The translations under genes and the position numbers were made by a program. This document shows, one piece after another, positions 1-64,000 of a DNA stretch of 64,000 nucleotides (the stretch's first letter is position 1; each line of letters begins with the position of its first letter). Origin of the DNA: Nitrospirota bacterium. Its GTDB lineage: Bacteria; Nitrospirota; Nitrospiria; 2-01-FULL-66-17. Where the stretch lies: positions 288,001 to 352,000 of the forward strand of contig JBMOMC010000002.1 in the NCBI GenBank assembly GCA_049325335.1, given 5' to 3'. The notes below the pieces were generated by a model. That model saw only the letters and a program-made list of their open reading frames with translations, searched no databases and was not told the origin of the DNA.

Positions 1-2
1 GG

Positions 3-1082
3 CACGGGGACCAATTGTCGGATGGAGGGAATGCCCGCGTGGGGGCGTCGCTGGGCGGATCGTTGAGCGGGTGGCTGGCATGGGGCTACCATCCCGAACT
101 TCGTTATCCGGTCGGGGTGACCGACGATCTGGATCTTGCCGCGCGCTCGGCCTACGTGGAACTGGCGGGCAAGGGACTGGCGTTGACCGTGGGCCGCGAG
201 TCGCTCTGGTGGGGGCCGGGGTATCGCGGAACATTGTTGGTGACCGATCATGCGGCGCCGTTTGATCTAGTCCGGGTGGAGACGAGTCGACCGTGGTACC
301 TCAAGTGGATCGGCCCGATGTCGGCCCATGTGTTCGTCACGCGGTTGGAGGCGGATCGCCTCGCGATTCCCCGTCCGTTCCTGGCCGGGTTTCGTCTTGC
401 GTTCCGTCCGTGGCCTGAGCTAGAATTCGGCCTTTCGCGGACCGCAATGTTCGGCGGTGAGGGCCGCCCGGTAACCGCTGGGCTCATCTGGGACGTGATC
501 CGGGCGAAAGGCGAGAACGACACGCGTAATCCCGGCAATCAGCTCGGGGGAATCGACGCGACGATCCGGATTCCGTGGCGCCCGCAACCGGTCGCTTTGT
601 ACCTGGAGTGGGCTGGAGAAGATGAGGCGAACGGGTTTCCGTCACACCCTGCCGTGGTCGCGGGCGTGTATCTCCCAACCCTAGCCGGCTCTTCCCAGTG
701 GTCGTTACGGACCGAGTGGGCGGACAACGCGTTCGCGGACGTGCCGGGTATCTGGTATCAACACGCGGTGTATCAATCGGGATATACCTACCAGGGCGTG
801 GTGATCGGCCATCCCATGGGAACGGATGCCAGAATGCTCAGTATGGAACTGGACCGACGCGTCACACCGGAGTGGATGGTCAGTGCGTTGTATGACGCTG
901 TGACAAGCGGCGTGTTCGGACCGGGCGAGACGTCGGGGCGAAGTCCCGGGGTGCGACTCGTGTATGAGTCGGCGACGTGGTCAACGGCCATGGAGTACCG
1001 CTATACGCGAATGGAAGAGCCCCTTGGTCCCTCGCACGATGATGGGCACGTCGTCAGTTTTTCCGTTCGCACAGGATGGTGA
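3..1082 (+). CDS. wzi: Capsule assembly Wzi-family outer-membrane protein (5'-partial, frame open to window edge)
   Basis: GRESLWWGPGYRGTLLVTDHA and PGNQLGGID motifs, YTYQGVVIGHPMG, C-terminal aromatic residue (W); heads the polysaccharide locus. Confidence 0.8.
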   Translation, partial: HGDQLSDGGNARVGASLGGSLSGWLAWGYHPELRYPVGVTDDLDLAARSAYVELAGKGLALTVGRESLWWGPGYRGTLLVTDHAAPFDLVRVETSRPWYLKWIGPMSAHVFVTRLEADRLAIPRPFLAGFRLAFRPWPELEFGLSRTAMFGGEGRPVTAGLIWDVIRAKGENDTRNPGNQLGGIDATIRIPWRPQPVALYLEWAGEDEANGFPSHPAVVAGVYLPTLAGSSQWSLRTEWADNAFADVPGIWYQHAVYQSGYTYQGVVIGHPMGTDARMLSMELDRRVTPEWMVSALYDAVTSGVFGPGETSGRSPGVRLVYESATWSTAMEYRYTRMEEPLGPSHDDGHVVSFSVRTGW

Positions 1083-1088
1083 CGAACT

Positions 1089-2198
1089 ATGGGTCCGGTT
1101 GCTGAAGACGAACCAAGGGTGACCGGGGATGCGGTCGGCGAGGAGTCGGTTGAGCTCTTCGACTACCTGCGCGTGATGTGGTCCCATCGGTGGCTCATTG
1201 GTCTGGGGACCGCGGCGGCGATCGGTCTAGCCTTGTGGTACGCCGTGTCTGCGCCCAGGACCTACCAGGCGTCGATGTTGCTGAAGGTCGGCACGGTGTT
1301 CACGTCCGCTGACGGCGGCAGCGCGCGGCTGGGCCTCATCGAATCGCCGAAAACCATTGCACAGGTCTTAACCGGCGACGCCATGCTCGATACACTGCGT
1401 GAGCGTTTGGAAGTCCCCGGACTCACGATCGGCGCGCTGCGCGGCGCGCTGAAGGTCCAGGTCGTGAAAAATGATTTGGACGTGGCGGCGACCACCCTCA
1501 TCGAGCTCAAATTGACCCTGACGGATCCCCGCCAGGCTGCCGACGGGCTCACATTTCTCGCCGAGACGTTGATGGCGGAGCACGCGCCCGTTTACGCCGC
1601 CGGATTGGCCATCATTGATCGCGAGCAGGAAGGCCTGAAAGAACGACTACTCGTCAACAAGAAACAGGAGGAGGGGTTGAGACTGCAGATCGCGGACCTG
1701 CGCGCCCAGGTGTCGTCGGAGGCGCGATACCGCGAGGGGCTTGATCGCAGTATCGCACGGATCGAAGCTGAAATGAGTCAGGCTCGAGCCCGCCTCACTG
1801 AAACCCCACCCAACGCGTCGGAAGCATTGTGGGAGCAGACGTTATTTCAAAGCCGCCAGGTGCATTTAGACGAGTTGTATCGCGAACGGAACGAAAGCGA
1901 GCTGCGGAGCAACGCGACCAAAACCCAGATGTTCGGGGTGGAGGGAACCGCAACCGGTCTGGCCGTGCAGCGGGGAGAGTATGAGAACCGGATTGCGGAG
2001 CTGACCGCGTACCGTACGCGATCCGAAAACACCAAGGTGCGGAGTGCGCCGGTGTTGCCGTCGGTCCCGGTCGGCCCCCAGCGGAGACTGATTGTGGGGC
2101 TTGGCGCAGTTATTGGATTGGTCAGCTTCATGCTGCTCGCGTTTTTTCTCGAATACGTGAGAACCGCCAGAGAGCGGAGGTTGTACGGACTGCGGTGA
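1089..2198 (+). CDS. Wzz/polysaccharide co-polymerase (chain-length determinant)-like protein
   Basis: N-terminal ELFDYLRVMW followed by a TM helix, long coiled-coil periplasmic region, Pro-rich PVLPSVPVGP before the second TM helix. Confidence 0.8.
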   Translation: MGPVAEDEPRVTGDAVGEESVELFDYLRVMWSHRWLIGLGTAAAIGLALWYAVSAPRTYQASMLLKVGTVFTSADGGSARLGLIESPKTIAQVLTGDAMLDTLRERLEVPGLTIGALRGALKVQVVKNDLDVAATTLIELKLTLTDPRQAADGLTFLAETLMAEHAPVYAAGLAIIDREQEGLKERLLVNKKQEEGLRLQIADLRAQVSSEARYREGLDRSIARIEAEMSQARARLTETPPNASEALWEQTLFQSRQVHLDELYRERNESELRSNATKTQMFGVEGTATGLAVQRGEYENRIAELTAYRTRSENTKVRSAPVLPSVPVGPQRRLIVGLGAVIGLVSFMLLAFFLEYVRTARERRLYGLR

Positions 2199-2278
2199 CG
2201 CTCATAACCCACGGGAAAAGCGCGCGTCGATTCGGCGTACCTGAGCGTTGTAAGCGGGATTTCTAGTCACGGCTCACC

Positions 2279-3577
2279 ATGCCTACGCTCGACGATATTA
2301 ACCGGAAAAAATCCGCAATCGGCGTGATCGGCCTCGGGTACGTGGGCTTGCCGCTCGCGGTGGAGTTTGCGAAAGCGGGGTTCTCGGTCACCGGAATCGA
2401 TGTGGATGCCGCCAAGGTCGAGTCGTTGTCCCGGGGCCGCTCGTACGTGCAGGACGTGCCGGATCGCGATGTGCGGGCTGCGTTGCAGGCGGGCCGATTC
2501 AGGGCGACGACTGATTTTGCCGCGCTGCGTCGGCTGGACGCGGTGAGTATCTGCGTGCCCACGCCGCTTCGGAAGACCAAAGACCCGGATATCTCCTATA
2601 TCGCCGCCGCGACGAAACAGGTCGCCAAGTATTTACCCCAGGGGCAGCTCGTGGTGCTGGAGAGCACCACGTACCCGGGTACGACCAATGAAGTCGTGTT
2701 GTCCGCGTTAGCCAAGAACGGCAAACGCGTCGGTAAGGATTTCTTCCTCGCGTTTTCCCCGGAGCGGGTTGATCCCGGAAATCCGACGTTTCAGACCCGG
2801 AACACCCCCAAGATCATCGGCGGGGTCACGCCCCAGTGCACCAAGCTCGCGGTGGCGTTGTATCGGCACGCCGTGGACACCGTGGTTCCGGTCAGCTCCA
2901 CGCAAGCCGCCGAGATGGTCAAACTCCTGGAGAACACGTTCCGCGCCATCAACATCGGATTGGCCAACGAGGTGGCGCTGATGTGCCGCACATTGGGCAT
3001 CGACGTGTGGGAAGTGATCGACGCGGCCTCCACCAAGCCGTTCGGGTTCATGCCGTTTTATCCCGGGCCGGGCCTGGGCGGGCATTGCATTCCGATCGAC
3101 CCCTTGTATCTGTCGTGGAAACTCAAGGCATTCAACTACAACGCGCGCTTCATCGAACTGGCGAGCGAGATCAACACCAAGATGCCGGAGCACGTGGTGG
3201 AACTCGTGGCCGACGCGTTGAATCGCGCCAAAAAGAGCGTGAACGGAGCGAAGCTCCTGGTGGCGGGCGTGTCGTACAAGCGCAACGTGGACGACGTGCG
3301 TGAGTCCCCGGCACTGGACATCATCCGGCTGTTGGCGTCCAAGGGCGCGTCTGTCGCGTACACCGACCCTCACGTCCCCAAGCTGGACGTGGGCAACGGG
3401 CGGATACTCAAATCCGCCAGCCCCGACCGTGTGGCCTCGTACGACGCGGTGGTGATCGTCACCGACCACCATGCGTTCGATTATAAAGCCATGGTGGCGC
3501 AGGCCAAGTTGGTAATCGACACCCGCAATGCCACGAAAGATGTGAAGCAGGGGCGATCAAAGATCGTGAAGTTGTAA
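2279..3577 (+). CDS. UDP-N-acetylhexosamine 6-dehydrogenase (WbpA/WecC-type nucleotide-sugar dehydrogenase)
   Basis: GLGYVGLP, ICVPTP, LESTTYPG, FSPERVDPG, GPGLGGHCIPIDP catalytic motif. Confidence 0.93.
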   Translation: MPTLDDINRKKSAIGVIGLGYVGLPLAVEFAKAGFSVTGIDVDAAKVESLSRGRSYVQDVPDRDVRAALQAGRFRATTDFAALRRLDAVSICVPTPLRKTKDPDISYIAAATKQVAKYLPQGQLVVLESTTYPGTTNEVVLSALAKNGKRVGKDFFLAFSPERVDPGNPTFQTRNTPKIIGGVTPQCTKLAVALYRHAVDTVVPVSSTQAAEMVKLLENTFRAINIGLANEVALMCRTLGIDVWEVIDAASTKPFGFMPFYPGPGLGGHCIPIDPLYLSWKLKAFNYNARFIELASEINTKMPEHVVELVADALNRAKKSVNGAKLLVAGVSYKRNVDDVRESPALDIIRLLASKGASVAYTDPHVPKLDVGNGRILKSASPDRVASYDAVVIVTDHHAFDYKAMVAQAKLVIDTRNATKDVKQGRSKIVKL

Positions 3578-3586
3578 TACGTGACG

Positions 3587-4540
3587 ATGACTTACTTGGT
3601 CACCGGCGGAGCCGGGTTCATTGGCTCGCACATTGTCGGAGCGCTTCTTAGGAAGGGGCAAACCGTCCGGGTGCTCGATAACTTCGCGACCGGACGGCGC
3701 GCGAACCTCGATGCCGTGCGCGCGGCGTGCGGCGTGGGAGCGGACGATCCGCGGCTGACCGTGATCGAAGGCGACATCCGTGATCAACGGACGTGCGTTG
3801 ACGCGATCAGCGGCGTCAAGTATGTACTACACCAGGCCGCGTTGCCGTCCGTGCCGCGGTCCATCGCGGATCCCATCGGCACCACGGCCGTGAACGTGAC
3901 CGGCACGCTCAACGTGCTCTGGGCCGCAAAAGAAGCCAAGGTCAAACGCGTGGTGTACGCGTCGTCCTCGTCGGTGTACGGCGACACCCCGGTGCTGCCC
4001 AAGGTCGAATCCCTGCCCACGAATCCGCTCTCACCCTACGCGGTGAGCAAGTTGGCCGGCGAGCAGTTCTGCAAGGTGTTTTACCGCGCCTACGGCCTGC
4101 CGACCGTGGCCTTACGATACTTCAACGTGTACGGCCCGCGGCAAGACCCGGAGTCGCAGTACGCAGCCGTGATTCCCAGGTTCGTGGCCGCGCTCAAAGC
4201 CGGACGTCCCGTCACCATCTTCGGCGACGGCACGCAATCGCGGGACTTTACGTTTGTGGGCGATTGCGTGAACGCGAATCTGTTGGCCTGCGAGAGCCCA
4301 CATGCGGTGGGCGAGGCCATGAACGTGGCCTACGGCGAACGCACCACGCTCAACGCGCTCTATGCGGAACTGGCGCGCCTGCTCAAGTCATCGCTCAAAC
4401 CCGAATACACCGAGTCTCGGCCCGGCGACGTGAAACACTCGCTCGCGGACCTCACGCGCGCCGAAACGCTGTTGGGGTACAAGCCCGAGGTGGACATCAA
4501 AACCGGGGTGAGGCGGCTCGTCGAGGCCTGGCCCGCATGA
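3587..4540 (+). CDS. Extended SDR nucleotide-sugar 4-epimerase (WbpP-like)
   Basis: TGGAGFIG, HQAALPSVPRS, YAVSK (YxxxK), RYFNVYGPRQDP. Confidence 0.9.
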   Translation: MTYLVTGGAGFIGSHIVGALLRKGQTVRVLDNFATGRRANLDAVRAACGVGADDPRLTVIEGDIRDQRTCVDAISGVKYVLHQAALPSVPRSIADPIGTTAVNVTGTLNVLWAAKEAKVKRVVYASSSSVYGDTPVLPKVESLPTNPLSPYAVSKLAGEQFCKVFYRAYGLPTVALRYFNVYGPRQDPESQYAAVIPRFVAALKAGRPVTIFGDGTQSRDFTFVGDCVNANLLACESPHAVGEAMNVAYGERTTLNALYAELARLLKSSLKPEYTESRPGDVKHSLADLTRAETLLGYKPEVDIKTGVRRLVEAWPA

Positions 4541-5085
4541 TCGTCAAGGAAACTCCGCTTGCCGGCCTGCTGGTGATCGAGCCGCGCGTGTTTCGCGACG
4601 ACCGCGGATTCTTTTGGGAGACGCACCACGCGCGCCGGTACGCCGAGGCCGGGATCGCGGACCCGTTCGTCCAGGACAATGCGTCGCGGTCCACGAAGGG
4701 CACGCTCCGCGGCCTGCACTATCAGCTCAAACGCCCGCAGGGCAAGCTGGTGTGGGTCATACGCGGCGAGGTGTTCGACGTGGCGGTGGACATCCGGAAA
4801 AATTCACCCACGTTCGGCAAGTGGCACGGTGAGCGGCTATCCGGAGATGAGCCAAAACAACTGTACATTCCCCCAGGGTTTGCCCATGGGTTTTGCGTGT
4901 TGAGCGAGTCGGCGGATTTCATGTACAAGTGCACCAACCTCTACGCGCCCGACGATGAGCGGGGGATCCTGTGGAACGATCCGGACATCGGGATCGAGTG
5001 GCCGCTCGTTGAGCCGAGGCTCTCGGACAAGGATCAACGGTTCCAGCGGCTGCGCAACGTCCCTCCCGTGGATCTGTTCGGATGA
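4537..5085 (+). CDS. rmlC: dTDP-4-dehydrorhamnose 3,5-epimerase
   Basis: ATG overlaps the upstream stop (ATGA); DDRGFF, FVQDN, GTLRGLHYQ, QGKLV, GFAHGF motifs. Confidence 0.93.
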   Translation: MIVKETPLAGLLVIEPRVFRDDRGFFWETHHARRYAEAGIADPFVQDNASRSTKGTLRGLHYQLKRPQGKLVWVIRGEVFDVAVDIRKNSPTFGKWHGERLSGDEPKQLYIPPGFAHGFCVLSESADFMYKCTNLYAPDDERGILWNDPDIGIEWPLVEPRLSDKDQRFQRLRNVPPVDLFG

Positions 5086-5267
5086 GCGACCAATCGTCCG
5101 AACAGGCGGCGAAGAACCTGGCCGCCTGGGCCGAGATCACGGATCTGTGCTTGGCGCTGCGGCGCGCGGTACTGGCCCAGTCGATCCCCGCGGAGCAGGT
5201 CGAGGCGCGACTGTTTGCCGAGATTCGGGAACGGAAAGAGCGCGCGTGGCGAATGACGCCTACCTGA
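5082..5267 (+). CDS. Small helical hypothetical protein, putative antitoxin partner of the downstream nucleotidyltransferase
   Basis: 61 aa; ATGA overlap with rmlC; overlaps the start of the next gene as in TA pairs. Confidence 0.45.
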   Translation: MSDQSSEQAAKNLAAWAEITDLCLALRRAVLAQSIPAEQVEARLFAEIRERKERAWRMTPT

Positions 5268-5458
5268 CCGCGGTTATCAGGGTATTGCAGGCGCAGCACG
5301 TAGACTTCGCTCTTGCCGGCGGTCTCGCATACAGCGCGTTGGTGACGCCGCGCGCGACCGTGGATATCGATGTCCTAATCCTCATGCCGACGCGTCCGCC
5401 GACCGATCTCTTCGAGGGCCTTCGCGCCGCGCTACCGGGCCGGTCGGAGTCCTCGTGA
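5246..5458 (+). pseudogene. Truncated nucleotidyltransferase (AbiEii/DUF6036-like)
   Basis: GTG start, FALAGGLA...PRATVDIDVL NTase signature, but the frame stops after about 70 aa. Confidence 0.6.
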
Positions 5459-5859
5459 TGGGATCGTTCGACCCGGTGGTCCACGTCATTCGCCGCCGGC
5501 TGCCGGACGTCGTGGCGATCGACCGTTACGGGTCGGTGGTGACCGAGTACGAAAGGCGGGATAGCGACGTGGACCTCGCGGTGCTGCCCGCGCGACCGTT
5601 GACATTCGATATCAGTCTGAAGCTCGCGGGGGACGTGGGGGACATGGTGCGGCGGCCCGTTGATCTCGTCGATTGGCTGAAGGCGCCCACGATTCTTCTG
5701 GTGCAGATCATCGCCTATGGCGAGCGGTTGTATTGCGCCGACGAGCGCGCCTGCGCCGTGTTCGAGGACGACGTGTTTTCCTCGTACGCCAAATTCAATG
5801 AAGAGCGGCGGGAACTGGTGGCCGACATCCTCGCGCGCGGGAGCGTGTATGGCGGATGA
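5455..5859 (+). CDS. mntA: MNT minimal nucleotidyltransferase antitoxin (type VII HepT/MntA)
   Basis: GS-x10-DVD motif (GSVVTEYERRDSDVD), RPVDLVD, C-terminal YAKFNEERRELVADILARGSVYG. Confidence 0.8.
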   Translation: MMGSFDPVVHVIRRRLPDVVAIDRYGSVVTEYERRDSDVDLAVLPARPLTFDISLKLAGDVGDMVRRPVDLVDWLKAPTILLVQIIAYGERLYCADERACAVFEDDVFSSYAKFNEERRELVADILARGSVYGG

Positions 5860-6079
5860 CGTCCTGTTGGCCAAGACCGCAATCGACGCGGCCGTGCACC
5901 TTGTCCGGATCAAGCACCTCGGGCTCCCGCAGGAGAGCCGGGAAGCGTTCACCCTACTTCGACCTCGCGCCGCGGCGAAGCGCCAAGGACGCGTTCGCCG
6001 CGGCGGTCGTCCAGCTTCCCTGAAGATCCGCGGGTCGTCGAACAGCGCGTCGGGGCGCGCAGCTTCTTCCTGTGAATAG
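5849..6079 (+). pseudogene. hepT: Decayed HEPN (DUF86) toxin
   Basis: MADDVLLAK start and AIDAAVHLVRIKHLGLPQESREAFTLL match HepT; the intervening helices and the C-terminal RX4HXY motif are missing. Confidence 0.7.
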
Positions 6080-6463
6080 CAACTTCTTCCTTGAGTCCAA
6101 TCGCTCGTTTGGTGTATAAATTTTGACATCTCGTGCTGGAAATGGATCCCCGACACGCAGGAGATTCCGTTGCGCCGGCGCAGGTCACTTGGCAACGCCG
6201 TGCAGGTGGTGAAGCAACAAGGCTTTGCTCCATGACGGTTCTGCATGATCACTACAGGGAGGGAGAACGCAGGTGCACGATTCGGCAGACGAACGGGCGC
6301 CGACGAGCGACGGTTCAGGGTCAATCGGTTCCTCGCTCCCTGTCTCAGTATTCGCGCACGGCATTCTCACTGACGGCGGCTTGTCACGGAGCCTTGCTTC
6401 GAAAACCACCCCATATCGTTCGTTGCACCACGGCATCAGCAGCAACGAGTTAGGGGTGCGAGG

Positions 6464-7672
6464 GTGACCGGATCTCGCGTACCTGATTTTACGATCATCG
6501 GGGGTGGGGTGATCGGCATTGCTATCGCGCGCGAACTGGTGTCAAGACACCCATGCCGTGTGGTGGTTCTTGAGAAGGAATCTGCACTGGCCCGACACGC
6601 CAGCGGACGCAACAGCGGCGTGCTGCACGCTGGATTCTATTATCAGCCCGGGAGCCTCAAGGCGATGTTCTGCCGCGATGGGAATGCCGCGTTGAAAGAG
6701 TTCTGCCGTAAGCAGGGCTTGCCGTTGTCCGAAGGCGGCAAGGTGGTGGTGGCGCGGAATGAGAAAGAAGTTGACTCGCTCCACGAACTGGAAAGGCGGG
6801 GGAAAGCCAACGGGGTCCCGGTCCGGCTGATCGACGAGAAGGAACTGGCGGACGTTGAGCCGTATGCGAAAACCTTCGCCAAGGCACTGTACTCCCCCAC
6901 AACGGCCGTGGTGGATCCCGCCAACGTGTGTGAGGCCTTGGCTGCAGATGCCGAGTCACATGGCGTGGAGTTTCTGCTCAACACGGCGTTGATTTCCGTC
7001 AATCGCGAGCGTCAAGTCATTGCGACGAACCACGGGGACATGCCGTTTCGTTATCTCATCAACTGCGGCGGCGCATACGCGGATCGGATCGCGCATGGTT
7101 TCGGGGTGGGTTTGGAATACCGGTTGCTGCCGTTTCGGGGAAGCTACTACGAGTTGGCGCCGACAAAGACGCCGTTGATACGCTCGAATGTGTATCCGGT
7201 CCCGGACCTTAGAAATCCGTTTCTTGGCGTGCACTTTACCAGGACCGTGCATGGAGAAGTTATCGTCGGACCGACCGCGATGCCGGTGTTCGGTCGCGAA
7301 GCCTATCACGGCTTTACCGACGTTGAGAAGGGAGAGATATGGCCTATCGTCAAAACCGAGGTTTCCCTCTGGTTTCGGAACCAGGCGAACTTCCGGGCCA
7401 TTGCCAGGGATGAGATGCGCCGATACGTGAAGCCGTGGTTCGTCCGAGAAGCGAAACAGCTCGTGCCTAACGTCACGAGTCGTGATTTTGTGCCGTCCAG
7501 TCATCGTGGGATCAGAGCGCAGTTGGTAAGTCTCAAGGAACGAAAGCTGGTCTCGGACTTTGTCGTCGCCCAAGGGGAGAACTCGACGCACGTCCTTAAC
7601 GCGGTGTCTCCGGCGTTCACGTGTTCGCTGCCGTTTTCAAAACATGTCGTCGGTCTGATCACGCGGACATGA
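6464..7672 (+). CDS. lhgO: L-2-hydroxyglutarate oxidase-like FAD oxidoreductase
   Basis: IIGGGVIG, HASGRNSGVLHAGFYY, YPVPDLRNPFLGVHFT, NAVSPAFT. Confidence 0.88.
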   Translation: MTGSRVPDFTIIGGGVIGIAIARELVSRHPCRVVVLEKESALARHASGRNSGVLHAGFYYQPGSLKAMFCRDGNAALKEFCRKQGLPLSEGGKVVVARNEKEVDSLHELERRGKANGVPVRLIDEKELADVEPYAKTFAKALYSPTTAVVDPANVCEALAADAESHGVEFLLNTALISVNRERQVIATNHGDMPFRYLINCGGAYADRIAHGFGVGLEYRLLPFRGSYYELAPTKTPLIRSNVYPVPDLRNPFLGVHFTRTVHGEVIVGPTAMPVFGREAYHGFTDVEKGEIWPIVKTEVSLWFRNQANFRAIARDEMRRYVKPWFVREAKQLVPNVTSRDFVPSSHRGIRAQLVSLKERKLVSDFVVAQGENSTHVLNAVSPAFTCSLPFSKHVVGLITRT

Positions 7673-7676
7673 CTGC

Positions 7677-9203
7677 GTGGTAAGCAAAGCGATATCTATT
7701 ACGGTCTTTTCGGGTTTGGGGGTCATTCTCAATTTCTTCCTCCAGGCCTATCTTGCCTATCGGTTTGGGGCCCGCTGGGAGATGGATGCCTTCTTAGTTT
7801 CGACTACGCTGCCTCAGCTCGTGAATATGGTGCTCATCGGATCGATGGCGTTCACGGTCCTCCCGAGCATCATCCATGCCAGGGAGACAGACGGAATCTC
7901 TAGATTCTGGGAGTTGGCCTCGGTGTTCTTCACATCGACGATAGTCATACTCCTGTTGGTTGCGCTGGGTCTCTATCTTGGAGCCACGGGGTTGACTGTG
8001 CTGATGGCTCCAGGATTGAGCGACCAAGCTTCTGCTCTCAGCTCAGAACTTCTTGCGGTTCAGGCAGCGGCGATTGTTTTTTGGGGAATATCCAGCGTTC
8101 TGATTTGCGCTCATAACGGATCCAGTAGCTTTAGCTGGCCGGTGCTCTCTCAGTCGATAAACATTGTTGTGACTGGAGCTGTTACCGTCTTACTGGCTGG
8201 TCATTTCGGAATTTTATCGCTCGGGATAGGCATACTGGCTGGTGCTGTTCTTCAGAGTATAGCGTTGGTCCTTACCTTGAAGGAGAGATCTCGGCTCAAA
8301 GTAAAGCTCGGTCTTGGTGACCATGAAGTCCGGCGGGTAGCTCTCCTTATTATTCCATTAGTCCTTGGTTCTTTATTTGTCAAAACGGATATTCTAGTAG
8401 ATCGGTACCTCGCGTCGTCATTACCTGAAGGGAGCATTTCCTATCTCGGCTATGCATGGAGGCTGGTGGCGACGCTTTCCGGTGTGATCTGCAGCGGAGT
8501 CGTCATAACGAGCTTTTCTCAAATATGTGGGTTGGTGTCTAGCAACAAGTTCGATGAGCTTCAGGGGGCTTTTGAGCGCGTCTTCAGGGCAATGCTCTTC
8601 GTTCTGATGCCGATAGCCGTTTTTCTCGTTCTCCGAGCGCAGGAAATTTCTTCGCTATTGTTCCAGAGAGGCCTCTTCACTCAGAGAGATTCATCTGATG
8701 TATCTATTGCCGTCATCGGATATCTCGGGCTTCTGTTTGGACATGCGTTACTTCTCCATCTAAGCAATATGTTCTATGCGTTAAGAGATACTGTGACCCC
8801 AACCATATGTCTTGCCGTGTGTTTTGGGGTTGGTGTCATGGCAAAGATCTGGTTGGCTGGCCGTCTATCTTTCGTAGGTCTAGCAATCGGAACTTCGCTT
8901 TACTACCTCATTGATGTCGTTTCAGTGTATCTCATCTTACAGCGTCGACTCAATCACACCCTTGTCCACAATCTTGGATCCTTTGTGTTCCGTGGCTGCC
9001 TGTGTAGTGGAGTAATGGCCCTGGGAATCTTGGGCGTGGATAGGAGTATTCCCGTCAATGCAGGGTTGATGGTTCATATGATCGTGGCCTCAATTGTTGG
9101 CGGCGTGGCATATATCTCTGCAGCCTATGCCCTAGATCTGAGGGAGGGGAAATGGACCGTGGTCTATGCAATAAGCCGCCTTCGTCTCAGCCAACGATCG
9201 TAA
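7677..9203 (+). CDS. MurJ/MviN-family (MOP) lipid-linked oligosaccharide flippase
   Basis: Many TM segments; AYRFGA..MDAF, VDRYLASSLPEGSISYLGYA, LFQRGLFT, FYALRDT motifs. Confidence 0.85.
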   Translation: MVSKAISITVFSGLGVILNFFLQAYLAYRFGARWEMDAFLVSTTLPQLVNMVLIGSMAFTVLPSIIHARETDGISRFWELASVFFTSTIVILLLVALGLYLGATGLTVLMAPGLSDQASALSSELLAVQAAAIVFWGISSVLICAHNGSSSFSWPVLSQSINIVVTGAVTVLLAGHFGILSLGIGILAGAVLQSIALVLTLKERSRLKVKLGLGDHEVRRVALLIIPLVLGSLFVKTDILVDRYLASSLPEGSISYLGYAWRLVATLSGVICSGVVITSFSQICGLVSSNKFDELQGAFERVFRAMLFVLMPIAVFLVLRAQEISSLLFQRGLFTQRDSSDVSIAVIGYLGLLFGHALLLHLSNMFYALRDTVTPTICLAVCFGVGVMAKIWLAGRLSFVGLAIGTSLYYLIDVVSVYLILQRRLNHTLVHNLGSFVFRGCLCSGVMALGILGVDRSIPVNAGLMVHMIVASIVGGVAYISAAYALDLREGKWTVVYAISRLRLSQRS

Positions 9204-9231
9204 CGGGATAGATATATAGATATTAGGGAGC

Positions 9232-10275
9232 ATGATGGTCGACAAAACTCGCATAGGGATCCTTGGTGCTGGATCTGTAGTCGAACTGTACCATTTACCA
9301 GTCTTGCGAACGATGGCGGATGTCTCCGTCGAATGGGTCTGCGACAAGGTCGGTGCCCGTGCGAGTGATCTTGCGAAGCTTCATGGGGTGAACCGATGGT
9401 TCCAGGATCTGGATGACTGCTCTGATGTCGATATTGTCCTGGTGGCTATACCTGTTGGATATCGTAAGCCGGCTGTCGAGTATATCGTGAAACGAGGTTG
9501 GAATCTTTTTTGCGAAAAACCGTTCGCGGTGTCGACAGTCGAGCACGAGTCGATGCTCTCATTAGCTAAGTCGAATGGCCTGCAAATTGGCGTTGGATTT
9601 ATGCGCCGATTCTATCGGTCAACATTACTGGCAAAGGCGATTGTTGCAAAGGCACCTTTTGGTCCAATTCAAAGCGTGTGGGCGAGTGAGGGGGCTCGAA
9701 TGAGAGGTACCGGGCGCCAGGGAGAGTGGTACCAATCCGACGCGCGCGCTGTTGGGGGAGGGGTGCTGATGGAGACGGGTTCCCACCTTGTCGATCAGGT
9801 AGCGAGTATCATGGAAATTCTGGAGTGTTCGATTGAGGGATGCTTCCAAGTAAGATCGGGTGATCTGGATTTTGAAAGCAGAGTAGTTTCCTGCATAACC
9901 ACTCCAGGAGGTGGAAGGGTTCGATTCGGTTTGGCGATTAGTAAGATGTCCGACCTGTTCAACGGGATCGAGTTACATTATCCATCCGTGATCATGCGAT
10001 TGAGAGGGACTCCAGATGGTACTGTAGAACTGTGCGATGTCGAAGGAAGGAATTTGGCTTGTCTGGGTGGGGGCAAACTTGACGGATCTGTGTATCGGGC
10101 TTTCTACGATGAATGGAGGGAGTTCATTATGCAGTGCCGAAGTAGGCACCCCTCGATAGTTGATGCTGAGACCGCTCGATTTGGCACCACATTTATTGAA
10201 TTAGCCTACAAGTTTCGGCGGGCCAGTCAGAAGACCTCGATTCCATCGGATGCCAGTCTGATGGGGAATGGCTAA
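9232..10275 (+). CDS. Gfo/Idh/MocA-family oxidoreductase
   Basis: GILGAG, FCEKP, GFMRRF, GGGVLMETGSH. Confidence 0.85.
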   Translation: MMVDKTRIGILGAGSVVELYHLPVLRTMADVSVEWVCDKVGARASDLAKLHGVNRWFQDLDDCSDVDIVLVAIPVGYRKPAVEYIVKRGWNLFCEKPFAVSTVEHESMLSLAKSNGLQIGVGFMRRFYRSTLLAKAIVAKAPFGPIQSVWASEGARMRGTGRQGEWYQSDARAVGGGVLMETGSHLVDQVASIMEILECSIEGCFQVRSGDLDFESRVVSCITTPGGGRVRFGLAISKMSDLFNGIELHYPSVIMRLRGTPDGTVELCDVEGRNLACLGGGKLDGSVYRAFYDEWREFIMQCRSRHPSIVDAETARFGTTFIELAYKFRRASQKTSIPSDASLMGNG

Positions 10276-11450
10276 TGGGCAGAGTTCGCGTCGCAATACT
10301 TGGATCGGGCGGTCAGGTCGGTTCGTTCCTAGTTAGACGGCTATCTGAGCTTCAGGGGCTTGATGTTGTTCCTGTATGCAGGAATGACGTCAGCGCAGGA
10401 TTTATCGACGCCATGGGCTATCGAGCCCGTGTTGGCTCAGTTGAGGAGATCGGATTCGCACGCCGGCTAATCGGCGATTGCGAGATTGTCATCAACTGTG
10501 CGATTGCTGTTGGACTTCCCAGGGAATCAAGACAGTTAAACGAAGGAATCATCGATAGCATTGCGCAGTTGCCGAATGTCAGGCGTGTTGTTCACTTCAG
10601 TAGTGTTGCCGTATATGGAAGTTGTATTGATTTGTCGCGCAGCACATTCGAAGCTCCAAAGGCTGATACAGATTATGGGAAGGAGAAGCTCCACATAGAA
10701 AAACGGGCGGCCAGAGCCTTCTCCCGTCGTGGATTGGACTATTATTTGCTCCGCCTTGGACACGTCTATGGGGCTAGTCAGGCGATGTCCAATGCCATCG
10801 TAACGATGTTGGCGACTCAAGGATTTTCGCTGCCATTTGGTGGAGATTTGCTGTCTAACGCAGTCCATATTGAGCGGTTAGGAGAGGCCGTTGTCGAGAT
10901 GTTGGAGGGTAGGCAGCCATCGGGTATTTATAATCTGTCCGACATGCCTCATCAGACATGGCGGAATATATTTGATTGGCATTCGAGTGCTCTCGGTTTG
11001 CCGGTCGTGGGATCGATGGCGAGTCTGGAGTCCTTTGACAGACGAAGGAATATGCTACGGACGATCAGCCGACCAGTGGGTCTACGATTGGTAGCGGAGA
11101 GTGCTCAGTGGCTACGATCTCTTCCACCCTCATATGTGCTGGCATGCCCTGCACTCAGAGATATTGGTTATATGCTTCTTAAGCATCTTCCTGCTTCCAT
11201 TGGAAGGAGGATTAAGTCCGGATATGTCGGATGGTCAGCCAGGCGTGCCGTTGTGGACCGAAGAGCGTCTGTTGAAGCGGATCCCTGGTTTTTCTCTGAT
11301 CCGATGCCTGGACCATATTTCCCGTACGTTGGAGATGCCGAGCGCGACTCCTCGATGTCCAAGTCAATGAATGTCTCACTGCTAAGGTGGCATGGAAACT
11401 TGGCGTCGCCCTGTTGGGATGCCGATAGGTATATTCGATCGTCGTCATGA
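10275..11450 (+). CDS. NAD-dependent epimerase/dehydratase
   Basis: ILGSGGQVG, HFSSVAVYG, YGKEK, LRLGHVYG. Confidence 0.8.
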   Translation: MGRVRVAILGSGGQVGSFLVRRLSELQGLDVVPVCRNDVSAGFIDAMGYRARVGSVEEIGFARRLIGDCEIVINCAIAVGLPRESRQLNEGIIDSIAQLPNVRRVVHFSSVAVYGSCIDLSRSTFEAPKADTDYGKEKLHIEKRAARAFSRRGLDYYLLRLGHVYGASQAMSNAIVTMLATQGFSLPFGGDLLSNAVHIERLGEAVVEMLEGRQPSGIYNLSDMPHQTWRNIFDWHSSALGLPVVGSMASLESFDRRRNMLRTISRPVGLRLVAESAQWLRSLPPSYVLACPALRDIGYMLLKHLPASIGRRIKSGYVGWSARRAVVDRRASVEADPWFFSDPMPGPYFPYVGDAERDSSMSKSMNVSLLRWHGNLASPCWDADRYIRSSS

Positions 11451-11505
11451 ATTCCCTCGGCGATTAGAAAGGCATAGATGTCAGTCCACACGGTGTGGAG
11501 ATAGC

Positions 11506-12234
11506 ATGGATCGGTTGACATTGTTTAGGAAGATCTCGGAAAGAAATAGGAACTGGTTTCCTTCCTATAGGCCTGCCCACGAGATTTACATCGACCAACT
11601 ACAGAGACTTTCTAAGCCTGGGTGTGTCGTTCTTCATTTGGGGGCTGGGCATGATTCCCTTGATATTGAGAAACGGATGATTAACGCCCGTGTTGTGAGT
11701 ATGGATATTGATTGGGAAAGCCTGTCACAAAACAAAAACTCGATGCGTGTTTTGGCAGATGGTAATTCGCTGCCTTTTAAAGGTCAATCGTTTGATCTGG
11801 TAATGGCGGAAAACGTCTTTGAGCATCTAGAGGACCCCGTTTCTATCTTACGGGAGTGTTATCGTTGTTTGGTTCCTAGTGGGGCGATGATATTTCTGTG
11901 CCCGAATCGATATAGCTATATTGCATTGGTGGCCAGGATGACTCCTCATAAGTTCCATCAGTTCTTTAGGCGTGTAACGACCGGCGTGGCGGAAGGGGAT
12001 ACATTCCCGACGTACTATCGCTGCAATAGCCCAGGAACCATTCGCCGAATAGCAGAACAGGTCGGATTTGGGGTGGAAACGATCAAGACATTTGTGGGGT
12101 GGCCAACGTATTGGGAGTTTTCGAATGTCCTCCATAAGTGTTTTGTCGCCGTTCATAAGCTTATCGAGAGGCTTCCGTCGTCGGTTCATATATCCTTGGT
12201 TGGGGTCATTCGAAAGCCGCGAGCCGGATGCTGA
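11506..12234 (+). CDS. Class I SAM-dependent methyltransferase
   Basis: GGAG SD before the ATG; VLHLGAG, ADGNSLPFKGQSFDLV, VFEHLEDP, DTFPTYYRCN. Confidence 0.85.
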   Translation: MDRLTLFRKISERNRNWFPSYRPAHEIYIDQLQRLSKPGCVVLHLGAGHDSLDIEKRMINARVVSMDIDWESLSQNKNSMRVLADGNSLPFKGQSFDLVMAENVFEHLEDPVSILRECYRCLVPSGAMIFLCPNRYSYIALVARMTPHKFHQFFRRVTTGVAEGDTFPTYYRCNSPGTIRRIAEQVGFGVETIKTFVGWPTYWEFSNVLHKCFVAVHKLIERLPSSVHISLVGVIRKPRAGC

Positions 12235-12433
12235 GGAATGGCAGGACGCCAGATTGCCTTACTCTGTATGCAGGTGAATGTAGTTAGGTCGACAGTCCAT
12301 ACTCCGGTCAGATTGACCATCTGGCCGATGTTGGTGCCTGTGGCGCATTGTCAACCTGGCCGTCGGATGCGTTCCCACGGAGAGAAGCCGTGGAATAAGC
12401 CTATTGAAGGGATCGAGACCTCGATATTGGTAG

Positions 12434-12467
12434 ATCGATAGATAGATCGATCGATCTATCGATCGAT
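12434..12467. repeat. GATC/ATCGAT-rich palindrome
   Basis: Perfect 20-bp palindrome GATAGATCGATCGATCTATC at 12441-12460, extending to 34 bp with one mismatch. Confidence 0.85.
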
Positions 12468-12589
12468 GGGGCGAGAGATGTTCCCGGTGTCCCAGAAGGG
12501 ACTTCGCACCGATAGTCAGGTGTCGAGTCGGCGACGCAGCACGTATCTTGATTGGAAGTGGTGGCTAGGCGAAATGAGGGCAGAAGACC

Positions 12590-14095
12590 TTGACTCGCTC
12601 TGAACGGTGCGAGTCAAGTAGTTGGCTGTCAGGCGGGGATTGCTTGGGACAAACTCGTGTTATTGCCTATAGCGGCAGAAAGCACCTTAGGTTGCTTCTG
12701 CCATTGCTGAACATTACGGGTTTGTTCCTCTTATACTATACATCGGTGGTGGGGTCTCAGGCCGGTTGTCTTGTTGTATATGGGGTTGCTCAAGTGACTC
12801 TCTATGCGTCGCACTTTCTTTATTTGAGATGTTATCGCCAAGCAGACATTCTAGATGCTCTAAACATTTTGAATCTCGGGTTGTTCTTGCATTTCACTGT
12901 AGCGCCATTCCTGCTTTATTTTCAGGTCATGCCGGCTTTTTATGAATCATTGTGGGATTGGGAAGCTTTCCCTTCAGCTTTGGTGTTAATCCATGCATTT
13001 TGTGTGATGGTTCAGGTCGGATATTATCTCGATATCAGGAGTCGTACAAGGAAGAAGGAACCTGTATTCACTGGCAGTCCATCAGAATGGAAGCTTATAG
13101 GTCTTTTGCTGGCGGTGGTGATGATTATGAGTTTCAAGGGCCTATTACCAATGGAGGTGGCAACGAGTGGTATTTACATCGGCTTAAGCTCCATGGTGTT
13201 TGCTCTGCCATATTTTCTTCTTACTATGTTGCCTCAACGCGCGAGTGGTGTAGCCAAGTGCGCTGTATTCGGGGGTATTGTGTGGTCTCTCTGGATATCC
13301 TTGTTCAGTGGGATAGGGTCTAAGGCCGGGGTGGCAAATGTTGTTCTTGCTTTTGTGGTGTATCGGAACTATATGGTTCGCCGGTTACGGTTGTTTCCTC
13401 TTGTGGTTGGAGCTGCTTCGACCATAATGGTTGTGACCTATATGAATTATTCGCGAGCGGTGGGGTATTTGTCGAATATAGCGTGGTCTGCGGCCAACCC
13501 ATTCTCCGGAGAAAATATTGCGACTTTCTGGGCCGCAGGTGTCTCATCGATGCTGACTCCGTTCGAAGCTTTTATGGTTGTACTCGATACGTTTCCGCGA
13601 ACACTCCCCTATCAATATGGCCAACGGTTTCTTGAGGAAATGGTTTATCCCCTATTCCCGAGAATCATGTTTCCGTGGAAACCTGAGATATACGGGAGCG
13701 GATTCTTTTGGGAATATCATACAGGCTTCTTGAGCCTTGAGACTAAAATCTATGAGTCGGTTTCGCTTCCTGGGTACTTCTATCTCGATTTTTCAATTCC
13801 GGGAATTATAGTCGGAGGGTTGCTTGTTGGGGTAATTCATCGATATGTGTATCAACGGTTGATTTCTGATGGTGCTACGAGAGGGTCAGTTTGCTTGTAC
13901 GGGATCATTAGTGGGTTCTCTCTCATCGCGGCACGCGCATTTTTCTGGACCTCATATCCGATCATCGTTAGCGTGATGATACCAATGATTCTAATCTATT
14001 TAGTGCAGCGACGGCATGGTAATACACTGCGGTTCCCCTGGCCACAGAGGTATGGGGCACGTGGGGTTGTCGAAGTTAAGTATCCGGTGGTGTAA
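12590..14095 (+). CDS. Wzy-like O-antigen/polysaccharide polymerase (start uncertain)
   Basis: Polytopic membrane protein with a large loop YQYGQRF...PRIMFPWKP and SLPGYFYLDFSIPGIIVG; AT-rich; locus context. Confidence 0.7.
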   Translation: MTRSERCESSSWLSGGDCLGQTRVIAYSGRKHLRLLLPLLNITGLFLLYYTSVVGSQAGCLVVYGVAQVTLYASHFLYLRCYRQADILDALNILNLGLFLHFTVAPFLLYFQVMPAFYESLWDWEAFPSALVLIHAFCVMVQVGYYLDIRSRTRKKEPVFTGSPSEWKLIGLLLAVVMIMSFKGLLPMEVATSGIYIGLSSMVFALPYFLLTMLPQRASGVAKCAVFGGIVWSLWISLFSGIGSKAGVANVVLAFVVYRNYMVRRLRLFPLVVGAASTIMVVTYMNYSRAVGYLSNIAWSAANPFSGENIATFWAAGVSSMLTPFEAFMVVLDTFPRTLPYQYGQRFLEEMVYPLFPRIMFPWKPEIYGSGFFWEYHTGFLSLETKIYESVSLPGYFYLDFSIPGIIVGGLLVGVIHRYVYQRLISDGATRGSVCLYGIISGFSLIAARAFFWTSYPIIVSVMIPMILIYLVQRRHGNTLRFPWPQRYGARGVVEVKYPVV

Positions 14096-14280
14096 GGTTA
14101 AGCGGGTCGATTGGTGCCAAATGGAGGCGTGGCCTCATTCCGAACGAGAGGAAGAGGGGGGCCATTAGCATGGCTTCCGATGTGTCGCAAGATATTTAGA
14201 CGGTGTCTTCAGGCCGTTGTGATGTGCGATTTGCCAATGGGCTTCGTTTCAGAACGGACAACTCCAATGGAGGGATTGAA

Positions 14281-15258
14281 ATGGCGAATGTCCTCGTTGT
14301 TGGTGGGGCTGGTTATGTTGGTGGGGCGCTGACAGATCAGTTGACTGAAACGGGCCACGCCCTGCGCGTGTACGATTCGTTGGTGTACGAGGAGTATTAT
14401 CGCAAGCCGGTTGAGTTCGTCTTGGGCGACGTACGCGATTGGGATCGCCTGGGCCCCCACCTTGATTGGGCGGACGTGGTCGTATGGCTGGCGGCGTTGG
14501 TGGGAGACGGCGCGTGTTCGTTGGATAAGGAGTTGACGAAGACGATCAACACCGGTTGCGTTGCGCTGCTTGCGGAGCGGTTCCGAGGGCGGATTCTCTT
14601 TATGTCAACGTGTTCGGTGTACGGTGCGTCGGACGGGTTGCTCGACGAGACCTCCGCGGTGAACCCGTTGTCGATTTATGCTGAGACCAAACTAGCGTCA
14701 GAGAAGATTCTTCTGGGGCGCAACGCCATGATGTTTCGTTTGGGTACGTTGTTCGGCGTCGGCGACACGTATTCTCGAATTCGGATGGACCTGGTCGTGA
14801 ATGTGTTGACCGCCAAAGCGTTCCAATACGGCCGGATCAGCGTGTTCGGCGGGGACCAGTACCGGCCGCTGTTGCACGTGAAGGACGTGGCGACGGCGAT
14901 CGTGCAAAACATCGAGACCGATCACACGGGTATTTATAATCTTCACGCCGTCAATGTACGGATCACGGACCTCGCCGATCAACTCCGTGAGCATTTCCCC
15001 CAACTCGAAATCAGTAGGACCGACGTCAAGTTCCAAGACAATCGGAACTACCGTGTGACGAGCGACAGGGCCGTGTCCGCATTTGGATTTCATCCGACGC
15101 ACACGGTTGAGGACGGTATCCGGGAATTGAAGACGCTGTTCGAGCAGGGACGCATCAGAAAGATCGGGTTGCTGCGCCAGTCCAATCATCGGTTCCTGAA
15201 GGAACTGTTGGAAACCCCGTCATCGCCATTGGGTTTTGAAGTCAGGCCGAGTCTTTAG
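14281..15258 (+). CDS. NAD-dependent epimerase/dehydratase (SDR)
   Basis: GGAGG SD; VVGGAGYVG, LAALVGDGAC, STCSVYG, YAETK. Confidence 0.88.
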   Translation: MANVLVVGGAGYVGGALTDQLTETGHALRVYDSLVYEEYYRKPVEFVLGDVRDWDRLGPHLDWADVVVWLAALVGDGACSLDKELTKTINTGCVALLAERFRGRILFMSTCSVYGASDGLLDETSAVNPLSIYAETKLASEKILLGRNAMMFRLGTLFGVGDTYSRIRMDLVVNVLTAKAFQYGRISVFGGDQYRPLLHVKDVATAIVQNIETDHTGIYNLHAVNVRITDLADQLREHFPQLEISRTDVKFQDNRNYRVTSDRAVSAFGFHPTHTVEDGIRELKTLFEQGRIRKIGLLRQSNHRFLKELLETPSSPLGFEVRPSL

Positions 15259-15289
15259 GCGTATGGCAGAAGACTGGAAAGGAGCGTTG

Positions 15290-15730
15290 ATGGATGAACC
15301 ACGATTGATTGAAGGGGGGCTGGCGGTTGATGACCGAGGAGCGCTTAGTTTCGTCAACGGGTTCGGCTTCCAGGGAGTAAAGCGGTTCTATATGGTTTCG
15401 AATCATCGTCCTGGATTTATCAGAGCGTGGCACGGGCATCGTCACGAGAGTAAATGGGTCATGGCGGTTGACGGGAGCGCCATCGTGGCTGCAGTGCGCG
15501 TTGACGATTGGGACAAACCGTCAAAGGACCTCCCGGTTCAACGGTTCGTGTTGTCGGCGCAGAGGCCGTCGATTCTCCATATTCCGAAGGGTTATGCGAA
15601 TGGTTTTATGAATCTGACCTCGGATGCCAAGCTGCTGTTCTTCTCAGACGCCACGATCGATGAGAGCCGAAACGATGACATTCGCTTTCAAGCACACTAC
15701 TGGGATCCTTGGTCGGTGATCGAACGGTAG
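15290..15730 (+). CDS. RmlC-like cupin sugar epimerase/isomerase
   Basis: DDRGALSF, IRAWHGH, HIPKGYANGF. Confidence 0.82.
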   Translation: MDEPRLIEGGLAVDDRGALSFVNGFGFQGVKRFYMVSNHRPGFIRAWHGHRHESKWVMAVDGSAIVAAVRVDDWDKPSKDLPVQRFVLSAQRPSILHIPKGYANGFMNLTSDAKLLFFSDATIDESRNDDIRFQAHYWDPWSVIER

Positions 15731-15776
15731 GAAGTTAGGAACCGGCAAGTCAAAACTCTAGCTGTGAGGTTTAAGC

Positions 15777-16808
15777 TTGCGTTCAGGGATTATAACGGAT
15801 CTTCGGTGCATATCTTGCGGCCAAGACTTGTATTTGGTCTCTGGAGATCGGAACGAATTCGGCGAAATTCAACAAGGGCTCCTGGGTTGTCGAGGGTGTT
15901 CAATGACATTTCCCATCGAGCACTCGATCCCGCGGTTCGTCCAAGGCGACTCATACGTGGAGTCGTTCGGTTTCCAGTGGCGAAAACATGCGAGGACCCA
16001 GATCGATAAATTCAATGGGTCCACGTTTTCACGAGATCGTTTTTTCGCCACGACGCAATGGTCAACAGACCTCAAAGGGGAGCGCGTGCTTGAGGCCGGA
16101 TCTGGCGCCGGGCGGTTCACGCAGATCGTCTGCGAGACAGGCGCGACGGTTTTTTCCGCCGAGATGTCTGCCGCCGTCGACGCCAACTTTGAGAATAACC
16201 ACGAATTCGAGAACCTGACCTTATTGCAGGCCGATATTTATCGGTTGCCTTTCGCGGAGTCGATGTTCGATAAAGTCTATTGTCTCGGCGTCCTTCAGCA
16301 TACTCCGGATGTCAAGCGGGCATTCATGAGCCTCGCTCGCGTGGTGCGACCTGGCGGAGAGCTGGTCATTGACGTGTATCGGAAGTCGTTGACTGCATTG
16401 TGCCAATGGAAGTATGTGCTGCGTCCCTTCACGAAACGCCAGGATAAGGTCGAGCTGTATGGCCGTGTGGAACGGTTCGTCTCGCTCCTTCTTCCGTTGG
16501 CGATCGGACTCCGATCGATTCTCGGGCCGATTGGAGGGCGTTTGGTCCCGATCTGTAATTACTCCCATCTTGGCCTGTCCGATGAGATGAATCGAGAATG
16601 GTCTGTCCTGGATACGTTTGATATGTATTCACCGGCATATGATTCGCCGCAAAGTTTATCAACCGTCGAACAATGGTTTGCGGAGGCTGGATTCACGAAC
16701 ATTTGTGTGAGGCGAGGGATGAACGGAATTGTCGGACGAGGAATCAAGGGGTACGAACAACCGATAGTCTCAGAGAATCTGAAAGGGGACAACTATGCCA
16801 GAGCTTAG
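15777..16808 (+). CDS. Class I SAM methyltransferase with N-terminal Trm112-like Cys segment
   Basis: CISC...CRGC..FPIEHSIPRF; VLEAGSGAGRF; LGVLQHTPD. Confidence 0.83.
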   Translation: MRSGIITDLRCISCGQDLYLVSGDRNEFGEIQQGLLGCRGCSMTFPIEHSIPRFVQGDSYVESFGFQWRKHARTQIDKFNGSTFSRDRFFATTQWSTDLKGERVLEAGSGAGRFTQIVCETGATVFSAEMSAAVDANFENNHEFENLTLLQADIYRLPFAESMFDKVYCLGVLQHTPDVKRAFMSLARVVRPGGELVIDVYRKSLTALCQWKYVLRPFTKRQDKVELYGRVERFVSLLLPLAIGLRSILGPIGGRLVPICNYSHLGLSDEMNREWSVLDTFDMYSPAYDSPQSLSTVEQWFAEAGFTNICVRRGMNGIVGRGIKGYEQPIVSENLKGDNYARA

Positions 16809-17526
16809 CATACTCATTCCTTGCCTCAACGAGTCCTCGAATCTTCCCTCATTGATTGAGCGTCTACAAAAGACGGTGATCGAGGCTGACCTTGACGTCG
16901 AGACGATTATTCTCGACGATGCGAGCGAGGACGACACCATTGTCGTCGCGAAGGTCATGCAGAGCCAGTATCGCGCGCTCAATATCCGGGTGGTTCATCG
17001 GTTTGAACCGAGGAGGGGATACGGCGCCCTCGTCCGCTATGGGTTGGCCTATGCGACTGGAAGGTACTGCCTGCTCGTTGCCGCCGACGGGGCGCACCCG
17101 ATCGAGATGCTGCCTAGCTATTTGGCTGAGGCCCGAAAAGGGGCTCAACTCGTTCAATGCTCGCGATATGAGAAAGAGGAAGACAGCGAAGGAATTCCTG
17201 GGAAGTTCAAACTCTACCAGTCGGTATATCGTGCGGTGGTGCGCGCCCTGTTGGCCTGGGACATTCGTGACCCTACCTGCTCATTCAAACTGGTGGACCG
17301 GGTCTATTTGATGGCGCTTGGTATCAGATCCAATGGTCTGGCCGCAATTCCTGAGATACCGTTTAAGGTTCATTTGAGCGGAGGGAAGGTCTCGTTCATC
17401 GGTGGAGCGCAGTCGTTCCGACAGAGGGGGATTTCCCAGTTTAAGTTTTTGCGTGAGTCGTCAGGATACGGGTATGTCCTCATCAGGGCGTGGCTGCATC
17501 GGGTCGGGATATTGTCATGGTTTTAG
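16795..17526 (+). CDS. GT2 glycosyltransferase, polyprenol-phosphate glycosyltransferase-like (degenerate DxD)
   Basis: SILIPCLNE, LDDASEDDT, GYGALVRYG; AADGAH in place of the usual DADxxH. Confidence 0.78.
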   Translation: MPELSILIPCLNESSNLPSLIERLQKTVIEADLDVETIILDDASEDDTIVVAKVMQSQYRALNIRVVHRFEPRRGYGALVRYGLAYATGRYCLLVAADGAHPIEMLPSYLAEARKGAQLVQCSRYEKEEDSEGIPGKFKLYQSVYRAVVRALLAWDIRDPTCSFKLVDRVYLMALGIRSNGLAAIPEIPFKVHLSGGKVSFIGGAQSFRQRGISQFKFLRESSGYGYVLIRAWLHRVGILSWF

Positions 17527-17643
17527 ATTTCTTGGCGAATGGCTGATACTCAGCGATTCATGATCTGCGGCGCCGCCAAGATCGGCGGTTTGCCTATCGG
17601 CGCCATGAAAAACGTTCGCTGGCGCTGATGAAAGGGGCCCGCG

Positions 17644-18432
17644 ATGCCTGAACAGACGCTGAGTTTCTGCGTGGTTGTGCCGATGTACAACGAAGAGGCC
17701 AATGCGGAGCGATGCGTGCGGATGGTCAGTGAGGTCTTGGGTGGTCAGGCATACCGAACGGCTCTCATCGTTGTTGATGATGGAAGTCGGGACCAGACGG
17801 GGAAGATTCTTCGTCGGTTGTCTCGTGAGTTCCCTGGTTTGCGACTTGTCATGCACGAACGAAATGCCGGCTATGGTGGGGCGCTTCAGACCGGGGTGAA
17901 GACGGCCATTTCCGAGGGATTCGACTATGTGTTGTTCATGGATAGTGATCTGACGAATGATCCGAAGTGCATTCCGAAATTTGTGGAGAAAATGTTCGTC
18001 GGATACGACGTGATCAAGGGGTCCCGATACGTTGAAGGAGGCGCGATGGTGGGTGTGCCGACTCATCGTGTATGGATCTCGGTGATCGGGAATAAAATTG
18101 CTCGTGCTCTCTATGGCATTCCGATCTCCGACTGTACAAATGGATTTCGGGCGGTGAAAACCGGAATACTTTCTCGGATGTCCCTTCGAGAGTCGGGATT
18201 TGCGGTCATTATGGAGGAACTGTATCACGCGACCTATTTGGCGAAGTCGTTTTGCGAAGTCCCCTATACGCTGACCAGTCGGCAGAGTGGACAAGGGGGA
18301 TCGAGCTTCTCTTATCGGCCGAAAATCTTTTTCCAGTATCTGAAGTATGGCCTGAAGAGTTTTTGGGAACGCTGGAGGCCAAGTCGAAGGCGTCATGTGC
18401 ATCTACAATCCGGTGGCCAACAGGAGGGCTGA
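17644..18432 (+). CDS. GT2 polyprenol-phosphate glycosyltransferase (DPM1-like)
   Basis: VVPMYNEE, VDDGSRDQT, NAGYGGAL, FMDSDL, GSRYVEGG, SDCTNGFR. Confidence 0.88.
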   Translation: MPEQTLSFCVVVPMYNEEANAERCVRMVSEVLGGQAYRTALIVVDDGSRDQTGKILRRLSREFPGLRLVMHERNAGYGGALQTGVKTAISEGFDYVLFMDSDLTNDPKCIPKFVEKMFVGYDVIKGSRYVEGGAMVGVPTHRVWISVIGNKIARALYGIPISDCTNGFRAVKTGILSRMSLRESGFAVIMEELYHATYLAKSFCEVPYTLTSRQSGQGGSSFSYRPKIFFQYLKYGLKSFWERWRPSRRRHVHLQSGGQQEG

Positions 18433-18435
18433 TGT

Positions 18436-19710
18436 ATGGAATTGTCAAAGAAACCCAGAGGAACCTATGTGCATCATACGACCTGTCGGTTCTGCCAGGG
18501 ATCGAATTTGGTCAAGTTCCTCGATTTCGGGGACGTTCCGCTCGCCGGGGCGTTCTTGAAACCAGAGGAGTTTGAGAGTGAAAAGTTCTATCCACTCGAA
18601 ATCCAGTTCTGTCGGGATTGTACGTTGGTCCAGGTAAACAATGCGGTACCGGGCGACGTCCTCTTTAGGAAGAATTATTTCTATTTTTCGTCCGCTATTC
18701 AGACGTTGGTGACCCATTTCGGTGAGTTCGCCAAGGAAATGACCGAGCGGTTCTTGAATCCGGGTCAGTCCTTTGCCGTCGAGTTGGGATGCAACGACGG
18801 GGTGTTGTTGAAGCCGCTTGTGGCGCGGGGCGTGCGATGTCTTGGGGTCGATCCGGCAACCAACGTGGTGCAGTCGATCGGTTCTCCGGATATTCAAGTC
18901 GTCAACGACTATTTTACCGAAAAGGTCGCTACGTCGATCCGCGAACAGCATGGGAAGGCTGATGCCGTGTTATCAAGTTTTTCCTTCGCGCATATCGACG
19001 ACATGGTCGACGTGATGAAGGGCGTCAAGGCCCTGCTCAAGGACGACGGCGTGTTTGTCTTCGAGGTGTACTACTTGGGCATCGTGTTGGAAGAGATGCA
19101 GTACGACATGATTTACCACGAGCACATGAGCTACTACTCGCTCATGGCGCTGGAGAAATTCTTTGCCCGGTTCGGGATGGAGATCTTTGATCTGAAACGC
19201 ATCCCCCTGCGGGCCGGGACGATTCGTTTTTACGCCAGGAACATTGGGCGGCGGACCGAGCCGATCTCTCCTGCGGTTGACGAACTCCGTGTCTACGAGC
19301 GCCGGAACAAGTTCGACGTGGTGTCGACCTACATGGAGTACGGCGACAAGGTCAAGAAGACCCGAACCGATCTGCTCCATCTCCTTGATGAACTGAAACG
19401 CGATGGGAAGCGGATCATTGGCTATGGGGCGTCGGGACGAGCCACGACCATTATGAATTTCTGCGGGATTGATTCGCGGTACCTGGACTTCGTGGTGGAC
19501 GATGCGCCGGCCAAGCACGGGTACTGTACCCCTGGAACGCACGTGCCGATCAAGCCGTGGTCGGCGGTCGAAGGTCCTTCCCAACCTGATTATGCCCTGG
19601 TGTTCGCGTGGAGCTTTATCGATGAGGTCAAGAAGAAGCGGATCGATTATCTGAGAAGCGGGGGGAAATTCATTGTTCCCCTTCCCGATGTGAAGGTGAT
19701 TTCGGAGTAG
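18436..19710 (+). CDS. NDP-sugar C-methyltransferase (Zn-binding class I SAM MT)
   Basis: CRFC...CRDC Zn site, ELGCNDG, YDMIYHEHMSYYS, GYGASG, VFAWSF. Confidence 0.88.
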   Translation: MELSKKPRGTYVHHTTCRFCQGSNLVKFLDFGDVPLAGAFLKPEEFESEKFYPLEIQFCRDCTLVQVNNAVPGDVLFRKNYFYFSSAIQTLVTHFGEFAKEMTERFLNPGQSFAVELGCNDGVLLKPLVARGVRCLGVDPATNVVQSIGSPDIQVVNDYFTEKVATSIREQHGKADAVLSSFSFAHIDDMVDVMKGVKALLKDDGVFVFEVYYLGIVLEEMQYDMIYHEHMSYYSLMALEKFFARFGMEIFDLKRIPLRAGTIRFYARNIGRRTEPISPAVDELRVYERRNKFDVVSTYMEYGDKVKKTRTDLLHLLDELKRDGKRIIGYGASGRATTIMNFCGIDSRYLDFVVDDAPAKHGYCTPGTHVPIKPWSAVEGPSQPDYALVFAWSFIDEVKKKRIDYLRSGGKFIVPLPDVKVISE

Positions 19711-19712
19711 AC

Positions 19713-20597
19713 ATGCGGGTGCTGGTACTCGGTGGGACGGGCATGCTCGGCCATATGGTGGTCGACGTGCTTTCCCGTTTGGACGCGGTGATGGTGGAGG
19801 GCACGCATCGAGGAGCCGGCGGTCCGGAAGGTTTGCGATTTGAAGCCGATGGGAGTGGAGGCGGTCTCCTTGAGTTGGTGCGCAGGCGCGGCGGCTACGA
19901 CTATGTGATCAACTGCATCGGAGTGCTTGCGGCCGATATCGACGAGCAGGATTCCGAGTCAGTGGTTCGTGCTCTTCGCATCAACGCGGAGTTTCCGCAT
20001 GCCTTGGCCAAACTTGCGCCGGCAGCCGGATTTCGAATCATTCATATTTCGACGGACGGCGTGTTCAGTGGGCGGGCCGAAGAGTATGGGGAGGACTCAC
20101 CGAGAGACTGTCCGGATGTCTACGGCAAGACCAAGGCCCTTGGAGAAGTGTTGGCTCCCCGGTGCGTGACGATCCGCTGCTCGATCGTCGGGCCGGATCC
20201 GATCCGCCGCCGAGGACTGCTTGAATGGTTTCTCTCACAACCGGACGGCAAGCAACTCACCGGCTTCACCGACGTGATCTGGAATGGGGTCACCACGCTT
20301 CAGTTGGCGGAACTTTGCGGCGCGATCATCACGCGAGGATGTTTTGATGCGCTCTGGGACGAGTCGAGAGTCCATCACTTCTGCCCGAACAGCGCCGTGT
20401 CCAAATATGAGTTGTTGCGCGTGTTTCAGGCAGTGTTTCGAAAGAAGGTAGAGATTGTTCCTTCTCAAAAAGGAATGGGGAGTGTCAGAAAAGTATTAGT
20501 CACTCGATTTGAAGGACTCCATCGCTTGGTTGGACACGGCCTGTCGATGGAAACAGCGATCGGCAATTTAGCCACGTATATGGCGCGGTCATCGTAG
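19713..20597 (+). CDS. RmlD-like NDP-4-keto-sugar reductase
   Basis: LGGTGMLG, INCIG, HISTDGVFSG, YGKTKALGE, WNGVTT. Confidence 0.85.
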   Translation: MRVLVLGGTGMLGHMVVDVLSRLDAVMVEGTHRGAGGPEGLRFEADGSGGGLLELVRRRGGYDYVINCIGVLAADIDEQDSESVVRALRINAEFPHALAKLAPAAGFRIIHISTDGVFSGRAEEYGEDSPRDCPDVYGKTKALGEVLAPRCVTIRCSIVGPDPIRRRGLLEWFLSQPDGKQLTGFTDVIWNGVTTLQLAELCGAIITRGCFDALWDESRVHHFCPNSAVSKYELLRVFQAVFRKKVEIVPSQKGMGSVRKVLVTRFEGLHRLVGHGLSMETAIGNLATYMARSS

Positions 20598-20634
20598 CGC
20601 CGTCATCCTGACTTCAGAAAGAAAGGGAATAGCA

Positions 20635-21819
20635 ATGGGGAAGAAGAGGCTTGCAATCATCCTGGGTATCCGGCCCGACGTGATCCGGGCGTGTATCATC
20701 CTGAATACCGTTCGGGCGAATCCAGCGTATGATGTGAAGTTTATCTGGTCCGGCCAGCACTACTCGGACAATCTCAAGGATATTTTCTTCCGGGAGCTTG
20801 GGGTCAAACCTCCGGAAATCGAGCTGCACGCCAGAGGCGAGACCGATGCGGAGGTCAGCGCCTCGGTCGTCACGAGGTTGTATCCGGTTCTGGAGGAATT
20901 GAGACCTGAGGCGGCGGTCTTCCTGGGCGATACGAACACCGTGGTGGGCTGCCTTGCGGCCGCCCAACTGAACATCCCCATTGTGCACATCGAAGGCTGT
21001 ATGCGATCGTACGATTGGCGCATGCCAGAAGAGAAGTATCGATCAACCATCGACAACCTGTCTGACGTGATCTACACGTATTTTGACGAGTACAAGGAGC
21101 AGGGGATCCGTGAAGGGCTCAATCCCGAAAGTATCGTGGTCGTTGGGAACCCGATCGTCGATGTGCTCCAAAAATACTATTACGACAAGATTGCGTATTA
21201 CGAGAAGTTGGCGGACCGGGAGTTCTTCCGGAGCCGCGGGATCGAGAAGGGACAGTACTACGCCATGACGTGCCATCGCCGAGAGAACGTGCACGATGAA
21301 CAGTCATTGCGGAACATCGTGAACCTCCTGGCCGCAACGGACCGGAAGGTGTACTTTGCGGCGAGCTATCGAACTCAAAAGGTTCTCAAGGCGATGGGTC
21401 TACGGTTGCCGCCGAACGTGATTATGGTCGATCCGGTCGGTTACGAGGAGTTTCTGGTGTTGATGACGAACTCGTGCGGCGTGGTTACCGACTCCGGCAC
21501 CGTGGTCGAGGAGACCTGCGTGTTGCAGATTCCCTCGCTCCAGATGCGGAAGGCGACGGAGCGGCCTCAGGTGTATGACGTGGGTTCCAGCGTCAAGTTC
21601 GACCCCACCCAGCCGGAGAAGTACCCCGCGCGGAAGGTCTTCGAGAAGCTCGAATCGCTTCGCGGCAAACATTGGCCCAATCCGTTGGGTGACGGCAAAT
21701 CATCGCAACGTCTCGGCGACGATCTACTGGATCGACTGGAACACGATGGATTCCGGCGCCACAAGCCCTCGGACTATCATTTGGATATCCGTCGTTCGTA
21801 CCGCGAAGACGGGCTATAG
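20635..21819 (+). CDS. Non-hydrolysing UDP-N-acetylhexosamine 2-epimerase family
   Basis: GIRPD, SGQHY, LGDTNT, HIEGCMRS, HRREN, TDSGTVVEE, ATERP. Confidence 0.87.
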   Translation: MGKKRLAIILGIRPDVIRACIILNTVRANPAYDVKFIWSGQHYSDNLKDIFFRELGVKPPEIELHARGETDAEVSASVVTRLYPVLEELRPEAAVFLGDTNTVVGCLAAAQLNIPIVHIEGCMRSYDWRMPEEKYRSTIDNLSDVIYTYFDEYKEQGIREGLNPESIVVVGNPIVDVLQKYYYDKIAYYEKLADREFFRSRGIEKGQYYAMTCHRRENVHDEQSLRNIVNLLAATDRKVYFAASYRTQKVLKAMGLRLPPNVIMVDPVGYEEFLVLMTNSCGVVTDSGTVVEETCVLQIPSLQMRKATERPQVYDVGSSVKFDPTQPEKYPARKVFEKLESLRGKHWPNPLGDGKSSQRLGDDLLDRLEHDGFRRHKPSDYHLDIRRSYREDGL

Positions 21820-21827
21820 AACAGTCT

Positions 21828-23597
21828 ATGGAGCAGTCCCGAACGCTATTAGCGACCCCTCCGATCTCGATCCGGCTCGTTCTGGCGATCGTTGGGTTTG
21901 TTGCGGCTGGGTGGCTTGCCGCTCGCCTGGTGGTGCCGGTAGTCCTGCGGGATTCGCCGCTGGTCGGGCTGGCGCGACTGTATGCCGAAGGGATGGTTCT
22001 GACCATGGGGATCGCCCTCGTGTCAGCCGTCGGCGTAATGTACATGCCACGCGTTCTTGTGGGCATCCTTGATCGATTTGCGGTGCGAGCGTTTGTCGGT
22101 CTCTCCCTCGCCTATGCCGGCGCGATGGGGAGTATGGCATGGCTCAAGGTGTCTTCCCTCCATTCGTATGCCGACATGGCAACACATCTCGAGGTTTTTT
22201 GGCGTGCCACTCAGGGACTGGGGTTCACGACCCCCATGTCGGAAAGCTACCACCACGGCGCGCACTGGTTTGCCGCGCATTTGACACCGATCATCTATCT
22301 GATTTATCCCCTGTTTCAACTCGCTCCCAGTGTGACCACGCTGCTGGTACTGCAGACGATCGCGCTGGCTGGCGCGGCGATTCCGATCGGCCTCTATGCC
22401 AGAGACCGATTGGGAGCGCGTTCCGGGATGTGGATCGGGGTCGCGTTCCTTCTGTATCCCACCCTTCAGTACACCAACTTGTACGAATTCGAGTATCTGC
22501 GGTTTTCTATTCCATGTCTAGCGTGGGCGTTTTATGCTGCGCATAGGCGATGGTGGGTGGGATATTCGGTCAGCGTCGCCCTCGCGCTGCTTGTTCGGGA
22601 GGAGGTCGGTCTGGTTATATTCATGCTGGGTTGCTACCTCCTGTTTTTCAAACGCGAGCGATGGATCGGCGGGCTGACGGCGGTCGCAGGCCTAGGGTAC
22701 TTTGTGCTCGCGATCGGGGTGATCATCCCGGCATTCCGGGATGGTGGTGGGCTGGTGTATGCGAGCAACTATGCGAGTCTTGGGGGCAGCGTTTCTGAGA
22801 TCCTCACGAATTTGTTCGTTCACCCGATCGTCGTGTTGAAGTCCTTTCTCTCTCAGACCAAGGTCGGAAACTTCGTTATGTTCTTTCTCCCGGTCCAATT
22901 CTTGGCGTTTCTGTCTCCGTCGATTCTCTTGATTGCGCTCCCGAACTTTGCGTCGACGTTTTTAAGCGACGCGTTGCCGAACTACAGCTTTCTGCTCTAC
23001 TACTTGTCGCCTTCCGTCCCGTTTATCTTCTTTGCCGCCATCGAGGGCGCGGTGAAGGTCAAGCGGGTACTCGCGCAGCGGTGGGGCGACCGGCTTGGGC
23101 AGGAACATGCCGCGCTCGTGGTGAGTCTGTACCTGGTCGTCGGGGTGTTGAGTTCGAATATCTTTTTTGGGCCGTCTCCCGTGTCGCGCCAGTTTTGGGA
23201 CGCCACCTATAAGGTCGGGGAGTTCTACACCACGAACTTCTTTCGTTCCGCGTACCAGGTGACGCCACACGTCGAGGCGGCGAAGGCGATCGTCGCGTTG
23301 GTTCCTCGCGATGCCGTGGTGTCGGCCGAGCAGCAGTTCCTCCCTTACTTGTACGACCGCAAGCGCATGTACGTGTTTCCTTCGCTGGCTCCTGACGTTG
23401 ACCACGTGTTGATCGACCGGACGGACCATCCGCGGACGGGCTGGGCCGATACCTACATGGATTTTCGCCTCAGGCCGGAGGTTTATTACGCGCAGATCGA
23501 GAGCGATCCCGGGACCTGGGTGCTGGTTGCCGAGCGTGACGGGGTGTCCCTTTATCGTCGCCTTGTCTCGCCGGGGACGGTCGGAGCGCACGGATGA
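21828..23597 (+). CDS. DUF2079-like GT-C membrane glycosyltransferase
   Basis: Multiple TMs; HWFAAHLTPIIYLI, LLYPTLQ..NLYEF, LLVREE, periplasmic C-terminal domain. Confidence 0.72.
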   Translation: MEQSRTLLATPPISIRLVLAIVGFVAAGWLAARLVVPVVLRDSPLVGLARLYAEGMVLTMGIALVSAVGVMYMPRVLVGILDRFAVRAFVGLSLAYAGAMGSMAWLKVSSLHSYADMATHLEVFWRATQGLGFTTPMSESYHHGAHWFAAHLTPIIYLIYPLFQLAPSVTTLLVLQTIALAGAAIPIGLYARDRLGARSGMWIGVAFLLYPTLQYTNLYEFEYLRFSIPCLAWAFYAAHRRWWVGYSVSVALALLVREEVGLVIFMLGCYLLFFKRERWIGGLTAVAGLGYFVLAIGVIIPAFRDGGGLVYASNYASLGGSVSEILTNLFVHPIVVLKSFLSQTKVGNFVMFFLPVQFLAFLSPSILLIALPNFASTFLSDALPNYSFLLYYLSPSVPFIFFAAIEGAVKVKRVLAQRWGDRLGQEHAALVVSLYLVVGVLSSNIFFGPSPVSRQFWDATYKVGEFYTTNFFRSAYQVTPHVEAAKAIVALVPRDAVVSAEQQFLPYLYDRKRMYVFPSLAPDVDHVLIDRTDHPRTGWADTYMDFRLRPEVYYAQIESDPGTWVLVAERDGVSLYRRLVSPGTVGAHG

Positions 23598-24619
23598 CCC
23601 CGATGGTCTCGGTCTTGATGGCCGTGCGCAACGGTCTTCCATTTGTGCGGGACGCCGTCGCGTCGATTTTGGATCAGAGTTTTCGCGACTTCGAATTTCT
23701 GATCATCGATGATGGCTCAACCGACGGGACGAGTGCGTTCCTTGGGGCGATCGGTGATTCGCGCGTCCGTCTCATTCGTCAAGAATGGGGGGGGCTCACC
23801 CGGTCGCTGATCCGAGGCCTTGCCGAGGCCCGGGGTGAGTACGTGGCACGCCAGGATGCGGACGATGTCTCTCGCCCTGACCGGCTTGGAAAGCAGGTGG
23901 TGTTCCTGGAGGCCAATCCGGACGTCCTGCTCGTGGGGTCGGGTGGGCGCCTGGTGAGCGAACGAGGCGACGTGCTCCGTAGCTATCACTACCCGACGCG
24001 GCACAAACAGTTAGTTGAAGATTTGGAGCGTCTGACTTCCCCATTACCGCATACCACCATCATGTTCCGCCGCGCCGAGATTCTCGCCTGCGGTGGGTAC
24101 CGTGCCGTGTTTCGGAAGGCACAGGACTACGACCTCTACCTCCGGGTTGCCGAGCGTGGCCGGCTCGCGTCGTTGCCGGAACCGTTGTGCGATCTGCGGT
24201 GCTCGATGACGTCGGTCACCTCGGCCGAGTCCGATGGAGAACAGTTTTTCTATGCCGTCCTCGCACTGCTCTGTTATCGGGCTCGCCGGGCCGGCAAGCG
24301 CGACCCCATCGACAGGGCAGCGGACGGCGATGGGCTCCGCGGGATTCGAGCGTGGTACGAATCCAGTCGCTATCCGAAGGTGTTTCGATCGCGGCAGTTG
24401 CGGCGCCGAGCCCGACTCGCGTGGAGTGAGGGCTCGTATGCCGAGGCCGCCGGCTGCATCATCCAATCCGTCGGCAGCGACCCTGGTTGGGTGTTGAATC
24501 GGTGTAGCTTGGGCGGACCCATACTGCTCACGCCGGAAGTCATGGACGCCCTCGAAGCTCTCTCCTCTGAAGGCCACGAATATGTGCGGCATCGCGGGAT
24601 ATCTCGGACCCCGGTCTGA
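23594..24619 (+). CDS. GT2 glycosyltransferase
   Basis: VSVLMAVRN, IDDGSTDGT, ARQDADDVS, AQDYDLYLR. Confidence 0.9.
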   Translation: MTPMVSVLMAVRNGLPFVRDAVASILDQSFRDFEFLIIDDGSTDGTSAFLGAIGDSRVRLIRQEWGGLTRSLIRGLAEARGEYVARQDADDVSRPDRLGKQVVFLEANPDVLLVGSGGRLVSERGDVLRSYHYPTRHKQLVEDLERLTSPLPHTTIMFRRAEILACGGYRAVFRKAQDYDLYLRVAERGRLASLPEPLCDLRCSMTSVTSAESDGEQFFYAVLALLCYRARRAGKRDPIDRAADGDGLRGIRAWYESSRYPKVFRSRQLRRRARLAWSEGSYAEAAGCIIQSVGSDPGWVLNRCSLGGPILLTPEVMDALEALSSEGHEYVRHRGISRTPV

Positions 24620-26507
24620 CGCGCTGTCCCGGATCGGGAACGCGATGGCTCGATCGTTGGCCCACCGGGGACCCGATGACGAAGGCCTGGAGGCGGTGGA
24701 CATCGACGGATGTCCCGACCGCGCCATTCTTCTCGCCCATCGGCGCTTATCGATCCTCGACCTTTCTCCGCTCGGCCACCAGCCCATGCACGATGCGGAA
24801 ACCGGGAATTGGATCGTCTATAACGGGGAAACGTACAACTTCAAATCGCTACGCCGGGATCTGGAACATCAAGGATGTTCATTTCGCTCTCAGAGTGATA
24901 CCGAGGTCTTGCTCAAGGGATACGCTCGCCGGGGCATCAACATCCTGGACGATCTCTGCGGGATGTTCGCGTTCGGCTTGTGGGATCGCCAACGGCGCGA
25001 ACTCGTCTTGGCCGTGGATCACGTCGGTATCAAGCCGCTGTACTACTGGGCGGGATCGAACGGGGCGTTTCTATTCGCGTCGGAACTCCGGGCTCTCATG
25101 GCCACCGGCTTGGTTCCGAGGCGGGTGGATCCGGTTGGCCTGGAAGGGTATCTGAGCTACGGCGCTGTCCAGGGACCGCATACGATTATTGCGGGTGTCC
25201 GAATCCTCCCCCCGGGAAGTTATCTCCGCATTCGAGCCGACGGTCAGATCGACGGCCCGCACGAGTATTGGCGTGCCCAATTCCCCACGGCGGATCGCGA
25301 GCCGGTGCAACGGGTCGAGGACGTGGTTGCCGAGGTTCGCGCGCTGCTGGATCAGGTCGTGGCCGAGCACCTGGTCAGCGATGTGCCGTTGGGGGTGTTT
25401 CTCAGCGGCGGGATCGATTCCAGCAGCGTCCTGGCATCCGCGAGCTCCGGTTCACGCTCGCTCAAGACGTTCTCCATCGGGTTCGCGGAACAGGAGTTCT
25501 CGGAAGCGGCGTATTCCCGCGAAATGGCAACGCGCTATGGTTCCCAACACACCGAGATCTGTTTATCCGAAGGCGATCTGCTCAAGATGCTTCCCGGCGC
25601 GCTGGATGCGTTGGACCAGCCCACACTCGACGGGACCAACGTTTATGTGATCTCCCGCGCGGTCCGCGACGCCGGGGTCACGGTGGTGCTGTCCGGACAG
25701 GGTGGCGATGAAATCTTCGGGGGCTACCCCACATTCCAGCAGGTGGAGCAGGCTGCGATGTGGCGGAGACGCCTGGCGGTTGTTCCCCGTCTGGCATGGG
25801 CCGGCGGTGCGAGGCTGTGGGATGCGGTGCAAGCTCGTCGTCGCGTCATTCCTGATAAGGTCGGCCAGTGGTTGGGCGGGGACGGCAGCGCCTTCACCGC
25901 GTATTTCCTGCTCCGTCAAGTATTCCCGCCGAGTGTTCGGCGCTCGCTGTTTCCCGGTGAGCACCGCGTGAGTCCGGAGGGCTTGCCGGCTGATCTCGCG
26001 CAGCTTTTGCGCGATCGTGTCGACAACCTAGATGTGTTCAACCTGGTGTCGCTCTTGGAGTGCCGAACCTATCTGGGCAACATGCTCTTGCGCGATGGGG
26101 ACGTGATGAGCATGGCGCACAGCCTGGAGGTTCGCGTCCCGTTTCTGGATCGTCGTCTGGTGGAAATGGTGTCTCGGCTTCCAGGACAGACCAAACTGGA
26201 TGGACCGTTGCCGAAGGCGTTGTTGCTCAAGGCGATGGGCGATCGATTGCCTGCCTCGATTTATCAGCGACCCAAACAGGGCTTTACCTTCCCGTGGTCG
26301 CACTGGCTCCGGCAAGACTTGAGGCCGATGGCGGATGAGGCGCTAAACGACCGGACCGCGTTCCTGAAGCTGGGCATGGATCCGAGCGCGGTGCTCGGGT
26401 TGTGGCGCGCGTTCCTGGCCGGGCGGCCCGGCATCACGTGGTCGCGGATCTGGACGTTGATCGTGCTACGCGAGTGGACGAACCGCCACGGAGCGGCGCT
26501 CGCATGA
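24582..26507 (+). CDS. asnB: Asparagine synthase-like glutamine amidotransferase (sugar amidation, WbpS-type role likely)
   Basis: MCGIAG N-terminal Cys, HRGPD, NGETYN, LSGGIDSS, SGQGGDE, HSLEVRVPFLD. Confidence 0.9.
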   Translation: MCGIAGYLGPRSDALSRIGNAMARSLAHRGPDDEGLEAVDIDGCPDRAILLAHRRLSILDLSPLGHQPMHDAETGNWIVYNGETYNFKSLRRDLEHQGCSFRSQSDTEVLLKGYARRGINILDDLCGMFAFGLWDRQRRELVLAVDHVGIKPLYYWAGSNGAFLFASELRALMATGLVPRRVDPVGLEGYLSYGAVQGPHTIIAGVRILPPGSYLRIRADGQIDGPHEYWRAQFPTADREPVQRVEDVVAEVRALLDQVVAEHLVSDVPLGVFLSGGIDSSSVLASASSGSRSLKTFSIGFAEQEFSEAAYSREMATRYGSQHTEICLSEGDLLKMLPGALDALDQPTLDGTNVYVISRAVRDAGVTVVLSGQGGDEIFGGYPTFQQVEQAAMWRRRLAVVPRLAWAGGARLWDAVQARRRVIPDKVGQWLGGDGSAFTAYFLLRQVFPPSVRRSLFPGEHRVSPEGLPADLAQLLRDRVDNLDVFNLVSLLECRTYLGNMLLRDGDVMSMAHSLEVRVPFLDRRLVEMVSRLPGQTKLDGPLPKALLLKAMGDRLPASIYQRPKQGFTFPWSHWLRQDLRPMADEALNDRTAFLKLGMDPSAVLGLWRAFLAGRPGITWSRIWTLIVLREWTNRHGAALA

Positions 26508-27634
26508 GCGCGCGTCTGCGGGTGGCGATCTCCGCGCTGTCGGCCAAGTCGTACGGCGGCGATTCGTATTTTCGGGGGATCATTCCCGCACTTGGTCGCT
26601 TTGCGGACCAGGCGGAATTCACGTTGTTGGCGCGTGACGATCGGTATGCCCGACTTGCTGAAGACAGCGGTATCCGGCAGGTGACGCTCCAAACTCCGGA
26701 AGGCGGTATCAAAAGGATTCTGTGGGAGCAAGCCGTGCTTCCGGGAGTGATTCGGCGTTTGGGCTGTGACGTGCTGTATACCGCCAACAACGTGGGAACC
26801 CTGCGATCCGGTCTGCCGTGCGTCATCGCCATCCGGAACATGGAGCCACTGGTCGCGCGGAACGATCAGGCGTCGTGGGGGTTGCAGGTCCGGCATGGAC
26901 TGCTGGCCCGGCTCACGTGGTGGTCGATCCAACGCGCCGCGCGGGTGGTCGCGGTCTCGCACTTCGTCCGCGAGGCGTTGGTGGCCGGCGGAGCGGACCC
27001 CACGAAGATCGACGTGGTGTACCACGGCATTGATGACGTGGCGACCGATGACGCGGGAGTGCCGAGCGACGTGGTGCGTGAGATGCCGACGGAGTATGTG
27101 GCGGCGGCCGCGAAGTTTGTTCGGTACGCCAATTTGGCGACGTTGTTTCGCGCGTACGCCGTCATGAGGGACCGCGGTTTCAAGGGGCCGTTGGTGTTCG
27201 CGGGCGGTTCGCACGACGCGGGTTACGAGTCGGAGATCCGGAGTTTGGTCGATCGGTTGGATCTGGGGTCCAACGTCCGATTTCTGGGGTACGTGCCGCG
27301 CGAGACGCTTCAAGCGACGATCCGGCATTGTCGCGCCTTCTTGTTTTCGTCGGTGTTGGAGGCGTGCCCCTTTACGCTGTTGGAGGCTATGCGGCAAGGC
27401 GCGCCAATCGTCGCGACCACGGCGGGTCCGTCGATGGAGTTTTGCGGCCAGGCCGCGGAGTACGTCGAACCGACCGACTACGAGGCGTTCGGGGACACCG
27501 CGTATCGGCTCGTTACCGACGAGGCGCGGCGAAGTCAGCTCGCAACGCGCGCCAAGCTCCGCGCGGCTGAATTTCGTTGGGATCGATCGGTGGCCGGGCT
27601 GCTCGGCTCATTTCGACACGCGGTCGGCGCCTGA
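26504..27634 (+). CDS. GT4 glycosyltransferase
   Basis: ATGA overlap with asnB; VAVSHF, FLGYV, E-x7-E motif (EACPFTLLE). Confidence 0.85.
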   Translation: MSARLRVAISALSAKSYGGDSYFRGIIPALGRFADQAEFTLLARDDRYARLAEDSGIRQVTLQTPEGGIKRILWEQAVLPGVIRRLGCDVLYTANNVGTLRSGLPCVIAIRNMEPLVARNDQASWGLQVRHGLLARLTWWSIQRAARVVAVSHFVREALVAGGADPTKIDVVYHGIDDVATDDAGVPSDVVREMPTEYVAAAAKFVRYANLATLFRAYAVMRDRGFKGPLVFAGGSHDAGYESEIRSLVDRLDLGSNVRFLGYVPRETLQATIRHCRAFLFSSVLEACPFTLLEAMRQGAPIVATTAGPSMEFCGQAAEYVEPTDYEAFGDTAYRLVTDEARRSQLATRAKLRAAEFRWDRSVAGLLGSFRHAVGA

Positions 27635-27640
27635 CTCGGT

Positions 27641-28885
27641 ATGCGGATTTTATTGCTCACGGATCGGTATCCGCCGGAGGCTCGATCTTCCGCGACGCTG
27701 TTTCAGGAATTGGCGGAAGCCCTGGCGAAACGAGGGCACGAAGTCTGCGTGCTGACCAAAATGCCACAGGGGTACGTTCCGACTCTTGATGACGGACAGC
27801 CTGCGGGGCACCTGCCCTTTGCCGAAGTTCGGGGAGGAGTCCGTGTGGTCCGTCTGCGAGGGTTGTCTTCCATGAGCCGCTCACTGGTGGTCCGAGCGGT
27901 TGACCAGATGGTATTGGGGATGCTCTTTACCGCAAATCTGTGGCGCTGTGGTCGGCCGGACGCGGTGATCGTGTATTCCCCGCCGCTGCCGCTCGTGTTG
28001 GTTGCGGCGATCCTCACGCGACTCCGTGGTGTTCCGTACGTGCTCAATCTCCACGACTTGTACCCCCGGACGGCGGTTCAGCTTGGAGTCCTGAAAAATT
28101 CGCTATTGATATGGGGCGCGAAGCTGTTTGAACGAATCGCGTATCGCAATGCCGCCATGATCGTTGTGCCCGCGGACGGCAGTCGGCGTGTCCTGATCGA
28201 CGAGAACCACGTGGATCCAGGGAAACTCCGAGTGATTCCCAACTGGGTGGATGTTCACGCGGTGGTCCCAGGCCCGAAGGAGAATAGCTTTCGACAGAAA
28301 CACGGACTGTTGGGCGCATTTGTGGTGTCGTATGCGGGGGTGATGGGCTTTGCGCAGGACCTCACAACTATCATCCAGTGCGCGCGGTTAATGGTCTCGA
28401 ACCAAGCGATGGTGTTCCTGTTGGTGGGAGACGGCGTGCAGCTTCCTCAATGGAAAGTGCTCGCAGAAAGGCTTCCCAATGTGCGTTTCTTGGGGCCGGT
28501 GGCGAAGGACCGGTATTTCGATTTACTCCGGGCCTCGGATGTCTGTCTAGTGCCGTTGGATGGGGCGCTTTCCTCGCCCGCGATTCCTGGGAAAATTCAG
28601 AGCATCATGGCGGTCGGACGGCCGATCGCCGCGATTGTGCCGACCGAAGGAGAAGCCGCACGGGTCGTGAACGAGAGTCGGAGCGGCTGGGTCGTGGTCC
28701 CCGGAGACGTCCAGGCGCTCCGGTCCGTTCTTGATCGGGCCATCCAACATCCCGAGGTGGGTGAGGAATTGGGGCGGAACGGGCGACGTTTTGCTGAACA
28801 ACACTATGCGATCGAGTATGCCATTGACGGATACGAAGAGACGTTGGTCAAGGTTCGGAGCGAGTTTGACCGGGTTCAGCGCTGA
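27641..28885 (+). CDS. GT4 glycosyltransferase (WbuB-like)
   Basis: YPPE, SPPL, LHDLYP, IPNWVD, YAGVMGFAQ, PGKIQSIMAVGRPI. Confidence 0.87.
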   Translation: MRILLLTDRYPPEARSSATLFQELAEALAKRGHEVCVLTKMPQGYVPTLDDGQPAGHLPFAEVRGGVRVVRLRGLSSMSRSLVVRAVDQMVLGMLFTANLWRCGRPDAVIVYSPPLPLVLVAAILTRLRGVPYVLNLHDLYPRTAVQLGVLKNSLLIWGAKLFERIAYRNAAMIVVPADGSRRVLIDENHVDPGKLRVIPNWVDVHAVVPGPKENSFRQKHGLLGAFVVSYAGVMGFAQDLTTIIQCARLMVSNQAMVFLLVGDGVQLPQWKVLAERLPNVRFLGPVAKDRYFDLLRASDVCLVPLDGALSSPAIPGKIQSIMAVGRPIAAIVPTEGEAARVVNESRSGWVVVPGDVQALRSVLDRAIQHPEVGEELGRNGRRFAEQHYAIEYAIDGYEETLVKVRSEFDRVQR

Positions 28886-28921
28886 TCTGGGCAAGACGAT
28901 GAGCGTGTCGTCGGGTGTTAG

Positions 28922-28950
28922 TTGCCTTTTCGATCTAGTGCTCTTATAGT
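28922..28950 (+). promoter_or_regulatory. Putative sigma70 promoter for wecA
   Basis: TTGCCT-17bp-TATAGT. Confidence 0.55.
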
Positions 28951-28992
28951 AACGCGATTTTCCGGATCGTTCGGTTACCGATCAAGACGCCG

Positions 28993-29024
28993 AAGGAGGT
29001 GAGGAGATGGTGAGGATTTCTTAG
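28993..29024 (+). promoter_or_regulatory. Perfect SD plus 5-codon upstream ORF (MVRIS) in the wecA leader
   Basis: AAGGAGGTGA at 28993-29002, ATG at 29007, TAG at 29022-29024. Confidence 0.45.
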
Positions 29025-29081
29025 CCGCGCCGGGTTTCGTCGCAGTACACGGATGGGCTGCTACGCAGACACGGAGGTTAC

Positions 29082-30656
29082 ATGGGACTGTACTGGGTCA
29101 GTGCCGTCGTAGGTTGTCTTCTCGCACTCTTCGTTACCCCGCTGATCAGGCCGTTGGCGCTCCGAATCGGGGCGCTGGATCGCCCCAATCATCGCACGAT
29201 CCACCGCGCGCCGACGCCGCGCCTGGGCGGGGTGGCGATCTTTACCTCGCTGGTGTTGGCGACGCTCGGCCTGTTCGTGGCGAGCGCGGACGCTCGGGGA
29301 TTCTTGGCGGTTGCCCCGGTCAAGTCCGTCGCGTTCTTCGTGGGGCTTCTCTTGGTGTTCGCCCTCGGTGTCGTCGACGACCTTCGAGGCCTCGACGCCT
29401 GGAAGAAATTTCCGGTCCAGATTCTCGCGGCCACCGTCGTCTACGCCGCCGGGTTCCGCGCCGACGCGATCGGGGTGCCGTGGGGCGGGGTGATCACTCT
29501 CGGGGTGTTGAGTTATCCCGTGACGGTGCTCTGGATCGTCGGGGTTACCAACGCGATTAACCTGATCGACGGATTGGACGGGCTGGCCGCCGGGGTTTCC
29601 GCGATTGCCTCGGCGACGATCTGTCTGGTCGCGCTTTCTGTCGGCAACACGTCGGTGGTCCTGGTCACGGCGGTGATGACCGGTGTGCTCATCGGATTTC
29701 TTCGCTACAACTTTCATCCCGCGAAACTGTTCATGGGCGACTCGGGCAGTCTCGTGCTTGGGTTCTTTTTGGCCACGGTGGCGCTCCAAGGCGCGCAAAA
29801 AGGCTCGACGGCTGTGGCGTTGTTGGTGCCGATCGTGGTGATGGCGGTTCCGATCGCCGATACGTTGACCGCAATCGTTCGGCGGCTCATGAACGGTCTG
29901 GGGCCGTTCACAGCGGATCGGGAACATTTTCACCACCGGTTGATCTGGAAGGGATTGAATCAGCCCCGCGCAGTACTGTGTCTCTATGCGGTGTCCGCGG
30001 TGTGCGGGCTCGCGGCGTATGTGATGGCGGTGGGTACGCCCGGGGTGTCGTGGGCGGTGGTGCTGACCGTGATCGTGGGCGGAGTGCTGTTGATTCGTGA
30101 GCTCGAGTACGCCGAGTTCGCGGGCATTCTGGGGCGCATTGTGCGTGGAGACCGTCGACGCCGTCCGCCGCGCTACAAGAATCTCGTCTTGAAGCAGGCG
30201 AGGACTCGGATTGTGACCGCTAGGAGCTTTGATCGCGCATGGCGATCCATGACCATGGCGGCCAAGGAACTGGAGTTCGACTTGCTCCACCTCAAGCCGT
30301 CCGGTCCATACAGCGAGGTTCCTATGCCGACGCCTTGGCGGAGCCGAACTCGGGCGGATGTTTCGCCCGTTCGGAACCCGGAGTTGTGGACACAGGAGTA
30401 TCCGTTGCCCGCTAACCAAGCCGGATTGTCGCTGATGATCGGCAAGTACCCGTGGAAAACCCGTCGACGCAATGAAGACGAGGAACGTTGGGGGCGCGAG
30501 CTGGCCGAGGCCTTTGGACGGTGGCTGTCCGTCAATCGCGCGAGCGTCACGCCCGTGTTGCCGCGCTACGCGGCGGTCGACACCGAGATCCTTCCGCCAT
30601 TAGTTGTCTCAACCGGCTCCGTGGCGGAGCCCAGCCAGCCAAGCCCGACGTCGTAG
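29082..30656 (+). CDS. wecA: MraY/WecA-family undecaprenyl-phosphate GlcNAc-1-P transferase with long C-terminal extension
   Basis: PTPRLGG, GVVDD, NAINLIDGLDGL, NFHPAKLFMGDSG, ADREHFHHRL. Confidence 0.9.
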   Translation: MGLYWVSAVVGCLLALFVTPLIRPLALRIGALDRPNHRTIHRAPTPRLGGVAIFTSLVLATLGLFVASADARGFLAVAPVKSVAFFVGLLLVFALGVVDDLRGLDAWKKFPVQILAATVVYAAGFRADAIGVPWGGVITLGVLSYPVTVLWIVGVTNAINLIDGLDGLAAGVSAIASATICLVALSVGNTSVVLVTAVMTGVLIGFLRYNFHPAKLFMGDSGSLVLGFFLATVALQGAQKGSTAVALLVPIVVMAVPIADTLTAIVRRLMNGLGPFTADREHFHHRLIWKGLNQPRAVLCLYAVSAVCGLAAYVMAVGTPGVSWAVVLTVIVGGVLLIRELEYAEFAGILGRIVRGDRRRRPPRYKNLVLKQARTRIVTARSFDRAWRSMTMAAKELEFDLLHLKPSGPYSEVPMPTPWRSRTRADVSPVRNPELWTQEYPLPANQAGLSLMIGKYPWKTRRRNEDEERWGRELAEAFGRWLSVNRASVTPVLPRYAAVDTEILPPLVVSTGSVAEPSQPSPTS

Positions 30657-30660
30657 TCGT

Positions 30661-30686
30661 GTGCCCCCCTGTTTGCACGGGGGCAC
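30661..30686 (+). terminator. Hairpin after wecA
   Basis: GTGCCCCC...GGGGGCAC stem directly after the stop; no strong U-tract. Confidence 0.35.
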
Positions 30687-30780
30687 GACCGACTTGATTA
30701 CGGCGCCGCTGGGCCGTTGGTCCTATGGCAACGACGATTCCCTGGGCCTTCCGTCGATTAGGCTGAGTCCTCTGCCTCGA

Positions 30781-30810
30781 TTGACTCGATCAAACGTTGC
30801 GTGGTACAGT
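30781..30810 (+). promoter_or_regulatory. Putative sigma70 promoter for porD
   Basis: TTGACT-18bp-TACAGT with TG extension; GAGGAG SD downstream. Confidence 0.45.
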
Positions 30811-30846
30811 CGGCCGTTCATTGGTATCCACGTTGAGGAGTAATCC

Positions 30847-31494
30847 ATGAGCACGACCCCGTCTTCCACTACGTATCGCGTTCGTCCGGGCCCCGAGGCG
30901 TTTTTGCCCCCTGCCGCCGCCTGCATGGGGGTCGTCTTGCCGGATCCGGGGCAGGCCCATATTGAAGGCGTGGTCGTTGATGAGGCGCAGGCCTATGAAG
31001 AAGCCGCGCGTCGCTTCCTCGGCGCCAAAGTGCCCACGATTTTCCCCGGGCCATTGGTCCTCTGGCACTGGAACGAGACCTCCAAGAAAAAGGCGACCGC
31101 AATCAAGAAGCTGTACGATACCATGAAGGAATGCGCGCCGGCCGGCAGCAAGCCGATGTTGATTCCTATGGCGGATTACCGGCCCAAGTACCCCAAGATC
31201 AACCCCGAAATCGAGATCAACCCGAATCACCCCAACCTCACGATCTGGCACAACCGCATCGACGTGTGTATGTTCGTGGGGGTGCACTGCCATCAGGCCA
31301 ATCTGGCGCTTAAAATTATCCGCGGCGGGACCAATTGCTACACCATCGCGATGTGCGCGCAGGCAGGGCACGAGGACGCCAACCTGTCGTTCCGCGACGC
31401 AAGCCCGGAGAAAATTCTGAAGCTGGCCGAGGCGGTGCGGAGGGTGGCGGGGCAGGGGGGCGCGCGTCCAGCCGGCAACGGCGGCAAGCCGTAA
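30847..31494 (+). CDS. porD: Delta subunit of five-subunit 2-oxoacid:ferredoxin oxidoreductase (probably PorD)
   Basis: PTIFPGPLVLW, DYRPKYPKINPEIEINPNHPNLTIWHN, GVHCHQANL motifs typical of Nitrospira/Aquificae Por/For delta subunits. Confidence 0.78.
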   Translation: MSTTPSSTTYRVRPGPEAFLPPAAACMGVVLPDPGQAHIEGVVVDEAQAYEEAARRFLGAKVPTIFPGPLVLWHWNETSKKKATAIKKLYDTMKECAPAGSKPMLIPMADYRPKYPKINPEIEINPNHPNLTIWHNRIDVCMFVGVHCHQANLALKIIRGGTNCYTIAMCAQAGHEDANLSFRDASPEKILKLAEAVRRVAGQGGARPAGNGGKP

Positions 31495-31601
31495 AGAGCC
31501 TGTTCAGAGAGGTCCGTCCGCGGCGTTGTCGCTGTGTTTGCTTCGCCAAGCGAGCGGAACTGTCTTTTGCCAGCGCGACAAATCCGCGCGAAGCGCTTTC
31601 C
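31495..31601 (+). mobile_element. Truncated copy of the MITE-like element (left end plus internal segment)
   Basis: GAGCCTGTTCA..., GCGGCGTTGTCG, GCTTCGCCAAGCGAGCGGAA and GCGCTTTCC are shared with 41731-41975. Confidence 0.65.
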
Positions 31602-31751
31602 TCTTTGCCCTTTCGCCCCCTCACCCATTCTCCCACTCTGAATTTTCTTCTCCCTCCTCCGTCTGAGCGGTTGGCGCTCGTCCGTTAGGTCGATTGCTCT
31701 TGATGGGGACCGAGTGGTTCAATTCGGGTATTGGATTTGGGATCGTTGACG

Positions 31752-32141
31752 ATGACGAAGAAACCGGGATGGCGGTTGTTGGCGTGCGTGGGCGCATTCG
31801 CGTTGGCGGGGTGCGTGGAATCACCCGTCATGATGGGTCCGCGGTCGGCACATGAGGTGATCGATCTGCACCTTGCATATCCGGAGGCGTTCGACCGGGT
31901 GGTGCGGGCGCTCGAGCGCGAAGGGTACGAGATCGAGGCAGCGGATGAGCGCTTCGGGTTGATCCGTACCGCGCCCACGGTGCGCGAGGGCGCGGGCGGG
32001 GTGTCGTACCAAACCGCGGTGATCGTGCGGATGGGCGGGACGGATCACGAAAGTTGGTTGGCCGTGGATCATGTGGCCGTTCCGACGTTCCCGGATGAGG
32101 AGCGCAAGATCGAAGATGTGCTCAAGGGCATTGCGCCGTGA
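31752..32141 (+). CDS. Hypothetical lipoprotein
   Basis: Signal peptide with lipobox LAGC; stop overlaps the next start (GTGA). Confidence 0.65.
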   Translation: MTKKPGWRLLACVGAFALAGCVESPVMMGPRSAHEVIDLHLAYPEAFDRVVRALEREGYEIEAADERFGLIRTAPTVREGAGGVSYQTAVIVRMGGTDHESWLAVDHVAVPTFPDEERKIEDVLKGIAP

Positions 32142-32881
32142 TCCGTGCGGCCGGAATGGCGGCGGTCCTGTTGCCGCTGGCCCTGGCGGTCCCGCCGGCG
32201 GTCGCGGCGCCGTCCGTGTCCTTCGGCATTGAACTGGGCGTGGTCTCTCGGGACATCGAAGAAGAGGGCGGCCTGCAAGGAGGGACGGTGTCGAGTATCG
32301 TCGACTCGACGCGGTTGACGGCGCGGGTCTCCGTGGCGTTGGCGCCGGGGGTGACGTTGTTCGGCGAGGCGGGGGGAGCTGATCTCGCGATGACCGACGA
32401 GGGGTATCGGTCGGATATGCACCTATCGTATGGCGGAGGGATTCGGCTCGCGTCGGGCGATCCGGCGTACCCTCGCCACCCATCGGTCTTCGCTGATCTC
32501 AGGGTGAACCGGGTGGCCACCGACGATCAACTCATGCTGGATTGGTGCGACGACTCGACGTGCGCGACCTCGACCGCGCGTCTTTCCGAAGAAGATCTGT
32601 CGTGGACCGAATACGCGGTCGGGCTCGGCGTGATGGGCCGCGTGCAGGGGCTACGACCGTTCGGCGGCGTGCAGTTTTCCAAACTCGACGGGGCCGACCG
32701 TGCGCGCGCGATCGACGGGAGCGCCAATGAAGCGCGCCTGGACGTTCGAGAATCGAACAGCGTGGGGTTCTTTTTCGGCGCGGATCTGCCGCTCGATCGG
32801 AGTGAACGCAGGCTGATTACCATTCGGTTTTCCGGAATCGACGACAATGCGTTCCGTGTGGCGTATACCGTGGCGTTCTGA
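32138..32881 (+). CDS. Putative outer-membrane beta-barrel protein
   Basis: Signal peptide, alternating amphipathic strands, C-terminal VAYTVAF beta-signal. Confidence 0.65.
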   Translation: MIRAAGMAAVLLPLALAVPPAVAAPSVSFGIELGVVSRDIEEEGGLQGGTVSSIVDSTRLTARVSVALAPGVTLFGEAGGADLAMTDEGYRSDMHLSYGGGIRLASGDPAYPRHPSVFADLRVNRVATDDQLMLDWCDDSTCATSTARLSEEDLSWTEYAVGLGVMGRVQGLRPFGGVQFSKLDGADRARAIDGSANEARLDVRESNSVGFFFGADLPLDRSERRLITIRFSGIDDNAFRVAYTVAF

Positions 32882-32885
32882 CCGA

Positions 32886-33296
32886 GTGGTGACGGGGAGG
32901 CGCGTTGCTGGTGCGTTTGCCGCGTTCTCCGTGGCCTGTCTCGTGGGCGGTTGCGAATACGGGTACAGTCGCAGCGCCCTGGAGGGCGGCGGTCCCGGCG
33001 TATACGCCGCGCCGAGCGGCTCGATCAGCGTCGGCTATCAGACCGGTTGGGTCTCTCCATGGTTGGTGGGTGTCTCGTATCCGTATCCCTATGCGCCTTA
33101 CTGGTACCCCCATTTTTACTATCCGTATGATCCGTGGTGGCCCTATTTGCCGCGGTATGCGTACTCGTGGCACCCGTACCCCCATGTATATGCGCCGTAC
33201 GTTGTGCCACCCCCGCCGCGCCGAACGTTTCGTTCGAACTCCGTGACTCCGGCTCCGCCGAGTACATCAAAGAAACGCCGATTGAATTTTCCGTAG
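32886..33296 (+). CDS. Tyr/Pro/Trp-rich putative lipoprotein
   Basis: Hydrophobic N-terminus with VGGC lipobox-like site, YPYPYAPYWYPHFYYPYDPWW low-complexity core, basic C-terminus. Confidence 0.55.
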   Translation: MVTGRRVAGAFAAFSVACLVGGCEYGYSRSALEGGGPGVYAAPSGSISVGYQTGWVSPWLVGVSYPYPYAPYWYPHFYYPYDPWWPYLPRYAYSWHPYPHVYAPYVVPPPPRRTFRSNSVTPAPPSTSKKRRLNFP

Positions 33297-33318
33297 GAGC
33301 GCACGGCCGTGCGCCCAC
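33293..33318 (+). repeat. GTAG-type REP-like palindrome
   Basis: GTAGGAGCGCACGGCCGTGCGCCCAC; its GTAG contains the upstream TAG stop. Confidence 0.7.
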
Positions 33319-33393
33319 GATTGGATCCCCTGGGCCGAAGTGCCTAGACCGAGTTAGGCCCATTTTGGTAGGGGTGGTGGGTCTTTTCGGGGC

Positions 33394-33422
33394 TTGCACG
33401 GTCCGCGTGATCTTCATATAAT
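33394..33422 (+). promoter_or_regulatory. Putative sigma70 promoter for aclBA
   Basis: TTGCAC-17bp-TATAAT. Confidence 0.65.
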
Positions 33423-33466
33423 AAGGCTCTTTTTCCGTTGTTCATTCCTAACATTGGAGTCTGGTG

Positions 33467-34669
33467 ATGGCGAAAGTGCTTGAAGGCCCGGGAATGGCAT
33501 TGTTCCACAAGTGGGGCATGGCCGTGCCCAATCACGTCGTCCTGACGTCCACGGATCAGTTCGACCCGCTAGCGCAGGTCAATGCGTGGATGCGTAACAG
33601 TAAGCTCGTGGTGAAGGCGCACGAGGCGATCGGGTCGCGCATGAAGCTCGGCCTGGTCAAAATCGATCTCGACCTGGCGGGCGCGAAGAAGGCCGTGACC
33701 GAGATGCTGGGCAAGAACGTGGGTGCCGGCCTCACCGTGAGCCAGGTGATCGTCTCCGAAATGGTTCCGCACAGCGCCGAGTATTACATTGCCGTGAAAT
33801 CTACCCGCGAGGGCGCGGAGCTCATGATGGCGAGCGTGGGCGGGATCGAGATCGAGTCGCAGTGGGACAAGGTCCAGCACGTAACCATCGAGGTCGGCGA
33901 GTCCGCGTCCGCCTCCGCGATCGAGGCCGCGGCCAAGAAAGCGGGTTTCTCGAAGGACCTGGTGCCCAAGGTCACGGAGTTCGCGCAGAAGCTGTTCCAG
34001 TGTTTCGATCAGGAAGACGCGCAGTATCTGGAGATCAACCCCTTGGTGCTCAATGCCGCGGGCGATTTGGTGGCGCTTGACGCGGTGACCCTGCTGGACG
34101 GGGACGCCAAGTTTCGGCACCCGGATTGGAACTTTACGTTTGCCTCGGAGTTCGGCCGTCCGTACACGGACGACGAGCGCCAGATCATGGAGATCGACAG
34201 CCGCGTCAAGGGCTCGGTGAAGTTCATCGAGATCCCGGGCGGCGATACCGCGTTGCTGCCCGCGGGCGGTGGGGCCAGCGTGTTCTATTCGGACGCGGTA
34301 GTGGCGCGCGGCGGCACCCTGGCCAACTACTCCGAATACTCAGGCGATCCGCCGGACTGGGCGGTGGAAGCGTTGACCGACAAGGTCTGCAGCCTGCCCG
34401 GCATCAAACGGATCATCGTGGGCGGGGCCATCGCCAACTTCACCGACGTGAAAAAGACCTTTACCGGCATCATCGCCGGGTTCCGTCGCGCCAAGGCCGA
34501 CGGCAAACTCAAGAACGTGAAGATCTTCGTGCGGCGCGGCGGTCCCAAAGAAGCCGAGGGTCTGGCCGCGATGCGCGCGTTGGCCGACGAGGGGTTCGAC
34601 ATTCAGGTGTATGACCGGTACACCCCGCTGACGGATATCGTAGATTTCGCGATCCAGGGGAAAGGGTAA
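33467..34669 (+). CDS. aclB: ATP citrate lyase beta subunit
   Basis: ATP-grasp YLEINPL, AGGGASV, ANYSEYSGDP, IVGGAIANFTDV, VRRGGP. Confidence 0.93.
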   Translation: MAKVLEGPGMALFHKWGMAVPNHVVLTSTDQFDPLAQVNAWMRNSKLVVKAHEAIGSRMKLGLVKIDLDLAGAKKAVTEMLGKNVGAGLTVSQVIVSEMVPHSAEYYIAVKSTREGAELMMASVGGIEIESQWDKVQHVTIEVGESASASAIEAAAKKAGFSKDLVPKVTEFAQKLFQCFDQEDAQYLEINPLVLNAAGDLVALDAVTLLDGDAKFRHPDWNFTFASEFGRPYTDDERQIMEIDSRVKGSVKFIEIPGGDTALLPAGGGASVFYSDAVVARGGTLANYSEYSGDPPDWAVEALTDKVCSLPGIKRIIVGGAIANFTDVKKTFTGIIAGFRRAKADGKLKNVKIFVRRGGPKEAEGLAAMRALADEGFDIQVYDRYTPLTDIVDFAIQGKG

Positions 34670-34673
34670 GCCG

Positions 34674-36500
34674 ATGAGTATCGTCGCCAACAGTGAAACG
34701 AGAGTGCTCATCATGGGCGGACCCGCAGGGGTCAGCGCCGCCAAGCGGATGGGGGAGTTCTGCCACCTCATTAAGAAGCCCCTCAACGTGGTGGCGTTCG
34801 CGTTCCCGCCGGACGCGGGCAAAACCGTGGAAGTGCCGTGCGGCGCGCAGATCAATTCGTTGCCCGTGTACCGCACCGTGGCCGAAGCCACCGCGAATCA
34901 CCCCGAGATCAACGCCACATTGATCTACGTGGGCGCGGACCGCGCTACCAAGGCTGCGATGGACGCCTTGGCCGACCCCAAGATCAAACTGGTTTCGATG
35001 ATCACCGAAGGCGTGCCGGAGAAAGACGCGAAAATCCTGACCAAGGAAGCCAAGAAGCGTGGCAAGGTGTTCAACGGCCCGTCGTCGATCGGCATCCTGT
35101 CCGCCGGTGAAGCGCGCCTGGGCGTGATCGGCGGGGAGTTCAACAACCTTGTACTCAGCAAACTCTACCGCCCCGGGTCCTTCGGCGTGATCACCAAGTC
35201 CGGCGGGCTGTCCAACGAGATCATGTGGATCTGCAGCCAGTTCGCGGACGGCGTGACCACCGCGATCGGGATCGGCGGCGACGCCTATCCCGGGACCGAC
35301 TTCGTCTCCTATCTGGAAATGTTCGAGCAGGACCAGAAGACCAAAGCGGTCGTGATCGTCGGGGAGATGGGCGGGAATCTCGAAGAGCAGGCCGCGGCCT
35401 GGTACGGGGCCAAGAAGCGGCGCATCAAACTTATCGGCGTCATTTCCGGCTTTTGTCAGGAACATCTGCCCAAGGGCATGAAGTTCGGGCACGCGGGCGC
35501 GAAAGAGGGACTCAAGGGCGAAGGCAGCGCCCGGTCCAAGACCGACGCATTGCGCAGGGCTGGCGCCATTGTCCCGGACACGTTCGGGGCGCTGGGTCCC
35601 GCGATCGAGAAGGCCTACCGGGAGATGGTGGAGTCAGGCGTGATTGCGCCGGTGGCTGACGCGGACGCGGCGGCATTGCCTAAACTGCCCAAGAGCGTGG
35701 ATCAGGCGATCAAGAGCGGCGACGTGATGATCGAACCCTTGATCAAAACCACGATCTCGGACGACCGCGGCGACGAGCCCTGTTACGACGGCTACCCCGC
35801 GTCGGAATTGATCAAGAATGGCTATCAGATCCCACACGTGATCGGCCTGTTATGGAACAAGAAGCTCATGTCCGCGCAGGAAGCCGAGATCATCAAACGC
35901 ATCATCATGCTCTCGGCGGACCACGGCCCCTGCGTGTCGGGCGCCTTGGTGACCATCATCGCGGCGGGCGCGGGCATCAATATGGCGCAGGCCGTGGCCG
36001 CGGGCATGATGATGATCGGGCCGCGTTTCGGCGGCGCGGTCACGGACGCGGGCAAGTGGTTCAAGTACGCCATCGATCAGAAACTGACCCCGGAGGCGTT
36101 CCTGGAGTACATGAAGGCGAACGTGGGCCCGGTGCCCGGTATCGGCCATCGCGTCAAGAGTGTGAAGAATCCGGACAAGCGCGTGTCCGAATTGGTCTCG
36201 TACGTGAAGAGCCTGAGCATTCCCATGCCGCACTTGGATTTCGCGCTGCAAGTGGAAAAGATCACCACCGCGAAGAAGGACACGTTGATCCTGAACGTGG
36301 ATGGCACGATCGCGGCGGTGCTCGTGGATCTTGGGTATCCGGTGGAAAGTCTGAACGGGTTCTTCATCTTGTCCCGTACCATTGGGTTTATCGGTCACTG
36401 GGTGGATCAGAAGCGGCAGGGCAGCCGGTTGATCCGTCTCTTTGATTATTTGGTCAATTACGCGACTCCAAAACGGCGCGAAGTGCCGCCGCTGGGCTAA
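34674..36500 (+). CDS. aclA: ATP citrate lyase alpha subunit
   Basis: KSGGLSNE, IGIGGDAYPG, FGHAGA phospho-His, ADHGPCVSGA, PGIGHRVKS, LNVDG. Confidence 0.95.
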   Translation: MSIVANSETRVLIMGGPAGVSAAKRMGEFCHLIKKPLNVVAFAFPPDAGKTVEVPCGAQINSLPVYRTVAEATANHPEINATLIYVGADRATKAAMDALADPKIKLVSMITEGVPEKDAKILTKEAKKRGKVFNGPSSIGILSAGEARLGVIGGEFNNLVLSKLYRPGSFGVITKSGGLSNEIMWICSQFADGVTTAIGIGGDAYPGTDFVSYLEMFEQDQKTKAVVIVGEMGGNLEEQAAAWYGAKKRRIKLIGVISGFCQEHLPKGMKFGHAGAKEGLKGEGSARSKTDALRRAGAIVPDTFGALGPAIEKAYREMVESGVIAPVADADAAALPKLPKSVDQAIKSGDVMIEPLIKTTISDDRGDEPCYDGYPASELIKNGYQIPHVIGLLWNKKLMSAQEAEIIKRIIMLSADHGPCVSGALVTIIAAGAGINMAQAVAAGMMMIGPRFGGAVTDAGKWFKYAIDQKLTPEAFLEYMKANVGPVPGIGHRVKSVKNPDKRVSELVSYVKSLSIPMPHLDFALQVEKITTAKKDTLILNVDGTIAAVLVDLGYPVESLNGFFILSRTIGFIGHWVDQKRQGSRLIRLFDYLVNYATPKRREVPPLG

Positions 36501-36519
36501 CGAAGATTTTTCTGGCAAC

Positions 36520-36547
36520 GTAGGGGCGCACGGCCGTACGCCCCTAC
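36520..36547 (+). repeat. GTAG-type REP-like palindrome
   Basis: GTAGGGGCGCACGGCCGTACGCCCCTAC, near-perfect inverted repeat. Confidence 0.75.
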
Positions 36548-36558
36548 AACGGAATAAA

Positions 36559-37272
36559 ATGAGCAGCGAACATACGATACAGTCCCCGCATACCACTGGC
36601 GCGATGCCCAAGTTCGTGACCGTCGAAGTCATGGGCAAAAAGCACCAGGTGCCCGAGGGCATCACCGTGATCCAGGCGCTCTGGTACACGGGCCACGAGA
36701 TGATCCGAGGCATCGGGTGCCTGGGTGGGACGTGCGGCGCGTGTGCCATGGTGTACCGCATGCCGGGCCAGTATGAATTGCTCAACGGTCTGGCCTGTCA
36801 GGCCACGGTGCGCGACGGGATGTGGTTCTCCATGGTTTCGAACTACCCCGCGGCGCAGGCGCACTACCGCATTCCCGAGCTCTCCAACGCCAAGGAACAA
36901 CTCTTCGAGATGTATCCGGAGTCCGCGCGCTGCGTGAACTGCAACGCGTGCAACCGTGTGTGTCCCCAGGGCATCGACGTGCGCAGCAGCATTTGGTACG
37001 CGGTGTTCGGCGACTTTCAAAAGGTCGCGGACCTGACGATGAGTTGCAACATGTGCGGGTTGTGTATCACCCGCTGCGTGGCGGATATGCCGCCCAACCT
37101 GGTGGGGTTGTACGCCCGCCGGACGTACGGGGCGCTGTACGCGCCCGCGGCCGAGGAACTGGGGCGTCGCGTCTCCGACATCGGAGACGGTAAGTTTCGT
37201 GACGAGCTCGACGGGCTGTTAGCCATAGATACCGCCGAACTCAAATCGCGGGCGACCGCCGTCGGCCGCTAA
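36559..37272 (+). CDS. frdB: Fumarate reductase iron-sulfur subunit ([2Fe-2S] plus two 4Fe-4S motifs)
   Basis: CLGGTCGAC...LAC; CVNCNACNRVCP; CNMCGLCITRC; adjacent to the flavoprotein gene. Confidence 0.75.
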   Translation: MSSEHTIQSPHTTGAMPKFVTVEVMGKKHQVPEGITVIQALWYTGHEMIRGIGCLGGTCGACAMVYRMPGQYELLNGLACQATVRDGMWFSMVSNYPAAQAHYRIPELSNAKEQLFEMYPESARCVNCNACNRVCPQGIDVRSSIWYAVFGDFQKVADLTMSCNMCGLCITRCVADMPPNLVGLYARRTYGALYAPAAEELGRRVSDIGDGKFRDELDGLLAIDTAELKSRATAVGR

Positions 37273-37283
37273 GGACTCTGTTC

Positions 37284-38888
37284 GTGGATCCCATTGCCGA
37301 ATCCCGCGGCCGCGTGGACGCGACGCGTTCCACCCGCAAGGGGCAGACGCTTCCGTTGTTGCCCCAGTCCGACAAAGAGGCCCTGCTCCAGAAGTTCCAC
37401 CCCGACTACAAGGCCGAGGCGTATCGATTGGTCAAAGTCGGTCCGAACGCCGGCCACAAGACGGTTCACGAGGTCGCGGACCTGTTGGAGAGCGACAGCC
37501 CGGTGACGTCCGCGGACGTCAAATCCGAGCCGGATTACGTCACCGACGTGTTGATCATTGGCGGGGGCGGCGCGGGCTGCGCCGCCGCGTTGACGGCGCG
37601 GGCCGCGGGCGCAAAGGTGTTGTTGGCCACCAAGCTGCGCCTGGGCGATTCCAACACCGTGATGGCCGAGGGCGGGATGCAGGTGGCGGTGAAGCCCGAG
37701 GACTCGCCGGTCCGCCATTTTCTGGACACGATCAAGGGCGGGCATTTCGCCAATGATCGGACGTTGCTCAAGACGTTGGTGGAGGAAGGGCCGTCGGCCA
37801 CGCAATGGCTGCTCTCACTCGGGGTGTTGTTCGATCGCGACGAGACCGGCAATCTGAAAGTCCGCAGCGGCGGGGCCACCAGCACGCCGCGCCTGTTGAC
37901 GTGTAAGGACTATACCGGGCTTGAGTTGATGCGCGTGCTCAAGGACGCGGTGGTCAACGAAGACGTGCAGGTGGTGGAGTTCGCGCCCGCGGTGGAGTTG
38001 CTCAGCGACGGGTCGGGGCGCTGCACCGGCGCGATTCTCAAAAACCTCGACAACAACCGCCTGTTGACCGTGCACGCCAAGGCCGTGATCGTGGCCACGG
38101 GCGGCAGCGGGCGTTTGCACATCCAGGGCTTCCCCACGAGCAACCACTTCGGGGCGACCGGCGACGCATTGCCGTTGGCGTATCGGCTGGGCGCGGAACT
38201 GGCGTTCATCGACACGTTCCAGTACCACCCCACGGGCGCGATCTATCCCGAGGCCATGGCGGGCCTATTGGTCACCGAGGCCATCCGCGCCGCCGGGTCG
38301 CAACTGGTCAACCGGTTGGGCGAACGGTTCATCAACGAAACCGACACGCGCGACGTGGTGGCGGCCGCGATCATCCGCGAGTGCGTGGAAGGCCGCGGCG
38401 TGACCACGCCGTCCGGCCGTCGCGGCGTGTGGCTGGACACGCCGATGGTGGAGATGATTGGCGGTGAAGGCACGGTGGACGCGCGTTTCCCGAACATGCG
38501 TAAGATGTTCTCACGGCATGAGATCGACATCCGCGAACAGCCGGTCTTGATCCATCCCACGTTGCACTACCAGAACGGCGGCGTGAAGATCGGCGTGGAC
38601 GGCGACTCCACGGTGAAGGGCCTCTACGTGGCGGGTGAGGCGTCCGGTGGGTTGCACGGCCGCAACCGGTTGATGGGCAATTCCCTGCTCGACATCATCG
38701 TATTCGGGCGCCGCGCGGGCCAGGCGGCCGCGACGTATAGCAAGAGCGCGGCGCTGGGCGTGGTGACGGTGGAGCACCTGACCAAGTTTCGCCGCGCGCG
38801 TAAGGACGCGGGCATCGCGTCCGAGACCGTATCTCCGCGCCTGATTCCGGACTACGTGAGACGCGAAGAAACCGTCAGCCACTCGTGA
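37284..38888 (+). CDS. frdA: Fumarate reductase flavoprotein subunit (soluble type)
   Basis: IGGGGAG, SNTVMAEGG, QYHPTG, TEAIR, HYQNGG, HGRNRLMGNSL. Confidence 0.82.
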   Translation: MDPIAESRGRVDATRSTRKGQTLPLLPQSDKEALLQKFHPDYKAEAYRLVKVGPNAGHKTVHEVADLLESDSPVTSADVKSEPDYVTDVLIIGGGGAGCAAALTARAAGAKVLLATKLRLGDSNTVMAEGGMQVAVKPEDSPVRHFLDTIKGGHFANDRTLLKTLVEEGPSATQWLLSLGVLFDRDETGNLKVRSGGATSTPRLLTCKDYTGLELMRVLKDAVVNEDVQVVEFAPAVELLSDGSGRCTGAILKNLDNNRLLTVHAKAVIVATGGSGRLHIQGFPTSNHFGATGDALPLAYRLGAELAFIDTFQYHPTGAIYPEAMAGLLVTEAIRAAGSQLVNRLGERFINETDTRDVVAAAIIRECVEGRGVTTPSGRRGVWLDTPMVEMIGGEGTVDARFPNMRKMFSRHEIDIREQPVLIHPTLHYQNGGVKIGVDGDSTVKGLYVAGEASGGLHGRNRLMGNSLLDIIVFGRRAGQAAATYSKSAALGVVTVEHLTKFRRARKDAGIASETVSPRLIPDYVRREETVSHS

Positions 38889-38908
38889 CGTCCACGAGCG
38901 GGGCTCGA

Positions 38909-38937
38909 TTGACCCTCAATCAGGAACTTGCTAGTAT
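38909..38937 (+). promoter_or_regulatory. Putative sigma70 promoter for sucCD
   Basis: TTGACC-17bp-TAGTAT with TG extension. Confidence 0.5.
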
Positions 38938-38976
38938 GGCGCGTCTTTTTCTCGGGATTTTTCTCTTGAGGGCTCG

Positions 38977-40149
38977 ATGAACATTCACGAATTCCAAGCT
39001 AAACAGCTCTTTACCAAGTTCAACGTGCCGGTTCCCCGTGGCCGTCGCGCGGACACGGTCGCGGAGGCGGTGGCGGTCGCCGGCGAATTGAACGCGCCCG
39101 TCACCGTGGTCAAGGCGCAGATCCACGCGGGAGGCCGCGGCAAGGCCGGGGGCGTGAAGCTGGCTCGTTCGCGCGAGCAGGTCGAACCGCTCGCGCGCGA
39201 AATCCTCGGCAAGACTCTGGTCACGCCGCAGACCGGGCCGCAGGGCAAGGTGGTCAAGAAGCTCCTGATCGAAGAGGGCGTGAGCATCGGGCACGAGTTC
39301 TACCTCTCGCTGGTGGTGGACCGCGCGTCCGCGTCAATCGCGGTGGTGGCGAGCCGTGAAGGCGGGATGGAAATCGAAGAGGTCGCGCATACACACCCGG
39401 AAAAGATCATCAAGGTCTTCATCGACCCTACGGTGGGGTACCAACCGTTTCACGGTCGGCAGGTGGCGTTCGGGCTGGGGCTGCCTAAAGAGGTGGTCAA
39501 CGGGTTCGTCAAGCTCCTCGGTTCGCTCTACGCGCTGTTCATGGCCAAGGACGCGTCGCTGGTCGAGATCAACCCGCTGGTCCTGACCACGGACCAGAAA
39601 TTCGTGGCGCTGGACGGGAAGATGAACTTTGACGACAACGGCCTGTTCCGCCAAGAGGACGTGCGCGCGTTCCGCGACCTGGACGAGGAAGAGCCGCTCG
39701 AGATCAAGGCGTCCGAGCACAACCTCAATTACGTGAAACTCGACGGCACGATCGGCTGCATGGTCAACGGCGCGGGGCTCGCGATGGCGACCATGGACGT
39801 GGTCAAACTCGCCGGCGGCGAACCCGCGAATTTTTTAGACGTGGGCGGGGGAGCCACCAAGGAAACCGTGAAAGAGGCGTTCAACATCTTGATGGCGGAC
39901 CCCAACGTCAAAGGCGTGTTCGTGAATATTTTCGGCGGCATCGTGCGTTGCGAACGCATCGCGGGCGGGATCATCGACGCGACGCGGGAAGTCAATCTCA
40001 GAGTGCCGTTAGTGGTCCGGTTGGACGGGACCAACGCAGAGGAAGGTCGAAAGATGCTGGCCTCCTCGGGGCTGAATCTTGAGGTGGCGAATACCATGTG
40101 GGAAGGCGCTCAACGGATCGTTTCCCTGTCCGGGGAGGCTGCGCGATGA
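38977..40149 (+). CDS. sucC: Succinyl-CoA synthetase beta subunit
   Basis: [52 protein letters not shown]. Confidence 0.96.
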
Positions 40150-41162
40150 GCATTCTGGTCAATAAGGACTCGCGCGTGGTGGTGCAGGGGCTCACCGGAC
40201 GCGAAGGGGGATTTCACGCGGATCAATGCTTGGCGTACGGGACCAAGGTCGTGGGCGGGGTCACGCCGGGCAAGGGCGGGAGCGTGTGGGTCGGGGAGAC
40301 CTCGGGCAAGAAGGCGCCGGTCTACGACACCGTGCGCCAGGCCGTCAACGATGTGGGTGCGAACGTGTCCTTGATCTTCGTGCCGCCGCCGTTTGCGGCG
40401 GACGCGATTCTGGAAGCGGTGGACGCGGAGGTGCCCCTGATCATCTGCATCACCGAGGGCATCCCGGTCTTGGACATGATGCGGGTCAAGCGCGCGCTGG
40501 CCGGGAAATCGTCGCGCCTGATCGGTCCGAATTGTCCGGGGGTGATCACGCCCGGGGAAGCCAAGATCGGGATCATGCCGGGCTTCATTCACCGCCCCGG
40601 ATCAGTCGGAGTGGTCTCGCGCAGCGGGACGCTCACGTATGAAGCGGTCTGGCAAGTTACGCAACGCGGTCTGGGCCAGAGCACGTGCGTGGGCATCGGC
40701 GGCGATCCGCTCAACGGCACCAACTTCATCGACTGCCTCGATCTGTTCAATCGCGATCCCGACACCGAGGCGATCGTGATGATCGGCGAGATCGGCGGCG
40801 ATGCGGAAGAGCAAGCTGCGGCGTTCATCGCGCGCTCCGTGAAGAAGCCGGTGGTGGGCTTCATCGCCGGGATCACCGCGCCGCCGGGGCGCCGCATGGG
40901 CCATGCGGGCGCGATCATTTCGGGCGGGGTCGGCAGCGCGTCCGATAAGATGTCGGCGCTGGAGAAGGCCGGCGTGACCGTGGTGAAAAACCCCGCGTTG
41001 ATCGGCGAGGCCATCAAGTCTGCGTTGGGGCGGCGGACCCGGAAGGCCCCGGCCAAAGCCAAAGCGAAGGCGCGTCCGGTGCGGCGCACGACCGTGAGAG
41101 CGCGCGCGGCGGCCCCACGCTCACGCGCCAGGGGCCGCGGGCGCGGACGAGGGACGCGATGA
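40146..41162 (+). CDS. sucD: Succinyl-CoA synthetase alpha subunit with basic C-terminal tail
   Basis: [36 protein letters not shown] overlaps at both ends. Confidence 0.96.
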
Positions 41163-41731
41163 GAATGTTCACGCTGGTGGTGGCATCGGTCGTGATCCTC
41201 CTGGTCGGGGCGGGGTGGTGGTGGGTGACGTCCAGCCGGGCGGAGATGGCCCTTCCGGTTCGCGTCGGAGAAACTGCCCCGGACTTTACCCTGAACGATC
41301 AGAACGGGATGCCGGTGACGCTGAGCGATTACTGGGGGCGGCAGACCGTGGTGTTGTATTTCTATCCCAAAGACAGCACGCCGGGATGCACCAAACAAGC
41401 CTGTAGTTTCCGCGACGACTTGTCCCGGTTCGAGGCGCTCAACGCCCGGGTGCTCGGGGTCAGCGTAGACGGATTGGACTCGCATCGCACGTTCGCCGAG
41501 AAATACAAACTGACCTTCCCGATCCTCAGCGACGAAGGTCATCGCGTCAGCCGCGCGTATGGCGTATTGAGCGAACTTGCGGGGTTTCGTTACGCCAAGA
41601 GGACCACGTTCGTGATTGGCCATGACGGCGTGATCCGCCGTATTTTCACCGACGTCGATCCCAAAGACCATGCCACGGAACTCCTGCAGTATTTGAAGAC
41701 TCTGGTCCCCGACCCCCCCACTGAAGGCTAG
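41159..41731 (+). CDS. bcp: BCP/PrxQ peroxiredoxin with N-terminal membrane anchor or signal
   Basis: [16 protein letters not shown]; hydrophobic N-terminus. Confidence 0.88.
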
Positions 41732-41975
41732 GAGCCTGTCCATGGAAGGCCATCTGCGGCGTTGTCGGTCGGCCTTGCGTGCTCACGTACGACCCAGTAC
41801 GCTGCTTCGCCAAGCGAGCGGAATGTATCATCGACAGCGCCACAAAACGGCGCAGTGCGCTTTCCGCGCTCGAGCCTTGCGACCCCCATTCGAGAACTCC
41901 GATGCCGGAAGTCCCCGAAGGGGGCATCTGACCTTCCCTGAACAGGCTCCAACTCGATATATTCGGACAGGCTCC
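41731..41975. mobile_element. MITE-like non-autonomous element
   Basis: TAGGAGCCTGTCC (41729-41741) and GGACAGGCTCCTA (41965-41977) form a perfect IR including the flanking TA; a 27-bp imperfect IR joins 41731-41757 and 41924-41950; no transposase. Confidence 0.7.
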
Positions 41976-41981
41976 TAATCC

Positions 41982-43151
41982 ATGTACGTCATCGGTCTAT
42001 CGTCGGGCACCTCCGTCGATGGCATCGATGCGGCGCTGACGGACATCACGGGGCGGCGGTCGCGCCTCACCATTCGCCTCATTAAGTACCGCACGATCGC
42101 CTATCCGCCCGGAGTGCGAGAGCGCATGCTCGCGTTGCAGTCCGACTCCGCGGACACATTGGTCGAACTCTGTCGTCTCAACGCGTACCTCGGAGAACTA
42201 TTCGCCGACGCTGCGATCAAACTGTCCCAGGCCGCCCGCGTTCCACTGCGTCGCGTGGGGTTGATCGGCTCCCACGGCCAAACCGTGGCTCACCAGCCCA
42301 CCCCGATCCGCGAGGGACGGTTTCGCGTGGCGGGTACGCTGCAGATCGGGGAGCCGTCGGTCATCGCGGAGCGAACCGGCGTGACCACGGTGGCGGATTT
42401 TCGTCCGCGTGATCTGGCGGCCGGCGGCCAGGGGGCGCCGCTGACGCCCCTGATCCATCACCGGTGTTTTGCCCATGCCACGCGCGACCGGCTGGTCGTC
42501 AATCTCGGCGGCATTTCGAACGTCACGTGGATTCCAGCCGGCCATCTCGCCGATATGGAGCGGATCGTGGCTTTCGACACCGGGCCCGGGAACATGCTCA
42601 TCGACGGGCTCATGGAACGCTTCAGCAAAGGCCGAGAATCCATGGATCGTTCGGGACGCACCGCCGCGTCCGGATCAATCGATGAGCGGCTGTTGCGGTC
42701 GCTGCTCCGGCATCCGTTCCTCGCGCAACGGCCTCCCAAGACCACCGGGCGGGAGACATTCGGTCGCGGGCTGGTGGACCGGGTCGCGTCCGACGCGCGC
42801 CGGCTGCGCGTCGCGCCGCGGGACGTGATGGCGACGGTCACGTTGTTCACCGCGCGCTCGATCGCCGACGCCTACGCGCGATTTCTCCGATCACGCACGC
42901 TCGCCGCGCCCGTGGACGTCATCGTGGGCGGCGGCGGCGTGTACAACGCGACGGTGATGGCCCAATTGCGGCGGGCATTCAGCCCCGCTCGCGTCGAACC
43001 CATGTCCCGGTACGGGGTGGACCCCAAAGCGATCGAGGCAATGGCGTTTGCATTGCTCGCCTATCTGACGGTTCACGGAGAACCCAACAATGTTCCCTCC
43101 GCCACGGGGGCGAAACGGGCGGCGGTATTAGGCAAAATTATCCCAAAATAG
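41982..43151 (+). CDS. anmK: Anhydro-N-acetylmuramic acid kinase
   Basis: IGLSSGTSVDGID, GSHGQT, GGQGAPL, NLGGISN, FDTGPGN, PKTTGRE. Confidence 0.94.
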   Translation: MYVIGLSSGTSVDGIDAALTDITGRRSRLTIRLIKYRTIAYPPGVRERMLALQSDSADTLVELCRLNAYLGELFADAAIKLSQAARVPLRRVGLIGSHGQTVAHQPTPIREGRFRVAGTLQIGEPSVIAERTGVTTVADFRPRDLAAGGQGAPLTPLIHHRCFAHATRDRLVVNLGGISNVTWIPAGHLADMERIVAFDTGPGNMLIDGLMERFSKGRESMDRSGRTAASGSIDERLLRSLLRHPFLAQRPPKTTGRETFGRGLVDRVASDARRLRVAPRDVMATVTLFTARSIADAYARFLRSRTLAAPVDVIVGGGGVYNATVMAQLRRAFSPARVEPMSRYGVDPKAIEAMAFALLAYLTVHGEPNNVPSATGAKRAAVLGKIIPK

Positions 43152-43183
43152 AATTATTTCGTTTCCCCACTATTCCCGTTTGC

Positions 43184-43212
43184 TTGACATGGTCCCCCCT
43201 CGTCGTTAGAAT
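43184..43212 (+). promoter_or_regulatory. Putative sigma70 promoter for clpC
   Basis: TTGACA-17bp-TAGAAT. Confidence 0.7.
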
Positions 43213-43268
43213 AAAAACGTACTACGAGACCGGGTTTTTCAGGCCCGGCTGATCCTCAGGAGGCACTA

Positions 43269-45698
43269 ATGTTCGAGCGATTCACCGATCGAGGCAGGAA
43301 AATCATCATCCTCGCGAGGGAGGAAGCCGAGCGTCACCAGAACGACTATCTCGGCACCGAACACCTCGTGCTTGCGATCCTTCGGGAAGGTGACGGCGTT
43401 GCGTTGGCCGTGATCAAAAAGATGGGGCTGTCGCCGGAGCAGGTGCGTCTGGAAATCGAGCGCAATCTGCCGAGCGGGGGGAGCACCATGACGTTCGGGG
43501 AAATTCCGTTCACCCCGCGCGTAAAAAAAGTCATCGAGTTTTCCATCGAAGAAGCCAAGCTCCTCGGCCACAACTACATCGGCAGCGAGCACTTGTTGTT
43601 GGGGTTGTTGCGCGAAGAAGAGGGTATGGGCGGCAAGATCCTGCGCAGCTTGGGCGCCAATTTGCTCACCGCACGACAGCTCACCATCAACCTGCTCAAG
43701 AAGAACGTTCCGCGCGAGAAGGACAAGAAGAGCAACACGCCCGCGCTGGATGAGTTCGGACGCGATCTGACGCAACTGGCGACCGAAGGCACGTTGGATC
43801 CGGTGATCGGCCGCGGCGATGAAATCGAGCGCGTGCTGCAGATTCTCTGCCGTCGTACCAAGAACAACCCGGTGCTCATCGGCGAATCCGGCGTGGGAAA
43901 GACCGCCATCGTCGAGGGCTTGGCGCAACGCATTATTGCGGCGGACGTGCCGGACAACTTGCTGAATCGGCGTGTGATCGCCCTGGACCTCGGTTCGTTG
44001 GTCGCAGGGACGAAATACCGCGGCCAGTTCGAAGAGCGGCTCAAGGTCGTGATGAAGGAGATCGTGAGCGCGGGCAACATCATCATCTTCATCGACGAAC
44101 TGCACACCTTGGTCGGCGCCGGCGCGGCCGAGGGATCGATCGACGCGTCCAACATGCTCAAGCCCGCGCTCGCCCGCGGCGAGATTCAGTGCATCGGCGC
44201 GACGACCTTGGACGAGTATCGTAAGCACATCGAGCGGGACGCGGCGCTCAAACGTCGGTTTCAGCCGATTCACGTGAATCCGCCGAGCACCGACGAGACC
44301 ATCAAGATCATCCGAGGCTTGAAGGATCGGTATGAGGACCACCACGGAATCGCCATTACGGAAGACGCGGTGGTGGAGGCCGTGCGGTTGTCGGATCGGT
44401 ACATCACGGACCGGTTCTTACCGGACAAGGCGATCGACGTGATCGACGAAGCCGGGTCGCGCGCGAAGCTCTTGAACTACGCGTTACCGGCTGAACTGCG
44501 CGGTTTGGAGCAAGAACACAAGCGGGTCGCGAAGGAAAAAGACGCGGCCATCAAAGCGCAGAATTTTGAAGAGGCCGTAAAACTCCGCGAAGAGGAAGAG
44601 CGCCTCAAGAAGATGCTCGAAGACTCCAAGCGGGAGTGGAAGCGTAATCAGGACAAACAGCGCACCAACATTACCAAGGAGGAAGTCGCCCTGGTGGTGT
44701 CCAAGATGACCGGAATTCCTCTGTATAAATTGGAGGAAGAGGAGTCGAAGAAACTCTTGCAGATGGAAGAGGCGTTGCACAAACGCGTCATCGGGCAGGA
44801 GGAAGCGATCGTGGCCGTGTCCAAGGCGATTCGTCGCGCCCGTGCCGGGCTCAAAGGCGAACATCGTCCGATCGGGTCGTTCATCTTCCTGGGACCCACC
44901 GGCGTGGGCAAGACCGAATTGGCTCGCACGCTCGCGGAGTTTCTGTTCGACGACGAGGACGCGCTGATTCGGATCGACATGTCCGAATACATGGAGCGCT
45001 TTGCCAGCTCGCGGTTGGTCGGAGCGCCTCCGGGGTATGTCGGGTACGAAGAGGGCGGCCAGTTGACCGAGAAGGTCCGTCGTCGGCCGTACTCCGTGGT
45101 GCTGTTCGATGAGATTGAAAAGGCCCATCCGGAGATCTTCAACATGATGCTCCAGGTCTTGGATGACGGTGCGTTGACCGACAGTTTGGGCCGGAAGGTG
45201 GATTTCAAAAACACGGTCATTATCATGACGTCCAACGTGGGCGCGCGCATGATCGATAAGGGCTCGTCGCTCGGGTTCCGACAGGAGTCCGAACATGGCG
45301 AGGGGCGTCGGATCAAAGACGACGTGATGAGTGAACTGAAGAAGACCTTCAACCCGGAGTTTCTGAACCGGATCGACGAGATCGTGGTCTTCCACACCTT
45401 GACCAAGGAGCACCTGGTCAAGATCGTGGATATCCTGATCGAGGGCGTCAACCGGCGGCTGGTGGAGAGAGGCCTCCACATTGAACTGAATGAGGACGTC
45501 AAGAAGTGGTTGATCGAAGAGGGTTATCAGCCCTTGTACGGCGCGAGGCCGATGCGCCGCTGCGTGCAGCGGCACATTGAAGATCCGTTGTCCGAGGAAG
45601 TGTTGCGCGGGCGGTTCAAGGACCAGAAGCGGATTAAGATCGTGCTCCGCGACAACGCGCCCGCGTTCATTGATGAGCCTGCGATGGCCGGCGTGTAA
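43269..45698 (+). CDS. clpC: ATP-dependent Clp protease ATPase subunit ClpC
   Basis: MFERFTD Clp-N repeats, two Walker A motifs (GESGVGKT, GPTGVGKT), UVR coiled coil, LGF ClpP-binding loop. Confidence 0.95.
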   Translation: MFERFTDRGRKIIILAREEAERHQNDYLGTEHLVLAILREGDGVALAVIKKMGLSPEQVRLEIERNLPSGGSTMTFGEIPFTPRVKKVIEFSIEEAKLLGHNYIGSEHLLLGLLREEEGMGGKILRSLGANLLTARQLTINLLKKNVPREKDKKSNTPALDEFGRDLTQLATEGTLDPVIGRGDEIERVLQILCRRTKNNPVLIGESGVGKTAIVEGLAQRIIAADVPDNLLNRRVIALDLGSLVAGTKYRGQFEERLKVVMKEIVSAGNIIIFIDELHTLVGAGAAEGSIDASNMLKPALARGEIQCIGATTLDEYRKHIERDAALKRRFQPIHVNPPSTDETIKIIRGLKDRYEDHHGIAITEDAVVEAVRLSDRYITDRFLPDKAIDVIDEAGSRAKLLNYALPAELRGLEQEHKRVAKEKDAAIKAQNFEEAVKLREEEERLKKMLEDSKREWKRNQDKQRTNITKEEVALVVSKMTGIPLYKLEEEESKKLLQMEEALHKRVIGQEEAIVAVSKAIRRARAGLKGEHRPIGSFIFLGPTGVGKTELARTLAEFLFDDEDALIRIDMSEYMERFASSRLVGAPPGYVGYEEGGQLTEKVRRRPYSVVLFDEIEKAHPEIFNMMLQVLDDGALTDSLGRKVDFKNTVIIMTSNVGARMIDKGSSLGFRQESEHGEGRRIKDDVMSELKKTFNPEFLNRIDEIVVFHTLTKEHLVKIVDILIEGVNRRLVERGLHIELNEDVKKWLIEEGYQPLYGARPMRRCVQRHIEDPLSEEVLRGRFKDQKRIKIVLRDNAPAFIDEPAMAGV

Positions 45699-45725
45699 CG
45701 CGCCCGGCCTGACGACTGTTAAAAT

Positions 45726-45752
45726 GGAGGGGCGGGGATGACCCGCCCCTCC
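45726..45752. repeat. REP-like/terminator hairpin
   Basis: GGAGGGGCGGG-GATGA-CCCGCCCCTCC perfect 11-bp stem. Confidence 0.6.
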
Positions 45753-45789
45753 GTGTTTGTGCGTCCAGCGGTTCCTGCCATGTGACGAT

Positions 45790-46809
45790 GTGCTGATTCT
45801 GGGAATCGAAACCTCCTGCGATGAAACCGCCGCAGCCATTGTGCGCGACGGGTCGGTTATCGTGTCCGAGGAGTTGGCCACGCAGACCGGCGTACACTCC
45901 AAGTTCGGCGGGGTGGTCCCCGAGTTGGCGTGCCGCGGGCACGTGGAAGTCATCGACCGCGTGGTGGAGGAGACGCTCGCCAAGGCCGGAGTGACGGCGC
46001 CGGACGTGGACGCCGTGGCCGTGACCTCGGGCCCAGGACTCGCCGGGGCGCTCCTGGTCGGGGTCTCGTTCGCCAAGGGTCTGGCCTATGCGCTCGATCG
46101 CCCGCTGATCGGAATCAATCACCTCGAGGGCCACATTGTGGCGCCGGTGTTGTCCGGGCAGACCATCGCCTATCCTGCGGTGGCGTTGATCGTGTCCGGT
46201 GGGCACACGCATCTCTACGTGGTCGAAGCATTCGGGCGCTACCGGTTGGTGGGGCACACGATCGACGACGCGGCGGGCGAAGCCTTTGACAAGGCCGCGT
46301 ATTGCCTGGGCCTGGGATTTCCCGGCGGCCCGGCCATCGACCGACTCGCGAAAACCGGCGATCCAACCCGTTTTCGATTTCCGCGGCCGTTGACCGGACG
46401 CGGCGGGGGAAGCCACGTGGGGTCGCGCGGATTCGACATGAGTTTCAGCGGGCTCAAAACCGCGTTCGTCCAGGCGTTGCGTCGCGAAGGGCCAGGGGAT
46501 GGGGCCTACCCGGACTTGGCGGCGGGGTTCCAGGCGGCGGTGGTGGACGTGTTGGTGGAGAAAACCATCGCCGCGGCGAAAACCGCGGGCGTGACCGACA
46601 TCATCATCGGCGGCGGGGTGGCGGCCAACTCGCGCTTGCGGGCCGCGATGACGGCGCAGGCCGCGGAGCACGGGTTTAGACTCGTCATGCCCACGCCGCG
46701 GCACTGCACGGACAACGCCGCCATGATCGCGGCCGCCGCGTTCCACCACGTGGCGCTCGATCACACGGCGGCGATGGCGCTCAACGCGGACCCGTCGCTG
46801 GCGCTGTAG
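45790..46809 (+). CDS. tsaD: tRNA N6-threonylcarbamoyladenosine synthase
   Basis: ILGIETSCDET, NHLEGH, SGGHT, DDAAGEAFDK, CTDNAAMI. Confidence 0.95.
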   Translation: MLILGIETSCDETAAAIVRDGSVIVSEELATQTGVHSKFGGVVPELACRGHVEVIDRVVEETLAKAGVTAPDVDAVAVTSGPGLAGALLVGVSFAKGLAYALDRPLIGINHLEGHIVAPVLSGQTIAYPAVALIVSGGHTHLYVVEAFGRYRLVGHTIDDAAGEAFDKAAYCLGLGFPGGPAIDRLAKTGDPTRFRFPRPLTGRGGGSHVGSRGFDMSFSGLKTAFVQALRREGPGDGAYPDLAAGFQAAVVDVLVEKTIAAAKTAGVTDIIIGGGVAANSRLRAAMTAQAAEHGFRLVMPTPRHCTDNAAMIAAAAFHHVALDHTAAMALNADPSLAL

Positions 46810-46860
46810 GTAGAGGACAGGGCGCATTTTAGGCCACGTGTCGAGCTGCGGTACAGCACA

Positions 46861-47661
46861 ATGACCATGAACATCTTCATTACCGGCGCGTCGTCCGGGA
46901 TCGGCGAGGCGCTCGCGGTGCGTTTCGCGTCGCCCGGGCGAACGCTCGGGTTGACGGCCAGGCGGGCGTCCGAGCTCGAACGGGTCGCTCTCCGCTGTCG
47001 CGAGCGAGGCGCCACGGTGTCGACGTTTCCTCTTGACGTGCGCGACGCGGAGGCGGTGCTGCGCGCGGGGTGGGCGTTTCTCGCGGAGGCGGGCCGCGTG
47101 GACGCGGTGATCGCGAACGCGGGGGTGAGTCGCCGCGACAACGACGATCGAACCGACTCCGCGCGTTCGCGCGAGATCATCGAGACGAATCTACTGGGCG
47201 TGATCCATACCTTCGAGCCGTTTATTGCTGATATGGAGCGTGCGGGCGCGGGCTCGTTGGTGGCCGTCTCCAGCGTCGCGGGATTTCGCGGCCTGCCCAA
47301 CGCGGGCGCGTACTCCGCCTCCAAAGCCGCGGTCAATACCTGGATGGAGTCGCTGCGGGTCCGGCTGCGGGGCCGGGTGCATGTGATGACGGTGTGCCCC
47401 GGGTTCGTGGACACGCCCATGACCGCCTCCAACCGGTTCCCCATGCCGTGGCTGCTCACTGCGGACGACGCGGCGGCGCGGATCGAACGCGGGATCACAC
47501 GTCGGACGCGGGTGTTAGTGTTTCCCGCGCCGATGCGATGGTTGATGGGGTGCATTCGTCTCATCCCGTCCGCGCTCTATGAACCGGTCGCCTCCTGGGC
47601 GATCCGGCGTAATCCCGATCTCTTCAGAAAGTCAGACGGGACGCCTGACACTCGGTCGTGA
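46861..47661 (+). CDS. Short-chain dehydrogenase/reductase
   Basis: TGASSGIG, ANAG, YSASK, PGFVDTPMT. Confidence 0.9.
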   Translation: MTMNIFITGASSGIGEALAVRFASPGRTLGLTARRASELERVALRCRERGATVSTFPLDVRDAEAVLRAGWAFLAEAGRVDAVIANAGVSRRDNDDRTDSARSREIIETNLLGVIHTFEPFIADMERAGAGSLVAVSSVAGFRGLPNAGAYSASKAAVNTWMESLRVRLRGRVHVMTVCPGFVDTPMTASNRFPMPWLLTADDAAARIERGITRRTRVLVFPAPMRWLMGCIRLIPSALYEPVASWAIRRNPDLFRKSDGTPDTRS

Positions 47662-47670
47662 CTGTGAGTC

Positions 47671-47724
47671 ATGCTTTGCCTGTTATGCTTTGCCTTGACC
47701 GCGTTCCCGGCGGTGTGATACCGT
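47671..47724 (+). promoter_or_regulatory. typA promoter with tandem 11-bp direct repeat abutting the -35
   Basis: ATGCTTTGCCT at 47671-47681 and 47685-47695; TTGACC-18bp-TACCGT with TG extension. Confidence 0.45.
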
Positions 47725-47821
47725 AGACATCAGTTGTTTGTTCGGGTGGTTTCCGTGTTGAGCCCCGGGACTACGTCTTGGGGCTTTGTCGTATCTACTG
47801 TACTGCAGGGCAGGGGGACAC

Positions 47822-49681
47822 GTGGTGAACGGTCAGATTACGGGTGTTCGGGACGACGTCAGAAATATCGCCATTATCGCGCACGTTGATCACGGGAAAA
47901 CGACCCTGGTCGATCGCATGCTGCAACAGGGCGGCGCGTTTGCCGCGCACGAGACCGTGGGCGAACGGGTCATGGATTCCAACGCGTTGGAGCGGGAGCG
48001 CGGGATCACCATTTTGGCCAAGAACACCGCGGTGCGGTACCAGCCTCCGGCCGGCGGACCGCAGATCTTGATCAATATCGTGGACACGCCTGGACATGCG
48101 GACTTCTCAGGAGAAGTCGAGCGGGTGTTGACCATGGTGGATGGCGTGTTGTTGGTGGTCGATGCCGTGGACGGGCCCATGCCCCAGACGCGGTTCGTGT
48201 TGAAGAAGGCGCTGGAACTGCGATTACAGCCGGTGGTGGTGATCAACAAGATCGATCGCGCGGATGCGCGGCCGGTGGACGTGGTCAACGAAGTGTTCGA
48301 TCTGTTCGTCGAGCTTCACGCGAGTGACGATCAGTTGGACTTCCCCGTGGTGTTCGCGTCGGCCAAGACCGGGATCGCGTCGCGCAGCGCAACCGAGCCG
48401 GGCCGGGATCTCGTGCCGTTGTTCGAGACGATTATGGAGCGAATTCCTCCTCCGCCCGGCGACGACGCGGCGCCGTTGCAACTGCAGATCACCAATTTGG
48501 ACTACGACTCCTACGTGGGCCGGATTGGACTCGGACGCATCGCGCGCGGCACCATTCGCGTGAACGGCCCGGTCGCGCGCGTGAGCGGCGACGGCCGCGT
48601 CGAACCCGGCAAGATCACGAAGTTGTTTCTGTTTCACGGGCTGCGTCGTTCCGAGGCGCAAGAGGCCCGGGCCGGCGACATCGTGGCGGTGGCCGGACTC
48701 GAATCATTGACCATCGGTGACACATTGACTGCGTTGGATCGACCGGAAGGCTTGCCGCCGTTGTCCATCGGAGAGCCCACGATCTCCATGGCGTTCATGG
48801 TGAACAATTCGCCCTTGGCGGGCCGCGAAGGCAAGTTCGTGACCTCGCGCCATTTGCGTGACCGATTGATGCGCGAATTGCGGACGAACGTGGCGCTACG
48901 GGTCGAGGAGACCGGAACGACCGACGAGTTCCTGGTGTCGGGCCGCGGGGAGTTGCACCTGGCCATTCTCATCGAGAACATGCGCCGCGAAGGATACGAG
49001 TTTGCGGTGTCGCGGCCGCAGGTGATCTTCAAGACCATCGATGGCGACACCTGCGAGCCCATGGAGAACCTGCTCCTGGACGTGCCGGAAGCCTCGGTTG
49101 GCGTGGTGATGGAGGCGCTCGGCCCCCGTCGCGCCGAGCTGGAGAACATGGTCAATGGCGGCGATGGGTGGGTCCATTTAGCCTTCATCATCCCGGCGCG
49201 CGGATTATTCGGGTACCGCAGCGAATTTCTCACCGCGACCAAGGGCGAAGGGCTAATCAACCACGCGTTCGCGGGCTATCGACCGTCCAAGGGCGACGTG
49301 CCCACGCGCAATCGTGGCGTGTTGGTGGCGTTGGAGCCCGGGGAATCGGTTACGTACGCGCTGCACAATATCCAGGAACGGGGCGCGCTATTTCTTGGTG
49401 CGGCTGAACCGATTTACGAAGGGATGATCATCGGCGAGCACTCGCGGCCCGGAGACTTGATCGTCAACCCCTGCAAGAAGAAACACCTGACCAACATCCG
49501 CTCGTCGGGCGCGGAAGACGCCTTGGTGCTCACGCCCCCGCGCCGACTCTCGCTCGAACAGGCCATCGAGTTTATCGAGGACGACGAACTGGTGGAGATG
49601 ACGCCGCAGTCGATCCGACTCCGGAAGCGGTATCTGAGCGGCGACGAACGCAAGCGCCGTCGCAACGCGGCGTCCGCTTGA
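47822..49681 (+). CDS. typA: Translational GTPase TypA/BipA
   Basis: [43 protein letters not shown]-terminal BipA domain. Confidence 0.96.
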
Positions 49682-49724
49682 CCGCATTGCGCCGAGTGTG
49701 CTACACAAACCGATACTTGCCTGA

Positions 49725-52867
<3,143 letters not shown>

Positions 52868-52868
52868 C

Positions 52869-52900
52869 AAAAAAGCCCGGGCCATGCCCGGGCTTTTTTT
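52869..52900. terminator. Bidirectional intrinsic terminator between guaA and cspA
   Basis: AAAAAAGCCCGGG-loop-CCCGGGCTTTTTTT. Confidence 0.88.
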
Positions 52901-52920
52901 ATGGGAGCAACAGACGACGC

Positions 52921-53121
52921 TTAAACTTTAACCACGTTCGCCGCCTGCAAACCTTTCGGCCCATTCACGATTTCGAATTCCACCTCTTGCCCTTCGTCCA
53001 GCGTTTTGAATCCGTCACCTTGGATGGCTGAAAAGTGCACGAAGACGTCGCTACCGGAGTCCTGGGCGATGAATCCATACCCCTTGCTGCCGTTGAACCA
53101 TTTCACTTTGCCTCTTGCCAT
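52921..53121 (-). CDS. cspA: Cold-shock protein
   Basis: GKVKWFN, KGYGFI (RNP1), VFVHFSAI (RNP2); strong SD GGAGGTGA. Confidence 0.96.
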
Positions 53122-53166
53122 TGCCCTTCACCTCCCTTCAATAAACTCCCCGCAACCGTTTCAGGC

Positions 53167-53259
53167 GTTGTCGGCGTGATTTAGAAACAACAATGCCGCA
53201 GGGCTGGTCCCCTTAAAGCCTCTGCGGCATTCCCTCGTTCTATGCGTCTTGCCGACAAC
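53167..53259 (-). promoter_or_regulatory. Structured cspA 5' leader
   Basis: Nested stems 53167-53175/53251-53259 and 53192-53201/53222-53231; minus-strand TTGACA at 53313-53308. Confidence 0.55.
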
Positions 53260-53368
53260 TCCCACCACCAACGTACCGAATAATTTGTAGCATGAGGAAA
53301 GTTATACTGTCAAGAACGCGAGTCCGGTCCCGCGTGCGTGCAAGACGGAGGGATCGTCCGGAGGGGAA

Positions 53369-54490
53369 CTACGATGTCGCGGTTCGGCGGGTCGCCAGCA
53401 TGGCGTCCACTTCTTCCCGCAAGTCTTGCCATCGGAGCGAAGACACGCCGAGAAACGTGTCGACCACCCGGGGATCGAACTGGGTGCCGGCGCACCGCTG
53501 AATTTCGGCCCGCGCGTGTTCGTACGGCAACGCCTTGCGGTACGGACGTTCCGAGGTCATGGCGTCGAACGTGTCGGCGACTACGAAGATGCGCGCGCCG
53601 AACAGAATATCGTTCCGGCTCGTTTGATTGGGATACCCGAGTCCGTCGTAACGTTCGTGGTGATGGAGGACGATCTTGGCGGCGTCGCGCAGAAACGCGA
53701 TGTCCTTGAGCATCTCATAGCCGTATTGCACGTGCCGTCGCATCTCGGTCCATTCCGCGTCGGTCAATTTCGCTGGTTTGCGGAGGATCGTGTCCGGGAC
53801 GCCGATTTTGCCGATGTCGTGCAGCACGGCTCCGCGCTTGATGGTCTCCATCTCAGCCGCGCTCACGCCCATGCGTTCGGCGAGTTCGACGGTGTATACC
53901 GACACGCGTTGCGTGTGTCCCTGGGTTTCGTTGTCCCGGTAGTCGAGCGCCATAATCAGCGCGTCGATCGTATCGGTGTACGATCGTTCGAGGAGCGTCA
54001 GGGTGTGGTTGAGTTCCTCTCGACGGCAACGTTCGAGGTGCAGGTGCTCGCGGATCTCCCGCGTTTGTTCGGCCACGCGCTCCTCGAGCGAACGATGGTA
54101 CGCGCGATTCTCCACGAGCAACTGCCGGCGCTCCAGCGCTTTTTCCACGTGAACCGCCAGTTGTTCGAGATGAAACGGTTTGGTGATGTAGTCGTACGCA
54201 CCGAGCTTCATGGCTTGGACCGCCATCTGCGTGTCGGAGGCCGCAGTCAGCATGACCACCGCGGTCTCCGGGTAGGCCTGCACCAGCCGTTTGAGCAGGT
54301 CGATGCCCGAGACGCCCGGCATCATGATGTCGCTCAACACCAGGTGGATCGGTTCGCGTTCCAAGATCGGCCATGCGCGATCCGCGCTGTCCGCGGTCCG
54401 GCACACGTAGCCTAAATGCAGAAGCTTGGCGAGCAACAGCTCCCGGATGTTGGGGTCGTCATCGACGATGAGTATGGTGGAGTGGTCCAT
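53369..54490 (-). CDS. Response regulator with HD-GYP phosphodiesterase domain
   Basis: REC (VDDD, SDIMMP, YITKP) plus HDIGKIG, HHERYDGLGYP, DAMTSERPY. Confidence 0.92.
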   Translation of the reverse strand: MDHSTILIVDDDPNIRELLLAKLLHLGYVCRTADSADRAWPILEREPIHLVLSDIMMPGVSGIDLLKRLVQAYPETAVVMLTAASDTQMAVQAMKLGAYDYITKPFHLEQLAVHVEKALERRQLLVENRAYHRSLEERVAEQTREIREHLHLERCRREELNHTLTLLERSYTDTIDALIMALDYRDNETQGHTQRVSVYTVELAERMGVSAAEMETIKRGAVLHDIGKIGVPDTILRKPAKLTDAEWTEMRRHVQYGYEMLKDIAFLRDAAKIVLHHHERYDGLGYPNQTSRNDILFGARIFVVADTFDAMTSERPYRKALPYEHARAEIQRCAGTQFDPRVVDTFLGVSSLRWQDLREEVDAMLATRRTATS

Positions 54491-54664
54491 GTCGAGCGCA
54501 GGCGGTTTGGTGATCCCGTCGGTTCACCGTCTGACGGCTGCGCGGATCCGACGTTGCTCCGGATCCGTACGCGGCGTCATCGCCAAGTGGACGGCAGATT
54601 ACCTTAATGACGAGGGGTTTGACAAGGGACGATTCCGCGCTCCGCCGCGTCCCGTGCCGGTTTC

Positions 54665-54693
54665 TTGACTTCGACCGGGACGCTGTCTAGAAT
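54665..54693 (+). promoter_or_regulatory. Putative sigma70 promoter for tadA-tRNA-ffs-dnaX
   Basis: TTGACT-17bp-TAGAAT. Confidence 0.6.
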
Positions 54694-54734
54694 GGCGTGC
54701 TTTGCGGAACGCGCACGATACAACCCCCGTGTCC

Positions 54735-55250
54735 ATGAACGAGCCGTGGATGGCGCTGGCGCTTGAAGAAGCGCGGGCCGCCGCGCGCGAGGGGGAAGCC
54801 CCGGTGGGCGCGATCGTGGTGGTCGACGGCGAGGTGGCGGCTCGCGGTCGCAATCGGCGCGAGACGGACCGTGATCCTACCGCGCACGCGGAACTGATCG
54901 CCGTGCGCGACGCGGCTGAACACCTTGGCCGCTGGCGGCTCTCCGGCGCGACCGTCTACGTGACGTTGGAGCCGTGTCCGATGTGCGCGGGCGCGCTGAT
55001 TCTGGCGCGGGTTGATCGGATCGTGTTCGGGGCGTACGACCCCAAGGCCGGCGCCTGTGGGTCGGTCGTGGATCTGTTTGAATCGGGACGGTTCAACCAC
55101 CGGCCCGAGATCGTCGGCGGCGTGATGGCCGAGGCGTGCGGGCGGGTGTTGTCGGAGTTTTTTGAGGGACGACGGGGACAACAAAAGATAAAAATCGAAA
55201 GATCTGGCAGCCTCGGCACTGGGACTCGTGCCTCCGTTGCCCTACGCTAG
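54735..55250 (+). CDS. tadA: tRNA adenosine(34) deaminase
   Basis: DPTAHAE, TLEPCPMC, DPKAGA, RFNH. Confidence 0.93.
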   Translation: MNEPWMALALEEARAAAREGEAPVGAIVVVDGEVAARGRNRRETDRDPTAHAELIAVRDAAEHLGRWRLSGATVYVTLEPCPMCAGALILARVDRIVFGAYDPKAGACGSVVDLFESGRFNHRPEIVGGVMAEACGRVLSEFFEGRRGQQKIKIERSGSLGTGTRASVALR

Positions 55251-55470
55251 CGAGGATGGGAGAGATGGCCGAGTCCGGTCGAAGGCGTCTGACTCGAAAT
55301 CAGATGTGGGGGAAACTCCACCGGGGGTTCAAATCCCTCTCTCTCCGCCATTCCTCGCTCGCGTAGGGCAACGCAGCGCCTGATTTGCTTCGCCACCTGT
55401 AGGGACGGAGGCATGGGCATATCGCCCCTGAGCGGGGCGATGCAGGTTCCCGGCGCGAGGCTGCAAGATC
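55201..55470 (+). repeat. Inverted-repeat wrapper around tRNA-Ser(CGA), unit 1
   Basis: 55201-55257 is complementary to 55351-55372 and 55447-55470; homologous to unit 2. Confidence 0.8.
55259..55350 (+). tRNA. tRNA-Ser (anticodon CGA)
   Basis: GGAGAGA/TCTCTCC acceptor, TCTGA-CTCGAAA-TCAGA anticodon arm, long variable arm, GGTTCAAATCC, encoded CCA. Confidence 0.95.
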
Positions 55471-55492
55471 AGTTTGGTTTTTTTTAGAACAT

Positions 55493-55699
55493 AAAGATTT
55501 GGCAGCCTCGGCACCGGAAACCGTGCCTCCGTTGCCCTTCGCTAGCGCGGTTGGGAGAGATGTCCGAGCCCGGCTGAAGGAGCACGACTGGAAATCGTGT
55601 AGGGGGCCAAAAGTCTCCTCGGGGGTTCAAATCCCCCTCTCTCCGCCGAACCGCGCTTGCGCAGCGCCTGAAGTCCCGGCGCGAGGTTGCAAGGTCTTT
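55493..55699 (+). repeat. Inverted-repeat wrapper around tRNA-Ser(GGA), unit 2
   Basis: 55493-55552 is complementary to 55649-55661 and 55674-55699; the upstream arm is 50/58 identical to unit 1. Confidence 0.8.
55554..55645 (+). tRNA. tRNA-Ser (anticodon GGA)
   Basis: GGAGAGA/TCTCTCC acceptor, CACGA-CTGGAAA-TCGTG anticodon arm, long variable arm; CCA not encoded (CCG). Confidence 0.95.
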
Positions 55700-55741
55700 A
55701 GGGGTTGCATTTGCTGTGTCTTTATCCAACTTCGCAAAAGA

Positions 55742-55840
55742 AGACCGGGCCCTGTGCGACAGGAGTCTTCGAACCCCGCCAGGTCCGGAAGGAAGCAACG
55801 GTAAGGAGATCCTCCTGGGTGCCGCAGACCAGCCTGGTCT
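55742..55840 (+). ncRNA. ffs: Signal recognition particle RNA (small 4.5S type)
   Basis: CAGGTCCGGAAGGAAGCAAC helix-8 core, closing stem AGACCGGG/CCTGGTCT, canonical position upstream of dnaX. Confidence 0.92.
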
Positions 55841-55853
55841 TCTTTCTTTGTTC

Positions 55854-55897
55854 GTGACGGGGCGCGACGCCCGCTATCGGGCGTCCGCCTCCGTCAC
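55854..55897. repeat. Hairpin between ffs and dnaX
   Basis: GTGACGG...GACGCCCG-CTAT-CGGGCGTC...CCGTCAC. Confidence 0.55.
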
Positions 55898-55917
55898 GCG
55901 GCATTAACAGCCGACCC

Positions 55918-57687
55918 ATGACCTACCAGATTCTCTCGCGCAAATGGCGGCCCCAGGGCTTCGACGAAGTCGTGGGGCAGGAGCACGTGACGCGCACGTT
56001 GATCAACGCGATTACGTCGAGTCGTCTGGCGCAGGCGTACCTATTCTCGGGCCCGCGCGGCGTGGGCAAGACCACCACGGCGCGGATCCTCGCCAAGGCA
56101 CTCAATTGCTCGGCCGCGTCGCAGCCCACGCCCACGCCCTGCGGGGAGTGCGCGTCGTGTCGCGACATCGCGGCCGGCACGTCGGTGGACGTGCTGGAGA
56201 TCGACGGTGCCTCGAACACGGGCGTGGACGACGTCCGCGAGTTGCGCGAGCAGGTCAAATACGTCCCGTTCCAAGGGCGGTACAAGGTCTATATCATCGA
56301 TGAAGTCCACATGTTGTCCAACGCGGCCTTCAACGCGTTGCTCAAGACGTTGGAGGAGCCGCCGCCGCACCTGGTCTTCTTGTTCGCCACGACCGAGTCG
56401 CACAAGATTTTGCCGACGATTCTCTCGCGGTGCCAGCACTTTCGTCTCAAGCGGGTGGCGCGGTTGGACATGATGGGTCGGCTGGGGACGATCGCCGCCG
56501 CGGAAGGCCTGGCGATCGAAGAGCGCGCGTTGGCGTTGATCGCCAAGGTGTCCGAGGGCAGCGTGCGCGACGCACTCAGTATCGTCGATCAAGTGGTGGC
56601 CGCGAGCGGCGCTACCGTACGGGAGGCCGACGTATCCGCGCTGTTGGGCGTGGTGGATCGCCAGGGATTCTCCGCGCTCACCCGGGCGATCCGTGAGAAA
56701 GACGCGGCCGGCGCGATTGCCGCGGCGCGCGCGTTGTTCGATTACGGTCACGATGTCAAATTGTTGTGCGCCGATCTGGTCGAATACGTTCGGCACCTCA
56801 CGAGCCTCAAAGTGGGGGGGCGGGCCGCGGAGACGCTGGACCTGCCGCGGGAAGAAGTCGACGAATTGCGCGAGGCGGCGGCATCGTTCGAACTGGATGA
56901 ACTACAGCGGTTGTTCACAGTGTTTACTCAGGCGCAGGAGGACATCCGGTTCGCGATGTATCCGCCGTTTACGTTGGAAATGGCGGTGGTCAAGGCCACG
57001 CGGGTGGTGGCGCTGGAACCCATCGAGCGGTTGATCGCGCGCGTGGATGCGTTGGGTGGGGGCGATCGAGGAAGCGCCCCGCCGCCGGCGCAACGCGCGG
57101 CTCCCGCGCGACGGGAGACGGCGCCTCCGTCCGTCCACGCGGCTCCGCCCCGAACCGTCGAGCCGACGGTCGATCCGCGTTCCGCGGCGCCTCCGTCGGG
57201 CGGTCGAGGTGCGCTTGAGCCGGATCGGTTGTGGGGGCTGGTAATGCAGCGTGTCGCGGAGGAAAAACCCAATTTGGAATCGTACCTCCGCAGTGGCCGG
57301 CCGGTCGCCGCCGGGGCTGATGAATTGATTGTCGAATACGAGCCGGCGGATGTGTGGGCCGCTGACCTGGCGGCGCGGGAGGACAACCGATCGTACGTGG
57401 CGCGGGTCCTCCGCGAGGCGACGGGGTGCGAGGTGGCGTTCCGGATCCGTCGTCGTGGAGGCTCCTCGGCCGGTGGCGCGCGTCCGACCGCGGCGGCTGA
57501 ACGTCCGGCCCCGCGCGCGGGCGCCGAGAAGGTTTCATCCGGTAGCGCGAGTCCGTCGCGCCGGGCCGTGGTGGCCGATGTGGTGGCCCACCCGGTGGTG
57601 AAGGACGTGCTGGAGGTGTTCGACGGCGAGGTGATGGACGTTCGTGATTTGAACGAATCAGGGGAACGAGGGGACGGCGAAGAATGA
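55918..57687 (+). CDS. dnaX: DNA polymerase III gamma/tau subunit
   Basis: RKWRPQ, GPRGVGKTT, Zn module, EIDGASN, DEVHML, SRC. Confidence 0.96.
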   Translation: MTYQILSRKWRPQGFDEVVGQEHVTRTLINAITSSRLAQAYLFSGPRGVGKTTTARILAKALNCSAASQPTPTPCGECASCRDIAAGTSVDVLEIDGASNTGVDDVRELREQVKYVPFQGRYKVYIIDEVHMLSNAAFNALLKTLEEPPPHLVFLFATTESHKILPTILSRCQHFRLKRVARLDMMGRLGTIAAAEGLAIEERALALIAKVSEGSVRDALSIVDQVVAASGATVREADVSALLGVVDRQGFSALTRAIREKDAAGAIAAARALFDYGHDVKLLCADLVEYVRHLTSLKVGGRAAETLDLPREEVDELREAAASFELDELQRLFTVFTQAQEDIRFAMYPPFTLEMAVVKATRVVALEPIERLIARVDALGGGDRGSAPPPAQRAAPARRETAPPSVHAAPPRTVEPTVDPRSAAPPSGGRGALEPDRLWGLVMQRVAEEKPNLESYLRSGRPVAAGADELIVEYEPADVWAADLAAREDNRSYVARVLREATGCEVAFRIRRRGGSSAGGARPTAAAERPAPRAGAEKVSSGSASPSRRAVVADVVAHPVVKDVLEVFDGEVMDVRDLNESGERGDGEE

Positions 57688-57702
57688 CGCGGAGGCGTGG
57701 TC

Positions 57703-58032
57703 ATGTTGGGGAATAAGCGGATGATGGGCGATCTCATGCGCCAGGCGCAGGCGCTGCAAGAACGGATGGCCAAGCTTCAGGAGGAAGCCGGGAGCAAGAC
57801 CGTCCAAGGGTCGGCGGGCGGCGGCATGGTGACCGTGGTCGCAAATGGCCGACAGGAAGTGCTCTCCGTGAAGCTTGATCCCGAGATCGTAAAGTCCCAA
57901 GATCAGGAAATGCTCCAGGACTTGATCGTGGCCGGCGTCAACGACGCGCTGAAAAAGGCGCAGGCGATGATGGCCGAGGAAATGAAGAGCGTCACCGGCG
58001 GGATGGGGTTGAATATCCCCGGCCTCTTCTGA
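57703..58032 (+). CDS. ybaB: YbaB/EbfC nucleoid-associated protein
   Basis: [30 protein letters not shown]; lies between dnaX and recR. Confidence 0.94.
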
Positions 58033-58042
58033 GCGCAGGCGA

Positions 58043-58636
58043 ATGGTCAACGGCGTGTTTCAACGGGTGGTCGATTCGTTCAAGCGACTGCCCGGTATCG
58101 GACAGAAGACGGCGCAGCGGCTGGGATTCTATCTCCTGAAAATGCCGGATAGCGAGGCCGCCGCGATCGCGCAGGCGATCATCGACCTCAAAGCGCAGAT
58201 TCAGTTCTGCCCGGTCTGTCAGAACATGACCGAAACGCCGTTGTGCGAAATTTGCCGAGATCCGGTCCGCGACCGCACCCGCATCCTCGTGGTGGAGGAG
58301 CCCAGCACGGTGTACGCGATCGAGCGGACCGGCGAGTATCACGGCCTGTATCACGTGTTATTGGGCGCGATTTCTCCGCTCGACAACGTCAAACCCGAAG
58401 ACATTAAAGCCAAGGAACTGCTGGATCGACTCGGGAGCGGAGACGTCCATGAGGTTATTATGGCCACGGATCCCAACATCGAAGGGGAGGCCACGGCGCT
58501 CTATCTGACGCGCCTCATCAAACCGTTGGGCATCAAGGTAACGCGCTTAGCCTACGGGATTCCAGTGGGTATTGATTTGGAGTTCGCTGACGACGTGACG
58601 TTAATCAAGTCGCTGGAGGGGCGGCGGGACTTTTAG
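58043..58636 (+). CDS. recR: Recombination mediator RecR
   Basis: LPGIGQKTAQR HhH, C4 zinc finger, EGEATA Toprim. Confidence 0.96.
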   Translation: MVNGVFQRVVDSFKRLPGIGQKTAQRLGFYLLKMPDSEAAAIAQAIIDLKAQIQFCPVCQNMTETPLCEICRDPVRDRTRILVVEEPSTVYAIERTGEYHGLYHVLLGAISPLDNVKPEDIKAKELLDRLGSGDVHEVIMATDPNIEGEATALYLTRLIKPLGIKVTRLAYGIPVGIDLEFADDVTLIKSLEGRRDF

Positions 58637-58816
58637 GTTGCGATGCGCTTGGGACGGCTCTCCATTGGGCCGAGAGTCCTAGCTGAATAGCACGTTCTGG
58701 GGCTTTTTCTCCTCAACCAAGGGCTTTTGACAGGTTGACTTGGTCTTCATTTCCACGGTAAGGTGAGGCCCTCAGGAGAGGGGCGTGGAGGGCTGATCAG
58801 AACTCCTCGTATTTAA

Positions 58817-58846
58817 TTGACAATTCCAGAACCACTGCACTATCAT
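58817..58846 (+). promoter_or_regulatory. Putative sigma70 promoter for the por operon
   Basis: TTGACA-18bp-TATCAT in an AT-rich intergenic region. Confidence 0.6.
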
Positions 58847-58990
58847 GGCGCTACATTATTTCCGCTTTACCCGACACGCCACGGTGCCCGGTTTGTGGTA
58901 GGATGACGTATATCAGGATATTGTCTGATTTGGGTTAATTTGAATCTGGTGGACGGGGTTGGTTCACCGCTCTTCTAAGGAGAGGGGACT

Positions 58991-60193
58991 ATGGAATCAC
59001 CGACAAAAATTGGGACTGCCAATAAGAAGGGGCAGGTCTATACCGATCCCCGCAAGCTTTTTTTCGAAGCGCCGCGTACACCGTCGTTTCTCACCGGCAG
59101 CGAGGTCATCAAGGAAGCGATTCGCCGGGCGAGCATTGACGTCATGGTGGCGTATCCTATCACGCCCCAGAGCGAGGCTGCTGCGTTGATTGGCGAACTC
59201 TTCGCGGAAGGGTATGTCGGTGATTACATGCGTGGCGAGAGTGAGTTCGCCGTGATGTCGCAGTGCGCGGGCGCGGCGTTCGGCGGGGCGCGCGTGTTCA
59301 CGACGACCGCCGGCCCGGGGACGCTGCGCGCGTACGAGAACTTTCCGATGTGGGCGGGCGCTCGTCTGCCCATTCAGGTCATCGTGACCTGCCGCGGCGT
59401 CAACTCGCCGTTGAGCATTCAGCCTGATACGCTGGAGATCGGGCTGATTATCGATACCGGAATGATGATCTGGCACGCCGAGTCGGCGCAGGATTTCTTC
59501 GATTGGATTCTGATGGGGTATATCGTGTCCGAGCAGCCGGATGTCCACCTTCCCCTCGCCCTGTGCTGCGACGGATTTTTCGTGACCCATACCAAGGATA
59601 CGGTCAATTTGACGCCGGCCGACATGACGCTCCCGCCGTACGATCCGTACCGGTCCCCGGTGCCGTGCATGGACATGGAGTGTCCCCCGGTGCGCATGAT
59701 GCGGGATCCCTTTATCATGAAGTCCAACTACATCAGCTACGCCACCCACGCGTCGTGGCAGCAAGAGGTCCGGGCCGCCTGCGAACGCTCTCGGAAACAC
59801 GCAAGCGCCTTGTTGGGCGGCTTGATCGATACCGAGAATATCGACGCCGAGATCCTGATCGTCGCGTCCGGCACCGCGGTGTCGCAGGGCCGGGAAGCGA
59901 TCCGCTTGTTGGAGGCCGAGGGGATCAAGGTGGGGTTGGTGAAGGTCAAGACCATCCGGCCGTTCCCGACCGAGGAAATTCGCCAGGCCACCAAAAACGC
60001 CAAGTGGATTATCGTGCCGGAGTTCAATGTGGTGGGGTGGATGGCCCGCGAACTCTCCGCGGTGCTTGACCGCAACGACCGCGTGGTGGCGGGACCGCAC
60101 GTGGCGGGCGGGATGACGATGCCGCCCGAGGTGATTGTCGAGCAGATCCACAAAGTCATCAAAGTCGGGAAGGGGGCTCTCGTCCATGGGTAA
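58991..60193 (+). CDS. porA: 2-oxoacid:ferredoxin oxidoreductase alpha subunit (likely pyruvate synthase)
   Basis: AYPITPQSE, ESEFAV, TTTAGPG, ENFPMWAG. Confidence 0.85.
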   Translation: MESPTKIGTANKKGQVYTDPRKLFFEAPRTPSFLTGSEVIKEAIRRASIDVMVAYPITPQSEAAALIGELFAEGYVGDYMRGESEFAVMSQCAGAAFGGARVFTTTAGPGTLRAYENFPMWAGARLPIQVIVTCRGVNSPLSIQPDTLEIGLIIDTGMMIWHAESAQDFFDWILMGYIVSEQPDVHLPLALCCDGFFVTHTKDTVNLTPADMTLPPYDPYRSPVPCMDMECPPVRMMRDPFIMKSNYISYATHASWQQEVRAACERSRKHASALLGGLIDTENIDAEILIVASGTAVSQGREAIRLLEAEGIKVGLVKVKTIRPFPTEEIRQATKNAKWIIVPEFNVVGWMARELSAVLDRNDRVVAGPHVAGGMTMPPEVIVEQIHKVIKVGKGALVHG

Positions 60194-61079
60194 AGATAAG
60201 ATTCGGATCAATGAAGAGTTCTACGACATCATGCCCGTGGAATATCGGGACATGGTGGAAGATGCCACGTATGGCAAAGAAGACCGCGGGTGGAAGGACA
60301 TCGGCGTCCACAAGGAATTGATCGAAGAGCACTCGCTCTGCGCGGGCTGTCCGGAGTCCATGGCGTTCCGCTACATCCTCGCGTCGCTCCCCGCGCCGGA
60401 AGACACGGTGATGGTCGGCTCGACCGGCTGCACCAGTCTCGTGTTTCCGATGGTCGCGGTCCACAACATCCACTCATTATTCGGGAACCAGAACGCAATC
60501 GCGACGGGCTTGAAGCGTGCACTCACGGTGCGCTTCCCAAACAGGGTCAAAGACGTCGTGGTCCTGGCTGGGGACGGCGCAACCGTGGATATCGGGCTCG
60601 ACATGACGTTGCAGGCGTGGTTCCGGCAGGAGAAGTTTACAACCATCTGCTTTGACAACGAATTGTACGCGAACACCGGCGGTCAGGAGTCGGGTCTGAT
60701 GCAAAAAGGGTTCGTGGCCAAGATGGCGCCGGTTGGCAAGAAGTTCGAGAAGGTTCGGCTCCCGGAAATCGCGCGCGAATCCGGCTGTCACTACGTCGTC
60801 AATATGACGGTGAGCCAACCGGGTCGTGTGGAGAAGGTGATCAAGAACGCGGTGCACATCGCGCGCGAGATCGGCCCGACCTACCTCCAACTCTACACGC
60901 CCTGCATCTTGGAGATTGGCAAGCAGAGCATGGAGGGGTTGCAGGAGATGCGTGACTCCGAGAAGCCCACCCAGCGGTTTGCCTACAAGGAATATATCAG
61001 CGACGAAGCAAAGGCCTACCTTGCCGATCTGGACGCCAAGCGGAAAACCGCTGCGGCCCAGTTGGCGAGCAAGAACTGA
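60186..61079 (+). CDS. porB: 2-oxoacid:ferredoxin oxidoreductase beta (TPP-binding) subunit
   Basis: LCAGC, STGC, GDG...DNELYANTGGQ TPP motif. Confidence 0.87.
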   Translation: MGKDKIRINEEFYDIMPVEYRDMVEDATYGKEDRGWKDIGVHKELIEEHSLCAGCPESMAFRYILASLPAPEDTVMVGSTGCTSLVFPMVAVHNIHSLFGNQNAIATGLKRALTVRFPNRVKDVVVLAGDGATVDIGLDMTLQAWFRQEKFTTICFDNELYANTGGQESGLMQKGFVAKMAPVGKKFEKVRLPEIARESGCHYVVNMTVSQPGRVEKVIKNAVHIAREIGPTYLQLYTPCILEIGKQSMEGLQEMRDSEKPTQRFAYKEYISDEAKAYLADLDAKRKTAAAQLASKN

Positions 61080-61091
61080 GGAGCACGAGCG

Positions 61092-61775
61092 ATGGCAAAA
61101 CGACTCAATATCCGGATTTCCGGCCTCGGCGGGCAGGGGGCGGTCACCTCGGCGCACCTGTTGGCGATGGCCGCCAATAAAGACGGAAAGTTTGCCATTT
61201 CCAACCCGTTTTTCGGCGCGGAAAAACGCATGGCCCCGGCTGAAAGTTATGCGCGCATCGGGTCGGAGAAGATCTACGACCGTGGCGAGATCGTCTACCC
61301 CGAGGCGATCATGATTTACCACCCGCAGGTGATTACCATGGGGAAAAGTTACACCATGCCGTTTTATTCGGGTATTCGGCGCGATGGGCTGGTGATCATC
61401 AATTCCTCATCGCCGCTGTTGCCTGAAGACGACGTCAAAAGCCTGGATAATTTAGGCGTGAGCGTGTTTTATATCGACGCCACCAACCTGGCGCTCGAAG
61501 TCGCGGGCACCGAGTTGTCGACCAATATGGCGATGATCGGCGCGCTGGCTGGGATCACGAAGGTGGTGACGATGGAAGCGATGGACCAGGCGCTCCAGGA
61601 CCGCTTTGGAAAGAAGTATGTGGCCTCCGGCGGGACCGCGACCCTGGACGAAGCGATTAAGAAGAAGTTCGCCAAAAAGGAACAGTTGTTGGCGAAGAAC
61701 TTGGCGACGGTGGTCAAAGCCTATGAACTCGGCGCTGAGTGGGCGAAGACCCACCAGGTGGCTGCGGTCGCCTAG
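61092..61775 (+). CDS. porG: 2-oxoacid:ferredoxin oxidoreductase gamma subunit
   Basis: IRISGLGGQGAVT, PFFGAEKRMAP, TNMAMIGAL. Confidence 0.87.
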   Translation: MAKRLNIRISGLGGQGAVTSAHLLAMAANKDGKFAISNPFFGAEKRMAPAESYARIGSEKIYDRGEIVYPEAIMIYHPQVITMGKSYTMPFYSGIRRDGLVIINSSSPLLPEDDVKSLDNLGVSVFYIDATNLALEVAGTELSTNMAMIGALAGITKVVTMEAMDQALQDRFGKKYVASGGTATLDEAIKKKFAKKEQLLAKNLATVVKAYELGAEWAKTHQVAAVA

Positions 61776-61811
61776 TCACGATCGGAACACGAGGGAACGG
61801 AGAGTCCGTGC

Positions 61812-62096
61812 ATGTATAACGTAGCGTTTGTTGAAGACGACAAGTGTGTGGCCCAGAAGGGCTGTCGGCTGTGCATCATGTATTGCCCGGAGGCCGACTG
61901 CATCATGCTGGATCAGGAGAAGATGAAAGCCTATGTCGTTGTGAACCGATGCAAGGGCTGTGAACTGTGCAAGGTCGTGTGTGACGCGGCGAAACATAAT
62001 GCCATTCTTATGGCGCCGGTGAACGGCGCGACCGGCGAGATTATTCTGGGCAAAAAAGCCGGAGAATCGGCCGGGCTGGGCCAGGCGTACCAATAA
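61812..62096 (+). CDS. porE: Oxidoreductase epsilon subunit (2x[4Fe-4S] ferredoxin-like)
   Basis: CVAQKGCRLCIMYCP and CKGCELCKVVC. Confidence 0.82.
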   Translation: MYNVAFVEDDKCVAQKGCRLCIMYCPEADCIMLDQEKMKAYVVVNRCKGCELCKVVCDAAKHNAILMAPVNGATGEIILGKKAGESAGLGQAYQ

Positions 62097-62115
62097 CTGA
62101 TTGTGGAGGCCACCG

Positions 62116-62152
62116 ACCCCCATGGCGAACCGCCATGGGGGTTTGTGCTTTT
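62116..62152 (+). terminator. Intrinsic terminator after porE
   Basis: ACCCCCATGGCG-AAC-CGCCATGGGGGT followed by TTGTGCTTTT. Confidence 0.7.
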
Positions 62153-62175
62153 AGGTCGGGAGCGGGAGACATCGA

Positions 62176-62436
62176 ATGACCGAGGATTTTCAACAGGCGC
62201 TCTTGCAAGTGGCGAAGTCGATGGACGGGTTGGCGCAGGTCTTCGAGCACCGTGTCGCGGAACTCCGCGCGCTGGGAGAGTCCGAGGAGCAGATTCGCGA
62301 CGCAGTCGGCGCGGTCCAAGCCGTCAAGGACAGTGGGGCGATCTATCTGACCTGGGCGAATCACTATGCCAAACGCGTGGCCGGTGGGGAGATGGAAGCC
62401 GAGAATGACTTGGCCGACGATGACTTTGAGAGTTGA
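62176..62436 (+). CDS. Small helical hypothetical protein with acidic tail
   Basis: GGAG SD, 86 aa, genome-typical codon usage, fills the intergenic gap. Confidence 0.6.
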   Translation: MTEDFQQALLQVAKSMDGLAQVFEHRVAELRALGESEEQIRDAVGAVQAVKDSGAIYLTWANHYAKRVAGGEMEAENDLADDDFES

Positions 62437-62537
62437 GCCCATCCCGTACCAGAATGTCCGTCCGGCGTGACGGTTCCCGTTTCTTGATCAATCCCTGATC
62501 CTGTGTTATACCTACCACCGATTTCGGAGGTGTGGGC

Positions 62538-63032
62538 ATGCCCGATTCCGGTTTGGTGATGTATGAGGAAGAGTTCAAACTCATCGACGCCGAACTTTCA
62601 AAACTTCACGAGCAGGCCAACGCCAAACTTACCTTCCTCGTTGATAAAAACGGCCAACTGATTACCAGCGTGGGCGAAACCAAAGGGGTCGATACAACCT
62701 CGTTGGCGTCGTTGACCGCGGGCAATATCGCCGCCACCGGCGGGATGGCGAAACTCCTCGGTGAAAAAGAGTTTTCCGTGCTGTTTCACGAGGGCGAGCG
62801 GGACAATATCCATATTTCGGTCATCGGTCAACGCGTGATCTTAGTCGTCATTTTTGACCAGCGCTCGTCATTGGGTTTGGTCCGCCTGCGGGCCAAAAAG
62901 GCCTCCGACGTGTTGGTGAAGCTCTTCGAACAGATCTTCGCGAAAGTTGAGAAGGAGCGCGGCGTGAAGCAAGTGACCAAATCGCCGTTCGCCGAGATTA
63001 CCGAAGAGGATATTGAGAAGCTGTTCGGCTAA
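62538..63032 (+). CDS. mglB: Roadblock/LC7 GTPase-activating protein MglB
   Basis: LVMYEEEF, LVDKNGQLI, SLASLTAGNIAATGGMAKLLGE, SPFAEIT. Confidence 0.93.
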   Translation: MPDSGLVMYEEEFKLIDAELSKLHEQANAKLTFLVDKNGQLITSVGETKGVDTTSLASLTAGNIAATGGMAKLLGEKEFSVLFHEGERDNIHISVIGQRVILVVIFDQRSSLGLVRLRAKKASDVLVKLFEQIFAKVEKERGVKQVTKSPFAEITEEDIEKLFG

Positions 63033-63047
63033 GGAGCGCGTTCGTCA

Positions 63048-63635
63048 ATGTCCTTCATCAACTATTCGGCTCGAGAGATCAATTGTAAGATCGTGTATTA
63101 CGGACCGGGGCTCTGCGGGAAGACCACCAACCTGCTCTACATTTATAAGAAGACCAATCCCGACAGCAAAGGCAAGATGATCTCGCTGGCGACCGAGACG
63201 GAACGGACGCTGTTTTTTGATTTTCTCCCGTTGTCCTTGGGCAGTATCCGGGGGTTTAAGGTCCGCTTTCATCTCTACACCGTTCCGGGACAGGTGTTCT
63301 ACGACGCCAGCCGCAAGTTGATCTTGCGCGGGGTTGACGGGGTCGTGTTCGTCGGTGATTCGCAGGTGGAGCGGATGGAAGCGAACGTCGAGAGCATAGA
63401 GAATCTCCGCAAGAATTTACAGGAGCAGGGATTTAATCCGGACACGATTCCGTTCGTGGTGCAATACAATAAACGTGACTTGCCCAACGTGGTGCCGGTG
63501 GCGGAAATGGAGAAGGCGCTCAACCCGCGTAAGGCCGCCTCGTTCGAGGCCGTGGCCATGAGCGGACCCGGCGTCTTCGAGACGCTGAAGGAAGTATCCA
63601 AACAAGTGATTCTGGAACTAAAGAAGCAAGGCTGA
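63048..63635 (+). CDS. mglA: Small Ras-like GTPase MglA
   Basis: [39 protein letters not shown]. Confidence 0.96.
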
Positions 63636-63770
63636 TTGTCGGTCCCTGCTGCTTCGTGCAGGGGATGCACTCGCCGTGTACTTTCAGGTATAATCCCACC
63701 CACACGTTTTGCTGCGCCATGGGTAAGGTGGATACGTTTTAAAGTTTGCGCCGTTGGCGCAATACCTATT

Positions 63771-63843
63771 TCCCCGGTAGCTCAGCTGGCAGAGCGGTCG
63801 GCTGTTAACCGATTGGTCGCTGGTTCGAATCCGGCCCGGGGAG
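63771..63843 (+). tRNA. tRNA-Asn (anticodon GTT)
   Basis: TCCCCGG/CCGGGGA acceptor, GTCGG-CTGTTAA-CCGAT anticodon arm, GGTTCGAATCC. Confidence 0.95.
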
Positions 63844-63875
63844 CATCTGATGCCGGTTAACCCGGCGTCATTCTT

Positions 63876-63915
63876 GAGGGCCCGCCCGATCCGATGTTCC
63901 GGGCGGGCCCTCTTG
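63876..63915 (+). terminator. Hairpin after tRNA-Asn
   Basis: GAGGGCCCGCCCG...CGGGCGGGCCCTC 13-bp stem followed by TTGTGTGTT. Confidence 0.6.
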
Positions 63916-64000
63916 TGTGTTGTTCCGGCGAGCAACCTTGCGGCAGGGATTGAGACTCGACGGAGAGCCGTTCGCGGGATCCCGGGACTCCTCGGCCCAT

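Follow-up and report, generated by a model that had tools for sequence, protein, structure and literature searches.

Inverted arms of two tRNA-Ser genes in a Nitrospirota genome are copies of a dispersed hairpin repeat sited at tRNA ends and Shine-Dalgarno sites

In the window analysed here, a stretch of 64,000 nucleotides from a Nitrospirota bacterium, two different tRNA-Ser genes are each enclosed by a pair of long inverted-repeat arms. The earlier note on this DNA read the arrangement as an undescribed tRNA cassette, which could be an RNase III-like processing scaffold, a switch with alternative pairings, or a REP/MITE-derived element that captures or targets tRNA genes. The question raised by the locus is whether the two arms of a tRNA gene form a unit and, if not, what placed them there.

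Much of what the note described is present in the sequence. The left arms of the two Ser units are identical at 50 of 58 positions (86.2%), each has an imperfect complement 3′ of its tRNA, and in neither unit did any of 200 shuffles fold as well (z −7.6 for unit 1 and −2.9 for unit 2). The proximal matches AGCGAGGA/TCCTCGCT and AGCGCGGTT/AACCGCGCT were found, as were the G-A mismatch common to both units, the G-U pairs of unit 2, and the insert of about 63 nt and the T8 run of unit 1 (Table 1). The shared mismatch derives from two stem subtypes (TCTGGC on the left, TCTTGC on the right), both also seen in the related genome G001. Alignments showed that the right arm of unit 2 is shorter by about 10 nt. 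tRNA-Asn has no arm.

Table 1. Features of the tadA-Ser-Ser-ffs region in window coordinates
Feature	Position	Strand	Basis or remark
tadA (presumed tRNA adenosine deaminase)	54702..55250	+	ORF list; Pfam MafB19-deam, dCMP_cyt_deam_1
A copy 1; hairpin, tail ending GCGAGG, 3 nt before tRNA +1	55193..55258	folded strand +	CM C2:343193-343258, E 5e-16
tRNA-Ser(CGA), CCA encoded	55259..55350	+	ARAGORN; Rfam RF00005
A copy 2; long form, repeat B in loop, tail 2 nt from CCA	55351..55478	folded strand -	C2:343362-343478
Repeat B; ~63-bp hairpin repeat nested in loop of A copy 2, TT on both sides	55387..55449		Best of 10 genome profile matches
T8 run, distal end of A copy 2	55478..55485	+	Consensus scan: no terminator called there
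A copy 3; tail GCGCGG, 3 nt before tRNA +1	55488..55553	folded strand +	CM C2:343488-343553, E 1e-15
tRNA-Ser(GGA), gene end CCG not CCA, at junction with A copy 4	55554..55647	+	ARAGORN; Rfam RF00005
A copy 4; ~10-nt deletion in outer stem	55648..55704	folded strand -	CM C2:343648-343704, E 2e-5
ffs, small SRP RNA	55743..55842	+	Rfam RF00169, 72.6 bits

Anatomy of repeat A and its setting at the Ser locus

Our analysis showed that each arm is one copy of a non-coding dispersed repeat of about 65 bp, here called A. Read on its folded strand, A has GTCAA, then about 5 nt and TCT. A stem of 6 bp that includes a G-T wobble follows, then a 3×3 internal loop that is conserved (CTC/TRC), a second stem of 5 bp and a loop of roughly 9 nt. 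The tail is 14 nt long and ends in GCGAGG, GCGCGG or GCTCGG, while in some copies the hairpin tail is a different one. The 5′ end is exactly GTCAA in 84 of 187 copies, and a GTCAA-type end is intact in most. The 3′ junction of A is fixed, and the 5′ side is fuzzy and A-rich. No Rfam family matched A at its gathering score; the best over the arms was sX4, with 25.9 bits against a cut-off of 70.

The fold lies within the single arm. Pairing was found in 96.9% of 420 cells, against 75.1% after shuffling and 36–46% in slid-partner controls, and RNAalifold recovered 10 of the 11 within-arm pairs. Within-arm double changes numbered 69, against 20.3 in shuffled data (reached in 0 of 500 shuffles), a count that is not a probability because the structure was derived from the same, mutually related sequences. 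A strand-neutral parse of G-T against A-C on the folded strand gave 48:3 in 48 copies at tRNA 3′ ends, 30:0 in 29 copies at tRNA 5′ ends, and 40:1 in 42 copies at Shine-Dalgarno (SD) sites, counts much of which comes from one inherited wobble and which are thus not independent events. Six wobble types at five positions were all on the same strand of A. Since the wobbles keep to one strand at every site class, the folded strand is antisense to the tRNA at 3′ ends.

The window also holds genes that we take to be dnaX, ybaB and recR, and the name tadA is likewise our assumption from protein family and gene order. The tadA frame traverses A copy 1 and stops at a TAG in its tail, which adds about 20 residues; the same was seen in G001. 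The junction of tRNA-Ser(GGA) with A copy 4 lies at 55644-55650, and the G001 orthologue encodes CCA. Because the window gene ends in CCG, its 3′ end must be repaired post-transcriptionally. A consensus scan placed a promoter-like site upstream of tadA, and the sole terminator-like site in 54500-56000 was 3′ of ffs. Since there is no terminator-like site from the tadA promoter to ffs, the arms of both Ser genes are probably transcribed. Contigs of the RNA run covered the cassette in 55259-55350 and 55554-55661 only.

Distribution, siting and turnover

BLAST and profile searches found the arm dispersed throughout the source genome. With a covariance model built from 39 copies, 199 matches were obtained in all seven genomes of this Nitrospirota family (19, 31, 12, 31, 57, 17, and 32 copies); the order comprises the same seven genomes. 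None of 149 other genomes of the phylum outside the family gave a match, in a screen that scored 34 candidates per genome and could miss diverged forms. In a species-wide genome collection the arm pattern was found in nine stretches, all from Nitrospirae/Nitrospirota MAGs. A metagenome scan for the left end of A gave 47 stretches, four of them chance-like, and none of the 47 had a gene inside the hairpin loop. Viral contigs gave 25 pattern matches, none of which scores as A (best E 0.098), and plasmid and phage records contained no match to A.

In the source genome, the 22 A elements comprised nine at tRNA/tmRNA 5′ ends, six at tRNA 3′ ends, five at SD sites, and two outer tandem copies (from 23 rows, of which one is just half, the left one, of a long copy; the class of one SD copy and of one tandem copy was assigned by eye). 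All 22 point the same way at their targets. Fifteen of them are at tRNA/tmRNA ends, where at most 2.2% would be expected (94 of 4266 G-rich intergenic sites; binomial 2e-20), a crude estimate, the intergenic fraction having been crudely masked. No replication-strand bias was seen by local GC skew (10 vs 12 of the 22 copies). Two tail-only fragments of A were also found in this genome, one at tRNA-Ile and one at an SD site. A 3.9-kb contig of the source genome (G000), possibly foreign, carries a second Ile-Ala rRNA spacer (C5:205-383) unlike that of contig C2, and its tRNAs were excluded from the tRNA-end count.

A wider set of 224 non-redundant rows was drawn from the source genome, fetched loci of relatives (part of the 199 matches, mostly high-scoring), and metagenome loci. 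It held 43 copies at 5′ ends, 58 at 3′ ends, 50 at SD sites, 22 in tandem and 51 without class, many of which were by eye nested, tandem, or at missed tRNA or SD sites. With a class window of −4 to +8 nt, the tail lay 0–4 nt from the tRNA in 43 of 43 5′ copies and 1–3 nt from it in 52 of 58 3′ copies. In all target classes, which are tRNA/tmRNA 5′ ends (sense), tRNA 3′ ends (antisense) and SD sites, the tail ends 0–4 nt from its G-rich target and is followed by G-rich sequence. The other end of A lies within 12 nt of a tRNA in 5 of 194 copies only, three of which fill a short spacer with their tail on the next tRNA. The earlier note had held that arms widely occurring with no tRNA association would speak against its reading; this was half borne out, as about a quarter of the copies are at SD sites.

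At two metagenome loci, L154 and L174, the tail of A provides the sole SD-like GAGG, 4 nt before the start codon, and at L154 the repeat fills the whole spacer from the upstream stop codon. At L058:1412-1625 in G002, A is found at the T-loop of a partial tRNA-Pro(CGG) duplicate (5′ ~55 nt), which is followed by the intact gene.

The copies turn over, nest in one another, and duplicate in tandem. Similarity of same-site copies from different genera was 0.654 (46 pairs), against 0.667 for different sites (2233 pairs; p 0.75), orthologous copies within a genus were slightly closer (0.717 in 30 pairs, against 0.664; p 0.015), and so were copies within one genome (0.678; p 0.002), the pairs in these comparisons not being independent. 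Three unrelated sites, found in two genomes, carried one and the same nested A-in-A copy, SD-site copies from unrelated places shared 94–96% identity, and the 3′ copies of the two Ser genes in G001 were 98% identical. The similarity pattern, together with identical copies at unrelated sites, supports copying between sites, by insertion or conversion. No filled/empty site pair of A was seen in close strains. A long target-site duplication, which had been suggested by eye, proved not to be general (overall p 0.25; SD class p 0.006; none in the tRNA classes).

One reading of these sites is that A has been domesticated by its host. Single copies would then be kept as protein-binding or RNA-end structures in highly expressed operons, serving as leader stabilisers before tRNAs and SD sites and as 3′ protectors after tRNAs, and would be homogenised by gene conversion. 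Some sites are occupied in most genomes, and such wide occupancy, as at the Glu(TTC) 5′ site in six of the seven genomes, also fits retention for function. Copies lie upstream of core genes, whose translations resemble what we take to be groES/EL, rpoB, nusA, ftsA/Z, tuf, rpsJ and metK. The sole SD before ATG provided by the tail at L154 and L174, the slight closeness of orthologous copies within a genus, and the probable transcription of the arms point the same way. However, transcripts at tRNA 3′ ends contain the strand with A-C (48:3), which means that host RNA is not what the fold is tuned to, and A is confined to one family and patchy between its genomes. We consider domestication unlikely as the explanation.

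The two arms of a tRNA gene

Among 83 arm-bearing tRNA loci, 26 had the 5′ arm only, 40 had the 3′ arm only, and 17 had both. In the 17 double-armed loci an arm was no more similar to its partner than to 3′ copies drawn at random from its genome (p 0.77–0.87), and in 16 loci the partner duplexes showed no excess of strength (−71.9 vs −71.7 ± 3.0 kcal/mol for random). At the Ser locus of G001, both Ser genes have a GCGG-type left tail against a GAGG-type right tail, and a variant 5′ tail was matched on the 3′ side at one of seven loci, namely Ser(GGA) of the window. The co-variation between the two arms of a tRNA, on which the idea of a cassette had been built, was thus not borne out: it was found inside each arm and not across arms, and 66 of the 83 loci are single-armed. 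An RNase III-type flanking stem would have both arms as a rule and co-variation across the gene. Neither was seen here, which leaves the RNase III-like scaffold unsupported.

The switch had been proposed on the ground that the insert of unit 1 is an alternative partner of the left arm. This pairing is indeed strong, at −62.8 kcal/mol against −31.7 to −50.4 for the 11 other B-like sequences compared, one of which is probably not B, and against −44 and −47 for the pair in G001. However, the partner is a second repeat, B, nested in A. It had 10 profile matches in the source genome, is nested in A at four sites, and is missing from the corresponding position of A copy 2 in G001-G006. In relatives B was found at other sites, between tRNA and A, or in reversed orientation, and one copy in G001 lies within a distal copy after the other Ser gene. 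Contigs from two DNA runs join across B, although other organisms or paralogous copies may be their source. We read the complementarity of B to the left arm as a local, unconserved event such as template switching, and not as a switch.

Other repeats are also present in G000. A terminal-inverted-repeat element of about 130 bp occurs genome-wide (core 13-mer 39 times; one copy near 41700-41850 of the window), often directly 3′ of stop codons and with B-like repeats nested inside, and GTAG REPs were found as well (core about 33 times).

That paired arms were selected around tRNAs as an RNase III-like processing stem or a switch is, of all the explanations weighed here, the one to which we give the slightest chance, and as an origin it is largely refuted. 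In the predicted precursor, folding with cross-arm pairs allowed was favoured over folding with them forbidden (−157 vs −116 kcal/mol in unit 1; −101 vs −85 kcal/mol in unit 2), and four gene types among Ser, Met and Glu are double-armed in at least two genomes. However, both arms are present at 17 of 83 loci only, cross-arm covariation and an excess in partner duplexes were not found, the G001 tails are mismatched at both Ser genes, and the insert is a mobile repeat. The long stems around the tRNAs look like a by-product of two inverted A copies. Since folding across the arms is predicted to prevail in the precursor RNA, the stem may have a secondary effect on tRNA processing.

A further explanation is spread without a dedicated enzyme, in which template switching at the palindrome of the tRNA acceptor stem and recombination between similar tRNA ends would copy the flanks. 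This predicts the inward polarity. In the source genome the tails match at both Ser genes, and the complementarity of B to the left arm is unusually high. In G001 the two Ser genes have nearly identical 3′ copies, and the tandem copies and the partial tRNA-Pro duplication at L058 would represent local slippage. On the other hand, partner arms are no more alike than random and the variant 5′ tail is matched at one of seven loci. Copies at SD sites, identical copies at unrelated genes, and the one-strand fold are left unaccounted for. We regard spread of this kind as quite improbable.

The third proposal, a REP/MITE-like element, is supported with respect to targeting of tRNA genes, though not with respect to their capture. 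A sits beside these genes, and the order tadA-Ser-Ser-ffs is kept in relatives without some of the arms, as in G002, G003 and G005, where some are absent at the Ser locus.

Relation to known elements and mode of spread

REP, BIME and REPIN sequences, with their TnpA-REP (RAYT) enzymes, are described in the available text of two sources as short extragenic imperfect hairpins with a conserved bulge and one active strand, which are lineage-specific, form nested or tandem mosaics, and occur as inverted pairs foldable into larger stems, in all of which A resembles them (PMC8266576, PMC3733652). According to the available text of PMC8266576, what is bound is the imperfect hairpin that just one of the two REP strands forms when single-stranded, and the bulge is indispensable. 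A is likewise an extragenic imperfect hairpin in many copies, with one folded and putatively active strand, as judged by the asymmetry of G-T over A-C in all site classes. Unlike REPs, A is longer, has a conserved 14-nt 3′ tail, numbers tens of copies, and has no GTAG/CGTC at the hairpin foot, where GTCT, ATCT, CTCT, TTCT, ACCT, and ATTT cover 176 of 187 copies. In the same texts REPs are found mainly downstream of coding regions (PMC8266576, PMC3733652), whereas A is found at tRNA ends and SD sites.

No tnpA-REP gene flanked by A was found at 30 Y1_Tnp loci (seven genomes, ~1.5 kb), and incomplete genomes may hide one. The four Y1/RAYT genes of the source genome carry their own terminal repeats. 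At the 135 element loci there was one Y1 gene, truncated and with its own different end, and no GIY-YIG gene. Conversely, A was nearby at one of 54 loci with Y1-transposase, four-helix-bundle or GIY-YIG genes, where one of two A matches was at a tRNA end. No small GIY-YIG gene flanked by A was seen; at L238, A occurs at an adjacent tRNA-Gly and again at a distance of about 1 kb, and does not bracket the gene in either place.

Two other kinds of locus were noted in this search. L075-L078 and L191 hold Y1 transposase genes with C-terminal extensions and their own short terminal repeats unrelated to A, which we take to be TIRYT-like. At L240:1352-1764 in G003, a small GIY-YIG gene and a different hairpin lie directly 3′ of a tRNA-Asn, the orthologue of the gene at 63771-63844 of the window, where the source genome has no such gene.

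Elements of the IS200/IS605 type have guide bases on the 5′ side of their hairpin, which pair with the cleavage site and should co-vary with it, and their target is found 5′ rather than 3′ of the folded strand. No such co-variation with the tail was seen for the corresponding bases of A: TCTC occurs with GAGG (53), TCGG (36) and GCGG (6), and TCTG and TCTT also occur with GAGG. No terminal inverted repeats were found in A, whose ends are GTCAA... and ...GCGAGG; a 6-nt match, TCTCGC/GCGAGG, is internal and shows no co-variation.

The NTS/SRM hairpins that go with Ssn (GIY-YIG cd10448) resemble A in being oriented hairpins with non-palindromic flanks and a GTC-type 5′ start, and are recognised as single-stranded DNA on one strand, as given in the available text of PMC11893778. 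However, none of 187 A copies matches the published SRM pattern (Ssn motif), the element loci had no GIY-YIG gene, and the word tRNA is absent from the main text of that paper. MITEs with terminal inverted repeats (Correia, ERIC, RUP), REP2 of Neisseria and IR-A of Borrelia are, like A, small non-coding intergenic repeats with RNA-like folds, and REP2 and IR-A lie directly upstream of genes and carry a ribosome-binding site (PMC3184786, available text). A differs from them in having no conserved terminal inverted repeats, no general long target duplication and no ATG of its own, and in being antisense at tRNA 3′ ends.

Lineage-specific palindromic repeat families are well known, according to the available parts of these sources (PMC3733652, PMC3184786, PMC2700814, PMC2996986, PMC3543383). 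Multicopy intergenic families of Geobacter and Pelobacter share with A their lineage specificity, palindromic form and non-random clustering between genes, and unlike A show no tRNA-end polarity in the available text, although supplementary neighbour tables may bear on this point (PMC2700814, PMC2996986, PMC3543383). The part of PMC5737381 available held nothing bearing on A. In the literature covered, with subscription papers largely outside its scope, no description was found of A, nor of repeats that point inward at both ends of tRNA genes and at SD sites.

We favour, with moderate confidence, the explanation that A is a non-autonomous REP/BIME-like element, copied as a folded single strand and docking tail-first at tRNA ends and SD sites. 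A would have no gene and be copied as a folded single DNA strand by a putative trans-acting enzyme, which by analogy with REP/TnpA-REP and NTS/Ssn may be of the HUH tyrosine transposase type or a small single-stranded-DNA nuclease. The 3′ tail would be joined to G-rich sequence exposed at heavily transcribed genes, and copies inside genes would be removed by selection. A tRNA gene reads GG at either end on the strand that points inward, so that two independent insertions would give an inverted pair, and such a pair would make the precursor RNA fold into a long stem as a by-product. Sequence preference alone cannot produce the enrichment at tRNA ends.

SINE-like retro-copying would take the folded strand to be RNA, reverse-transcribed from the 3′ tail with a primer ending in CC, either a tRNA 3′ end or a nicked target. 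The G-U-type wobbles, the fixed 3′ junction with a fuzzy, A-rich 5′ side, the tail-only fragments at tRNA-Ile and one SD site, and the GAGG/CC microhomology at junctions are consistent with it. However, reverse transcriptase genes were found in only two of the seven family genomes and show no link to A, most copies have an intact GTCAA-type 5′ end, and long target duplication is not general. Retro-copying is very improbable in our view.

We would put forward only tentatively, as rather doubtful, a broader alternative to the REP/BIME-like element, namely that A belongs, without a gene of its own, to an undescribed class of bacterial mobile elements, the enzyme of which would be directed to exact tRNA/tmRNA ends and SD sites. 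For yeast Ty3 and Dictyostelium TRE5/TRE3, too, position and orientation relative to the tRNA gene are fixed, on whichever side of it they lie. These elements code for enzymes of their own and owe their tethering to Pol III factors, which bacteria, to our knowledge, do not have; A is like them in behaviour only. Other Nitrospirota families have unrelated repeats of their own, some heptamer-rich, that abut tRNA ends with the hairpin inward (L008-L012, L014-L017, L019, L292, L293, L295, L296). The few extra copies fetched for G010 and G007 were also at tRNA ends with the hairpin inward, and BLAST of these repeats gave 5 and 4 matches only, mostly weak. These inward-pointing repeats hint at a general behaviour.

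For screens of RNA motifs, the locus is a caution that two inverted self-folding repeats flanking a tRNA can pass for a processing stem with co-variation. The locus also bears on the spread of REP-like repeats and on their choice of sites, which in A is unusually sharp, with one end placed 0–4 nt from tRNA ends or SD sites, on either strand. For an enzyme hunt, A offers a defined substrate (folded strand, bulge and tail) and defined junctions, and such an enzyme would be a harmless-site inserter. If the broader class were real, A would be a bacterial counterpart of the tRNA-gene-targeted elements of eukaryotes, and the unrelated inward repeats at tRNA ends in the two other Nitrospirota families would be further members sharing one targeting mechanism.
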